DNA from: Trichodelitschia bisporula
Lineage: Eukaryota
DNA: 64,000 bases
NCBI GenBank assembly: GCA_010356995.1
Contig: ML996701.1
Span: 62,001 to 126,000, forward strand
Reading direction: 5' to 3'
A program made the translations under genes and the position numbers. This document shows, in pieces, positions 1-64,000 of this stretch; position 1 is the stretch's first letter; each line of letters opens with the position of its first letter. The notes under the pieces were generated by a model. That model ran no database searches, was not told where the DNA came from, and worked only from the letters and a program-made list of their open reading frames with translations.

Positions 1-1455
1 GAACTCTCGCTGCGGCCCGACGCGCCCGTCGCGCTGCTCGCGCTGGCCCAGCGCACGGGGAAGCAGTTCGCCGAGTACATCGCGCTGCGCGAGCTGTACG
101 AGCGCGAGGAGTACGAGCGCACGGGGCAGTGGGGCGCGCCCTACCCCTTTCTCCCACCCCAGAGCATCGGCCCGGTGCCCGCCAAACACCACCCTCCCGG
201 CCCCTCCGCCCCCACCGCCGGGCCCGACGCACCCCCGCCCGCCGACCCCGCGACGTATACCCCCCTCTGGCCTCTCTCGCACGAGGCCGTCGAACGGCAT
301 CTCAAGGAGCTTTCCAAGTGGCCGGATGCCGACGTCGCGCTGGGCGAGCTGTACAAGCGCACGGTGGAGGAGTGGGGCGCGCCTGGGGCCCCGGCGCCGC
401 ACAAGAACAAGGACCCGGTGCGCGGGCCGAGGCCGGGTCCGGCTGCGCCGCCGATGGGGCTGAAGCCCCACCCGTTGACGCATATTTTTGTGCATCCGAT
501 GGACCCGCCGTTCCGGATGTTGCTGCCTGATGGGAAGAGTAGGGTCTACTTCCCCGACGGTACATTCACTGTGCAGCACGAGCGCTGGGCCTGCCCCACC
601 GGTATTAATGCAGGTGGATGGCCAGGTGAATCGAGCGCGGAGGAGGCAATTCGTGCCGTGGAGCGGGTGTGGGAGATTAGTGCGGCCCTTTCAGACACCG
701 ACGGGTCCGAGTACGGGGATGTAAACGACGCCGGCAGGGCTCCTAAACGCGACGGGGGTCCTCTGCCTGATGGGGTGAACAAACGCAGCAAGGGTGAGAA
801 ATCGAGGGCGAGGTCAAGGGGAAGGAGGAGGGATGGGGGGATGAATTTCGATGGCGCTGGATCTGTTGTGGGTGAGACGGCGGAGCGTGCGTGGGGGACG
901 GTGGATGGGGTCGATGGGTGGACGGGACTTGACGGAAACGACTCTGTGAAGAGTGCGAAGCGCGGCCGCAGCTCGAAGCCCAAGACGCGCACTCGATCGC
1001 GCAGCGTGGGACCGTCGGTACGTGCCTTGTCGCCGGAGAGTGGGCAGGCGCGCGTTGTTAAGTTCCTCGAATCATTCCGGCGGTCTCGGTCCGCCGATTC
1101 TAGTTCTGCTTCTGGCAAAGATTGGGGTCGGAAGCGGCGCGATATCCCTGAGAACGTGTTCATCCGCCCGGACATCCGCTACGCGCAGCACCGCGCGACG
1201 CACATCTGCCTCCCTAAGCCGAACGAATACGTCCTCGCCTCCATCGCTGTCTTTCTCATCAGCTGCCTATTCTGGTTCGTCGAGGGCTTGGTCAATCGAG
1301 AGCGGGGGTGGACGGTTAGGCCCGGTGTGCTGGGGTATGGCTGGATGGAGGATGATGGGTATTGGGCGCGGAGGATTGGGGAGTTGGGGAGGGCGGCGGG
1401 GAGGGTGAGGTGGCTTGTTGGGCCTGCTGGGAGGGGGCGGTGGATTGGGGTTTGA
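1..1455 (+). CDS. Hypothetical protein, 5'-partial; Pro-rich and Arg/Ser-rich, with one C-terminal hydrophobic segment
   Basis: Frame 1 is open from base 1 (ELSLRPDAPVALLALAQRTGKQF...) through the 175..1455 ORF to TGA. Codon usage looks coding. Hydrophobic stretch YVLASIAVFLISCLFWFV near the C-terminus. No family recognised. Confidence 0.6.
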   Translation, partial: ELSLRPDAPVALLALAQRTGKQFAEYIALRELYEREEYERTGQWGAPYPFLPPQSIGPVPAKHHPPGPSAPTAGPDAPPPADPATYTPLWPLSHEAVERHLKELSKWPDADVALGELYKRTVEEWGAPGAPAPHKNKDPVRGPRPGPAAPPMGLKPHPLTHIFVHPMDPPFRMLLPDGKSRVYFPDGTFTVQHERWACPTGINAGGWPGESSAEEAIRAVERVWEISAALSDTDGSEYGDVNDAGRAPKRDGGPLPDGVNKRSKGEKSRARSRGRRRDGGMNFDGAGSVVGETAERAWGTVDGVDGWTGLDGNDSVKSAKRGRSSKPKTRTRSRSVGPSVRALSPESGQARVVKFLESFRRSRSADSSSASGKDWGRKRRDIPENVFIRPDIRYAQHRATHICLPKPNEYVLASIAVFLISCLFWFVEGLVNRERGWTVRPGVLGYGWMEDDGYWARRIGELGRAAGRVRWLVGPAGRGRWIGV

Positions 1456-1659
1456 CGGGGGGGTTGATATCGGGGTGGGGGGGATGGGGATGGGGATATG
1501 TGATGGGTACGGTAGTGTTGATGATTTATGTTGAATTTATTGTCGTTTTTTTCGCTGAAGAGATGGGGCTGAGATGAGGGCCTTCCTGAGTTGCTGGTTC
1601 TCTCTGCTAGTGACTAGGTCCATTGTGCTAAGTTGCGCTTTTACTTTTAACCCCGCTTT

Positions 1660-1738
1660 GGAGCATACTTAGTCAAGGAAGGGACATGACATAACGCGCT
1701 CAGGGCCAAGGGAAGGAGTATTGAAGGACATCGTGTAT
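1660..1738 (+). repeat. Dispersed repeat family, copy A (partial)
   Basis: 70/79 nt identical, ungapped, to 20933-21011 (ggagcatact...ttgaaggacatcgtgtat). Confidence 0.85.
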
Positions 1739-2350
1739 ATATTTCCCGGCGAGACGAGCGACGCACTGTCGTGGAGATCAGTCCCTTACGGTAGGGTACT
1801 TCGATGACTGCAACTCTCTCACGGAACAGCATCTCTCACCCGCGTCTCCGTTACTGTGGCCAACCTCTTGGACCTTATGGGCTGGCACCCTAAATATCAA
1901 GCTCAAGTTGCGAGGCGGCGCTGATTGTCCAGACCGTGACAGTAACCTGCAATATCTGATGCCAGCATATTGGCGCAAGGTGATGGGAGGTTGGCTGTGC
2001 TTGATGCGGGGGGGAGGGAACGGGGCTATTATGCCTTCTGGAGTCCGCCACTCTTGATGCTATTTCCCGACGTGCTTTATCTGTGTGCAAAGCACCACTT
2101 GCCAATTTCTGGTCTCGAAAATATGTCTTTACGCGGGTAAAAGGACGCGGGGGGATAGTATCAAGAGTTGGAGGGTGGATCGGTGACGCCCAAGGGACCA
2201 CTTCCATAGAAGTCCATGAAGCTACACGCGCCACCCAAGCACCAAACAGGCTGCCAGTTCCCAAACCGGCATGCAAAAGTCCAGAAAACACCCAAAACTC
2301 CAATCCACCCAACTCCCCTACACCACACACAGCTATACAAAGCTCCCCCC

Positions 2351-4425
2351 CTACTTAGCATTAACCCCAATCTCATAACCCAACAGCACCTCCGTACTCG
2401 CCCCTTCCCACCCGCGATTCCCCGCCGTAGAAATAAGAAACGAGCACGTCGGGTCGATATACAACTGGCTAATCACGCCCGTGCGATGGCCGGGCACGAT
2501 CAGGAAGGGGACGACGGAGTGCCGGGATGCGTCCTGCTCTTTTAAATCGTAGAGGCGGAGGATGTCGAAGGACGCACTGAGGAACAGGAGGGGGTTAAAA
2601 CACGGAACCAGAAGTAGTGGAGGGATAGGAGAGGGGGGAGGGGGCTCACCAAATCAAATGCTTCCCATTCGGCATCGCCCTCACCGCGGACACCGGGCCA
2701 CTCCCCGCCGGAAAGCGAAACGTGCGTCTCGGCTCCCTCAACCCCTTGTGCAAACTATACTCATCCACAGCATTATTCCTCCTACCAGCGTAAATGAAGT
2801 TCCCGTCGGGGCTCCAGCACGCACTCATACACCACGGCGCATTACCCCGTATCCGCGCGATCGGGTTGGACATTCGCCTGTCCCAGACGCGAATTGTGCC
2901 GTCGATGGACGCGTCGAGGAATGTGCTGTCGCTCATAGCGGGGGCTTCGTGGTTGGACACGCCGTTGGTGGAGAGGTAAAGGTCTTCGGCGTGGGGGAGG
3001 GGGGCGCGCGCGCCCCCCGCGCTGGCGCCGTTGGTTTGTGGGTTGGCGGCGGGGGGTGGCTGGACGGGACCCCCTGCGGGGAGCTCGGGGGGTTCGGCGG
3101 AGTTGGGCCGCTGCAGCTCGGATTTCATGGCGCGGCTGAACTCGTCGTCGTCGTCGTCGACGCCGGGCATGGTGGGCACTTCCATCATGCCGCCCGCCGG
3201 GGACCCGAAGAGCGAATCGTTGTCCGGCGAGCCAGGCGCGTCGTCCATGGCGCTGTCCTGGAGGGTGAGGCCGAGGCCGTTGGTTGTTTGGGTTGTGAAC
3301 GCGCTGAGGGAGGAGGGCGCGGCGTCGTTGTTGGAACTGAACGTCCCGTTGGTCAGGGGCGGGGCGCCGGTTTCTTCGGGGACGGGGAGGGAGGATATAG
3401 GTCTTGTTTCTAGGGCAGATATTTGCCCGCCTGAGGTTGCGAAGCGCCGCTTTACCTGGCCCGTGTTCAAGTCCCAGTCCAGGATCGTTTTGTCCCAGCT
3501 CCCGCTCAGGGCGGAGCGTTCGTCTTGCGACAGTTTGAGGACGGAGACGGCAGAGGTATGTTCGCGCAGACTCGTGATGCGCGTGCCCTCGGAGTGCCGC
3601 ACGGATTGCACATTGATCGCGCCGGACTCCGTGCCACTCAGCAACCAAAGCGCCTGATTCTGCACAGCCAGCGAATAAACCGGACTCGGCGGCGGCGGGT
3701 CCGCACCCCGCACGGGCGTGCGCAACGGCGTATGTTCCTCGTTTTCCCAGTAACTAAGCAGAACCCCCGCCTTGGTCACGGAGTCGACGAAGGGATGCCG
3801 CTGCGCGACCGTAAGCATGACTTTCCCGTTCGCCGTGTCGGTCCAGTTGAATTTGCGGATGTAGCCGTCCGACCCGCCGCTGAAGACCCAGCGCATGTCG
3901 GGGGTTGCGCATACGGAGTTGATGGATGTGCCTTGCGGGGCGGCGATGGTGGGGACTATGTCGTAGGAGGGTGCCGAGAGGGCTTCGGGGCGGATTGTGG
4001 GGCGGTAAGGGAGGGAGGGGGGTGTGGAGGAGTGCGGGGGGAGGGGGGGCATGGGGGCGAGGTTGGAGGGGCCTGTGGAGGTGCTTGTGGTTTGGGATTG
4101 CAGTGCCTGGCTTGAGGATGTGACGGTGGGAAAGGAGCCCGGGGAGGCGTTTTGTCGGCGGGCCTGCAGGCGGGCGGTAGACGGCGATTCTATCTCGTCG
4201 TTGTCATCATCGTCGTCGTCATCGCCCTCGTCGCCTTCGGCCTCGGCCTCGTCGGGTTCTTCCGCGTCGTTGTCGGCGTCCGGGTCGCCGTCGCCGTCGT
4301 CTACGTCGTCCATGTTTTCGTCATTGTCGTCCTCGGAGCTGTTGACCGAGGCTGGGGGGTTAGCTGCGAAGGCGTACAAGGGGGAGGAACGTACCATTGT
4401 CATCGTCGTCGTCAAAACTGGGCAT
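2351..4425 (-). CDS. SPT8: SAGA complex subunit Spt8 (acidic N-terminus plus WD40 repeats)
   Basis: Exons 4425-4395, 4351-2650 and ~2577-2351, with GTACGT..CTAAC..AG and GTGAGC..AG introns. Motifs: YDIVPTIAAPQGTSIN, VFSGGSDGYIRKF, LSGSWDKTILDWDLNTG, CMSACWSPDG. C-terminal exon CASFDILRLYDL...PFLIVPGH...STAGNRGWEG is typical of Spt8. Confidence 0.93.
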
Positions 4426-6161
4426 CTTGCGCCTGGGGGGAAGGGGTTGGGGAGTAGGAGGTGATCCAAAGTTAAAGAGCGGTCGAGAGAGGTCTAAAGA
4501 AGGGCCAACGGGTGTCAGTCCAAGTTGACGAGATGGGAGTCGGTAGGTGCGAAGCAAATGCAGAGAAGATAGCCAAGTATATAATGAGAGCAAGGGCAGG
4601 GAGGCTACCAAAGTTTCGACGCCATGTTAAGACGGGAAGCGCAACCAAGGCCGGCAGAATAACATCGCGGCTTCACCGCCCTCTTTTCCCCAGTGGCGCC
4701 GCCATGGAAGGTGAGGCGGTGCAACGAGCCTCTCCCGTTCCGGGGTGAAGCGAGCCGAGCCGTGCACGCCAAGTTTGGCCGGGATGTTCAAACGCAGCCT
4801 CGCGTGCTCGCGTCAACTTCTCGCCGGCTTCCTTTCAACGTCACCTGCGGGATCGCGGACCGTCTTTACCATCTTTGCCCACCCACTTGGATCTCTGGGT
4901 TATGAGATTGTACCTGAGCGAGTTGGGATCATCCATTGGCGTGCTGAGTACTCTTTTTTTCGGATCACCGGTCGAACCACGATATGCACAGCTCACCGAT
5001 CGACCCACGAATGCACTGCAAGCATGAACCGTTCATGTCCTGTTACCGGCGATTGGCCAGTCATTTCATGTTCAGGAGACTTGATCTCAATATGCTGTGG
5101 GAGCCATGTGTACTATGACGAGACGACATCAGCCAAGGACGACAGGGAGGGAATTTGGAAATGCAGCCCGAGAGTACTCAACAATGACACAAAGAGATCC
5201 ACACCCGCACCGTCTCACATGCAGCTGAAGACGCAGACATGCATATGATACATGGTGACAAGACGACACGCAAGACATGGCGATGTGGCCTGTCAAACAA
5301 AGGAGCCGCAGCAAACATGTGGCAAACGGTTCCCACCGTCGCTGGTGAGTTGCAAGACAATCCGATTCCTTGGAGACATGATATCCGACGTCCATTTATC
5401 ACTCTGGCGTTGTTGGTGCTTCTTGCCACTTGAGATTCGAGTCGCATTGCTCCTGCCTCGTCAGTTCCGTCTTCGGCTGCTAACTCGTCCTCATACAGCA
5501 GGCGCCGGATTCGCTCCTGCCAAACCAAGTCTTTCACCCACCCGCGCACCTTCCCTCGACACCGACCCTCAACTCTCCGCCAAGAAGCAATAAAGGTGCG
5601 GTGGACCCCCTTGGGCGCCATTCGCTTCCTCTCCCCAACTATTCCTCAACGTTGTTACCGCGACCGCCATCAGTGCTCCTCACGTGGCTACAGCATTGCC
5701 TACTCTCGCCGGCGTTCCTGCCACTTTTATACTGCTGCTATCAGTTCTTTCGTAATATAGTTTCTCCTTGTTTGTACAACGGAATTTTGTATCCCCGTGT
5801 GTCGATTGTTGACTTTATCAAACTGCGAATCTACTCTCGTAAATCCGCTCTGTATCTTTCACACTCTCCAAACTCTCCATCCCCTCCGCCTGCTCCCATC
5901 CACCTGCACTCCTCCACTTCCTAGCATCCACCTGCTCGCCACCTTCAGCGCCGCAAATCAGCGCTCCTAGCAAGCAGAAAGTGCTTCGAACCCCCCAAAG
6001 CGGCGTCCAGAGCAACGAGAGTTCGCCTCCACTTCAAGCTCCTTCTTCACCCAAGTCTTCGCGCCGGTTAGCGCGCATTGCGTAAGTTGCCTATACATTT
6101 GCTCTCTCGTCTACCGGCGTGCCGTTTGGCTCTTCTAACGTCGCTCGTACCAGCCGTCGCG

Positions 6162-9100
6162 ATGCCTCTGCTTAAGGAACCGCCGCCGGTGTTCATTCGG
6201 TACTTCCAGCACAAGAAGAAGTCCCCGCAGCCAGAGTCCGCGCAACCGCAGTCCGCGCCGGAGCAGAAGCCTTCGCTGCAGCGGGGTCCAGCGCCGGAGC
6301 CAACGGTCGCTAAGAGCAGCAACTCCAATGGGGCGTCGTTCGACAGCGACATTGGCCCGGTTGACCGAGTTCCGGCCGACAACGGCATTGCGGCCTCCCG
6401 CAAGCACAAGAAAGCTGCCGCGGCGATGTCGCGTGTCGAGATTGTCGACTCCGACGAGTCTCCCCCTAACATCCGGGGTGGCTACGACGACGCTCGTTAC
6501 GGTAAGACCCTCCAGAACGTCTTATGTTCTTTCGCTAATGATCATAGATTGGCCTTCCGCCCCCGAAATTGAAGCTAACATTCCGGCAGGCCACATGGCG
6601 GTCGCGCGTTACGTGAATGCGGGCCTGAGCGACATGTCGAAGGACTCCTGGATGGCTGCTCCGGAGATTCCTACGGGCGGTGAGCTCAAGGACGAGCTCG
6701 AGCCCTGGCACCGGGTTCTTGAAAGTACTGGTGAGATAATCATCGGTCGGAACGAGGTCCGGAAGCCGTGGGCGTCAAAGGAAGAATACCTGCGCAACCA
6801 CTATCACCTTCTGCGCGAAGAAGTTGTGTTCAATCTTCGTCACACTGTCGTGACTCTCAGCAAGATGCACTACCCGGAGGAGTTTACAAACAAGATCGGC
6901 CTCTACAACAAGGTCTTTGTTACCGAGCTGATCTTGGCCGATCGGGGCCTCGGTGTTCGAGTGTCGTTCTCGCTCGAGCGCGTTGGGAAGAACGTCAACT
7001 GGGAGCAGTCCAAGCGCCTGATGACCGGTTCGCTGGTTGCTCTCACTCCGGCCGACGACAAGTTTCGGACCAAGATCATACCCGCCGTCGTCGCCGCTCG
7101 CCCTCTGAGCCTTCTTAATCGCGATCCTCCAGAGATCGACTTGTTCTTCGCCAATCCCGACGATATCCCTATCGATTCCACTCTCGAGTTCATGATGGCC
7201 GAAGAGCGCTCGAGCTTCTTCGAGGCTCATCGTCATACCATGGTCGCGCTGCAGCGCATGATGAATGAAGAGTTCCCTCTCTCCGAGCACCTCGTCAACG
7301 TCAAGACAAAGGTGGAGGCGCCGGTGTACCTCCAAAAGTCGCCCTTTGTCGACTTGGGTGCCGTGTTTAAGCATCCGCTCGGTGACGACGTAATGCCCAA
7401 CATTCTCAAAGACTGGCCGAAGGGACTCGAGACCGGCCTGGACGACTCTCAGGAGGAGGCACTCCAGCGTTTCCTGACGAAGCGCCTCGCCATCCTGCAA
7501 GGCCCTCCCGGTACCGGCAAGACCTTTGTCTCAGCCACGGCGCTCAAAGTAATGATTCAGAACATGAGGGACGATTCGCCGCCCATAATTGTGGCTTGCC
7601 AGACGAATCATGCAATTGACCAGCTGCTTCGTCAAGTCGCGGCCTTCGAGCCGAACTTCGCGCGCCTCGGTGGTCGCTCCAAGGATCAGGAAGTGATCAA
7701 GCCTCGCACCTTGTGGAATCTCAAGAATGACAAGAAAATTGGAGTTTCGCGTGCGGCGTTCAAGGACAACTCGCGCCCTCGGATCTTGAAGCTGCGGAAA
7801 GATATGCTCAGCCTTTTGGATCCGCTCCATACAGACGCTGGACTGATGGATCCGGTGCTTCTGCGGCGCTTGGATGTCATCTCCGAAGCGCAGTTCCAAT
7901 CGCTTCTGAAGGATAAGCCGGAATGGGCTGGCTCAAAGGGTCAGCACCCCAAGCAGTTGCTCTCCACATGGCTCGGTGATCAGAAGATTGAACACAAACG
8001 CTTGACCGGTCAGACGCGCTTCAGCTCCTTTGAAGAAACCGAAATTGAAACCGAGCAGTTGGAGGAGCTCGAAGCCGAGGCTTATGCTCGGGATGACGAT
8101 GACATTGAGGCGCTGAAGGGGGAGTCGGCTGGACTCTGGGACCAATATGTGGGTAAAGGTGGTGACGGCTACGGTCGCCTCGACATCGCATCCCTTGCCG
8201 CCGCACAAAACGTGTGGACCGTTACTGAGAAGTATCGCGGTCGTGTCTACAACATCTGGGTCGCCCAGGCCAAGGAACTCCTTCGGCGCGAGTTTGCTCG
8301 TCTGGCTGTGAAGTACAACCAACTGGTCATTGCGCTCAAAGCGTCGAAGGACGAACACAGCCTGGCTGTCCTCAAGAAGCAGAAGATCGTGGGCATGACC
8401 ACCACCGGTCTGGCCAAGTACCGCGCGCTCGTATCAACACTGAATCCCAAAGTCGTCCTCATCGAAGAGGCCGCCGAGACCATCGAGGCGCCCATTGCGG
8501 CTGGCTGCGTTCCATCGGTGCAGCATCTCATTCTCGTGGGCGATCACAAGCAGCTTCGGCCGAATTGTGTACTTACCAATCACAATCAACCTGGTACCGA
8601 CCTCAACGTTTCTCTGTTTGAGCGCCTTGTCAACCTCGGCGTCGAGTATTCCATGCTCAAGCGCCAGCGCCGGATGATTCCGGAGGTGCGTCGCTTAATC
8701 GCGCCTATCTATGGCAAGGAAATCGAGGATCATCCGATCGTGCTCGATCCCGAGTATCGTCCCGACGTGCCAGGCATGGGTGGCGTCAACAGCTTCTTCT
8801 TCGACCACCAGCACCATGAGCAGTTAGACACGTTCAAGTCGCGCATGAACTCCCATGAGGCCGCAATGTTGGTCGGTTTCACTCGCTACCTGCTGTACAA
8901 CGGCATGAAGGAGAGCCAGATCACGATTCTCACCTTTTACCATGCGCAGCGTAAAATGATCCTCAGTACTCTTCGCCAGAAGGTCCCGGGTCGGCGAATC
9001 AAAGTCGTGACGGTGGATTCCTACCAAGGCGAGGAGAACGACGTAATCCTCCTCTCGTTGACTCGTAACAACAAGGATGGCAACATTGGATTCCTTGAAA

Positions 9101-10308
9101 ACGACAACCGCACCTGCGTGGCTCTTTCACGCGCCAAGCGTGGCTTCTACCTCTTCGGAAACTCGCAGCTCCTGTCGGAAGGATCTGACACCTGGAAGCA
9201 GGCCGTGCATGTGATGACACACAATACCACTGATCCTGTCAAGATCTGGGAGCGTCGTGTGGGAGACAAGTTCCCAGTGACCTGCGCTAAGCATCTCGAC
9301 TCCATGCTTATCGAGTTTCCCTTCCAGTGGTATGAGCTCCACGGCGGCTGCCCGCGCAAATGCGAGGGTGAACTCCCTTGCGGCCATCCTTGTATGATCA
9401 CTTGTCATCCGTGTTCGCACGAAGAGGTGTTCTGCGACTCCCGCTGCGAGCGCACGTTGGAGTGTGGTCACCCGTGCACCTCGCTGTACTGCGGCGGTCC
9501 ATGTGTTTGCCGTATCTGCAATAATGTTCCTGACGAGCTGCCGACTGCCCCTCGTATCAAGGAGCCTCGCCCAGCCGAGAAGACTCCGAAGGACGAGGAA
9601 CATAGAGGCCCGGTGACGACATCGTTGTGGAACACTTACGCGGACACCAATCGCGCGAACATCGACAAGTCGCGTACCGCGGCCATGGATTCGCGTCAGC
9701 AGGCTAACCGCACCGCAAATGGTCGCAACGAGGTGTCCCGCGGTTACGGCAACCGTCGTGGCCTGGGTTATCCCTCCGGGCCGCATCGTCCGCCCAACAG
9801 CCGCTCGCATAGCGATGTCAATCCTGATACCAGCGACGTCACTCCTGATGCCGGTGACTTCGATACCTTCTTCCCGCTGAAGACTGTAACTCCTCGTGCG
9901 GTTGAGGTCATTCCAGCCCCCAAGTGGGTTTCTCGCTCGCCGGTCAAGGAGACTCGTAGTATTGCCGCTCCTCCGGAGGGCGTTCCAGCTACCAAGCGGG
10001 TTACGCGTTCGCCGGTCAAGGAAGCTCGTGGTCCTGCCGTGACTCCGGAGGTGGTTTCCGTCACGGACCTGGTTAGAACTACTCCCTCGCCGGTCAAGGA
10101 GGCTCGTGGTCCTGCCCCTGCTCCGGAGGTTCCAGCCACCAAGCGGGTTACACGCTCGCCAGTCAAGGAGACTCGTGGTATTGCCGCTCCTCCGGAAGAT
10201 ATTCCACCTACCAAGCGGACTGCTTCCTCGCCGGTCAACGTCGCTGGTGATCCTGCCGCTGCTGTGGAGGCCGAGCTCCAGGAAGAGGACGACCTCATGG
10301 AGTTTTAG
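6162..10308 (+). CDS. hrr1: UPF1-like SF1 RNA helicase with NF-X1-type zinc fingers; Hrr1/SAD-3/ZNFX1 family (RNA silencing)
   Basis: ATG at 6162; intron 6502-6547 (GTAAGA..GCTAAT..TAG) joins it to the 1326-aa ORF frame. YLRNHYHLLREE, VNWEQSKRLMTGSLVAL, Walker A QGPPGTGKT, CQTNHAIDQ, Walker B IEEAAE, LVGDHKQLRP, TVDSYQGEE, VALSRAKRG, Cys/His fingers CPRKC..LPCGHPC..CH. Confidence 0.9.
9921..10240 (+). repeat. Coding tandem repeat (~72 nt, ~24 aa, x5) in the helicase C-terminal tail
   Basis: tcgcc(g/a)gtcaa(g/c) (SPVK x4, SPVN x1) recurs at 9937, 10009, 10087, 10156 and 10228. Confidence 0.9.
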
Positions 10309-11218
10309 CTCCGCAAGGTGGGCTACTCTTCTTGTCACTTGGGAACAATGCTAACAGCTTTCAGATTCTCACTCACGGAAAGTTCGAATTGTGTGTCTGA
10401 GGGCTAAGTAAGCTGTTGTTAGGGAAGGAAGATGTCATATCTTCTGGACGGAATGATAGTGTAACTACATAGAACATAGACTGCAAATCGAACCATGGTT
10501 ACATATCATGTGCGTGATGAAGTGCGTGATGACAGTGTGTGGATTGTAATATCTTTGATTCGTATGCTATGCTTCAGCGAGCCATATATCAATGCGCAAG
10601 GGGCGGACCACTGAGAATACGACGCCGCACTTGATCCCCCCCGGAATGTCCTCTGATATGACATCCCGGGTCTACGTCACTGAAGGCGAGAGAACATCTG
10701 GGAAAATGAAGTGATAGGGGGGGGACATGAATCCAATGGGCTAGATTTCAAATTGCCGTTCCGCAGTTTTCCAAAAAAAAAAACCAAAAAAAACCAAAAA
10801 AACCGCACATCCATTACCCACACCCGTAAATGCAGTAGATACCCACAACCAACCCCCCTCCCCCCCCCCCCCCCCCCCCCCCAGAAAAAAAAAGAGTGGA
10901 AACCATCATCAAAGCACAACACACACATGACGCTGAAGCCCATCCAATCGTGCCGAACCCGCCAACCTCCCCTGCCCCTATCCCCATCTCCTCACATCCC
11001 GTTGCACCATCATTGCACGGCTGACTCGAGCGCAAAAGAATGAAGCCATATTCGCACGACAAAAACGCCCCTACCAACCCCCATCCCCATCGCCCATCAT
11101 GAGTGTCTGCCCCATCCGTGCCTGTAGATCCGAAAAAGCGCGTCAAGCATACATAACCGCCCACCACCGCCTACCCAACCCCCAACCCATCCCCCCAAAA
11201 CCCTCTTCCATTCCGTGA

Positions 11219-11220
<2 letters not shown>

Positions 11221-11254
<34 letters not shown>
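11221..11254. repeat. C34 homopolymer abutting the RhoGEF stop codon
   Basis: 34 consecutive C; on the minus strand the last base of TAG runs into poly-G. Confidence 0.9.
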
Positions 11255-14200
11255 TACTCCTTCAACCCCTCATTAAGCACCAACTCCACAACAATCTGCA
11301 CCTTAACCTCCTCCGGATGCTGCAGTGACACCTTCACCGTCCTCGCCCCCGCACTCCCCCCCACCAGCGCATCATCAAGACACTTAACATCCCTCCCCGC
11401 AATGACCTGCCTAAGCCGGCCATTCTGCGCATTCCGAATCTCCACAAAATCCGCATCAAACAGTAGCACATAGGGGCCATACAACGCCGCCGCCCGCGCC
11501 TTCCCCACAAACTCCATAATCACAGACCGCGAAATGTCGCCGTGCTTGTTGACATACACCGCGCACTCCTCGTAGCACAGCAAGAACTCCTGCTCGCTCA
11601 GCCTGAACATACCGAGCGGCTTCTGGCCCGCCAACTTCTCGCGTATGGCCTGGACATGACTGGCATCCAAATCTGGGATACTGATCGGTGCCTTCTTATC
11701 CAGATTCAGAATCTCGAATCCGCGCTGCGTACTCACCGCCAGGCTCGAATGGAACATATTAATCCCCATGCACTCCGTCGGGATGTAAAACTCATCAAAC
11801 TCTCTGAAGAAATCCGTCTTCCCACCTCGGAGACCGGCTAGGAGGGAATTGCCTCCACCGCTCCGGCCAAACCCGCGACGCTCGCTCGACTTCTGCAGCA
11901 CGGGCTCAAGGACCTAAGCGTTAGCCCGCGGGGCCCGAGATTAGCGCTCCGCGATCCGCGCCCAGGGGGGACGTACAGTGATTACCTTGAAGGTACTCGA
12001 GATGCCATCCCGCTTCTTGTAGAACACAAGTGTACGATCCTTCATCCGTCCCGTGGCGAAGAAGCCCACGTCGCGACTCCCGCTCAGCTTCTGCGGCGCC
12101 CGTCGGGGTGTGTCGTTCGCCCCTGGAACACCGCCCGCGGGACACACGACGTCGAGGTGGTACGCAATAAGCGATTTATCGCTGATTAGCAGGAAGATGC
12201 TGAAGTCCTCCAGCACAGCAATCTGTGTGACCTTGGGGTTATTAATAACCTGCACACACCCATTAGCAACTCGCAAACCCGTCTTCCACACTTCACGCAC
12301 CCTCTGCCATCCCCTCGGGTTATCCGTCTCCGAGACATAAACCCCATAATCCGTCCCCACAGCCACCATCTGCCTATTATCGGCCCTCGTAAACGCCGTC
12401 GCACAATTCACCCTCGCGCGACACACCGCCCCCGGCCGCCCCGTATTCGCATACATCTGCTCAACCTCACGAATCGCCCTATCCAGCGGCGTGCCCTGAA
12501 TCACAATCCCGCGCCCCCCCGCCCCCGCCGCCGTCCCGCTCTCATACTGGAACGCGGAGTCCGCCATGACGCGCAACTTGAACGGTTCCGCATTCTGCGC
12601 AAACAGCGCGTGGGCATGTTTCGTCTTGGCTTCGACGATCTTGGAGCACCACTCTTCGCGCGCGGCGAGGTTGTGCGCGTATAGCGTGTATGTTTCTTGC
12701 CCGAGGTGCTTGACGCGGAAGGGGTAGAGCGTGCGGTTGTCTTTGCTGTCGTCGGAGGGGACGAGGGCGGTGACCGCGGGTACGGATTTGACTGTCAACG
12801 CGCTTTTGGTGCTGGTGGCCGAGGCGAGTGTGTTTAGAGATGTGCTGGTCGAGCTGTGCGACAGCGTACCTGGCGCGGGGGACGCGGTCGTGGTGCGCAG
12901 GAGGCGCTGCTCCACACCCGCCGCAACAGGCGCGCGCGTCACACTCGCGCGGCCACCCAAACTTGACCGTATGACAGGATCATCATCGCGCGACTCCAGC
13001 ATGAGCAGATCCATCGGGATAGGCAAGCGGGACACATCGTAGCGCGCATACTTAGCCGAGCTTTCCGTGCCGCGCTCACTATTGTTGATCTTCGCCAGTA
13101 CGAGGTAGTGATCAAACAGAATGGCGTGAGTCTCGAGCCAATTAAACCTGCTACTACTGATGCGCAGCAAGTCGCCCGTGTGGATGAGCTCGCGGCCGAG
13201 ATGGTCGAGGTTCAGCTCGACGCGCCCCTGCATTTCGGGACGTAGCTTGAGACGATTCTGCAAGTCCGTCAGATCGACCTTGCGCAAGCCCTCGCCGACG
13301 CGCGTGTCGCACTCGCGCGTCACAGCCCTGATCTCCTCAATAGCAGTGGCCAAGTTGCGCCGCTCGTCGCTGTCAACAACCGACTTCTTGAGCGCGGTGT
13401 CCAGCAACAGGCCCAGCTGCTGCAAGCGGCTGATGGGCAGCTTGAGGTAGTGATCCCAGCCAAGACGGCGGCTGGCCGGGTCCGCCTGGCAGCGCTCGAG
13501 GTAGTTGCGGAAGAGCACATTGCGCTCGAGTTCCTGGCGGATCTTGTACACGGCGTTCGGGTAGCTGGAGGCGTAGTCGAGGTAGGCGGTCTTGGCCTTG
13601 CGGATCCACTCGCGGAAGATGTCACTAAACCCAACCACCCACGGGCCCTGCTCGCGCTGGCGATACTTCATCTGCGGCAGGAGATGGTCCTCATTTGCGC
13701 GCTTGACCGCATCGGCCTTGCCGAAGACCTGGTTGACAAAGGACTGCACCTTTTTGGGAGCGATGAGCGGCGGCTGAGCCCCGAGCAGTTGGTCGCGGTA
13801 GATTTTACGCAGCACATCCAGCTCACGCAGATAGTTTTCCTCCTTCTGGACGACTTCGTGCAGGATGTTCTGGCGCTCGACCTCCTTCTTCTCCGCCTTT
13901 TCAACGTCGTCCTTCTCGAGCTTCCAGTACGTCGCCCAGTCCTCGTCCTGGCTCAGGCCCGGCTGCGACGAGAGATCCATCTTCTTCTCCGTCCGCTGGC
14001 AGTGCCGCGAGTAGCAGCGCACCGGGCTGTTATAGTCATGCAGCTTGGGCGCGTAGCAGCCCGTGCCCGTGAGCTGGTAGATGACGCCGGTCATATGCTC
14101 ACCACTGAACACTAGCCACTCCTCCTCCTGAACGAGAGTCCCGTTGGAGACCATGTCGTTGACTATGCGCTCACTCAATGTCTCAGCATCGGCAATATTC

Positions 14201-16511
14201 ATTGTCGGCACTTTGTGCGTGAACAGCGCCACCAGCCCATCCACCAGCAGCTGTTGTTTGAGATACTGCTCGCCATCAACCATCGCGCGCAGCCACCACG
14301 TGATCTGACTCAGTGCCCACGGTTCACGACACCGGTCAAAGTCGCGCGGCGTCAGTTTCGATGGATTGAACTTCTTTGTTATCGACGGCAGGTCAAGGGG
14401 AACGCCGGCACCCGTCTGAGCCGTGCTCTCGCCGCTGCTATCGTTATAAATAGCCGAGGCGCGCAATTGCTTGCGCTCGCGCTCTGCGTCCGTCTTCGAG
14501 CGTATAGGCATGAGCGCTTGCGGCGTGCTGGTCTGGTGGTTGTTGAGCGACACATGGCGATTGGGCGGGGGCGTCGGGACAGTAGGTTGCTGGTAGGCCG
14601 ACACGGGTGTGTAGAGGGCCGACTGCGCGCGGGGGAACTGCACATTTCCAGGCGTACCCCACTCGGACGGGTAGGGCGCGTACGCGGGACGGCCGCCTTC
14701 GGGTGGTGGCGGCGGGGGCAGTGGGCGGTTGTTCGACTGGGTATGGTGGTAAAAGATTTCAGGCGTGTCCGAGGCGGGAGTCGGGTGGTCTGTGAGGGGA
14801 GTTTCATCGCCCTCATCGTAGCTAAGCCGGCGATTGCGCTGCACCCTGCTAGGATCGGCGAGACCGCCAGTACCATAGGCATCAACGCGGGCCTCCGAGA
14901 AGGGCGGAAACGGATGGATGGAGTTGTACGCGTCGTAGCCGGCGTCTGCGTCGCTCTGCTCGCCTGAGCGGCGCAGCGAGCCAGATGATGAAACAGGCTG
15001 GCTGCGGCTGTGCACGTCGCTCTGCGAGCCGGTGCGACCCACGGTCAGGGAGTTGGGGTCACCGCCGTACGACATGTGTGCGTCAAAGCCACCGCTAAAG
15101 GAGCCAAGATCAACGTACGGCACATCGCTGTCGCTCGACTCCGTGAACCGTTCTGTTTGCTCCGGGATGGGTGGGTGGTAGCGGTAACTGCCTCCGCCGA
15201 TGCCGGCGCCGCTGCTCTGGCGCCGGGCCGCATCCTCAGCGTCCTGGCGCTCGGCCTCCCGCATGGCCTCGAGTCCGGCAAGGGCCTCGGCGTCGCTCTC
15301 CTCGCTGTCTAGGCCGCCGTTTACGCCCTGATTGTTAAGCTGCATGTGTCAGCCTGATGTCAGCCCAACGGACAGCAACGTACCTCAATGCGCGGACTAT
15401 GCGAGAGTATGCCGCTAATCTCATGCTCCAGCACGTCCTGCGTCTGAGCTTCGCGCCCACTGCCATTTCGCTGGAGGTATCCCGCCCGGCTCACAGAAGC
15501 CTCCGAAGGCGGTCGAGGCAACGGCCGCGAGTGGCCATACGGGTCCGAAATCGACCCCCGCGGAGGGTTAACATGCGGCGGAGGCGGCGGTCCCGGCGTC
15601 GTCGGGTTCGAGTGGTGCTGCTGCACCGCGCCCCAGTCCCCCTGCCCTAACGAACTGTTGCGCCTGCGGCCGTCACGCCCGACCGGCGGCGACGGCAGCG
15701 TGTCATGCGGCGAGAAGCCGTCCGAGCCGTACCGCTCACGTACCGGCTGATACGATAAATTGGGAAATTGGTGCCAGTCGTCTCCGGGAGCCTCGGCGCT
15801 GCCGGGGATGACGGGAAGCGGTGGAGGAGCAGGCGGCGTGTAGTGGTTGCGCGCGGGCGTTGGGTATGGCAGCGACTGCGGTGGAGGACGGGTGTACACG
15901 GACACGGGACGCTGAGCCGGCTGCTGTAGCTGCTGTAGCTGCTGTAGCTGCTGTAGCTGGTTTGGGTAGAACGTCGGCGATGGCAGTGCTTGTGACGGAG
16001 CATAGCCATGTTGGTAGCCCGCTGCGCTACCCGCACGCTGCAGCTCGGCTCCCGCGTAGTCGGCCGGGTTGTAGGGCTGAGGTGGGTTGGGAAAACTGGG
16101 ACGGCGCGCGAGGCCGAGGCCAGGCGATTCGAGAGGCAGACCCGGCGAGCCGATGGGCTGAGCAAAGTCCTGCGGATTGTATGCCTGTGGGTTGTAGCCA
16201 TACGCAGGTGCGGTGGTGGAGGAACCGAAGGTCGGAGTGCGGTGGGGAGGCGGCGGCGGCGTGGGGTTGCCGGACCCCATGAACAGCTCGTCGTTCGGTC
16301 GCGCAGCGGCCGTGACACGTCCGCCCGCCAGATCAGCTTGCTGTTGTTGCTGCTGGTAGGTGTAGTCGTTCACTGCGGCGCTGCCGTTGATACCGAAGGC
16401 GTTGTCGCTTGGCGGCTGGAAGCTGGCGGGTCGGCGGTTGTAGGGGTCGTGGTACTGGCCGTGCGGTGACTGCTGCGGATAGTAGTACTGGCCATTTTGC
16501 GATTGAGCCAT
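11254..16511 (-). CDS. rgf3: Rho guanine-nucleotide exchange factor, DH-PH-CNH (Rgf3/Tus1-type)
   Basis: Exons 16511-15384, 15339-12301, 12249-11986 and 11913-11254. DH: ERQNILHEVVQKEENYLREL...LKLPISRLQQLGLLL. PH: LFDHYLVLAK. CNH: VAVGTDYGVY, QIAVLEDFSIFLLISDKSLIAY, KPLGMFRL..EFLLCY. It lacks the Rom2 DEP signature, so the subfamily is an inference. Confidence 0.88.
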
Positions 16512-17033
16512 GCTGCCAGGTGAATGGGAGATGGAGCGGCGTAGGATGAGACGACGTCGCTGTGCGGTGCCGGAGCGCGGAGAGATGACACGGTCACCGT
16601 GCGGGTGTGGGGGCGGGGGAGGAGGGGGAGGGAGGGAGGGAGGGGGTGGGTGGTAGGTTAAGGGGGAGGCATGTACGGGGGGAGGCTATAGTTTGAGACC
16701 GAGCCCGGGGTGGAGTGACGGAGAGTAGGAGACGAGCGAGTAGAAAAATAGGAAGAAGTCGAGGAGGGGGAGATGTAGAGCAGCCAGCAGGTGAGGTTAT
16801 CGGTGTCGACAAAGTAAGAGTGTGTGTGTGGGTGCGGAGGTGAGATGATGAGGGTTGAGGGAGAGAGTCGGAGATGGCGTCCTCAGGCGAACAGTTGGGA
16901 CAGCCCGTGACCTAAGCGGATGGGCTTTCGAGCTGAATTTGCTGGCAAACTGGCACTGCCTTACGCAAGGCGTGCAGCGGCTCGACACTTGGCGAGTGTT
17001 GGAGGAAGAGAAACGCAGAGAAGATGATTATGG

Positions 17034-17034
<1 letters not shown>

Positions 17035-17078
<44 letters not shown>
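17035..17078. repeat. (GAT)14 microsatellite
   Basis: Perfect GAT run in the RhoGEF/monooxygenase intergenic region. Confidence 0.95.
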
Positions 17079-17730
17079 GACGACGAGGGTGAGGATGAAG
17101 GTCAAGATGGGGAAGGTTGGAAGAGGTGAGGTGAGGCTACAGTGCGGGGGGAACAGCGCAGAGATAGAGAAAGAGCTGAAAGTGTAGGGTAAGGCAAGCT
17201 GGGGGCGAGCTGGAGAGGTGGATGAAGATGTCGATTATTATTGTGGTGACGACGATGCCGCAGTTGATGCTGGAGACGATCCCAAGAGCTAAAACGCCCG
17301 TGATGTTCCTGTCTCTTGTTGGGGGCGGCGAGGTGTTTGGGCGACGATGCAAAAGTCTCTCCGTCTCGTCTCGTATCTTTTGCTGTCCTCGTCTCCTCTT
17401 TCCCGTCTATCTCTCTCTCGTCTCTCTGTTTTGTCCGTTCTTCCTCAGCTGAGAGAAGGATGCGATGCAAAATGGAACGACAAGGCGGCTTCGCTGTCCC
17501 ACCCCATTGCCAAAGCTATTGCGTGCGACGTACACGCACGCGCGCACTCCACACCACGACGAGGCAGACTCTATGACTCTCAGGCCGCTCTCTATCTCTC
17601 CATCCTGCGGTAGATGCCTCTTCTTTCCATCGGCCTCATCGTCTCACCGAACGAGCCTCCTCTCTGTTCTCCATCGACAGTCTGCCCTCTATCTACAGAA
17701 TCTGCCCATCTGCCTACTAGAACTACTCTC

Positions 17731-17778
17731 TCCATCCCTCCCCATCCCTCCCCATCCCTCCCCATCCCTCCCCATCCC
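17731..17778. repeat. 10-bp tandem repeat (cccatccctc) x ~4.5
   Basis: Read directly from the sequence. Confidence 0.85.
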
Positions 17779-18586
17779 CATCTCCACTCCCAAACCCGCG
17801 CCATAATTCCCCACATTCCGCCCATCCCCCCCCGCAAAGCGCACTCCAGGTGGAGGAACAAAAGAAAAACAACATCCAAGAAGGTCTCTCGCAGGCTCAC
17901 GCCAGCCCACGCTGAACAGACGCCCACGAAACTAAATGGGTAAGCAGAGACGAGGTCTATTAGGAGGGTCAAACACTGCGCCCCGTGAGGTTGTACAGCA
18001 TCACGTCCCCCCTTCTGCACATCTCCAGGGCCGTTAAACAAGCGCGCCTCGACCTCCTCGCCCACATACTCCCGTTCTATCTCCGCTGCAACCGTCGCCC
18101 GTCATCCGTCCAGTCTCGCCTCTGACCTCTGTACCGTAACATCTCACTTCTCCTCCCTCCGCTACGACCTTGACTGTGGCTCCCTCTCTCTCACCCCTCT
18201 CCCATATCCCATCCAAGCCTCCTCCCCTCACCCTCCCTAGCCCCCCGACATCGCCTTCCCGCACACAAGCCTCGCATGCCCCGCTCCCAGAGCCGCATGC
18301 CCCATCGTAGAAAACTCAACTTCAACCTCAGTCCTCCATCTCACACTGTCCTCTCCTCGCACAGTCGCGCTCACTAATGCGGAGGATCTAGTTCTCCCCG
18401 CCTCTCACGCCTCCTCGCTCCCAAATGCGACACCTCCCAACCCCCCAGCAACGGCATAGATTGCACGAACCCCGCATCTGGGCCCTTGCGCAACAGCCGA
18501 CCGTCTCCGCTGGCCAGGGCGGAGATCTCACTCGGCGGGGTCGGCCTTCGCGCGAAACACTCCAGTACAATATAAGGCCTTGCTGG

Positions 18587-18640
18587 CGGAGATCAATAAC
18601 CCGGAGATCAATAACCGCCGTCGCAGGTCTTATATAAATA
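18587..18640 (+). promoter_or_regulatory. Tandem 15-bp CGG-containing repeat plus TATA box upstream of the monooxygenase
   Basis: cggagatcaataacc x2 (18587-18616), then TATATAAA at 18631, about 110 nt before ATG 18745. Confidence 0.55.
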
Positions 18641-18744
18641 TCACTTGAGTTCCGTAGCTTTCACTTCTGCCATCAGTTAGCGCCCATTGACTTCGTTGCG
18701 CTGTGCTCATCTTCGTCCCGAGGCTGCGCATATCTACCTTCGAT

Positions 18745-20624
18745 ATGGTCATCAACTCCGACGCCCCCACCGCCGACGCCCCTCCTCCCACTCCTCCCAC
18801 TCCCCCTTCTCCCTTCGACTTCGACGGCCCACCACCACCCGTAGCCGATGAAACGGGATACACAATCCGAGAGGAGCCCTACGGCACCAAGCGCCGGGTA
18901 CGCGTAGTCCTCATAGGCGCCGGCGCCTCCGCGCTCAACTTCTTCAAAAATGCCGAAGAAGAACTGCAAAACGTATCCATCGTATGCTACGAGAAAAACG
19001 CCGACATCGGCGGAACCTGGCTCGAGAACCGCTATCCGGGCTGCGCGTGCGACATCCCGAGCGTCAACTACCAGTTCAGCTGGAAGATCCGGCTGTGGAG
19101 CCATTACTACAGCTATTCGCCCGAGATCTGGGAATACCTCAAGCAGATCGAGCGGGAGAATAACTTCATCGAGAAGTATGTCAAGCTGCGGCACCGCGTC
19201 GAGTACGCCGCCTTCGACAAGGCCGCCGGGCTGTGGCGCTTCCGCATCCGGGACCTCGCCTCCGACACCGTCGTCGAGGATGAAGCCGAGTTCTTCGTCA
19301 ACGCGGGCGGTGTGCTGAACGCGTGGAAGTGGCCAACCGTCCCGGGGCTGCATTCCTTCAAGGGCAAGTTGATGCACAGCGCCGCCTACGACGAGGGCTA
19401 CCCGCTCGAGGGGAAGAAGGTCGCCGTCATAGGCGCCGGCTCCTCGGGCGTGCAAATCGTCTCGGCCATCCAGAGCAAGGTCGACCGGCTGTACCACTGG
19501 GTGCGCAGTCCAATTTGGGTGACGGCTGGGTTCGCGCAGCGCTGGGCCGGCGAGGATGGACGCAACTTCGCGTGTACGTCCCCTATCCCCATTCCCTCAC
19601 CCCCAGCTAACCCCGAGTAGACTCCCAAGAACAGAAAAACTACCTGGCGGCGAACCCCAAAAAGTACATGGAATACCGCAAGCAAATCGAAAACGAGCTG
19701 AACCAGCGCTTCAAATTCATAATCCGCGGCTCGCCCGAAGCCGCCGCCGCGCGGGAATACAGCTACGCCGAAATGCGTCGCAAGCTCAATTACGACGCGC
19801 GGCTCTGCGACGCCATCATCCCCAAGACCTTCAACCCGGGATGCAGGCGCCCGACCCCAGCGCCAGGGTACCTCGAGGCGCTGGTCGCGCCCAACACGAC
19901 CGTCTTCACAGCCGATCTCACTGCGATTGATGCCACCGGCTTCGTGGATGACAAGGGCGAGCACCACGACGTGGACGTCATCGTCTGCGCGACCGGGTTC
20001 GACACCAGCTGGCTGCCGCGCTTCCCGCTCATCAACGGGTCAGGCGTCGACCTGCGGTCCTTCTGGGGCGGCCCACAGGGCGTGGACAGCTACCTCAGCG
20101 TCGCGGTCCCGACCTTCGAGAACCACTTCTCGTTCTGCGGGCCGTACGGGCCGCTCGGGCACGGGAGCTTCATGCCGCTGATCGAGCAGTGGACGCGGTA
20201 TATCTTTGCCGTGGTGGAGAAGGCGCAAGTGGAGAATGTGAAGTCCTTTTCGCCAAAGCTGGAGCTCGCGCAACAGTTCCGCCAGCATGCGGATTTGTTT
20301 CTCCAGCGGACGGCGTGGACGAGTCCTTGTCGGAGCTGGTTTAAGCAAGGGAAGAGCGATGGGCAGGCGGCGATTTATCCCGGGAGTCGGTTGAGCTTTT
20401 TAGCTCTCCTGGAACGGCCGCGGTTTGAGGATTTTGATATGGAGTATTGGGATGAGAATCGGTTTGCATTTTTGGGGAATGGGTTCCATACGAGGGAGTT
20501 TGATGGGAGGGATATTACGAATTATCTTGGGAATTTGGACCCAGAGGGGAGGGATGTGCAACCTGAGTATGATGAGCATCTGGTGGATATTTTGGGGGGG
20601 ATGGCGCTGGTGGAGAAGAAGTGA
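18745..20624 (+). CDS. Class B flavoprotein monooxygenase (Baeyer-Villiger/StcW-like)
   Basis: Exons 18745-19573 and 19621-20624. VVLIGAGASA, GGTWLENRYPGCACDIPS (BVMO motif), FKGKLMHSAAY fingerprint, VAVIGAGSSG, GCRRPTP, DVIVCATGFD, WTSPCRSWFK. Confidence 0.92.
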
Positions 20625-20893
20625 AGGGTAGACTGTAGATTCAGCTTACCTTCTGCTCTGTGCTTGCATTAGTTATCTACATCGTCTGAATCTTGGTTTC
20701 TATCAATTCATGGGCATCGAGTCACTTACAGTATCTTGTCAGAAGTACAGCATTGCCGGCAAAGAGGACATGGCTCAAGGTACTATTTATGCGGAGTGAA
20801 GGCATTTTGATAGTCAAAGAACAGAAGAGAGAGGAGAGTGACGGCGTCGCTCATGTCTAGATATATTCTTCGTACCCCCCAAGGCTCCTTCCA

Positions 20894-21011
20894 TGATGTA
20901 GATATGGAAGCGGAGCATTGCCATGCCAGGAAGGAGCATACTGAGTTCAAGAAGGGACATGACGTAACGTGCTCATGGCCAAGGGAATGAGCATTGAAGG
21001 ACATCGTGTAT
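20894..21011 (+). repeat. Dispersed repeat family, copy B
   Basis: Aligns to 1660-1738 and to 57367-57482 (tgatgtagatatgg..gcattgccatgccagg..gacatgacgtaacgtg..gacatcgtgtat). Confidence 0.85.
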
Positions 21012-21303
21012 CCCCGGGATCCATCATCACACCGACACTCACACTCCCACCCCACGCACAGCCGCTACAACACAGCCACCCATCCCCACAACTGAGCGTA
21101 GACGTTTCTCCATTTCCTTTGCCGGTGTCCAGGAGCCACCCCGTCCCAGCATAGTCTAAGCTTTGCCACAAAACGCCTTACGGCCCAGAGTGGATAATGT
21201 ACATAGTAACACACAAGCAGCGTGCTAGCTCGGCTGCGCCAATCCACTATGACACAGTGATCTCAGCACCCCACCGTCCTAGCTACACCAAAATCAGGGG
21301 GTT

Positions 21304-23684
21304 TCACGGCTTCGGCTTCGCAGCCTCCTTCTCCGCCTCGCGCTCCACGGCTCCAGCCTCACCCTCCTCCTCCCCTTCCTCAAGATCATACTCTATCTCC
21401 TCTTCCTCCGTCGGTCTCGGCCCGGCGCGGGAGATCGGCCCCTCCCCTCCTTCGCCGCTCATCTGCCACTCCATAAGCTTCGTGAACGCGCCTTCCGGCC
21501 GCGCTGACAACTCCGCATAACTCCCCTCCTCGGCCACGCGGCCATCGGTGCCGATGACAATGATCCGATCGGAGCGCTTAATCGTGCTCAGGCGGTGGGC
21601 GATGCTAATCGTGGTGTTGTTACCACGGAGTAAGGCACCGAGCGCTTCATTGACCAGCGTCTCCGACTCCGCATCTAGGGCCGACGTCGCCTCGTCCAGG
21701 ATCAGGATATCCGGGTTCTTGAGCAGAGCCCGCGCGATAGCGATGCGCTGCTTCTGTCCGCCAGAAAGCTGCGTGCCGCGCGCGCCGACGTGTGTCTCCA
21801 AGCCATCAGGCTACGCCCCCTTGTCAGTAACAAGATACGAAATTCAAGCGTACGAAAAAGGGGACCTACAAAGTCGCTAATGAACTGGCAATTCGCCTTG
21901 CGCGCCGCAGCCACAATCTCACCCCGACTAGCCAGCGGCCTGCCATACGCAATATTCTCCGCAATAGTGCCCGAGAAGAGTATCGGTTCCTGGCCCACAT
22001 ACCCGATCTTGCGCCGCAGCTGCTTGGCATTCATCCCCGAGATATCACGCCCATTAATCGTAATCGTCCCCTCCTCAGGCGTGTAAAACCGCAGCAGCAA
22101 CTGCGCGACCGTGCTCTTGCCTGCACCGCTCGGCGCGACAATGGCGATGTTGCTCCCCTGCTCGATGGTGAAGTTGAGGCCCTTGAAGATCTTGACCGCC
22201 GGCCGCGTCGGGTAGCTGAACGTCACGTTTTCGAACCGGATCGGGCCGCGCGCCGAGCGCACCGCCTCGCCGACGGTGGGGTACATGCTCGGATTGCGGT
22301 CCTGCAGTTCGAAGAGACGGCTCGCGGCGCCGACGCCCTTCATCAGCTCCGAGTAAAAGCCCGAAAGCCCAAAGAGGCTCGACCCAGCGTAGGCGGTGTA
22401 CATCAGGAAGCTCGTAAGCTCGCCAATACTAATAGCGCCAGATTTGACCATACTACTGCCCACATACAACAGCGCCAAAATCGTCAAATTCCCCATAAAC
22501 CCGGACGAACTGAAAAAGGTTGCGCTGATAAGCGCCTCGCGCTTCCCCAGCGTGAAGATACGGCGGACTTGCTTGTTGTACCGCGCCACCTCCTGCACCT
22601 CGCCCGCAAACGCCTGGCTAGTCTTGATGTTCCCGAGCCGCTCCTCCGCGATCTTGGTCAGCGTGCCTAGGTTCTTCTGGATGTTGCGGCTGAGGTTGCG
22701 GATCGCGCGCCCGTAGAAGAAGGCCCCGATCGCGACGGGCGGGAACATGAGCGCCAGGATGCTCGTCAGTTTCCAGCTCACGTAGCCCATCATGGCGAGG
22801 CCGGCGCCGCCGCTGACGGCGGCGCGCAGACCGTCCGATAGGTTCTGCGTTATGCTTTTGCCGACGACGACGGTGTCGGAGCCCAGGCGGGAGATTAGGT
22901 CGCCGACGCGGTTGGCGTCGAAGAACTCCGCGTTCTGGATGAAGGTCCGCTTGTAGAGCCGCGAGCGCAGGCGCGTGACGATGCGCTCGCCAACGATGCG
23001 CAGGATGATGATACGGCCGTAATTGGCAGCAGCACCGACCGTCAAGATCCCCCCGAGCGAAAGATAGAACGTGCCAGGCGTGAGTCCAAACAGCGTCTCC
23101 TTGCCCTCAGAGCTCGTCGCCGCATCCAGGATCTTCCCAATAGAAAACGGAACAGACATCGTAATCGACGACGAGACAAGCAAGAGGGCAAACGCCCAAC
23201 CCAGCGTACTCTTCTCCTTCCCCGCAATCCGCAGCAGCCGCGCAACCTCCTTCCATCCCCCCGACGTCCCACCATGCGCACCATCCTTGCTCAGCTTCGC
23301 GCTGAGATTCAGCTGCGCCGCCTGCGAGGCCTTTTCCGAGCGGCCGAATCCGTCGTCCTGGTGTTCATCGTGCTTGGTTTGTTCGTAAGACCGGTCCGGT
23401 TGCTTCTGAGCCTCGGCTACAGCGCGGGATATTGAGAATGGCCGGCCAAAGCCTACGATGTGTGTGCCGCGGGGTTGCGAGTTAACCGGGAGCGCCGGGC
23501 GCGGATGGACGAGCGGAGTGCGATTGGCGGCGAAGACGGCGGTTGTGAGACTCCGGATGGATGGCGGCTCCTGCGCGGCAGCTGGCGAGTACCAGCGGGG
23601 TCTACCGGCGAGAGATCCGAGGGTAAGGGGGCGAGCAGACGCAGAGCCGTGACCCGCTCGGCGGAGGAAAATTTGGGCGCGCAT
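21304..23684 (-). CDS. MDL1: Mitochondrial half-size ABC transporter (Mdl1/ABCB10 family)
   Basis: Arg/Ser-rich presequence. TMD motifs [32 protein letters not shown]. Walker [41 protein letters not shown]. Intron 21869-21811. Confidence 0.92.
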
Positions 23685-24133
23685 TGCTGCGCTCGCTGCG
23701 TGCGGACGGAGCGGCCAGGGCGATGGTGGTGCGGATTGAAGAGCGAAGTTACCGACAGGTTGCGGTGGAGGAGGCGTGGGTGGTGCGGAGGGACATGGTG
23801 TGCTTGACTTTTGGTGTGGGGGTGAGGTTGCGGTGGTGGAGAGATTGACCTGTGGTTCGCGCTGGGGGGGATAGATTTGCCTGAGGCTTTTCGGATGGTC
23901 GATGACGAAGGTGCGCGCTTGGCCGAATTGCGCGGGTTTGACTGGGGTGTGGAGGGGTCTGAGCTTTTGCTCCCATGTGGAATGTTAAGGGAAGGCGTCG
24001 AGAAGATTCCACATCACGCGTGGAAAGGAAAGTAAATACAGACGACGAGGCTTCTGTTTGTTTGTTGGAATCCTCCGTACGATCCCCTTTAACTCTGTGC
24101 GCTTTCTTCACTATCTCTCCACCACCCTTCATC

Positions 24134-25745
24134 ATGCCCGTCGATTACTCCAAGTGGGTGAGTAGCAGCCTTCCCCTCACCACCCCGCTTTCGGTCACTA
24201 ACCCGCACAGGACAATCTCGAGCTCAGCGACGACTCCGACATCGAAGTGCACCCCAATGTCGACAAGCGCTCCTTCATCCGCGCAAAGCAGGCCCAGATT
24301 CACCAGCAGCGCGCACAGCGCAAGCACCAAATCACCACGCTAAAGTACGAACGCATCATCAACGATGGCCTGCTGCTGCGCATCGGCGGCTTGCTTACCG
24401 CGCTTAAGTCACACACGGGCATGGCGCAGTCACTCGAGGAGCTCGTGTTCCAGTCACTGATGGAGTCGGCTGGTGACCCGGCGGAGGATGCGCCCCCACC
24501 GCCGCCCGAGGGCGTGCATCAGAATGTCAAGGACCAGCCGACATACTCGAAGATGATGGCGGCGCTAGTTGATCAGGTCAAGAAGGCGGTGGATGAGTCT
24601 AAGACGGAGGACCGGCTTGGGGGCTTCATTAAAGAGGTTGAGGAGCATCAGCACCATGTGGAGGACCTACAGAAGCAACTACATGCAAAGCTTGACGAGC
24701 TGGAGAAGGAGGAGAAGCGCCACATCACGAGCGACGATCTACACACCGGCTTTGACTACTCAAAGGTGAGGGGGTGGTGCACCGGTGAAGGCAGCAAGGC
24801 TAACTGCTTTAGGTCGCCAAAGATCAAACCCCCGCCGCCTCCACTTCCAAATCTGGACCCAAGGCAACAGTCGAGCTGCTGAACCCAGGCGCAACAAGCA
24901 TGGATGGCGGGCAATCCTCCGGCGCTGACGCCGACATCGAAGACGGTCCCGACCCCGACGACGCAGATGACATCCGCGCGAGCAAGACGGCGAAGGAATT
25001 CTCGCGCATAAACGTGGGCGACTACAGCGCGTGTCTGGACTTCATCTCGAAGCACCCGGAGATTCTCACCGAAAAGGAGAGCGACGGCCTGCTCGTCGAA
25101 GCCTTCGACTGCCAGATGGATGGTAAAGACGTCTATGCGAAGCAGTGCGTGCACCAAGCGCTGCTGATCCAGTACTGCCGGCAATTGGGCAGAGACGGGG
25201 TGCGCCTGTTCTTCAAGCGCATTACGACGCGCGACCACCAGGCGAACAAGCTGTTCCGCGACGACGTCAACAACACCTACAACAAGATCCGCGAGCGGGC
25301 CCACGAGCTGGCTAAGCAGAAGGACGAGGAGGGCGAGGGCGTCGAGCAGATCCAGCTGCACGCTGTCGATCCGGATACCGAAATCAATATCACCGTCCCG
25401 CCGCCCATTCCTGAGGATCTATCCGCGCCATCTGACGGCCCGCCCCCGACCGAGGACCAAATCGCCGCGCGGCGTGTCTTCGAGAGCTTCCCGCCGGGTC
25501 TGCGGCGCGCGCTGGAGTCGGGCAGTCTGGACGAGGTGAACAAGGTGTTGGGGAAGATAAGCGTGGAGGAGGCGGAGGATGTGGTGCAGAAGTTGGGAGA
25601 GGGCGGGATGCTGAATCTGGAGAACAAGGTGATTGATGGGACGACGGATGAGGGCAAGGCGTTGATCGAGGAGATTGAGCGGACGAGGCAGATTCCCTCG
25701 ACGGAAGAGGAGGCTGGTCTGAGTGCGGATCCGCCGCTCGACTGA
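24134..25745 (+). CDS. CDC37: Hsp90 kinase co-chaperone Cdc37
   Basis: Exons 24134-24157, 24211-24765 and 24813-25745. N-terminal signature MPVDYSKWDNLELSDDSDIEVHPNVDKRSFIR; QCVHQALLIQYC; EQIQLHAVDP. Confidence 0.96.
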
Positions 25746-26672
25746 GTGATGGCGTTTAGGGACTTCTGCTCATCCGTTTACGGATTAGTCAAGGGAGGCG
25801 GGTAAAACATATTCGATCGATGCAACACAGAATGAGGTTGCTGGACTCTTCTTAGCTTTATGGTTATCCCGTGATGACAAGAGCTCTCGTTCAAAACATC
25901 CCGATGCCAAGCCCACATGAAACATGTGTCAATCGGCATGATTTCATCCCGCCGCAGCCTTACCCGTCAGAATGTCTCACCCCTTCCCGCCCGGAAACAC
26001 GACGACCCGAGAATAGCTCCATCTTACAAAGCCAACCCATCCCAATTGCCCCTCAACCACGAAGAAACTAAGCGCCATGATGCCATTCTCACCGTATCCT
26101 CCTCCCATCACCCTCATGCCTACATGCCATTCCAGTCCGCATCTACGAGTGCGCAACATCTCCCAAGCCGCTACCAGCGCAATTCCTCCCGACCAACCCC
26201 AGTCCGCGGCAGCATCAATTGCGCCGAAACCCGGCATCCTTGGCCCGCGTGGCTTCGGCGCGCCGGCTGCGGCACTTATCCCGAGGGGATTGGTGGGCGG
26301 GAAGGGGGCGAGGCGCGGATACGGGTTTCTGGGTGAGATTTGACTAGCGGGCTTCGGTTCCGAGGCGAGGCCTTGGCTGCAGGTGGGGATGGGGGGCAGG
26401 ATATGAGGATGTGGTGTCCCCGGTTTTTCTTTGCGAGAGGTTTCGACGTTTTGTTGTCTGTGTTTTGAGAGGGTTGAAGACTTGCGACTTTTACTTCTAT
26501 TGCGCTACTAGACTCCTACGTTACCTATTCTCCTCCTGGACAGCTTTAGATCTAGACTTTGTTTCCTACTCCAGCGCGCGAGGAGCGTCGGCTCGCGTTT
26601 TCCACCCTACTGCGTACGCCTTCCTAATACCGACCTAATTTCCTCCCCTTCACCAGCATCACCATCACCACC

Positions 26673-27787
26673 ATGTCCAACCTCGCCGCATCCCCCGACT
26701 GCTTCTCCAAAGACTACGCCACGCGCCGCGCCTGCCGCGAGGCCTGCACCCTCGAAACCTGCCCGCTGAAACTCTCCTACTGGGCCTACCAACCCTCTCA
26801 ACCCGCAAACGGCCTCTTCGCAGCCCTCTTCGGCCTTTCGCTCCTCGCCTCCGTGCTCCAGGGCCTCTTTGCGCGGCGATGGATCGGATTTACGGTCGCT
26901 ATGTGCTCGGGCAGCGTGCTCGAGCTGCTGGGTTACATAGGGCGGTACTTGAGCTACGATGATCCGTTCAACGAGGTGAGTTTTGCGCGCCCTGGGACGC
27001 GGGTGCGGCGTATGCGCGCGTTGCGGAACAAGCCGTCGCGCTGCACCCACCCCGATCCAGCAACCTCCGCACAGAAACATGTGCTAACGAAAGCCAGACC
27101 TGGTTCCTCCTCCAAATCATCACCCTAACCATCGCCCCCGCCTTTTATGCCGCGGGAATCTACTTCTGCCTCCGGCGCATAGTAACCACCTTCGGCGCCT
27201 CCAACTCCGTCATCCCCCCCGCCTGGTACCCGCGCATCTTCATCCCCTGCGACGTATTCTCCCTCCTGCTCCAAGCCGCAGGCGGCGGGCTGGCTAGCTC
27301 CGCGACGCACTCGGGCAAGAACCCAACGGCGGGGAATAATATCATGATTGCGGGTCTGTCGTTCCAGGTCGCCACGCTCGCGGTGTTCATAGCTCTGGCC
27401 TCGTTGTTTGGGGCGCGGACGTGGAAGCGTGTAAGGGCGATGGGGGAGGCGGCGCTGGATCCGGCGCATCGGGCGCTGAGGGAGAGTGTGAGGTTTCAGG
27501 GGTTTTTGACGGCGTTGGCGTTTGCGACGTTGTGTGTGTTTACGCGGAGTGTGTATCGCGTGGCGGAGCTGAGTGAGGGGTGGACGGGGCATTTGATTGA
27601 GACGCAGAGGTATTTTATTGGGCTGGAGGGGGCGGTGCTGGTGGTTGGGATTCTGGGGTTGAATGTTTTCCATCCTGGGTGGTGTTTCCGCGAGGATGTG
27701 GTTGCTGGGGCGGAGGGGACGAGATCGGTTAGTGAGAGTGAGAAGAGCGCGACTGTGGACGGGGAGGCGCTGAAGCATGGCGCGTGA
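26673..27787 (+). CDS. RTA1-like (lipid-translocating exporter family) 7-TM protein
   Basis: Exons 26673-26975 and 27098-27787. LELLGYIGR, LTIAPAFYAAGIY, FIPCDVFSLLLQAAGGG, IMIAGLSFQV, RSVYRVAELSEGW. Confidence 0.92.
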
Positions 27788-28409
27788 GCGTGAGGGAGCA
27801 CATGGGCGTTCAGGCACACTGTATCTAGGCAAGTTAGGGTAAACACACAACATGCAACGGCCCCCGGGGCCGAAATCCAGATTCCGGAATCCGGCCGCGT
27901 TGCGATTCCCCCCCTTCGGCACAAAGAGCGATCAACCTCGTGTTCGCGTCCCCGTTCCTGAGCGATCGTCCTTACCACGCGGTGTCTATATATCCACCCG
28001 CCACATCGGGCAGGTCGGCGGCACGTTTCACGAAGGCGTCAGGTAGGGCACGCGGCTGCCGGACACAAAGCGCAGGGGACCCGGTTGTCCAACATAGCGA
28101 ACGACAGGTATGGCAGGGTGCTATGGACAGGGCTCCCGGGGCCGATCCGCCCGTTTAGTCCGCTGCAAATATAGCCGCCGGAGCAAGGAAGTGGTTCGCC
28201 GCGCACCACGGGCAGGCGGGCTGGCCGACTCATGCTACGCCCCCGCCGATATTGTCGCACCACCACCCCCCCCCCCCCCCCCCCCGAAGGCTTGTCCCGC
28301 GGATGCGGGTCTCATAATGACGTTGGGCCCTGCGGGTGAGTTGTTCTTTGTTTCTTGCGTCTTGATCTGGTGAATTGCGGATGCTATGCTGACGCTCGAT
28401 GGGCGTGCC

Positions 28410-29135
28410 ATGCCGACGCCGACGCCGACGCTCGATGATGGACTTGAGGGGGATATTCCGACGAGTCGACCTGCGCCGTTTGAGGGAAGGTGGTGTGTGT
28501 CGGGGGGGACGCCGGCGTGCTTGAGTTTGACGACGACGGTGGTGATTGAGACGGGGAGGAGTACGGCGTGGGTGACGGTGTCGAGGGTTGCGAATAAGAG
28601 TAGGTGGTGAGGGACTGAGGAGGGGATAAGGCTAATATGGGCAGCATCATCGGTATCATCGGCTACGGAACACAGTACACTCCTCGTTCCGGTAGGGACG
28701 GCGACTTCGTCCCGGCTGCCGACAACTACAGTAACCGCCGCACCCAGCAACTCGATACAGGACGAACGGCACTTTCCGACTGCGTTGGTTATCGTACTTG
28801 CCTCACTGCTCGCGCTAGCGCTGTTGGTGCTGCTGTTTACGCTGTTCTACCGAAGGGGCATGTGCCCGGACAAATACCCGGATATCAGGACGTCGAACTG
28901 CGGGTGGTGGACGTGTGGGCTGGGCCGGGGGAGGGGAAAGGGAGAGGAGGTCAAAATACCCCCTATTGGAGGTGGAGAGGAGGTCGGATTGACGAGATGG
29001 GGGAGTAAAGCCAGGGAAGAGAGGGCGAAGCAATTGGCAGATTTTTATGCTCCGCATTTGAGGGATCTGGTGGAGAGGGAGGCGATGAGGGATCGGGGGG
29101 AAGGAGTCAGAGTCAGTGTCAGGATGAGGTATTGA
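28410..29135 (+). CDS. Hypothetical Ser/Thr-rich single-pass membrane protein (5' end uncertain)
   Basis: A candidate intron 28600-28644 (GTAGGT..GCTAAT..CAG) joins MPTPTPTL...VANK in frame to TSSVSSATEHS...ALVIVLASLLALALLVLLFTLFYRRG...; stop at 29135. An upstream GTGAGT donor near 28336 suggests a possible extra exon. Confidence 0.5.
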
Positions 29136-29952
29136 AGGGGTACGGGTAATGGGCTGATGGACGATAATGTCGTGGCTGTGGCATAGATTAGACGACTTGG
29201 GACGGGACGACCATCTACGACGATGCACTTGTGTAGCGTATCTTGTATCTTGTATCAGTATCTACTAGTTTGAGCGTGGGATGGGATGGCACGGAATGAA
29301 GGCGGAAACAAAGGCTGGCCGCACGCGGGTCGCAAGACGGACGTGCGGACGGGAACTAAACTTTGAGTAGGGCAGGGCATTCCGCATTCTGTACCATAGG
29401 ATAGAGTTTTGAACCTTGTGTTAATCGAGAGAAGGTGTCGGATGTTTGAGACGAATTTGTTTCGAGAATAGGATGTCCGTGTCGTGAGATTCGAGCATCG
29501 GGCGGATAAGACAAGCCGTTTTGAGCTTACGGCAGAAACGTAGTCGAGTGGTGTCAAATACTACTCCACGATGTCTGTAGCATGCTATATTTTCTGTAGA
29601 TAGTCGAGATTCTTGTTGAGTTGTTGAAGGCGAAGTCGTGATGTACAGCCCCGGATGGCGTTCCGCAGCTGAAGCGGCGGACCCGCGGGGTCTTGGCAAT
29701 GCACCCGCTCCCTATCCTCCAGTGCCTGTTGGGCCTCGCGCATGCAGCCCCGTACCATCTTCTCTTCTGTTCACCGGTTCAACTTCACTACTCCCTTGGT
29801 CAACTATAGTACTGCTATACATCCGCCTGGTCCACGTTACCAGTGAGAATTCTCGCGCTATAATGCCGCGTCCGTAGAGTACTCCCGCGTCAATCCACCG
29901 CTCAACTGATCCCCACCTCCAGCTCGGTAACATCTCGACCACCTCCGTAATC

Positions 29953-31975
29953 ATGTTCAGCCTCCAGTCCCTCGTCCAGAAAGCCCAGCAACTCATCGAC
30001 CCTGCCCTTCTCACCCCCACCGAGTCCAAGCCCTCCAAATCCTCGCTCTTCCGCCTCCAATTCCGCCTCCCAGACACCCAGAACCCGCTGCACGAGATCA
30101 CCGCCGAGCTCATCCTCTCCCCCCACTACACCCTCCGCAGCACCGAAGCCGCCTTCTCGGACAAGGACAAGGAACGCCTGCAGGGGAATCACTATGTTGG
30201 CAAGCTCCACCTCAGCGAGCAGTACATGTGCTTCTCCACCCAGGCATCTAGCTTCCTAAGCACCGCCAGCGCAAGCAACTCCACCTCCTTCACGGGCCAG
30301 ACCCACGGCACCGGCCCCGCGGGGAATGGCTTCACGCTCCCGCTGTGCGCGATCCGCCGCGTCGAGCGCCTCAACAGCCAGCACGCCCTCTTCGCGCTCG
30401 CCATCACCACGTCCAACGGTATCCTCGACCACGCAAAAGCGGGCCCTAAGGTCATGCCGCAGAAGTTCACGGTCCAGCTCGCGGGGAGCCGCCAGCAGTG
30501 TGAGCGCTTTTGCGATGCCCTTAAGCGCGGTCTGCGGGCTGGCATGAAGGACGTCGATAATCTGCGTAAGGTTATTAGTCAGTGCTACTCTGAGTATCAC
30601 CTCGCCGAGGACGGGAAGGACGCGCCTGCCCGCGAGGCCCCGGATACGGGTCTGGGGGCGGTGTTTAAGTACCCGGGTGATGCACGCAAGCTGCGTGACA
30701 AGGCTAAGATGCGGCTGTGGAAGGAGTATATGCGTGAGAACGGCCGCAATGCCACGCTCATCCGCCAGCCGACGTTTCACAAGCTAATTCGCGTTGGCTT
30801 GCCGAATCGGCTGCGCGGGGAGATGTGGGAGCTGAGCTCGGGGTCGTTCTACTTGCGCCTCCAGAACCCAGGCCAGTACACGGAGACGCTCTCTAAGCAC
30901 TCCGGCAAGGAATCGCTGGCCATTGACGAGATTGAGAAGGATCTGAACCGCAGCTTGCCCGAGTATCCTGGGTTCCAGAGCGAGGAGGGCATTGGCCGCT
31001 TACGGAGAGTGTTGACGGCGTACAGCTGGACCAATGCCGAGGTCGGGTACTGTCAGGCCATGAATATCGTGGTTGCGGCACTTCTCATGTGGGTTTTCGT
31101 GCTGCGAGCTGGTACAGCTGTTCGAGACTGACCATTTTAGCTACATGTCCGAGTCTCAGGCTTTCTACATTCTGTCCGTCCTCTGCGACAACCTCCTCCC
31201 GGGCTATTACTCCACAACCATGTACGGCACGCTGCTCGACCAGCGCGTATTCGAGTCACTGGTTGAGAAGACGATGCCCATCCTCTGGGACCACCTGCAC
31301 AAGTCCGACGTGCAACTCTCCGTCGTTTCACTCCCATGGTTCCTCTCGCTGTACATCAACTCCATGCCCCTCGTCTTTGCCTTCCGCGTCCTCGACGTCT
31401 TCTTCCTCGAAGGCCCAAAAGTGCTCTTCCAAATCGGCCTCGCCATCCTGCGCATCAACGGCGAAGAACTCCTCGACGCCGCCGACGACGGCAGTTTCAT
31501 CTCCGTGCTAAAAACCTACTTCAGCCGGCTCGACGAGTCCGCGCACCCCAAATCCGAAAACCCGAAGCTGCGCGCCGTGACCCGCTTTCAGGAACTCATG
31601 GTCGTCGCTTTCAAGGAATTCGCCGGCATAACCCATGACACTATCGTCAAGCAGCGCGCGCAGCACAAGGAGGCCGTGCTGGAGAATATCGAGAGCTTTG
31701 CCAAGCGCACGAGTATCCGTAATCTTGGGCCTGAGAGCAAGAAGCTCAGCCTCAATGACCTCGGCTTTTTGTACGACCGCTTCTATGGCGTGCTGTACGA
31801 GCGCCAGCAGCGCATGCAGATGATCCAGGCGGACTCCGAGCGGAGGGCCAAGGTCGGGCGCGGAAGGCTGGATATCCCCGGTGCGCCGACCGAGAATGCA
31901 GAAATAGGCCGCGTGGCCCTCAGCTCCAACACCACGGAAATGGACTACAACGCCTTCCGCGAGTTCCTCGTCGGT

Positions 31976-32013
<38 letters not shown>

Positions 32014-33294
32014 TGGACGTAGGCTAACCCCCCAGGCATCGCCAAATGGGCCATCGCAGACACGCAATCCCCCCCCCTAGAACCCGAACGCGGGTCCTAC
32101 TTCAGCAGCACGCGCACGCGCAACATCGCACTCTCGCCCTGGGGCTCCGGGCCCGATCCCGCAGACGACGAATTCATGCGCCGCCTTTTCCGGCGCTGGG
32201 ATGCGGATGGGGACATGCTCCTCACGCTGCAGGACGTAGTCGTGGGGTTCGCGCGGGTCCGCGCCGCAGGCAATATGATGGAGAACATTACTTACTTCTT
32301 TGAGCTGTATGATGACGATGGGGATGGACGTGTGGATCGGGATGGGATATTGAAGATGAGTGAAGCGTTGTTGTTTTTGGGGAGGAGGGGCGTGGAGGGT
32401 CCCGAGGTGGTGCCGGGGACGCCGTTGAGTCCGAGCCTGACGCCGGGGTTGCCGGATGAGAGGTTTTTGGGGGCAGTGAGTGCGTTTATTCGACGATGCT
32501 TTGAGTATGCGGATCCGGAGTACGCACATAACGCAGCTGGGACTTCCAACTCCGACTCCGCACCCCCGACCTCCGCGCTTCAGGACTTCAGCATCGGCGA
32601 CTCGGACGAGGATCTCCTCAACCTCGACCCCTCATCCCCCAAACGCCCCACCACAAAATCCACCCCCTCCACATCTTCCCTCTCAAAGTCAAACACCCAT
32701 TCCGCAAACGCAGCCCTCGACCCCGCCCACCCGCTCTCCCTCTCCCTCGGCACCTTCCGCATGGTCATCCTCGCCGACGAAGTCCTCGAGCACTTCTTCG
32801 ACACCGGACTCCCAGGGAGCTTCCAACTCGCCGACGGGCACGGGTCCAGCGCTAACTTAACCACGTTTAAGAACCTAGGCCGCAAGGTCGCGCCGCAGCA
32901 AGTCGTGGGTGGGGCGGGGGCGGGCGTTGTGCCCCCCGCGAAGGGGCTGAGGGGCATGCTGGACGGTATTGTGAGCGATGGGATGAGGGTTGCGAGCGAG
33001 GTGAGGAGGCGCATGGAGGATGCGCAAAGGGAATTGGATAAGGTGGCGCGGCCGGAGGAGGAGGAGGAGGAGGAGGAGGAGGAGGGACGGGCGGCGGATG
33101 CGAGGAGTGTGAGGGAGGGGGATAGGGAGTTGTTGGAGGGGGCAGAGGCGGAGGGGATTGATGGGGAGGGGGAGGGGAAGGGGGGTGGGGGTTTACTGAG
33201 TCCGACGAAGGGGCTTGCGAATGGCGAACGGCCCCGCGCGGTGAGCGAGGGGAGTGCGCTGGCGAATGGGGGGGTTGTGGAGTTTGAACGGTAG
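29953..33294 (+). CDS. GYP2: Rab GTPase-activating protein with GRAM, TBC and EF-hand domains (Gyp2/Mdr1)
   Basis: Introns 31089-31140 and 31974-32035. LIRVGLPNRLRGEMW, IEKDLNRS (R finger), GYCQAMN (Q finger), SLPWFLSLY, EF-hand FELYDDDGDGRVD. Confidence 0.93.
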
Positions 33295-33916
33295 TCCCAG
33301 AGGCCGGGTTTGTGGGAATGGGCGTTGGGTGTTCAGGGAGCAAGCGCGGGGTATGTACGCCGTATGTCTGAGGTCTTTGAGCGTTTCGTTGCCGTGTTGC
33401 GTGCTTCATGTGTTAGCCTTGCTCGAGGGTCGTTACCCGCTGCCCATCGCCGTTGCCGGAGCCGCTTCCGGTGCCATTTCCGATGTGGCTACCCGGCCCG
33501 CCGCATGCCCCTTGCCTAGCAACGCCCCGGTCCCTACGCCGAGTGTATGCACCCCACTTCGCGGGCCGCGTGAAACGTATGTGGGCACGGTGGGCCCGCC
33601 CGCGCGGGCGGAAATAAGCATGACGTCTACGATCGAGTACAGGCATCACGGGCGAGTGGAGGTGGGGCTATATCAGAACCAACGCTATATCACCCGTGTT
33701 AAGCGAGACTACGGTGGGGAGTTAAGATGGCTTTGGAATTAAGTGTTGGCAATCCGCCACTACCTAAGATCCTGTCGTGCTATTCACGTCCCGGTCGACC
33801 CTGAATGCTCCACGGAATCCCATCCCAAGCACGATCTCAGCCCCGCAAGACACACAGTAGCATATGCAAGCCGTAAACACATGCCTTTCACAATCCGGAC
33901 GCCGCTTTTCCCACGC

Positions 33917-34530
33917 TTAAGCAAACCGATCAACGACCACACGACCCTCGTCCAGACGCTTGGCCTCGGCGCGCAGAGCATCAGCGCGGAACCTCATGAA
34001 CGCCTTGCTGATGCGGTCGCTCGCGTCTGGGTCGCGGGTGATGGTGCGCCCCGCGACGAGACTACCGGTCAACGCTCCGGCCTCTCCGCCGACGAAGAGA
34101 CCACCGGCGCTGAAGAGGAAGTACGTCGCGACAGTGCCGATGCGCTGAGGCTTGAGGTAGGGCGAGAGATCCGGAAGAGGCTCTATAGTGGAGGAAAGGG
34201 GTTAGTTACGAGATAGATACGAAATTGGGGTAAAGTGTAAGGTAGCTTACCGACGCGGCCACCCGCAAAGGTGACGTGCGTAGGGTGCTCGGTAGACTTG
34301 AACGCAGTCCACATCGCCGTGCGCGCCGCGCGCACGCGCATCGCTGCGATGACGCCGAGGGAGAGGCCCAGCGCGGTGCCGATGAGAGCGTACGTGGTGA
34401 ACTCCCCCGCAGCCTTGTGCAGGATCGCCTGGTCCGATTCGCTCAGATCGTGCTGGAGGTGCGCCTCCGCAAGCTTCGCAAGCTCCGAGCCGCGATTCTT
34501 CCGGAAGTATGCAAGCGAATCGGACGACAT
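33917..34530 (-). CDS. Conserved fungal hypothetical two-TM membrane protein
   Basis: Exons 34530-34251 and 34182-33917 (GTAAGC..CTAAC..TAG). Translation MSSDSLAYFRKNRG...IGTALGLSLGVIAAMRVR...FAGGRVEPLPDLSPYLKP...FLFSAGGLFVGGEAG...FRADALRAEA. Confidence 0.8.
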
Positions 34531-36980
34531 CTTGAATGCTTGCAGTGCGCTTGTCGGCAGTGCGAAAGAGGGAGTTTGCGCGATTGGTGGGGAGTTTGGG
34601 GACAACGAAAAGGGGTGGAGATGAGGAGAGGGGTTGCGAGATTTGGAGTTGGAAGTTTGCGAGAATGAGGAGTGGAGGAGCAGCGGCGATGCTGTTGCTG
34701 GGATTCTCGCGCAGCCGACGGGGACCGAGGTTGCCAAGCTGGAGTCGTTGAATGGCAGAATTGGGCAGTTGAAGTGGAATTGGTGAAGCTCACGATGGTT
34801 ATGGGCGATCAAACACGCCGACAAACGTGTGTATGGCAGGTGCGACCGGGTGCGTTCGGCCTCGTGCGGAAGCTACCCGTACGTACGTCATGGAGGAAAT
34901 GGCGGGGAAGGCGCGGGGAGGTGACGCCACTGGTTCGCGGGGCACGCGACTTCCTCGTGATCTGGTCTGCGCCGCAGAAACATTGTTGCTGTTCCTGTGA
35001 GGGTTGGGACGGATCGTGAGTTCTTCTTGGGAGGTGAAGTTCGAGGTTTTGGCTCGCCATGGCTGTGATAGCCGGATGTTCCTCCGCTTCGCTGTGGCGC
35101 TAAGGATGCGGGCAGATGTGGCGGTCGCTGCTGCTTATCTCTCGCTTCCGATCGCCAACTCACGCTGACGGGTTCGAGTCCTCAAAGCTTCGAGATGACT
35201 GCAGCTCTGTTCGTGCCGAAGACCTTCCATTGGCCTTATATCGCTCACCCCCTTCACCTTCCCCAGGTTCAACCGCAAGTGGGTTACGGCGCATCATATC
35301 TCTCCGCCGTACATCCGTAGACGGACAACATGCCGCCCCGCCCTATCAAGCATCTTCCCTCCTCGCCAATTCCCAGCGTTACATTCCCAGCGGCACAAGA
35401 GTAGATAAGCTTCACAACACCTCGCTACCTCATACGCAGTCATCCACGCCCATCCAGACCCCGCATCACACCCGCGGGATGTCCTCCGTTGCATTCGTAC
35501 ATCCGTATTACGCCGCCTGTGGGATGTAGCGCGGGGTGCTCCCCTCCCACAAGAAGCACTCGCATGCCCTCCTCGTACCCCGCCATCCATCCCGCAGCGT
35601 GGGCGCAAAACGCAGCCCTCGTGCCCTCTATCCGCGGACGCCACGAACGCGGGGAACAAGCTCCTTTCGCATCTGCATTCTCATTCAACCTTCGCATCGC
35701 AGGCCCTCCGCTGCAGCGTTCGCCCTTTCGTCCTCGCGCCTCCGTTGTCCCTCCGCGGGCGCGGCTTGGCTGACGCAAGCCACAGCCGGTCGGGAAGGGC
35801 GGGGCACGACGCTTGGCCGGACGTGCATGAAAGGCCGGGTTGTTAACGCGATAGGGTAGCGCTAGCACTCGCGGCGCGGCGTGAATCTCCCGGGCTAGCA
35901 TCTTTTACCTGGTGCTTGGGAGCCGAGCCGGGGGGGGGCTATTAGCTAAGGGCGCGGGATGAGTGGGTTGGTCTTTTGGTCCTTGCCCGATGCTCATCTT
36001 CTGCCTTCAGCGCTAGAAGGAGATGATGAACGTCTGAACCCTTCCACGGTTCCCACTGATCAGCCGTGTCGGATGTTCCGATCCTTCTGTGTTTCTTCCT
36101 TCGGGCCGTCTTAGGAACACTGCGTTGGAGTGGCGGAAACTTGGCGCTGCCGGTATCACGAGGGTCTTTGTCCACCCCGCGCATAGCGAGTCGGTCACAA
36201 GTCAAGTCAAGTCAAGTGCGAACGAGGTGTACCGTACCAGGGCCCATCGTCATGATTGGCCCCATCCCTTAGCCCGCATACAGCCTCGCAGGTCCCCAGT
36301 CCAGTAACGGGACTTCATCGCTCCCGGGATCCCAATAGCATGCCTTCCTCAACGGCCCTCGCCAAAAAGAAAAGAAAAGCTACGCTTATCAGCGCCGGCC
36401 AGCACCGCCGCCCACACTCACTCCCTCCCATGCATGTACGGAACGCAAACACGGGCGCCAGAGAGAGAAGAAGCGGGCGCGGGACCATCGCCAAGCAGCA
36501 GCTTTTTGCGCGAGGCGGCGGATGGGATGACGGAGCGCCGGCCGCTACGGCGGTTGTCACCATTTCTCAACTTTTTGCAGGATAAATGTGGGGCTGGGCC
36601 CCCGCCCTAGGCACAGGACAAGAGGTCTGCCGTCCGGGGTCGATTATCATTGTCGGGCTAATTTTTTTCTTCAGCCTCGATTTTAACTTCATCTCCGACC
36701 TAACCTTTAAGGGCCTTAGGCGTAATTGCGAAAAAGAGGTAAAAAGATCGACTACGTGAACGGGTGGGCTGCTGGTGATCTTATCTCCTCGTCTTCCTCC
36801 TCCTCCTTCTCCTCCTCCTCCTCTCTTCATCCAACTTATTCCACTCCCTCGCCGTACATCCTTCGTCGGCGCATTGCAACTCCCACCCCGCGCATACCTT
36901 CATGAACACGCCTGGACGCGCCTAATCACCACCTCATCCCCCTCCGCTCCCCTCAGCCCAAACCCGTCCAACCCGCCATA

Positions 36981-39170
36981 ATGGCCGTGCAAGATCAAAA
37001 GGACCTGCCCGTGCACGTCGACGGGCGCAAGTCCTCCGTCGTCGAAATCCAAGACGAGCAAGGCCACAAGAAAGTCGTGAACCTCGAGAACCTGACCGCG
37101 GCCGACAAGGCTCTGGCCGAGCAGTTTGGTGCGTAGGGAAATGCTGCACGCCGTTGTGCTGTTCTGTCGTGCAAGCTTTGGAAACTGACGTTCGGCGCAG
37201 GCTACAACCCAGTGCGTACCCGAGAGGGCCGCTGCATGCTGGCGGGCGGTTCATGCACGCAGCCGCTGATCTGGTGGATATAGGTCTTCAAGCGCGAATT
37301 TGGATACCTGGCGTGCTTTAGTTTTGCAGTGCGTTCCCCCCTCACTCCCCAACCCCAATTGCGCACCATCTAACACCACCGTAGGGCAAGACATATGCAT
37401 CACTGCGCCGCTCCCCCAACTAACACCCCCCCAGTCTCCATCTCCGGCCTCTTCTCGACAACCGCAACGTCCGTCCCCTCCCCTACCCTCCCCCCAAAAC
37501 CACGCCACTAACACAAACCAGCACTTTCGTCTTCCCTCTCACCTCCGGCGGCGCCTCCGCCGTCGTCTGGTGCTGGTTCATCTCCGGCCTCGGCTGCCTC
37601 TGCATCGCCTTCTCCGTCGCCGAACTCGTCAGCGCGTACCCGACCTGCGGCGGCCTGTACTTCGCCGTCTCGCGCCTCGCGCCCCGCGAGCACGTGCCCT
37701 GGATCTCGTGGATTACAGTATGTACCCCGCGCGCCCATGTAAGGCCTCGCTAATCGTTGTAGGGCTGGCTTAATCTGCTGGGACAAGGTATGCGGCCGAA
37801 GCCTTGTGGGCGGCAGGACGGGCGCTAATGGTGTTAGTTGCGGGGGTTGCGTCGAGCCAGTATGGTGGGGCGCAGTTGCTGCTTGCGGCTGTGTCGATGG
37901 GGTCGGATTTCTCATACGGTGCGTTTTGAGGTCGAAGGTTGCAGTGGGCGTGGTTAAGCTAACGCGCGCAAAGTGCCTACGAATAACCACACCGTTGGCG
38001 TCATGGCGGGGTTGACCATCATAGCCGGCATCCTGAAGTAAGTCACACCCGCTAGCGGTTCGGACGCAACTGACAACGCCCAGCTCGCTGCCCACGAACT
38101 GGATGGAGAAGATGACGCGCACCTATGTCATCTTCCACATCATCGTGCTCCTTTGTGGCTCCATCGCCCTGCTCGCAAAGACGGAGAACAAGCACAGCGC
38201 CCACTATGTGTTCACGAACGTCGAGTCTACCACCGGCTGGACCCCGATGGGCTGGTCCTGGCTCTTCGGCTTCCTGAGCGTCAGCTGGACCATGACGGAC
38301 TACGACGCGACCGCGCATATCGCCGAGGAGATCTCCGAGCCCGAGCTCAAGGCGCCCTGGGCCATCAGCATGGCCATGGTATTCACCTTCGTCGCAGGCT
38401 GGCTGTACAACATCGTCCTCGCCTTCTGCATGGGCAACCCGGAAGAAATCCTCGCGTCGCCCGTCGCCCAGCCCGTCGCCCAGATCTACTACAACTCGCT
38501 CGGCAAGGCGGGCGGCGTCGCGTTCACCGTGTTCGCGTTCCTGATCATCGAGTTCGTGTGCTGGACTGCGCTGCAGGCTACGGCGCGTACGTTCTTTGCG
38601 TTCAGCCGTGACCGTCTGATTCCCATGTCGCATGTGTGGACCAAGATTTCGCCGATCACGGGCACGCCCCTGAATGCTGTCTGGCTGGCGACCGTCCTGT
38701 GCATTCTGATCAACTTGATCGCGCTCGGGAGTTACATTGCCATTTCCGGCGTGTTCAACGTGTGCGCCATCGCGCTGGACTGGAGCTACACCATCCCCAT
38801 CATCTGCAAGCTGATATGGGGCAACTTCAAGCCCGGTCCCTGGAACCTAGGAATCTTTTCCAAGGCCATTAACGCCTGGGCCATTATCGTAAGTACCCGC
38901 TCCCCCCACTCTTCTCATCCTAGTCGCTCACGACAAAAACAGTGGACGGCCTTCGTGTCCATCATCTTCATCCTGCCCACCGTGCGCCCCGTCAAAGCCG
39001 ATAACATGAACTACGCCATCGCCTTCCTGGGGGGCATTTTCATCGCGGCGAGCATATACTGGTATGCGGACGGGCGCCGCTTCTACACGGGGCCGATTGT
39101 CGAGGCGCATGTTATGGATTCGCCGGGGGCGACGTCGGATGTGGATGACAAGAAGGCGGGCGAGGCGTAA
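36981..39170 (+). CDS. APC-superfamily amino acid/GABA/polyamine permease (ACT family, Uga4/Tpo5-like), 11 exons
   Basis: Exons 36981-37128, 37201-37211, 37284-37328, 37385 (1 nt), 37435-37468, 37522-37717, 37763-37787, 37838-37918, 37974-38037, 38084-38888 and 38943-39170. Spliced protein: QFGYNPVFKREFGYLACFSFAVSISGLF, SVAELVSAYPTCGGLY, WITGWLNLLGQ, WTMTDYDATAHIAEE, FAFSRD, NMNYA. Confidence 0.92.
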
Positions 39171-39670
39171 GTGCTCATCCGGGTAAATGGGTGTTGCGTT
39201 TGTAAGTATTGAAGGAATAATTGCATGCCTGATTTCCCACTGCTGGGTGCATTTGACGGTGCGCATTGATGGGGTTTTGTGACCGCACTGATACCTTTCA
39301 TGATGTGTGGCTCTTTGACCAAGGGAAGGGAAGGGAAGAGCGAAAGACCCGCCTTCCATATCTTTTCGATATTTCAGCCCTGGTTCATATATTCCAGCAG
39401 CCGACATCGCTCATATTATATCTCTGAACGACACAACATTCACCACAAGCCCTACCACTCCGAAAAAGCACTTTGGAGCCCTTCCCCAGATTTCTCCGCC
39501 TCATCTATCTGCCCTAGCACCTCCACCGTCTGCGGAATACTGCTCCCAAAATACACCGCGCCACGCGGAGCTTATACCTGTCCCATTTATATTAACTACC
39601 TCACGAACGACAAAATGTCTTCACCATCCCACGTCCATCATCCACCCACCACCACGCTCCTTTGTCAACT

Positions 39671-40477
39671 ATGTCGTTCCTTACCCTCCTCCTCTCCGCC
39701 CTGCTACCGGCCGTGTCCCTCGCCGCGCCCCTCCCCGCCCTCACCACACAGGCCGCAAACCACCCCCACTTCCTCCTCGCCGGCGACAGCACCACCGCCC
39801 CCGGCGGCGGCTGGGGGAACAGCTTCCTCTCCCTCCTCGTCCCCCCCGCAACCGGCACCAACCACGCGCGCAACGGCCAAACAACCGTCTCCTTCCGCAA
39901 AGGCGGCAACTGGGACAAGGTCCTCAGCGAACTTAAGACGAAAAAAGGCGGCGCGGACGTGTACGTTACGATCCAGTTCGGGCACAATGATCAGAAGCCC
40001 GATAAGGGCATTTCGATTGCCCAGTTTGGGAATAATCTGGTTGAGTTGGGGAGGGAGGTGCAGAAGGCGGGGGGGCATCCGGTGAGCTTGGGCAAGGCGT
40101 GGGTATGGTAATCGGGGATGTTGATATACATGTAGATCCTCGTAACGCCCCTAACCCGGCGCTCCTTCTCCGGCTCCAAAGTCACCGAGAACCTCTCCCA
40201 AGAACGCACCGCCACCATCTCCGCAGCACGCAAACTCGAAGCACCGCTTCTCGATCTCAACGAGGCGTCGACGCGGTACATCAACGCCATCGGTCAAGCC
40301 GCGGCCTCGAAGCTCAATCTCGAGAAAAGCGATAATACGCATTTGAACGAGTTGGGCGGGAAGGTATTCGGGCGCATGGTGGCGGATCTGTTGGCTAAAG
40401 CGGTGCCGGCGTTGAAGGGGGCGGTTAGGGCGGAGGATGGCACGAGTCGGGCGATTAGGGAGGGGAAGTTGCCGTAG
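39671..40477 (+). CDS. Secreted SGNH hydrolase, rhamnogalacturonan acetylesterase-like (CE12)
   Basis: Signal peptide MSFLTLLLSALLPAVSLA. LAGDSTT, GGWG, NHARNGQTT, IQFGHND, LVTPLTRR, DNTHLN. Intron 40082-40135. Confidence 0.92.
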
Positions 40478-42018
40478 TGGAGATGGTGGCTGGATGGGTG
40501 ACAGATGGCAGATGGCGGCGCTGACCGATCGTGCCCGCTGGTTTGCGCTATTCTCGACCTCGTAGAGTTTCAAACACCCTGGCGGGATCGAGATGGCATC
40601 ATCATGCATAAGCGGACCCCTCATCGAAAATCAAGCCCGGTTACGAAGTACTTCGTAAAAGGTACTTTTATGCAGACACGACGTACCCGCGCAAGCACAA
40701 AGCATAAAGCACATGTACATAGCAACATAACGTCCTGCATTAGAACGAGCACAGTGGCATAACTTTCGTCATGCCCCACCTCCCCCTCCCGAGCCCACCG
40801 AGTCCACTCTCAGCCCAGCACCCTATAAAAATCTTGCCCGCAACCGCACTTGACCCCGTCCCTAGGCCGTGATTCGTCCAGGCATATGCAAGCTGTCCGC
40901 AGAAGGGACGGCTAGGTCATTGCTAGCGGGGCGGTTGGGGCCAATGGTGTGCGAGGGGAGGGGGTGTGACGACGGCGTGCGGCGGTTTTGGGGTGATGAC
41001 GATGAGGAAAACGAGAACTAGCGGGGAGTGGCACGGTGGGCATTTCTCTTCCTTCTGAGAGATTTGCTTGGGGATGATAATGGAGCTGGAGCTGAGTTTA
41101 AGGATGGAGGAAGATGGGGGATATTGGAGTTGCGATCAACATCGGGTGTTCGCTTTTCGAGGGTCGAGGAACAGAAACGGCTCTCGCTGGATGGGCCGCT
41201 TGTCCGCTGCCCGCTCCCCGATTAAGGTTCGTGCAGGGCACCGCACCGCACCGCACCGCACCGCCGGCCCTCGTTTTTGGGAATGGGTGGGCTCATGCGG
41301 CTCCACCGGTGTGCAGAGCTTCGTGGTCTTTCGGGAAATGCCAGAATGCGCAGCCAGCGGGCGAGATGAGGGTCTTTTTAAGCATACGACGGAAGGAGGA
41401 AGGGAAGGCGAGGCAAGGCTGGTTAGATGCAGGGAAAAAGAAGGCGCTCAACTGACCGGCCTGGGAAAAGATGGGGCTCTGTTGGTTGTGCCTGTTGTCT
41501 GTCTATGAGGGGCTGGCGATTCGAGGCTGGAAAATGAGGCCCAGGAGAGAAGTCGGGTGAAGCTCCGGAGAAGGGGAAGAGGTTTTTTGCTGCAGTTCAT
41601 GATCATGACGCTTTCTCGCAACATGTGCTGCACAGTGGCATCAAACATCACGGACAAAATGCCTCTCTTTTCCACCTCCCTACCTGAGACACTCGCTCTC
41701 TTCCACCCCGTCCACCTCATCCCTCCCCACCCCTCAATCCCCCCAAGAGCAGGTGGTGAGTTGGAAGCGTCGGTGACGTAAGTGGGCGCACCCACCCACC
41801 CCCGCCCTGGGCCAACATGATAAGCGGGGGGCCCACACCACAACTCCCACAGCCCCGTCGCTGCTCTCCGCTCATCAAACTCACCTCACTTCCTCATCTG
41901 CTACACACCACCTGACAACCCTCTTTCCTCATTTATTCTCACATCTCCATCTCAGTGAGCATCTCATCTGATCCCTCCAAATACCCCTCCAAACACTCCT
42001 CTAACCTCTCACTCAGCC

Positions 42019-43900
42019 ATGGCATCCCGCCGTAACTACCCAGTTGCCGACCTCTACGAGGAGCGTCACAGCGACTACTACCGCAACAACGGCCGCCGCA
42101 CGACAACACGGGAGTACGACGAGCTAGACGTCGAACTCGCCCGCTCCAACGGCCCGGCCTTCCTCCGCGACGACTACGGCCGCAGCTCCAACGCCGGGGC
42201 CCTGGTGGTCCGCAGCCAACACGAGGAAATCGACCGCCCCGCCCCCCGCCGACGAGAAATCGAAAAAGACGAGCTAATCATCCGCGACCGGGATTCCCGC
42301 CCCCCTCGCCGCCGGCACCGCTCGCACTCCAGGGATGACATCGTCTTCCGCCACAGCGAGGCCTCGCTCCCCCTCCGCGGCGGCCGCCAAGAGGAAACAG
42401 ACATCTACATCCGCCACTCCGACGACAAAGCCCCGCGGCACCCACGGCACCGCGACGTCGAGCGCGACGAATTCGTCGTCCGTCGCTCGGAGCCAGACCT
42501 AACTCGCACGCGCGAGGTCGAGCGCGACGAGTTCATCGTCCGGCGGGGCGAGGGTGAGCGGCGCGCGCCCCGGGGACGGGAGGTCGAGAAGGAGGAGATT
42601 ATCATCCGCCGTGATGAGCAGCGCGAGGACCGGGGGCGCCAGCGCTCGGTGTCGCGGGAGCGGATTTCGATCCGCGAGAAGAGTCGTGTGAGGGGGAAGA
42701 GCCAGCCGCCGCAGTTGATCGGCCGGGAGCGCGAGGAGTTCGTTGTACGTCGGCGCGCGCCGCCTACGCCGCCTCCGCGGCAGGAGCGGGAGACTATTAC
42801 TATTAAGCGGACGGAGGCAAGGTCGCCGACGCCGCCGCCGGAGCCGAAGCAGCCGGAGCCGATTGTAAGGCCGCCGATTGTGCAGGAGATTCATCAGGAG
42901 ATTATCACTCATCACCGGCATATCGACCACGGTAAGTACGAAGATTTGGAGCCGCGGTATTCGCCGCGGTATCTGCACGTCGGGTATACGGGTGCTGAGA
43001 GACGCGCAGGCGTTGAACGTGCACGCTCGCTTAGTCCGCTGCCTCCGCCGCGGGAACCGACCCCGCCGCGGGACACCGTCGAGTCGCTGGAGATCGACAT
43101 CCGCCGACGGTACGTGATCTTCCCTTCTCGTTTATAAAATCAGAAACTGACAGCAGCAAAGCAATGGTCGTGGCGGTGACTGGGAGGAGGACATCACCTT
43201 CGAACGCACCACCCGCGACGACAAGCAGCCCTCGCGGCGCCGGAGCGTCAGCGCCCGCCGCCCGCGCTACCATGATGACCTCGAGGAGGAAGCCGAGTTC
43301 TACAATAGAAAGGCGCTGGAGCGCGGGTACGTGGGCGAGGGGTACAACGGCGCGACCAAGGACTGGACGATTGTGGATGTGCCGCCGGGGACGGAGCGGG
43401 TGAAGATGGACGGCGCCGGCGGCGGCAGCCAGGAGATCACCTGGCAGCGGTTCAACGGTGTCCGGCGGTCGAAGTTTATGGCCGGTGACCGCGAATTTGA
43501 TTCCGGGTTCGGGCAGCCGGCGAGTAATAGCAGGCGCAAGAGCCGCACGCAGGACATGTGGACGGAGATTACGAAGGATTTGGTGCTGAAGGATGCGATT
43601 GAGGAGATGGGGTATGATTATGAGGAGACGGAGTACTTCTTTTATGTCATGGAGTACCTGCGATACGTAAGTTTTGTGGGGGTTTGGGTGCTGCGGGTTG
43701 CTAACGAAGAGTAGGAGGACGTACTCCAGCTCGTCGAGATCTCGGATGAGATCCGTCGGCACCGCAACAGGCGCCTGCGCGAGCTTGAGTGGGAACGCGA
43801 CGAGTTCCACAGCGAGCGTGGGTCGCGTCGGGGCGGTGGTTACGACGATCGGTACTATGAGCGTGAGGTTGTGGTTGATACCTCGAAGAGGCGGTACTAG
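42019..43900 (+). CDS. Conserved Arg/Glu-rich fungal protein of unknown function
   Basis: Introns 42932-43009, 43110-43161 and 43667-43714. Repeated VERDEFIVRR-like units, HQEIITHHRHIDHG, GATKDWTIVDVPPGTERV, MWTEITKDLV..AIEEMGYDYEETEYFFYVMEYLRYEDV. Confidence 0.85.
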
Positions 43901-44302
43901 AACTATTTCAAGGCGACGCGAAAAAGAGCGACGAGATACAACGGCAAAGGAACTCACAGCACGACGTTATGAAACTTGCACGACACAACGGTTCATGATG
44001 CATTCGGCGGCCCAGAGACGGTAATGTACGTGGGTAGAGAGCGATTCGGGCGTTTCTTTTCTTCTTCGATTTCCTTTTGTGTATGGTGGATTTTGGTAGT
44101 TAGCGAGTCATTGTCATAACCATTGTGGAATGTTCTTGATGTCCATTGTACGTACGTGGTGGTGGAGGAGGAGGGGGAGGCTTCACGAGGAAAACTTGTA
44201 TAGCTGTGCTTCTTTTAGGCATAATATGGAAACAACGAGATGATGTTCGATACTCCTCGATGCAACTCAGAGCGTGTAATGTTCACGATGTGATGATGTA
44301 CG

Positions 44303-44510
44303 GATGTAGACATAGAAGGAGCATATCACTCTTGGGAGGGGACATTGTGTAATGTGAGTATGCCAGGAGGAAGGAGCGAAGCAGGATACTTTGGCATCGT
44401 GTATTTCAGTCTCGAGAATCTCTTCCTCCCTTCCTCTCTTTGTCTGCTACCGTACTTCAATCTTCAGTTAACACACTTGCCGTTGCACGTGTTAAACCTC
44501 TGCTACCATC
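44303..44510 (+). repeat. Dispersed repeat family, copy C
   Basis: Shares gatgtagacat, aaggagcata, ggacattgtgtaatgtg, catcgtgtat, ttgcacgtgttaaacct.tgct.ccat with copies B and E. Confidence 0.7.
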
Positions 44511-44754
44511 ATGATGTGCCTTTATCACGTGAGTCAGCCAGCGAGCATCACGTAGATTGGCGTCAGCCCAGCCCTGCCCCGCCCGCCGCCCCGCACCAAT
44601 CAGCCCTGCGACGACGCGGAGGTGACAAAGCGCTGCGCCACCTTTGCCCCTTCACCCCTTGGTCCCAGTTGTCAACATCACATCACCCACGTAAACCTCA
44701 CCGCCACAACTCCATCCAAACTACACTTACATCCATCAACACACCTACGCAATC

Positions 44755-45853
44755 ATGAGGTTCATCAGCCTCGCTGCCATCGCCGCCCCGGCGGCTGGCT
44801 TCCTCATCCCGCCGGAGATGTCGCACGTCAGCGCCGCGCAGCCGCTCAACCCAGGCGAACTGAGTCTAGATGTTGCGTGTCGTGGGTGTCCGTTTGCCAG
44901 TGCCGGCGAGCGCGGCGAGTTGGTCTGGGAGCAAGGCGTCGAGAACGCGGTGGTAAGTCAACTCCCCTCAGCCCTCGGGCCTCTCGTCAGAAGAGCAGAA
45001 AGCTAACCCCCCGCAGCGTCTAAACTTCACCACAACCACCAACCCGCCCACCATCTTCCTCAACGGGGCTCCCATATTCCCCCCCTCACTGGATACCGCA
45101 CTGTCCGTAGCGCAAATCGCCAACGCTCCCGACGCGGAACCCACGACCCTCCCCATCACTTCTTTCACGATGAACAGCGACTCCCGCTCCGGCGACGAGG
45201 ACACCGCGCTCCTGACGCTGAACCTGCATATCGATGCCCTGGCCATGCACTCGATCCGTCTCCCCACGGTTGTTGTAACCGCCCTCCGCGGGCCGGACGG
45301 GGAGTACGCCCTGCTCGACGTGAAGGCCGATGAGGCGGCCCCGCTTCCGGAGAAGCCTGAGGAGGACAAGTGCGAGGATTGGGTGTGCCGCTGGCAGGCC
45401 GCGATGCGCGAGCGTCTTAACAGGCTGTACGGCCTGACGAAGGGCGGGTGCAAGGGTATGGGCAGGGGGAAGGGCGCGCATCACCGCCCCGGGAGTTGGC
45501 ATGGTGTGGGGCGGCCGCATCGGCCGCATGCGCCTGTGAAGCCGGAGGGCGAGAAACTGGCTGCCGAGAAGCCGGTGGGTGAGGAGGCGGGTGGGTCGTA
45601 TCCGTTCTTGGGCTGGGTGTTTTGGCTTGCCGCTGGTGTGACTTTGCTGGTTGGTTTGAAGAGGATAGAGAGCGCGTATCATTTTGCGCCGGGAGTGTCC
45701 TTTGTCGACGAGCTGACGGAGGTGGTGCGGAAGGATGCGGAGAGGAAGGCGGCGTTGAAGAAGGCTAAGGAGGAGGAGGCGTTGTTGGAGAAGTATGGAG
45801 AGGGTCTGCCGGTTTATGAGGAGCTGGAGGGGAGGGAGGTTGCTAGGGAGTAG
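44755..45853 (+). CDS. Hypothetical type I membrane protein (signal peptide, luminal domain, one TM, LPVY tail)
   Basis: MRFISLAAIAAPAAGFLIPP signal and LDVACRGCPF. Intron 44953-45016 joins in frame to the 45170 ORF. TM FLGWVFWLAAGVTLLVGL. Confidence 0.8.
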
Positions 45854-46295
45854 GGGGGAGTGTAGGGAGCAGAGGGAGTTTGTGGGGTTAATTTGACTTG
45901 GGTTTTGCTCGCGGTTGTGCACCTTCGGCTCTTCTTTGGTTCTGTTTCGTTGGGGACAGATTGTAGGTGTAGCGATTGAGGTTTTTGCACGGTTCGTTTC
46001 GTATACTGTGTCGTGTTTCTAGCTGTGCAATGTACCGTATATCATTCGTGGGAAAGCGCACACTCCCGACATCGCGTCTTCACAGCCGCGTGTCCGCCGT
46101 GCCTGCCCTGATGGCTTGTGATAATGAGGCATACTGTACCCACCATCGATATATGCTGGGAATACGAGCCTCGGTTTGGACGCGGGGAGGTTACGGGCTG
46201 CGGCACGTATACCGTGTGTGCCAGGTCGTAGAACCACTCAGTCTATTCCATCTGACATCAACGAGGTGGGTTACCTAGTGGACGCTTAGGTCGCT

Positions 46296-46562
46296 GATGG
46301 GATATGGCAGACCTTGACACGTGTGATGCGACTTTGTGAAGTGAAGCTTGTAATGAAAGACGAAGCGGAAAAGAGAGTCGAGAGACTCTCGAGCCTAAAT
46401 ACACTGAGGCGGCCAATGTCCTCCATGGTGCCTTCCCTCTGGTGATGCTCACGTCATGTCATCACCCATTATTACCCATAGTGCTTCCCCCAGAAGCGAG
46501 ATGCTCCTTCCAATATTACTTATGGTTTTGTCTTATAGCCTTATCCCCTCCATGCCCACATG
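46296..46562 (-). repeat. Dispersed repeat family, copy D (inverted)
   Basis: Reverse complement reads gaaggagcat..ggaggacattg..gtgtatttaggctcgagagtctctcgactctc..cgtctttcatt..cacgtgtcaag, matching copies C and E. Confidence 0.7.
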
Positions 46563-47027
46563 ACGTAGACTGGCGAAGAGGTTAAGTGATTGCTTGACGT
46601 TGGTGGATATTTGTGAAGGGGACGTTTGAACGGCCGCCTGTTCATAGATGGTATGGATCTGGGCAGCGAAGCTGGGCTAGGGCCTGAAACGACGACGGCA
46701 TTGATCTAGGGATACTCATCACTCGACGGAGGCAGTACAGTACCGTAGGCTGGTGAAGCGGGAGATCGATTATTCGATGGTGGTATTGGTATGATATTGA
46801 CACATTGAGGTCCTGCCAGCCATATCTTGCAAGGAGTGAACATGACGGGAATTGAAAACGGCGCAACAGCGAGGAGAACAGACAAGTGATGCGAGCGACG
46901 GGACAGGACGCCAGTATCACGCAACACCAGAATTGCGACTCTCATCATCAATTCTCTCACCGTAGAAAATCCGTCACTAAAGATTGGCAAGTGACAAGCC
47001 CACTGTCAGATCGCTTCGACATAATCC

Positions 47028-47122
47028 GCCCCTTTAGCTCAGTTGGTAGAGCGCGGCACTAGTACCTGTGTCCTTCACGGTCGTCAATGCCGAGGTCGAT
47101 AGTTCAACTCTGTCAGGGGGCA
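47028..47122 (+). tRNA. tRNA-Thr(AGT) with a 22-nt intron (47065-47086)
   Basis: Acceptor stem GCCCCTT/AGGGGGC. D arm GCTC-AGTTGGTA-GAGC. Anticodon stem CGGCA/TGCCG with loop CT-AGT-A^A. T arm GATAG-TTCAACT-CTGTC. Oligo-T Pol III terminator at ~47135-47142. Confidence 0.95.
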
Positions 47123-50100
47123 ACCATCTCATCTTTTTTTTTCCCATCACATCGCATCGCAACTTTTTAGTGCAGCCGACGTCGCCGGCCCACAACTTTA
47201 TCGGCAGCGGACGTCGCAGGCTCCGCGCGAGCACTGATTGGTCAGCCCCGGCCACGCCAGCCTTCCGCCGATCAGGCCGCGTCAAGCGTGTCAAGTCGAT
47301 CACCCGGCGACCGGTTTGAGAAGGATGTGAGAACAGCGCTTTTTTTTTTCGCAGATGCGGAGAGATATCCGATGAGTTTGTTGACTGATTAGTGTCGTGA
47401 GTATCTACGGTACTTAGTTACGGAATCCAGCAGGGATGGGCTGGACGTCGGGGATCCAACGTCATCCCTTCATCGTTAGCTTCGTTAGCTTCGTGATATA
47501 CTTCAAGGCTGCACATCCAACGCGGCCCAAACCCCCAACCCGCGCGATGCCCAAGCCGAGTGCTTAAAGTGGCAGGCCGCTAGGCCTCCTACGATCACCC
47601 ATCAGCTTCCAAGGTCCATCCGAAAAGGTCGTGCCACCAAGGTCCGCAAAGACACCAGGCAGGACGGCCACGACTTTTACAGGCGTCCCTAGCACCTTCC
47701 CTCCTCGTCCCCCCAGCCGACGACCCTCCCCCTCCCCCCATCCACGCCTCGGCCCGGGCCCTCTTACCCCCACGCCCATCAAGAGCCAAAGAGGGAAAGA
47801 ACGCGCGATTTCCGCCACCCTCGCATAAACGTACCCGACGCCAAACAACCCTCCCCAGTCCCTTCCGCTAGCTCCTCCCCCAGACCTGTAAAGCCCGGGG
47901 AGGTGATAGCGCGCGGCGTTTCCCGCTTCCCCGGCCTAGTATTCAGGACCACATGCCGCTCCACGCGCCGCAACGTGGGTCCTCGCCGGACGATCCCGGA
48001 TGGCGCGCAATAGGCGCGGGGAGCGTACGTGGCGTAGCATGGCGGGATGATGGTGTGGCGGCTTTGGGCTGCGGGGGGCGAGGGGGGGTTTTTGATGGCT
48101 GGTTGGGCTGGAGATAGCGATGAGATGGGATGTACTTGCGGGGAAGTTGGTCTGGCATGGTTAGCGCTCAATTGGTGATGGGGACTGTGGACGTCGTGGT
48201 GATGGGTCGCGGCGGCGCGGCGTGAGACCCAAGGCCAGCGGATGGCTTTCGTGGTCCAGTGACGGGAGACGGGATAGGAGCCGCGGGTGCCGCTGTGGGG
48301 AGCGGAGGTTGGCTGGATGGGAGGGAGGTGCTGTGGACTGGAGGGACGCTGGATGGAGGAGGGGAGCTGGATTGAGGTGCTCCAGAGACGGGCTATCGGA
48401 AGGGAGGAGCATCAGATGGGGGAGTGGAAGGCTTGTGCGGCTTCCCTCAGGAACGCAGGATGGAGAAGGCAACGGGGATCTCAATGTTTCGGCGACGGGA
48501 GAAGGAAAGAATTCCCTTCTTGCAGCCGACATCCGCTCAACGTGCATAGTCGTCCGACCCCGAATCAGCGCTGCGCGTGGCTGCATGGTTGGACGCGTCG
48601 GACAACGTTACTTGCTTCCCGACGAGGTGCCGGAGAGTGGGGAGCGGAACGGGGACAGTCGATAGTACTGTGGTGGCACTTTGCACGCAACTGCCGGAAG
48701 TAGTTTGTAGCGCAGAGCAAAGCAGTACACGCTGGACCGGACTGCTGATTGCTGCCAGAAAGAATTGCCCCGAGGCAGGCGCATCCCAGATGGTTGGAGC
48801 GGCGGCTCTGGGAAGAGGGCTGGTCCTGGGGGTTAAAGAGAGAGGGCGGCGGCCCGGCTGCGGGCTGCACGCTCTGCAGCTGTGCCCAAAGGGCTAAACC
48901 GTGGTGGGCTTCGCTGGACTGAGGGTACCGAGTGACAAAACGGCGTGTGAGGAGCCACGAGCGTTGGTTCCACCGTGTTCACCTTGCACACTGGCTTGCA
49001 GTTGTGCACCACGCAGTCCCGCAGAGCCGTCTCTCTTCTTCTCAGCCGCTGGCGCTAGGTGGGGATAGGTGCGATTGCGAGTCGGTGGTTCGTCCCATGC
49101 AGCCGACATTGAATGAGGAGGTAGATCTCCGTTTCGCGACATCCTCGGCTGATTGGGGGGGGTACTTATTGTAGAGTATCTACAGAGTACCACAGTATTT
49201 CCCGACGGAGTATTTTCCAGAGGTCGAGCAATTGAAGGTATTGCGGTGGTTGAAGCTTGCTGGCGGAAGAGGGTATATGGCCGTTGGGGTGGTTGCTCAT
49301 ATGTGATATCATTTCGCCTGGGCCTGCTGATGCATGTCATGGAAGGGAGGGAAAGAGCGATGCACGGGGGGTAGAGGGATGGAGGGCTAGACCGTTACAT
49401 ACGCTTGCCACGCTGGTACAATACACCTACTTGCCACGCTGGTATACTGTGGTTTGTACTTCATAGTGGGAGGAAGTACATGTTGTCCATGAATCTTGCT
49501 TCCTTTGCTCCGTAACCGCGTTGTGTTGCGGTGTCGCGTTGTGTCGTCTCTCCGCTGACCGGTTCTTGGCCGTTCTGGTAGTTCGAACCGCAGACCGCAG
49601 ACTGCGAGGCGCAGACCGCAGACCGCAACACGGATAGCAAAGCACATGCCGCTATCCACGTGAAGATGCCGACCCGATTGATAACCACCGCACTTACTCG
49701 GCCACAAACGGCTCTCGGCGCCACACTTTCCTGCTCCCGCCTCCACCTCCACCAGCAGCTTTCATCGCTTCCCCCATCTCCGCCGCCCTTCCCTCCGCTC
49801 ATCCCGACCCCATCTCTCCCCATCTACCCCCTCCACCCCTCCACCTGCACTCCCGCCGCCACGGGAGGATGCAGGCTGGCCTGCGGCTCTCCCCCCAGTC
49901 TATTGGCGCATGTTGGCGTGGCGGCGGGATGGCGGAAGCGTGCACTGACCTATTGGGCCGACATCATGGCCACCCATTGATGCCCAACCTCAAGCCGGGG
50001 GGAGGGGGCGGTCTCCAAGCGGCTGGGGATGCCCGCAGGGACCTCACAGCCAAACGGCACAAGCGATCACCACACAAGAGGCCGTCAGCCTCTCGCACAC

Positions 50101-52094
50101 TTCCCCCGTATCACCTTTGTTGAGAAAAGTACGAATGGAATGTGGATAAGGTAATACGATGCAGGACGAGCGACAGAAAGAAGGTGAGCGAATAAGTTTT
50201 TGCGTGGCAATTCACTGCGTCCCAACTGCAACGCTGCAGAGAGCCCAACGCGGCCAACAGCGGAATAGATTTGCCTGATGGAAAAGCAGGTGGTGTGGTT
50301 AGAATAAAACTTACGACGACCACTGCATTTTCCCGCTTCTATTCGTCTTATGTCGTGCTGAATCCGCTCTGTGTTGCTCCTTCTTGCTCTTCTGCTTCTT
50401 CAACTCTTCAGTTTTGTATCTGATCATCGACGCATTCCTGCCAGGGAAGCACCTCGCCCTGATACCCACATCACTGTGCAGGCGCGCCGTCATCCGCCGG
50501 TTCACACGTCCTAAAACACGCTCGTCAGTTGTTCAAGTCGGTAAGTGCGTGCCATCATCAGCCTGCAGGTCGCGGGCATTGCTGGGATCCCGGGGTCTCT
50601 CTTGCTTGCAGCAGCCGTCTGTCCGGACTTGCGTCAAAGCGGATTCACGGCTCACGCCTCTTCCCCCACACGACTCCACTCCACAAGACGTGCCACACAG
50701 ACACGGGCTGCTGCAACGCGCAACTCATTGACTTGTTGAGAGCTGACAATTTTTTTTGGGAAGCGGTTCCAGTCCTTCGAGTCGGAGAAAGAAGCGGACA
50801 CGCAGGAAAGAAAAGCAGCCCACCCCCTCATCCTCCTTGAGCCTCAAAAGCCCCGCCTCCACAACTTTTGAGCTGTCCTGCGTCCCCTTGGTTCTTCTTG
50901 TCGTTTTGCATCGAGCCCGCCGGCAGCCGAAAAGAGCAAGCCGACCTGCATCCGCATTCCTTACTGGCTCGCCGACAGCCGTTCGCTCTCGACCGCGGCG
51001 AAAGTGGCACATGACAGTTGGGCCAGCTGAAAGCCTACCGCACAGACTTGCCTGCCTAGCTGACAACCTTTGAGAGACGAAGACCAGCAACCGCTTGTCT
51101 GCCTAGGTTGTCCTCTATCATCTTCTTCGCGGCCGCCTCTGTTCTGTTGCAACCTCTTGCAATTCATCTCTTGCCAGAAGCTGCAACTTTATTCCCTTTA
51201 AGTCTTGCCTACATTACACTCCATACGTCGGAGCAGCAGTACTTGGACCTACTAGCAACAACCGTTGCAGGGAAGAAAAAGAAACCAGGATCCCAAATCC
51301 ATCCACCACCATCTTGAGGAGAGGCCTGTTCTCTTTCTTCAGTTCTGTTCCACATCCATATCCACGGACTTTTCCAGTCAAACCCCCAGTCAGAAAGGAA
51401 AAAAAGGGAAGAAAGGTGTTACTACCCCCAAGTCCAGGCTCTAGGAAAACGAGAGAGGAAAGGAAGCCAACCAACCCCACCTAGATCATCATCATCCACA
51501 CCTGTCCAGGACGCCGGATCATCCATCCCCAGTCCACTGACCCCGGTATAACTCCCTGGCTCCCCCCGGTCTTTTCACTCCTCTCCTCTGGAAGGAGCTA
51601 CTCGTCCACCTCCGCCTGCTTTCACCTTCCCCTCCTCTCCTTCCCCCCCCCCACCCCACTCACTCACACATTCCCATCAAGCCGCACCCCTCCTTCCGCC
51701 TTCACCCTCCCAATCTGTATCGTCTCCCGCATTCCGCCTCTTCTCATCAACCACCCCTCCCCCACCTAACAACGTCGACCACAAACTAACCGCCCACTCT
51801 CTGGTTCTTGTTGTTTGTTTGCCCTGGACACTCTTCATTACACAGTTACAACCCCACTCTCCTAAAGACCCCTGATCGGAAGCTTGCCTGGATTGGTCTG
51901 ACCTTCCATCACCCCCCCCCCCCCCCTCCCTCCCCTCCCTCCCCCCACCACCCTAGGACCACGTTAGATTCAGCCGAGGAGTCTTTCCTGTTCTCTTTTG
52001 TTCCTCTTGAACCCGGCTTTTCGTCATTTCTGCATCTGTCCTCACTTCAAAAGTATTCTTCCTCTGTCACCTTGCTTTTGTTCGTCCATATGAG

Positions 52095-53052
52095 ATGGCT
52101 TCCGCTGGCCCCAACTACAGGTGGTGGATTCCCGCAGAAGGTATCCATCGTCAGGTCATTCAAGCAGATATCCAGCGCTACCTCGGTCCTGAGGCGTGCA
52201 TGAGGCCCGGTACCAATAACGATGTGCGCAAAGCCTGTTGTCACTGGAAGAAATGGAACGTTGCTAACACTGATCAAAGGGCACGCCTGGCTATTGGATA
52301 TCCGCACTGCGCACCTTCACACCAGTAAGCTTTACTCCCACAACGGGTGGTGCCGCAGAGAACATTGTGCTGATTCCCGCAGACCATGATTGAGGATCTG
52401 AAGGCTGACTCGGCCAACTTTGCGAATATTGAGAGATCTGGCGCTAGAGGTAGCCCTTACTTTGATGACTGGCGGCAATCCCACAGTCCTGACATCTTTC
52501 CAGTAAGATATGAAGAGAGTCAAGTGCACACCTCTCGTCAATACTACGGCCCATCGGGCGGTGATGCGGCCTACCAGTACCCCGAGCCTGTGGCTCCGGC
52601 GGCGACGACTTCGCACTATCAGCAAAGCGCTCAAGGTGCAACCGCCTACCCTCAAGATTATTACAGCAGACAGGGTGGTGGGTATCCAACGACTCAAGCG
52701 CGAGCTCCGCAGGTGTACACACATGCGCCTGGCGCACCTCCGCCGTCCGGCTACCCGGGGGGGTATTATGACCCTCGGCAAGCACAAGCAGCGACACCGA
52801 GGTACCAGGGCAATAATGGATACCAGACAGCTGTCCCACCGCCAGCACCCCCTAGGTATTATGGACGTCCGCACCGGAGGCATTTGGTTTACTGACTCCC
52901 GGTTAGTGCGCCGACTGCCCAGCAGGCAGCACCAGCCCCCGCCGGTTACTATCTGGCAAATGACGGCCGCTGTAAGTATAGCCGGATCACCTGCTGCTGT
53001 TGCTGCGAAAGAGCCATGTTCTGACAAGGATCCAGACTATCCCAACAACTGA
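52095..53052 (+). CDS. rfeG: RfeG-like putative transcriptional regulator with a Tyr/Gln/Pro-rich tail
   Basis: Six exons; introns 52224-52279, 52325-52382, 52450-52503, 52856-52906 and 52972-53035. WWIPAEGIHRQVIQADIQRYLGPEACMRPG...GYWISALRTFTPTMIEDLKADS...YEESQVHTSRQYYGPS matches the RfeG family pattern as I recall it. Confidence 0.8.
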
Positions 53053-54752
53053 CACTGACGTCATTGCTTCCGAAATGCCCCCACCATGGATGGATCCAGT
53101 CACGGCTTTTTTTCTCTCCGGGTCTTGTTCCACCATGTCGTTCCGTCATTGCTCTCCAAAGGACTTCAGGCCGTTTTGTCCGTTTGGCCTCATTATACCC
53201 CAAGGTTTTGCGTCCCAACTGGAATTGGATCCGCGGACTTGAATCTGAGGTACCCGGATCGGAAACCTGAGCCCTAATGTTTCCTGTGTCCGGTGAGAGG
53301 CATCATTCCCAGAGGAGTCCCAGTTTTTCCAGATTCTTCCCACTCAGTCAATTGCCCTTGGTGAGAAGGAAAGCATCCTATGGACCAAGACCACGTGCCT
53401 GGAATTTCCATCGTTGCATCAACTTGCGCATTTCAAAGCTTATCCAGCTGGCCCGGATTGTTTGATTTTTTCCCGTCCACGCATTGTCCGCCCGCATTTT
53501 TTCCACGGCCCACCACTTGGACTGGAGCGCCATTTTCCCATTGGATTGTTTGTTTACTTGAGAGATCCGAGCGTGTTGCGTAGGTTTGCAGCCCTGCATT
53601 AGATTGAGGCTTCTGTTTGCCATTGCAACGGCGCAAAGCGGAGTTTTCGTGTGTTTGGAAGCATGCACCGAGCAGCCGCATCCGCAGCTGCAGGCGAGGC
53701 ACTCAGTGAAAGAAGCCGAGATTCGCCTTTATTTAATCTCCGCGTACCGCAAATGTACATACTTGGCGCTTGGGGCGGCTACCTCGTGACACCTTTTTTT
53801 GGGCGGAGCGTGAGATAGCGTGCCGGGGGGGGGGCGCGGCGCGTGAGTGTGGGAGAAGCGTTGCCGTGACGTTGGAGTAGCAACGGAGAAGCGAGAGAAT
53901 TCAAACGTAGTACTGCGGATACGTTCCCGTCCCTTTGTTTTTTTTGCCAGGGCTTACTCACTTCGTGCTGATGCTTCTGGGCTGCACATCGTTGTCCCCT
54001 TCTGTTCTTCTCGCCTCTCGGTCATTGGCCACTCCCACCTGCATGGATCACATATCTACACCATCCAACGTCTAATTCCACCCCCCCCCCCCCCAGGGGA
54101 TCCTACGCTCTAGCCCAAACGGATCATTTCCCCTTAAGGCAAACCCGCTATAGCCTATCTCTCCGCGCCCTCCGTGCGCAGCGCGCGTCATATCCTCACC
54201 GTAGAGCGTGCCACATCACCCGCGGCTCGGAAGTCAACCGAGGGCACGTGGAGCGGCGGGCGCGCGCGCGCGCTGTCTTTTTTGCTGGGCGTACTGGGGT
54301 AAGGCGGTCCGGGACGTTCCTGGCGCGATTGCGAGAGCGGGATGCACGACCGGGGAGTGTCGCGGGTTGAGTACGGCACGTGGGGGGCGAGCATCGCGGG
54401 TGACTGGGGGATGGGGGGGAGGAGAGGGGAGGGGAGTTGCCGTAGCTGTCGGTAGTCTGGTCGGCATGTGGCAGAGGCTGGACGTTGGGGGCGGAGGTGG
54501 AGGAGGGTGGGTGAGGCGCTCGCTCGCGTGGCCTGGAGTTGGTCTAGTCTGGTCTCGATCTCGATGGGAGGTGGCATCACAGCGAGCCTGGCCTGCCCTG
54601 CCCGGCGTCATCGTGCAGTGGCCTGGGGAAGGGCTGGGCGGAGGCCGGGCCCGGTGCCTGGGGTGCGGTGCGGTGCGGTGCGGTGCGGAGAGTGAGTGCT
54701 GAATCGCGTTTAGGCGAAACTTGACAGGCGGGCGGCCCCTCCGAGCGCTTGC

Positions 54753-54799
54753 CTGTCACTGGGGGAAAACTGTCACTGGGGGAAGACTGTCATCGGGGA
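54753..54799. repeat. 17-bp tandem repeat ctgtcactgggggaa(a/g)a x ~2.7
   Basis: Units start at 54753, 54770 and 54787. Confidence 0.8.
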
Positions 54800-57144
54800 T
54801 GGTCTGGGCTTTGGGTGTTTCCGGACTGCTTTGTTGCTGTTTCGTTTCGAAAGCTGGACCGGGCGTTTTGGCCGCCTTGGGTGACATTGGGCCTTGGTTG
54901 CTGCGCTCCGGACGCGCATCCGCGGCTCGGTGGGTGGCTCGGGGGCAATATGTGCGGTACTATGGGGCGCGACGAGTAGGGTGGGGGGTAGAGTGTGTGT
55001 ATATCGGACCGTGGTGGATGTGAGGCTGGAGAAATTGAGATGAGACGGGATGAGTGGTTGGTTGCGTTGTTGCGATCGTGGAGTGGTCTGGAAGGGGGTG
55101 GAAGGTCACGTTGTGCTACGGGGGGGAGGGTGGGGCTGTATGCGGGGTTCTGGGGTTTGCGGGGGGGCTGGAGGGAGATGGGAGATGGACTGGGGAGGCT
55201 GGAGGAAGTTGAGGGCGTGCTTGCGGGGGATGTTGGTCGCGTTTGGGAGATGTCGTCGTCTGGGAAGGCTGGGACACGTGCGGGGGCTTGGCGGGTGACG
55301 TCGAGGTAGACTTTTTTTCGGACGGCCCGGAGACGACATGTCGTCCTTGCATCTCGATATGTTCGGGTTTTGACCAACCGCGTTTTCGCTGTGTCGAGTC
55401 TGCTATATGATTGTCCAGCATTATGTGTGGGTTCGTCTAATGTACTCATCTTTACCTTCAAAGCTATCTTATTCAGGATCGTGGCATACCGTCTCTGCCT
55501 AGACTTGACACTTTCCGCTGGCATGAGGCATTCCGAATTGCACGCACGGAACTCCCCGCCGACAGATGGCTCTCGAAAGTTTCTGGACTGACGCTGGACA
55601 GCTGTCATGCCTGCGCAGCGTGTGGATATCCGCTTCGAAGTAAGTTCGGTGAAAGCTGTGAAAATCATACCCTTCAAACGTTACTGGATAGATACTGAGC
55701 TTATCACAGGTTCTAAGTACTCCTGACGTCGTACAGAAACTTGGAGCATGACAGACATGGCGCATATCAACTAGAGTCTAAAGCGGCCTGTCGCTTTGGC
55801 CAATTCTGCTCACATGCTCGACCATGGGTTGCTTTAGAGTATCGTCAATATGTGATACAGTAACGTCTGCCGCACGGATGAGAAGAATTGATCTCGCGTC
55901 GTGCATGTCTGCTCGCGGGATGAGGCTAAAGGTTTATTCAACCCTCTAATACGTATATGATGGATGCTGAAGATATGTAGCTCAGTCTTCGAAGGCCAAT
56001 AAGATGTACGGCAATACGGAGGGCAAGGAGGTTTCCTCGGACGATAAGATCAAGGAGGCTTTACCAACTCATCGTAAGCATATAAGGACCAATAGACGAC
56101 GAGTAGTGCCAGCGCATCGATAAACATTCGGGAGAGTTGGACGACTAGGAGTCAAGACGACAAATTCTCAGACGACAATACCGCTGGCTCCTCATCGACT
56201 GACTCGTCGTCGTCCGACTCCCCCGATTGTTTTTCGGCGTCCTGGCACTACTCGTCTTCTCTAGGCCCTTCATGCTTGCGGCGAATTGACAACGCCTCAT
56301 TATCGAGGTCCCAGGAACCTCTTTGTCCACCTTATTACCACGCGTCTTGAAGCCGTGGAATGCAATCTCGACGTTTCGCCTCTATCCACGCCCGGCAGCA
56401 TCTTGCAGTGGCAGCAGCTGGTTTGGTATTCACCGTCAGCCCCAAGGTAGTGGAGGTCCCATTTAGGCCGTTGGGAAGGTGGTCCGGAAGCGTGACGCCC
56501 ACGCACGCTCACTTGCGCCAGGATCCGAGACGGAGAAGGCGGCGATGAGGAAGGCGATCAAGACCCTAACGAACAAACTTGCTAAGCCGGAGACAGGCAA
56601 TGAGGTAGCAAAAGTGAGCAGTGCCCAGTTGGCAGAGAAAGTGAGGGATTGAGAGGCTACTCCTGACGTTGCTTTCAAGATGAGCGACTCGAGTGCGAAG
56701 TATATCGGGAAACCCCACGGCAATGTGGAGCATCCGAAAGTGCCAGTGCCAGCAGGCCACTTACTTCACACCAAAGGGTACCGTTCTTCCTCGGGCTCCG
56801 GAGATCAAATGCATAGATCGTTTATTCTATGAGCACCTGTTGTCCATCGCCTGCTGCTCGACTTTGTTGAACCATGAATTGCCTTCGCTGGTGTGATTTA
56901 GACTTCCACGAACCAACCGAGATCTCCCTCCTCGGATCTCCGCGTAATCAGAGATGCGCCGTGGACATCCAGCGCGTCTTTGATAATCCCGTGCCACCCG
57001 CAAGTATGCCCCTTGCCAAATTACCATCCAGCGCGGGAAGAATCGAATCCGCACCACATCCCGAACCATCCCATCTGCTCAGCCTATTCCGCTGCCATAA
57101 CTACAACATCAACTCCTCCCTCCATACCAAAAAGCCCATTGAAC

Positions 57145-57200
57145 GATCCCGTCTCACCTCGGGAAGATCCCCGTCTCACCCCGGGAAGACCCCCGACACC
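57145..57200. repeat. 21-22 bp tandem repeat gatccc(c)gtctcacc(t/c)cgggaa x ~2.5
   Basis: Units start at 57145, 57166 and 57188 (degenerate). Confidence 0.75.
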
Positions 57201-57366
57201 CCCCTATTTAGCCATCCGTGATCATAGCACACCAGCTTTGCACTTTTCACCTCGGGCCTGGATCTCTTACCACTACTACGGCCGACATCGCACTGCGGGT
57301 GGCACTTGGAACAGTGATAGGTGAGCCAGAGGGTCACAGACGGTGTGTGGAAGGCATATCCCGGGT

Positions 57367-57581
57367 TGATATAGACATGAGGCAGGAGCATTGTTATGTC
57401 AGGAGGGACCATACTTCTCTGAGGAGGAACATGATGTAATGTACACACGATGGGAGGAAGGAACATCGGGGACATTGTGTATCTATTCTCAAGCGTCTCT
57501 CGACTCTCGTCTTTCATTTGTCATATCAACTCCTCAGTTGACACTGTAGCCTTTTGCACGTGTCAAGCCTATGCTTCCATT
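57367..57581 (+). repeat. Dispersed repeat family, copy E
   Basis: The 5' half aligns to copy B. The 3' half (gtgtat..gtctctcgactctc..gtctttcatt..tgcacgtgtcaagcct) aligns to copies C and D. Confidence 0.8.
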
Positions 57582-57816
57582 ACGGGCGAAGACTCTGTGC
57601 GGTGCGGGAAGGGCATCAGATTTGGGTAAGGGCGCTGAAGAAGGGGAACCGATGTCGTCTTCCGGTGAGGAACGCTGCTGTCTTCAGGGCTCCGTACACC
57701 CGCCACAACAGAACACAACCGTCTCCGTTTTTCAAGCAGGGTCATTCGCAAGATTCACAGTTGAAGAACCGTTCGGCATTACACATGCACACATTACGCC
57801 CGCCGCTGGCAGCAGC

Positions 57817-59719
57817 CTAGAACAGCCACCCAACCGCCCGCTTATAAAACTTCCCCCCCTTCCTCCCCCTCCCAGCCGCCTCCTTCCTCGCCAAAAACTC
57901 TGCCTCCTCACGATCAACCTCCGCCTTGCCCGACCACAGATCCGCCGTCTCAGGTCTTACGCGCTCGGGCCGGTACCACAGCTTATACCCAAAGATCAAG
58001 GCCAGGTAAATCGGAATGCCAAGATACCCGGTGACAAAATTCTTCTTGTCGAAGCTACCATAGCTCCCCTTGGTAAACACATTAAAGTTCTTCGTCAACG
58101 CAATGACGATGCAGAAAAACAACGCGATATAACTCCCGATCTGCCCAAACGGCGCTACATACGCGAGTTGGGTATCCGCCACGCCCTGCGCGCGCCGCGC
58201 CCGCACGAAGCAGATGTGCGAAATGAGGATGGAGATCCACGTCAAGAGTCCGAAGATGGTGACTAAGTTGACGAAGTATCCGAATACCTGCCGGCTGTCC
58301 TTGGCGACGTTCATGTACGCCAGGCAGCAGAACAGCGCGCACACGCCCAGGGCGTACACGGGGACGCCGCGGCGGTCGGTCCGTGCCAGGAATGCGGGCG
58401 CTTTGCCCTGCGAGGCGAGGCCGTAGAGCGTGCGCGACCCGATGTACAGGTCCGAGTTCGAGGCGCTGAAGACGAAGAGAAGGATGCACGCGTTAAGTAT
58501 TCCGGGAAGTGATTTGATGCCCGCCAGCTTGACGGCGACGACGAAGGGCGAGGCGGAGGCGGAGCTCGTAGTGACCTTGTTGGCAAAGATGAGGTCCGGG
58601 CTGTTGTAGGGGACGATCAGGCCGAGGAGGAAGACGGAGAGGACGTAGAAGAAGAGGATGCGGAAGAAGGTTAGTTTGATGGCGCGGGGGATAGTTTTGC
58701 GTGGGTTTTGCGCTTCGCCAGCTGTTACACCCTGGGTGGGTTAGAGGTGATACTGGAGCGGGGGGAGGGCTACTTACGACCAGCTCGGTGCCCAGGTAGG
58801 CGAATACGGCGGTGATCATGGAAGACCAGAAGCCGAGAAACTTGCCCGTCTCGCCAGCTGCTAGGATCAGCACATACTCTCTACAGATCCACAGCAAAAC
58901 GTACTCTTAATGTATGCCCTAAACGCGCCCGGATTCTTGTAGTACCGGAACCCTTTGCGATCATGATCCGGTCCACCGCCGAGCGCAAGCACCAGTGAAA
59001 GGATGATAAGGCCGCAAATGATAACGATTTTGATAGACGAGAGCCAGAACTCAAACTCGCCAAACCAGCGCACGCCGAAGTAATTGATGGTAACGATGAC
59101 GACGAGGAACACGGTGATGAACACGCCGGGATTGACTTTCTCTGGTGGCACCCAGTATTGTATCACCAGCGCCGCGGCCGTCAGCTGGTTCGGCGTGATG
59201 ATGATGTACTTGAACCAATAGGTCTGGCGCACGTTAGCGGTGTCCTCGCCTCTATCGCCGTCGGGCGACTCACGTAGCCCAGCGCAAACCCGAGCGCCGG
59301 ATCGCAGAACCGCGTTGCGTACCCCGCGAACCCCTCGCCCATCGGCAACCACGCCGCCATTTCGCCGAGACCGCACATAACGACATAAACGAGTAGTCCG
59401 ACAAGCGTGTACGAGATGAGGATAGATCCAGGTCTAGACATGTCAACACTCGCTCATTCTCTCACTCAAACGTGAGCGCATACCCCGCCTTCGCGAGCGC
59501 AGACCCCGTCCCAATAATCAACCCCGTCCCAATGGCGCCTCCAATCGCAATCATCGTGATATGCCGCGCCTTCAACCCACGATGCAAATGCGTATGGTCG
59601 ACATATCCACCCTCCTGGCCAAGCGGCCCCTCCGTCACCGGCGGCGTATACTCCGTCTTCCCATACTCCGGATCCGCCTCCCCAACCGCGGGCGCAGCTT
59701 TGCGGTTCCAAATCGCCAT
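57817..59719 (-). CDS. DIP5: YAT-family amino acid permease, Dip5-like dicarboxylic amino acid permease
   Basis: Introns 59483-59434, 59273-59224, 58904-58861 and 58777-58732. LHRGLKARHITMIAIGGAIGTGLIIGTG, YWFKYIIITPNQLTAAALVIQYW, FGEFEFWLSSIK, GGGPDHDRKGFRYY, AYLGTELVGVTAGEAQNPRK. Confidence 0.9.
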
Positions 59720-60930
59720 TTTTCTGTCGCGGAGTTCGTAGCGGGGTCAGCGACAGTGGCAGCAGCAGCACCAGAGCGGGGGGCCAGCTATTTAGATCTG
59801 CGGAACTCTAGGCACGCGTGTCGATAAGGCGCATTCGGCGGATGGGATGCGGGGGCCACGAACGTAAGGCGAGGCGAGCGGAGCGGAGCACGCACGGCAC
59901 GTAGCATGCTTCCAGCGACCCCAATCAATCCCGCAGGGATGGCGAAGCCGGGGGTGATTGTCGGTGCGCATTTTGTGTCTGTGTGACCGGGCAACTGACC
60001 GCCGTGGCTGTGCGACGGGGCATACCGTACGAGGCGGACGCGCCGCGGTTTTACGGTCGTTGAGACATGCATGTGTTCATGGGGGCGGAGCCGCAGCGAA
60101 GCCTTTCATGTGAGCGTAGGGAGCGGCTTGTTTGCGCCTCGTACCTGCGCGGGCGTTCACCATTGTTTTGCAAAGCTTCGTGCGACGGAGGGTATTGCGG
60201 ATGGTATTACACTCGCGTTCGCCGCCTGCGCCACAGGCTACAGAGCGGTGATCCAGCGGGTCCGAGGTTCATGCCCTTGGTGATAACAGGAGCAATATCG
60301 AGCTTCCCGGTTTGAACAGCGCGGCCGGGCGCCGAGGCGGCCAAGGCGACGGAAGCATTGGCAGCGCGCATTGGCGCGGTGTTGTTGGTGGTAGTCGGCG
60401 ATAGCGATGCGGGATGATGTGTAGGCGGGGTTTGGCGGTTGATCTTGGTGTTGGAAGAAGCGATAGTGGGGTATGATAGTGGGGTCGGGACGTTGTTCGA
60501 GACTGCGGGCCGAGATGGGGTGGGGCCGTGATATCGTGCTTACTTTTTCGGCGGGGCCGGTGCGGACGAGCGCCTTCTTTTTCCCCGCAGATGCGCGCTC
60601 TAGAGCGGGTGCTAGACCCTTTTGGCGATTATCTCCGGACTGCATACTGCGTGCCAGGCACGCGATGGCGACAGCTGCTAGGCCAAGCGATATGTACGTA
60701 CAAACAACTTGGACTTGTTGGGCCAGACCCGGCGAAGCTGATAGCTAGGTTAAGGTTCTTACTCTGACTTGAACTCCTGCATTGTAACCCTACACGGATC
60801 GCCGCTGTTGGCCAATCACGACCTTCCTAATCGGGATTCACGACATCCAGCTCCGGTCTCGACCTCGAAGACTCAGTTGAAGCCCAAGTGAAGATATCAC
60901 ATTATCATTGATTCATTACATCCCATTCCG

Positions 60931-62367
60931 CTAAACAATGCTCAGTCTCCGATCATAATGCGGCTCCACCTCCCCTCTCCGCTCCACATCCGGCATCTCC
61001 ACTCGCATGTGATCCCCCTCCAACTCCGCAACCTCATCCCTCCGCATCCCCACACACATCTCCTCCCCCCCCTTCTCCCCCCCCGCAACCATCTTAACCA
61101 CAACTTCCACCTCCTCCCCACTCCGCACACTATGCACACTCGCACACTCCGGCAACCGCACATGCCGCCCGTCCTGCACCCCGCTAACCCGAATGCTCAT
61201 TCGCGCCCCAGGCAACATGCGCATCCCCATCCCATGCGCCCGCCACGCCTCGCTCCGCCGGCTCCCCGTCCGCCGTGTGTACGTGTGGCTCCCGCTGCGC
61301 CCCCCGCTGCCGCATTGCCCGCTGCCGAAGAGTGGCGGGAAGCATGCCGCCAGTAGGGGCTTGATGCCGGGGAGGGAGCCGCAGACGATGCCCGCGTTCA
61401 TTTCGATGGCGGCGAGGATAAAGACCATGGCGCCTTCATCTAGGGGGGGGGTTAGCTGTGCGAAGAGGGGAAGGGGGGAGGTGACGTACAGAAGGTATCA
61501 TAGGAGTTGAAGAAGACGACTAGGTACCAGATGCGGCACACGCCGGCGATGCACACGAGCACGCCGACGGAGAAGGTGAAGATGAGCCCGAGGCGCTGTT
61601 TCAGCGGGATGCGTACTGTGGAGAGTGTGCGCGCGGGCCAGAGGAAGATGCAGAAGTCGCTGAGGCTATTGAGGGCTTGTGCAGCGATGGTGAAGGAGAA
61701 TTGGTCGATGCAGGTGTAGGGCCTGCCCTGGAAGGACCAGTAGCGGTTTACGGGGCTGGGGCGGTTAGACGTGTCAGTTCGGAGGTGAGGATCCACTTAC
61801 TAGCATTGGAAGATGTTGACTAGCATTATGGAGATGCAGTAGAGGACGGAGAAGGCGATGGCGGCTTTGGCGAACATGCGGTCTGAGGCGGAGGGGAGGG
61901 TCCGCAGGTAGGTTAGGCAGATGGAGATTTTGGTGAGCGAGGCTGTGGGCGCGAACATGACTTGCGTCGCGAAGGTGATCTGGCTTGGTTAGCCGTGTTC
62001 GATTGTCGTCTGTCTGCGCGAACTGACCTTCCACGTCGGCTCTACCCACGATCTTCGAATGTCCCAGATGTGGAAGCCCGTCGCCCACTGCGTCGCCATG
62101 CAGTGCAGCACCGTCGCCGCAATGGACAGACCCATCGCCAGTGCCTATCCGCATTAGCAAAGCCTATTCCCGCAGCCAGCATCAACATACCATAACCCAA
62201 TCATCCCATCCTAGCACTCTTCTCACGAACGTCCGCGCGAAGAATCGTAATAGGACCACCAGTGTCGCAACCGACACCATCGCCGCCTCCACCCCGATCA
62301 ACAGCGTAACCCTCGTCTCAGGATTCACAAAATTCGGTACCGGCCAGTCCGCCGGCCTCGTCGTCAT
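60931..62367 (-). CDS. PTH11-like integral membrane protein (fungal rhodopsin-like 7-TM domain, no CFEM)
   Basis: Five exons; introns 62190-62145, 62027-61980, 61800-61756 and 61489-61440. WPVPNFVNPETR, LRFFAR..LGWDDW, GFHIWD, LTKISICLTYLR, FQCYPV..YW, SDFCIFLWP, IEMNAGIVCGSLPGIKP. Confidence 0.88.
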
Positions 62368-64000
62368 ATCGTTGTCCAAGCCGCACGCGGCGTGCGCCAG
62401 AGAAAGGGCTCAATGCCCGGTCCACGAGCGTCGCCAGTCGAGGCTCGTCTTTGAATGTTGAAGTCGATTCGAAGGCGCTGGTCAGCGCAAGCGAGCAGTC
62501 AGTCGCATGGGCCTCGAGATATAAGCCTTGCCTCAGCTCTGATCGCAGCCAGCTTAAGCAGTTCGTAGGAGTAACGAGGGTGCGAACAGCAGTCAAAACA
62601 GCGAAAGGCGTAGATATCACCCAGGCAAGGGGAAGTACCAAGCCAACCCATCCCCTCCCCATCCCCCGCACTTATCCTCCCCCCCGCCACGGCCGGGAGG
62701 CAAAGCACTGGCAGTCTGCGCCCTGGGCCCGATCGCCGCCCGCAGCGCACACACATCAAGAGCATGAGAGAGAGCGCGCACAGCCAGCCTGACCCCAAAA
62801 ACCTCCGCTCGACGGGCCAATTACTGTTCCCAGCGACCCCGGCTATTTACGGCCCTGACGAGACGGACCGGGAAATTCCCTGTTGACGACCCGGAGGGGG
62901 GCCGACGATAGGGACCGCCTGCGCCGGCGCGTTTGCTCCTGGGAAGTTGGGGTGTTTCGTGCCTGCGGGGCGCGGGGCGCTGGTTGGTTGCGGCCGACTG
63001 GCGAGGCTGGTCGGCATGCCGAAGCGCAGCCTCGCCGTCGACCACATCGCCCAAGAGACGACAACAAAACAACAACAAAATGCGGCGAGCGAGCGAAAGC
63101 GAGTACCAGAACCAAGAAAAACGCGGCAGACCACCACGCCATCACGGCAATCACCTTCCCTCGCCAACCCCCAGTAGGCAACCCCAGCCCACCGCCCCCC
63201 GGTCTCTTAATCTAAACCAAAAAAAATGATCCTCCTCCCCATGCAGCCTAATATACACACGCACCACGTGAATCCGCCAAGCAGTACGCGCACTCCACCA
63301 CTTAATATATCCGCGCGGCCCCATTCGCCCTGCGCGCGGGAAGTAGATTGCTCGCCACGCGGGGGGGGGCCTCCTGCCCGGGTTTTAAGCTTTGCAGGTG
63401 CGCGGTACGGCCGGGGCCGGTACGCGTGGGTGCGGTTGGGCGAGGTAACTGGGTGGGGGTGGGTGGGCGAGCGGCGAGCAGCAAGCAGCGGAGCGCAGCA
63501 AGCCAGTCATCCCCTCATGGGACTGCTTGCTCGTCCTTCGCCCATCCCTCTGATGTCTGGTTCGGCTCCGGCACTAGCCCAGGAGCGCGCCCAGGGCCGG
63601 TTCACGAGCCGGGCCTAATATAGGCCTTTAAGTCAGCTGCGAGCTGTGAGCTATGACTGCGGTACGCGGCGGCGGGCGAGCGGCAATGAGCGGCGGTGAT
63701 GGGCGACAGCGAGGTAAAGCGAGAAGCTGCTCGATGATGTGCAACGGCGTGACGTTGCGGTGTGGTGGTGTGGTCGAATCCACCAGTAACTCACATGTTT
63801 CTAGCTCCTCACCAGTTGTGCATGAAACGCCGCACCACTTGTCCCGTGCCTTCTCACGAGCATCAGGGCATCGGGAACAAGCCGAAGTGAATGTCAGAAG
63901 TCAGAACGCAGCGCGGGGACCGTGCGGTATAGCAGCCGTTATATACCCCACGGACCCCGGTCGGGAGACCGGCGAGTGGCGGGGGTGCAGTGGCGATGAC

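Follow-up and report, generated by a model that had tools for sequence, protein, structure and literature searches.

How does the gene for an amino-acid permease of Trichodelitschia bisporula keep its reading frame across the interval between its third exon and the next clearly recognisable one? Exon 3 closes with ...TTT AGT TTT GCA, the downstream exon opens with TC TCC ATC TCC, and a direct join of the two (37328 to 37435) shifts the frame and runs into a first stop at codon 194. An earlier note, made from the letters of this DNA, had proposed that a GT-AG and a GC-AG intron are separated by exactly one retained G, and this core reading fits the junction in the transcript contigs, the canonical splice paths and the conserved protein motif alike. 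We consider it highly probable that G37385 is indeed a one-nucleotide exon, flanked by a complete GT-AG intron (intron a) and a complete GC-AG intron (intron b). The features are collected in Table 1, with positions counted within the window, i.e. the whole 64-kb stretch of fungal DNA that was analysed (G+C content, 54-64%). The end of exon 3, the extent and signals of both introns, the position of the single G and the start of the following exon had all been read correctly in the earlier note.

Table 1. Features of the permease gene around the single-nucleotide exon (positions within the 64-kb window).
Feature	Position	Strand	Description
Amino-acid/polyamine-type permease gene, coding region	36981..39170	+	11 exons, 10 introns, 1638-nt CDS, 545 aa
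Exon 3	37284..37328	+	45 nt; codes VFKREFGYLACFSFA; last codon GCA = Ala68; basis: exon model and contig
Intron a	37329..37384	+	56 nt, phase 0, GTGCGT donor, CTAAC branch site, TAG acceptor
Single-nucleotide exon G (inferred)	37385..37385	+	Val69 codon base 1 (G + TC)
Intron b	37386..37434	+	49 nt, phase 1, GCAAGA (GC-type) donor, CTAAC branch site, CAG acceptor
Exon 5	37435..37468	+	34 nt; TC + SISGLFSTTAT; basis: contig and exon model

The gene starts with an ATG at 36981 and ends with a stop codon closing at 39170, and every joint of its exon model is matched by a spliced contig of 1946 nt with 0 mismatches; over exon 3, the contig piece corresponds to 37284-37326 plus two ambiguous letters. 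Two exons match the Pfam family AA_permease_2 (PF13520), exon 38085-38888 with an E value of 1.4e-34 (120.3 bits, cut-off 27) and exon 37523-37717 with an E value of 6.3e-08 (32.4 bits, cut-off 27). Together with the precomputed Pfam domains of an identical public protein (P0001), these two exons form the basis on which the predicted product is assigned to the amino-acid permeases of the APC superfamily; the ACT family named in the earlier note would be a candidate subfamily in the transporter classification. Source names of its homologues vary between GABA permease, polyamine transporter tpo5 and amino acid transporter.

When the large exon was used as a query, 460 proteins were retrieved at E ≤0.001 among 2532 candidates, the best 120 of which are considered here. 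The best match, P0001, is a protein of 545 aa with 100% identity. Its source records describe it as an amino acid transporter and give the organism as Trichodelitschia bisporula, which belongs to the Phaeotrichales within the Dothideomycetes. With the one-base exon included, our spliced model agrees with P0001 at each of its 545 residues, and the correct protein is therefore already public. The residues around the junction, FSFAVSISG, whose conservation the earlier note had proposed as a check, are kept in 116 of the 120 best homologues (P0001 among them), while the remaining four divide into two with FSFAFSISG and two with visibly broken gene models. The column of Val69 likewise holds a valine in 116/120 of these proteins. 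Since the motif is kept to this extent, the Val69 codon, split as G/TC, must be under strong constraint. Omission of the single base frameshifts this conserved segment, so the exon is needed for the frame, as expected of a real one-nucleotide exon. Retention of either intron is no more productive, with a stop at codon 83 if intron a stays in and at codon 81 if intron b does. Both related claims of the earlier note, that a direct join breaks the frame and that a retained intron b leads into a TAA, thus hold.

Transcript contigs from two runs (X1 and X2) were compared with positions 36900-39250. The runs stem from one sample and one study and count as a single independent source; they are labelled 'RNA?', a label in which the RNA nature is only guessed; since the contigs are spliced, we take them to stem from RNA. 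The X1 contig (1946 nt) covers the whole permease gene without mismatch and skips all ten modelled introns, and the X2 contig (624 nt) covers the first seven joints. In the region 37329-37434, both omit exactly 105 nt and present the mRNA joint TTTGCA-G-TCTCC, i.e. the very junction that had been predicted, within the transcript sequence TTTGCAGTCTCC. The two junctions that had been named as speaking against a one-base exon, TTTA/TCTCC and GCA/TCTCC, occur in none of the contigs, which can miss rare isoforms. Splicing intermediates were likewise not seen in the contigs of either run, where depth is 0 inside both introns; contigs drop rare forms.

Where the joint falls in the genomic sequence is a matter of placement. 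It can be drawn at five positions (four letters fit either side), and the skipped stretch then has the ends CA..CC, AG..CC, GT..CA, TG..AG or GC..GT, none of the five being canonical. The mRNA by itself is compatible with a retained G at 37329, 37385 or 37434; the splice signals, the sole guide among these three, point to 37385. To enumerate the possible paths, all GT-AG, GC-AG and AT-AC intervals in 37300-37460 were considered, plus every ordered pair of them. No one-step canonical intron in this exhaustive search yields the observed mRNA, and exactly two two-step canonical paths do so, namely the removal of introns a and b in either order. Nested, stwintron-like splicing found no canonical path in the same two-step search and was dismissed. 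Use of the GTTTTG donor at 37321, joined to 37435, was also rejected: it would break FSFAVSISG and is seen in no contig. This join had been put forward in the earlier note as an alternative that stays in frame with three residues fewer and leaves the internal signals unexplained, and its effect on frame and residues was described accurately.

These internal signals amount to two complete sets, one per intron. The local layout at G37385 reads CTAAC-N9-TAG/G/GCAAGA, and the branch adenosines of intron a (37373) and intron b (37423) both lie 11 nt before the end of their intron. The GTGCGT donor hexamer of intron a also serves introns 1, 2 and 8 of the gene, and intron b has what defines a U2-type GC-AG intron, i.e. 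a GC donor, a G at position -1, a CTAAC branch site and an AG acceptor. The other eight introns measure 45-72 nt, a range that includes introns a (56 nt) and b (49 nt), as the earlier description of these sizes as typical had it; taken as one intron of 105-106 nt, the a-b stretch would be the longest of the gene. We also randomised the interior of the 106-nt interval in 200,000 shuffles, with the true ends held, and searched for a composite of branch site, YAG, one nucleotide and a donor-like hexamer with at least 40 nt on each side. By chance, 51 shuffles produced this composite when it was defined loosely and two when it was defined strictly; the internal splice signals of the interval exceed chance. 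Among annotated fungal splice-site pairs, 98.715% are GT-AG, 1.009% GC-AG and 0.019% AT-AC, with 0.257% for all other combinations (Frey and Pucker 2020, PMC7072748). By these frequencies, a GC-AG intron is uncommon but normal, and one with GT..CA or TG..AG ends would be exceptional.

Against this background, other explanations of the same transcript can be weighed. The assembly might have lost one G at a junction (GCAG/GTGCGT... or ...CCCAG/GTCTCC), in which case the interval would be an ordinary 106-nt GT-AG intron and its internal signals a coincidence. The junction predicted by such a loss is exactly the one observed, and a single phase-0 intron does exist at that codon boundary in one metagenome locus (L079, described below). 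However, this account needs an error at exactly one base on top of a composite as infrequent by chance as in the shuffles (51/200,000), and the resulting intron would have about 1.5 times the length of the largest among the gene's other introns (72 nt). The contigs show 0 differences from the flanking exons, hence the assembly is accurate nearby, and we regard a lost base as very improbable. Very improbable, too, is a single splicing event that would remove one 105-nt intron with non-canonical ends, be it 37329-37433 (GT..CA) or 37330-37434 (TG..AG). It would account for contigs that display one 105-nt joint and no intermediate, and ends beyond GT-AG, GC-AG and AT-AC do make up the small fungal fraction given above. 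Yet the cut would have to be made one nucleotide off a perfect GT or a perfect AG, a complete internal acceptor and donor would go unexplained, and neither GT-CA nor TG-AG occurs even once in the main text of the fungal survey (PMC7072748).

A further reading is a sub-case of the one-nucleotide exon rather than its competitor, in that the exon would be real and also regulatory, a putative on/off switch, as proposed in the earlier note, in which donor a is joined to acceptor b and the G is skipped. Both sites are canonical and an excision of 106 nt is chemically possible; such a pairing would shift the frame and end translation at codon 194. The contigs of both runs, which represent one sample and one condition, contain the productive junction only, conserved regulatory elements did not turn up, and 0/76 of the other loci compared have the arrangement. 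A switch function therefore appears improbable to us.

As for the one-nucleotide exon itself, the signals suggest two complete U2-type introns that would lie one nucleotide apart, a phase-0 GT-AG intron followed by a phase-1 GC-AG intron, with G37385, which would open the conserved Val69 codon, as a constitutive exon. In that layout, the acceptor of intron a and the donor of intron b would physically overlap: U1 at a donor spans positions -3 to +6, and hence its footprint at donor b covers the 3' splice site of intron a. Because of this overlap, the two introns would probably be removed consecutively and by intron definition. A related situation is the ratchet point of recursive splicing, where a 3' site adjoins a 5' site and removal proceeds in two steps; the 'exon' between them has no length at all, and it is the upstream exon that restores the 5' site. 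Compared with a ratchet point, the 5' site of the permease gene would be offset by one base, and this base is kept in the mRNA.

Which intron leaves first can be approached through the strength of donor b. Its context is AGG/GCAAGA before and CAG/GCAAGA after removal of intron a, and its match to the donor consensus CAG/GTAAGT rises accordingly from 5/9 to 7/9, which equals the best donor of the gene. The claim that removal of intron a strengthens donor b is hence right as far as the gain is concerned, but the donor is not weak to begin with, since the donors elsewhere in the gene match the consensus at 4-7 of 9 positions and 5/9 is typical. For the same reason, the gain does not prove that intron a goes first. 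Co-transcriptional splicing favours upstream-first removal. Intron a would be transcribed first and its excision would improve donor b, and we slightly favour the predicted order of a, then b.

To place the locus in an evolutionary context, we scanned metagenomes for relatives of the gene. This retrieved 246 of them, and the best 80 loci were compared, 76 of which cover the site and four of which start further downstream; all of them are ≤70% identical to the permease at the protein level, and close relatives are not among them. In 75 of the 76 site-covering loci, the Ala and Val codons adjoin (GCN GTN or similar) and there is no intron, the intronless state of one locus (L021) having been deduced from coordinates. 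Elsewhere, 55/76 loci (42 distinct sequences) are longer by ≥40 nt, which is why we take these 55 to be intron-bearing genomic DNA rather than transcripts. The one exception, L079, has a 64-nt GTAAGT...CAG intron between the two codons (GCG/gt...ag/GTC), in the position and phase of intron a. With a canonical intron there in L079, the site of intron a is a real intron position in this permease family. In none of the same 76 loci is the Val codon interrupted behind its G, and none has the arrangement of two introns around one base. Conservation of the AG-G-GY arrangement in orthologous loci, which the earlier note had looked to as a check, did not materialise, and as far as the sampled loci go, the one-base arrangement appears to be lineage-specific.

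The origin of the two introns was followed within the window as well. A duplication that produced one intron from the other was rejected, the pair scoring below z 2.5 in an alignment against shuffles. The sole intron pair above this threshold was intron a with intron 5 (z = 4.3), which shared signals and C-rich content can explain. Nor do the introns qualify as introner-like repeats, as no other copy of intron a or b exists in the 64-kb window, where, apart from themselves, they find chance similarities over 9-15 nt (best E 0.036).

One-nucleotide exons had been called very rare in the earlier note. Rare they are, but published cases already exist, fungi included: Arabidopsis APC11, Fusarium CYP621A and 13 Coprinopsis genes. 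By the sequence-level criteria used for these published cases, the permease exon is one of their kind. Our literature search on Trichodelitschia introns and one-base exons returned nothing on this permease gene. The closest parallel is the one-nucleotide exon of Fusarium CYP621A (AG/G/GT), reported for 20 orthologues with SRA reads over the joint (Nelson and Syed 2026, PMC12940212). There, too, the host is a filamentous ascomycete and, within a conserved motif, one G that the frame needs is flanked by an AG acceptor and a donor; the kind of evidence is also shared, i.e. an orthologue alignment and transcript sequence over the joint. In that account, both CYP621A introns are GT-AG and the G occupies the second position of a Gly codon, whereas the downstream intron of the T. 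bisporula permease is GC-AG and G37385 would be the first base of a Val codon. Besides, the Fusarium arrangement is kept in its 20 orthologues (PMC12940212), in contrast to that of the dothideomycete permease, which was found in no sampled orthologue.

In Arabidopsis APC11, the one-nucleotide exon A333 was proved by base substitution and reading of the cDNA (Guo and Liu 2015, PMC4674806), while that of the permease is deduced from sequence and contigs. The APC11 exon is likewise constitutive and needed for the frame, and its authors propose intron definition with sequential (recursive-like) removal (PMC4674806), an argument that matches the consecutive removal by intron definition suggested here for introns a and b. 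According to the same report, the plant gene differs in its base (A instead of G) and in its interval of 422 nt with far longer introns, compared with 56 and 49 nt in the permease. For the basidiomycete Coprinopsis cinerea, a long-read annotation lists 13 one-nucleotide exons in 13 genes (PMC12230235). The main text of that report gives them as counts, and by these one-nucleotide exons recur in fungi.

Stwintrons, above all those of the alternatively spliced [D1,2]/[A2,3] type, resemble the permease arrangement in several respects, as they too consist of two short fungal U2 introns in contact that are removed consecutively, with intron positions one nucleotide apart and one removal altering the context of the other's site (Fekete et al. 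2017, PMC5587772). In a stwintron, however, the external intron has its donor, branch site or acceptor split by an internal one and turns canonical once the latter is excised. In the [D1,2]/[A2,3] type described there, the internal introns overlap by one G, and nothing from between them is kept (PMC5587772). The permease introns are each complete and non-overlapping, and the G stays in the mRNA. The earlier statement that stwintrons differ by leaving no nucleotide behind is borne out by that source and by the completeness of both permease introns. An identity as a stwintron was accordingly rejected for introns a and b, which are complete and offer no nested path.

The permease gene adds a transcript-backed one-nucleotide exon in a new gene family (amino-acid permeases) and a new fungal class (Dothideomycetes) and, going by the main texts of the published cases compared, a downstream intron of the rare GC-AG type is seen here for the first time. 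With a single base, an exon reaches the smallest size that the spliceosome can still define. Such exons escape standard gene finders and RNA-seq aligners and then look like a frameshift or a non-canonical intron. For annotation, this means that a 'non-canonical' intron roughly double the usual size deserves a check for an AG-N-GY inside it.

A more speculative thought, which we consider rather doubtful, is that intron 'sliding' by one nucleotide, in a form that does without a stwintron, is caught midway at this locus. An older phase-0 intron, at the site also occupied in L079, would have been joined by a second intron that arose at a distance of one base. If so, both discordant positions coexist in this gene, and were one of the two introns to be lost, a shift by one nucleotide would seem to have taken place. 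Besides, expression would hang on the obligatory order of two splicing events, and output could be sensitive to splicing kinetics. Either way, L079, with the upstream intron only, and the permease gene of T. bisporula together offer a concrete system in which to study how two introns end up one base apart, and whether one-nucleotide intron shifts may arise by gain of an intron beside an old one, followed by loss.

A search of the whole window for the composite pattern (branch site, YAG, one nucleotide and a donor-like hexamer, as around the one-base exon G37385) returned a single site besides G37385 itself, namely the start of a 25-nt micro-exon in the same permease gene, which fits the AG-N-GC composite loosely. 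As all 25 nt are retained in transcripts, the loose AG-N-GC motif alone is insufficient for a one-base exon. The 11-nt micro-exon further upstream is flanked on both sides by 72-nt introns with a GTGCGT donor. Besides, introns 8 and 10 of the gene are both spliced in the transcript contigs despite their atypical signals.

We also observed unusually many introns at the 5' end of the permease gene: its first 1.1 kb holds nine of the ten introns, and four exons of at most 34 nt (11, 1, 34 and 25 nt) lie there as well. Several orthologous loci have zero introns across their matched length.

Features of the permease gene (window coordinates)
Feature	Position	Sequence characteristics	Transcript contigs
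Intron-rich 5' end	36981-38083		
Micro-exon, 11 nt	37201-37211	GCTACAACCCA; codes for part of GYNP	letters present between 37129 and 37284
Intron 2	37212-37283		
Micro-exon, 25 nt	37763-37787 (within 37718-37837)	starts TAG/G/GCTGGC	
Intron 8	37919-37973	acceptor AAG	
Intron 10	38889-38942	no CTRAY branch-site match	

In L079, an orthologue on a metagenome contig, a 64-nt GTAAGT..CAG intron (2935-2998, phase 0) falls precisely at the boundary of the Ala and Val codons in the conserved motif (FSFA/VSISG), which is the position of intron a, the intron preceding G37385; the same locus also carries introns absent from the window gene, e.g. after ...CMCIA. In the public gene model P0111, from a lichen-fungus assembly, one exon stops exactly at FSFA and the model resumes only near alignment residue 155. 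This is no more than a hint that in this species, too, FSFA may be followed by a donor-like site and perhaps by a genuine intron. Further upstream, HSP breaks placed an intron between Pro53 and Val54 (GYKP/VFKREF), the position of window intron 2, in five of the eight orthologous loci checked (L046, L039, L027, L080 and L013). Given this distribution, intron 2 of the Trichodelitschia bisporula gene appears to be old and common to many orthologues.
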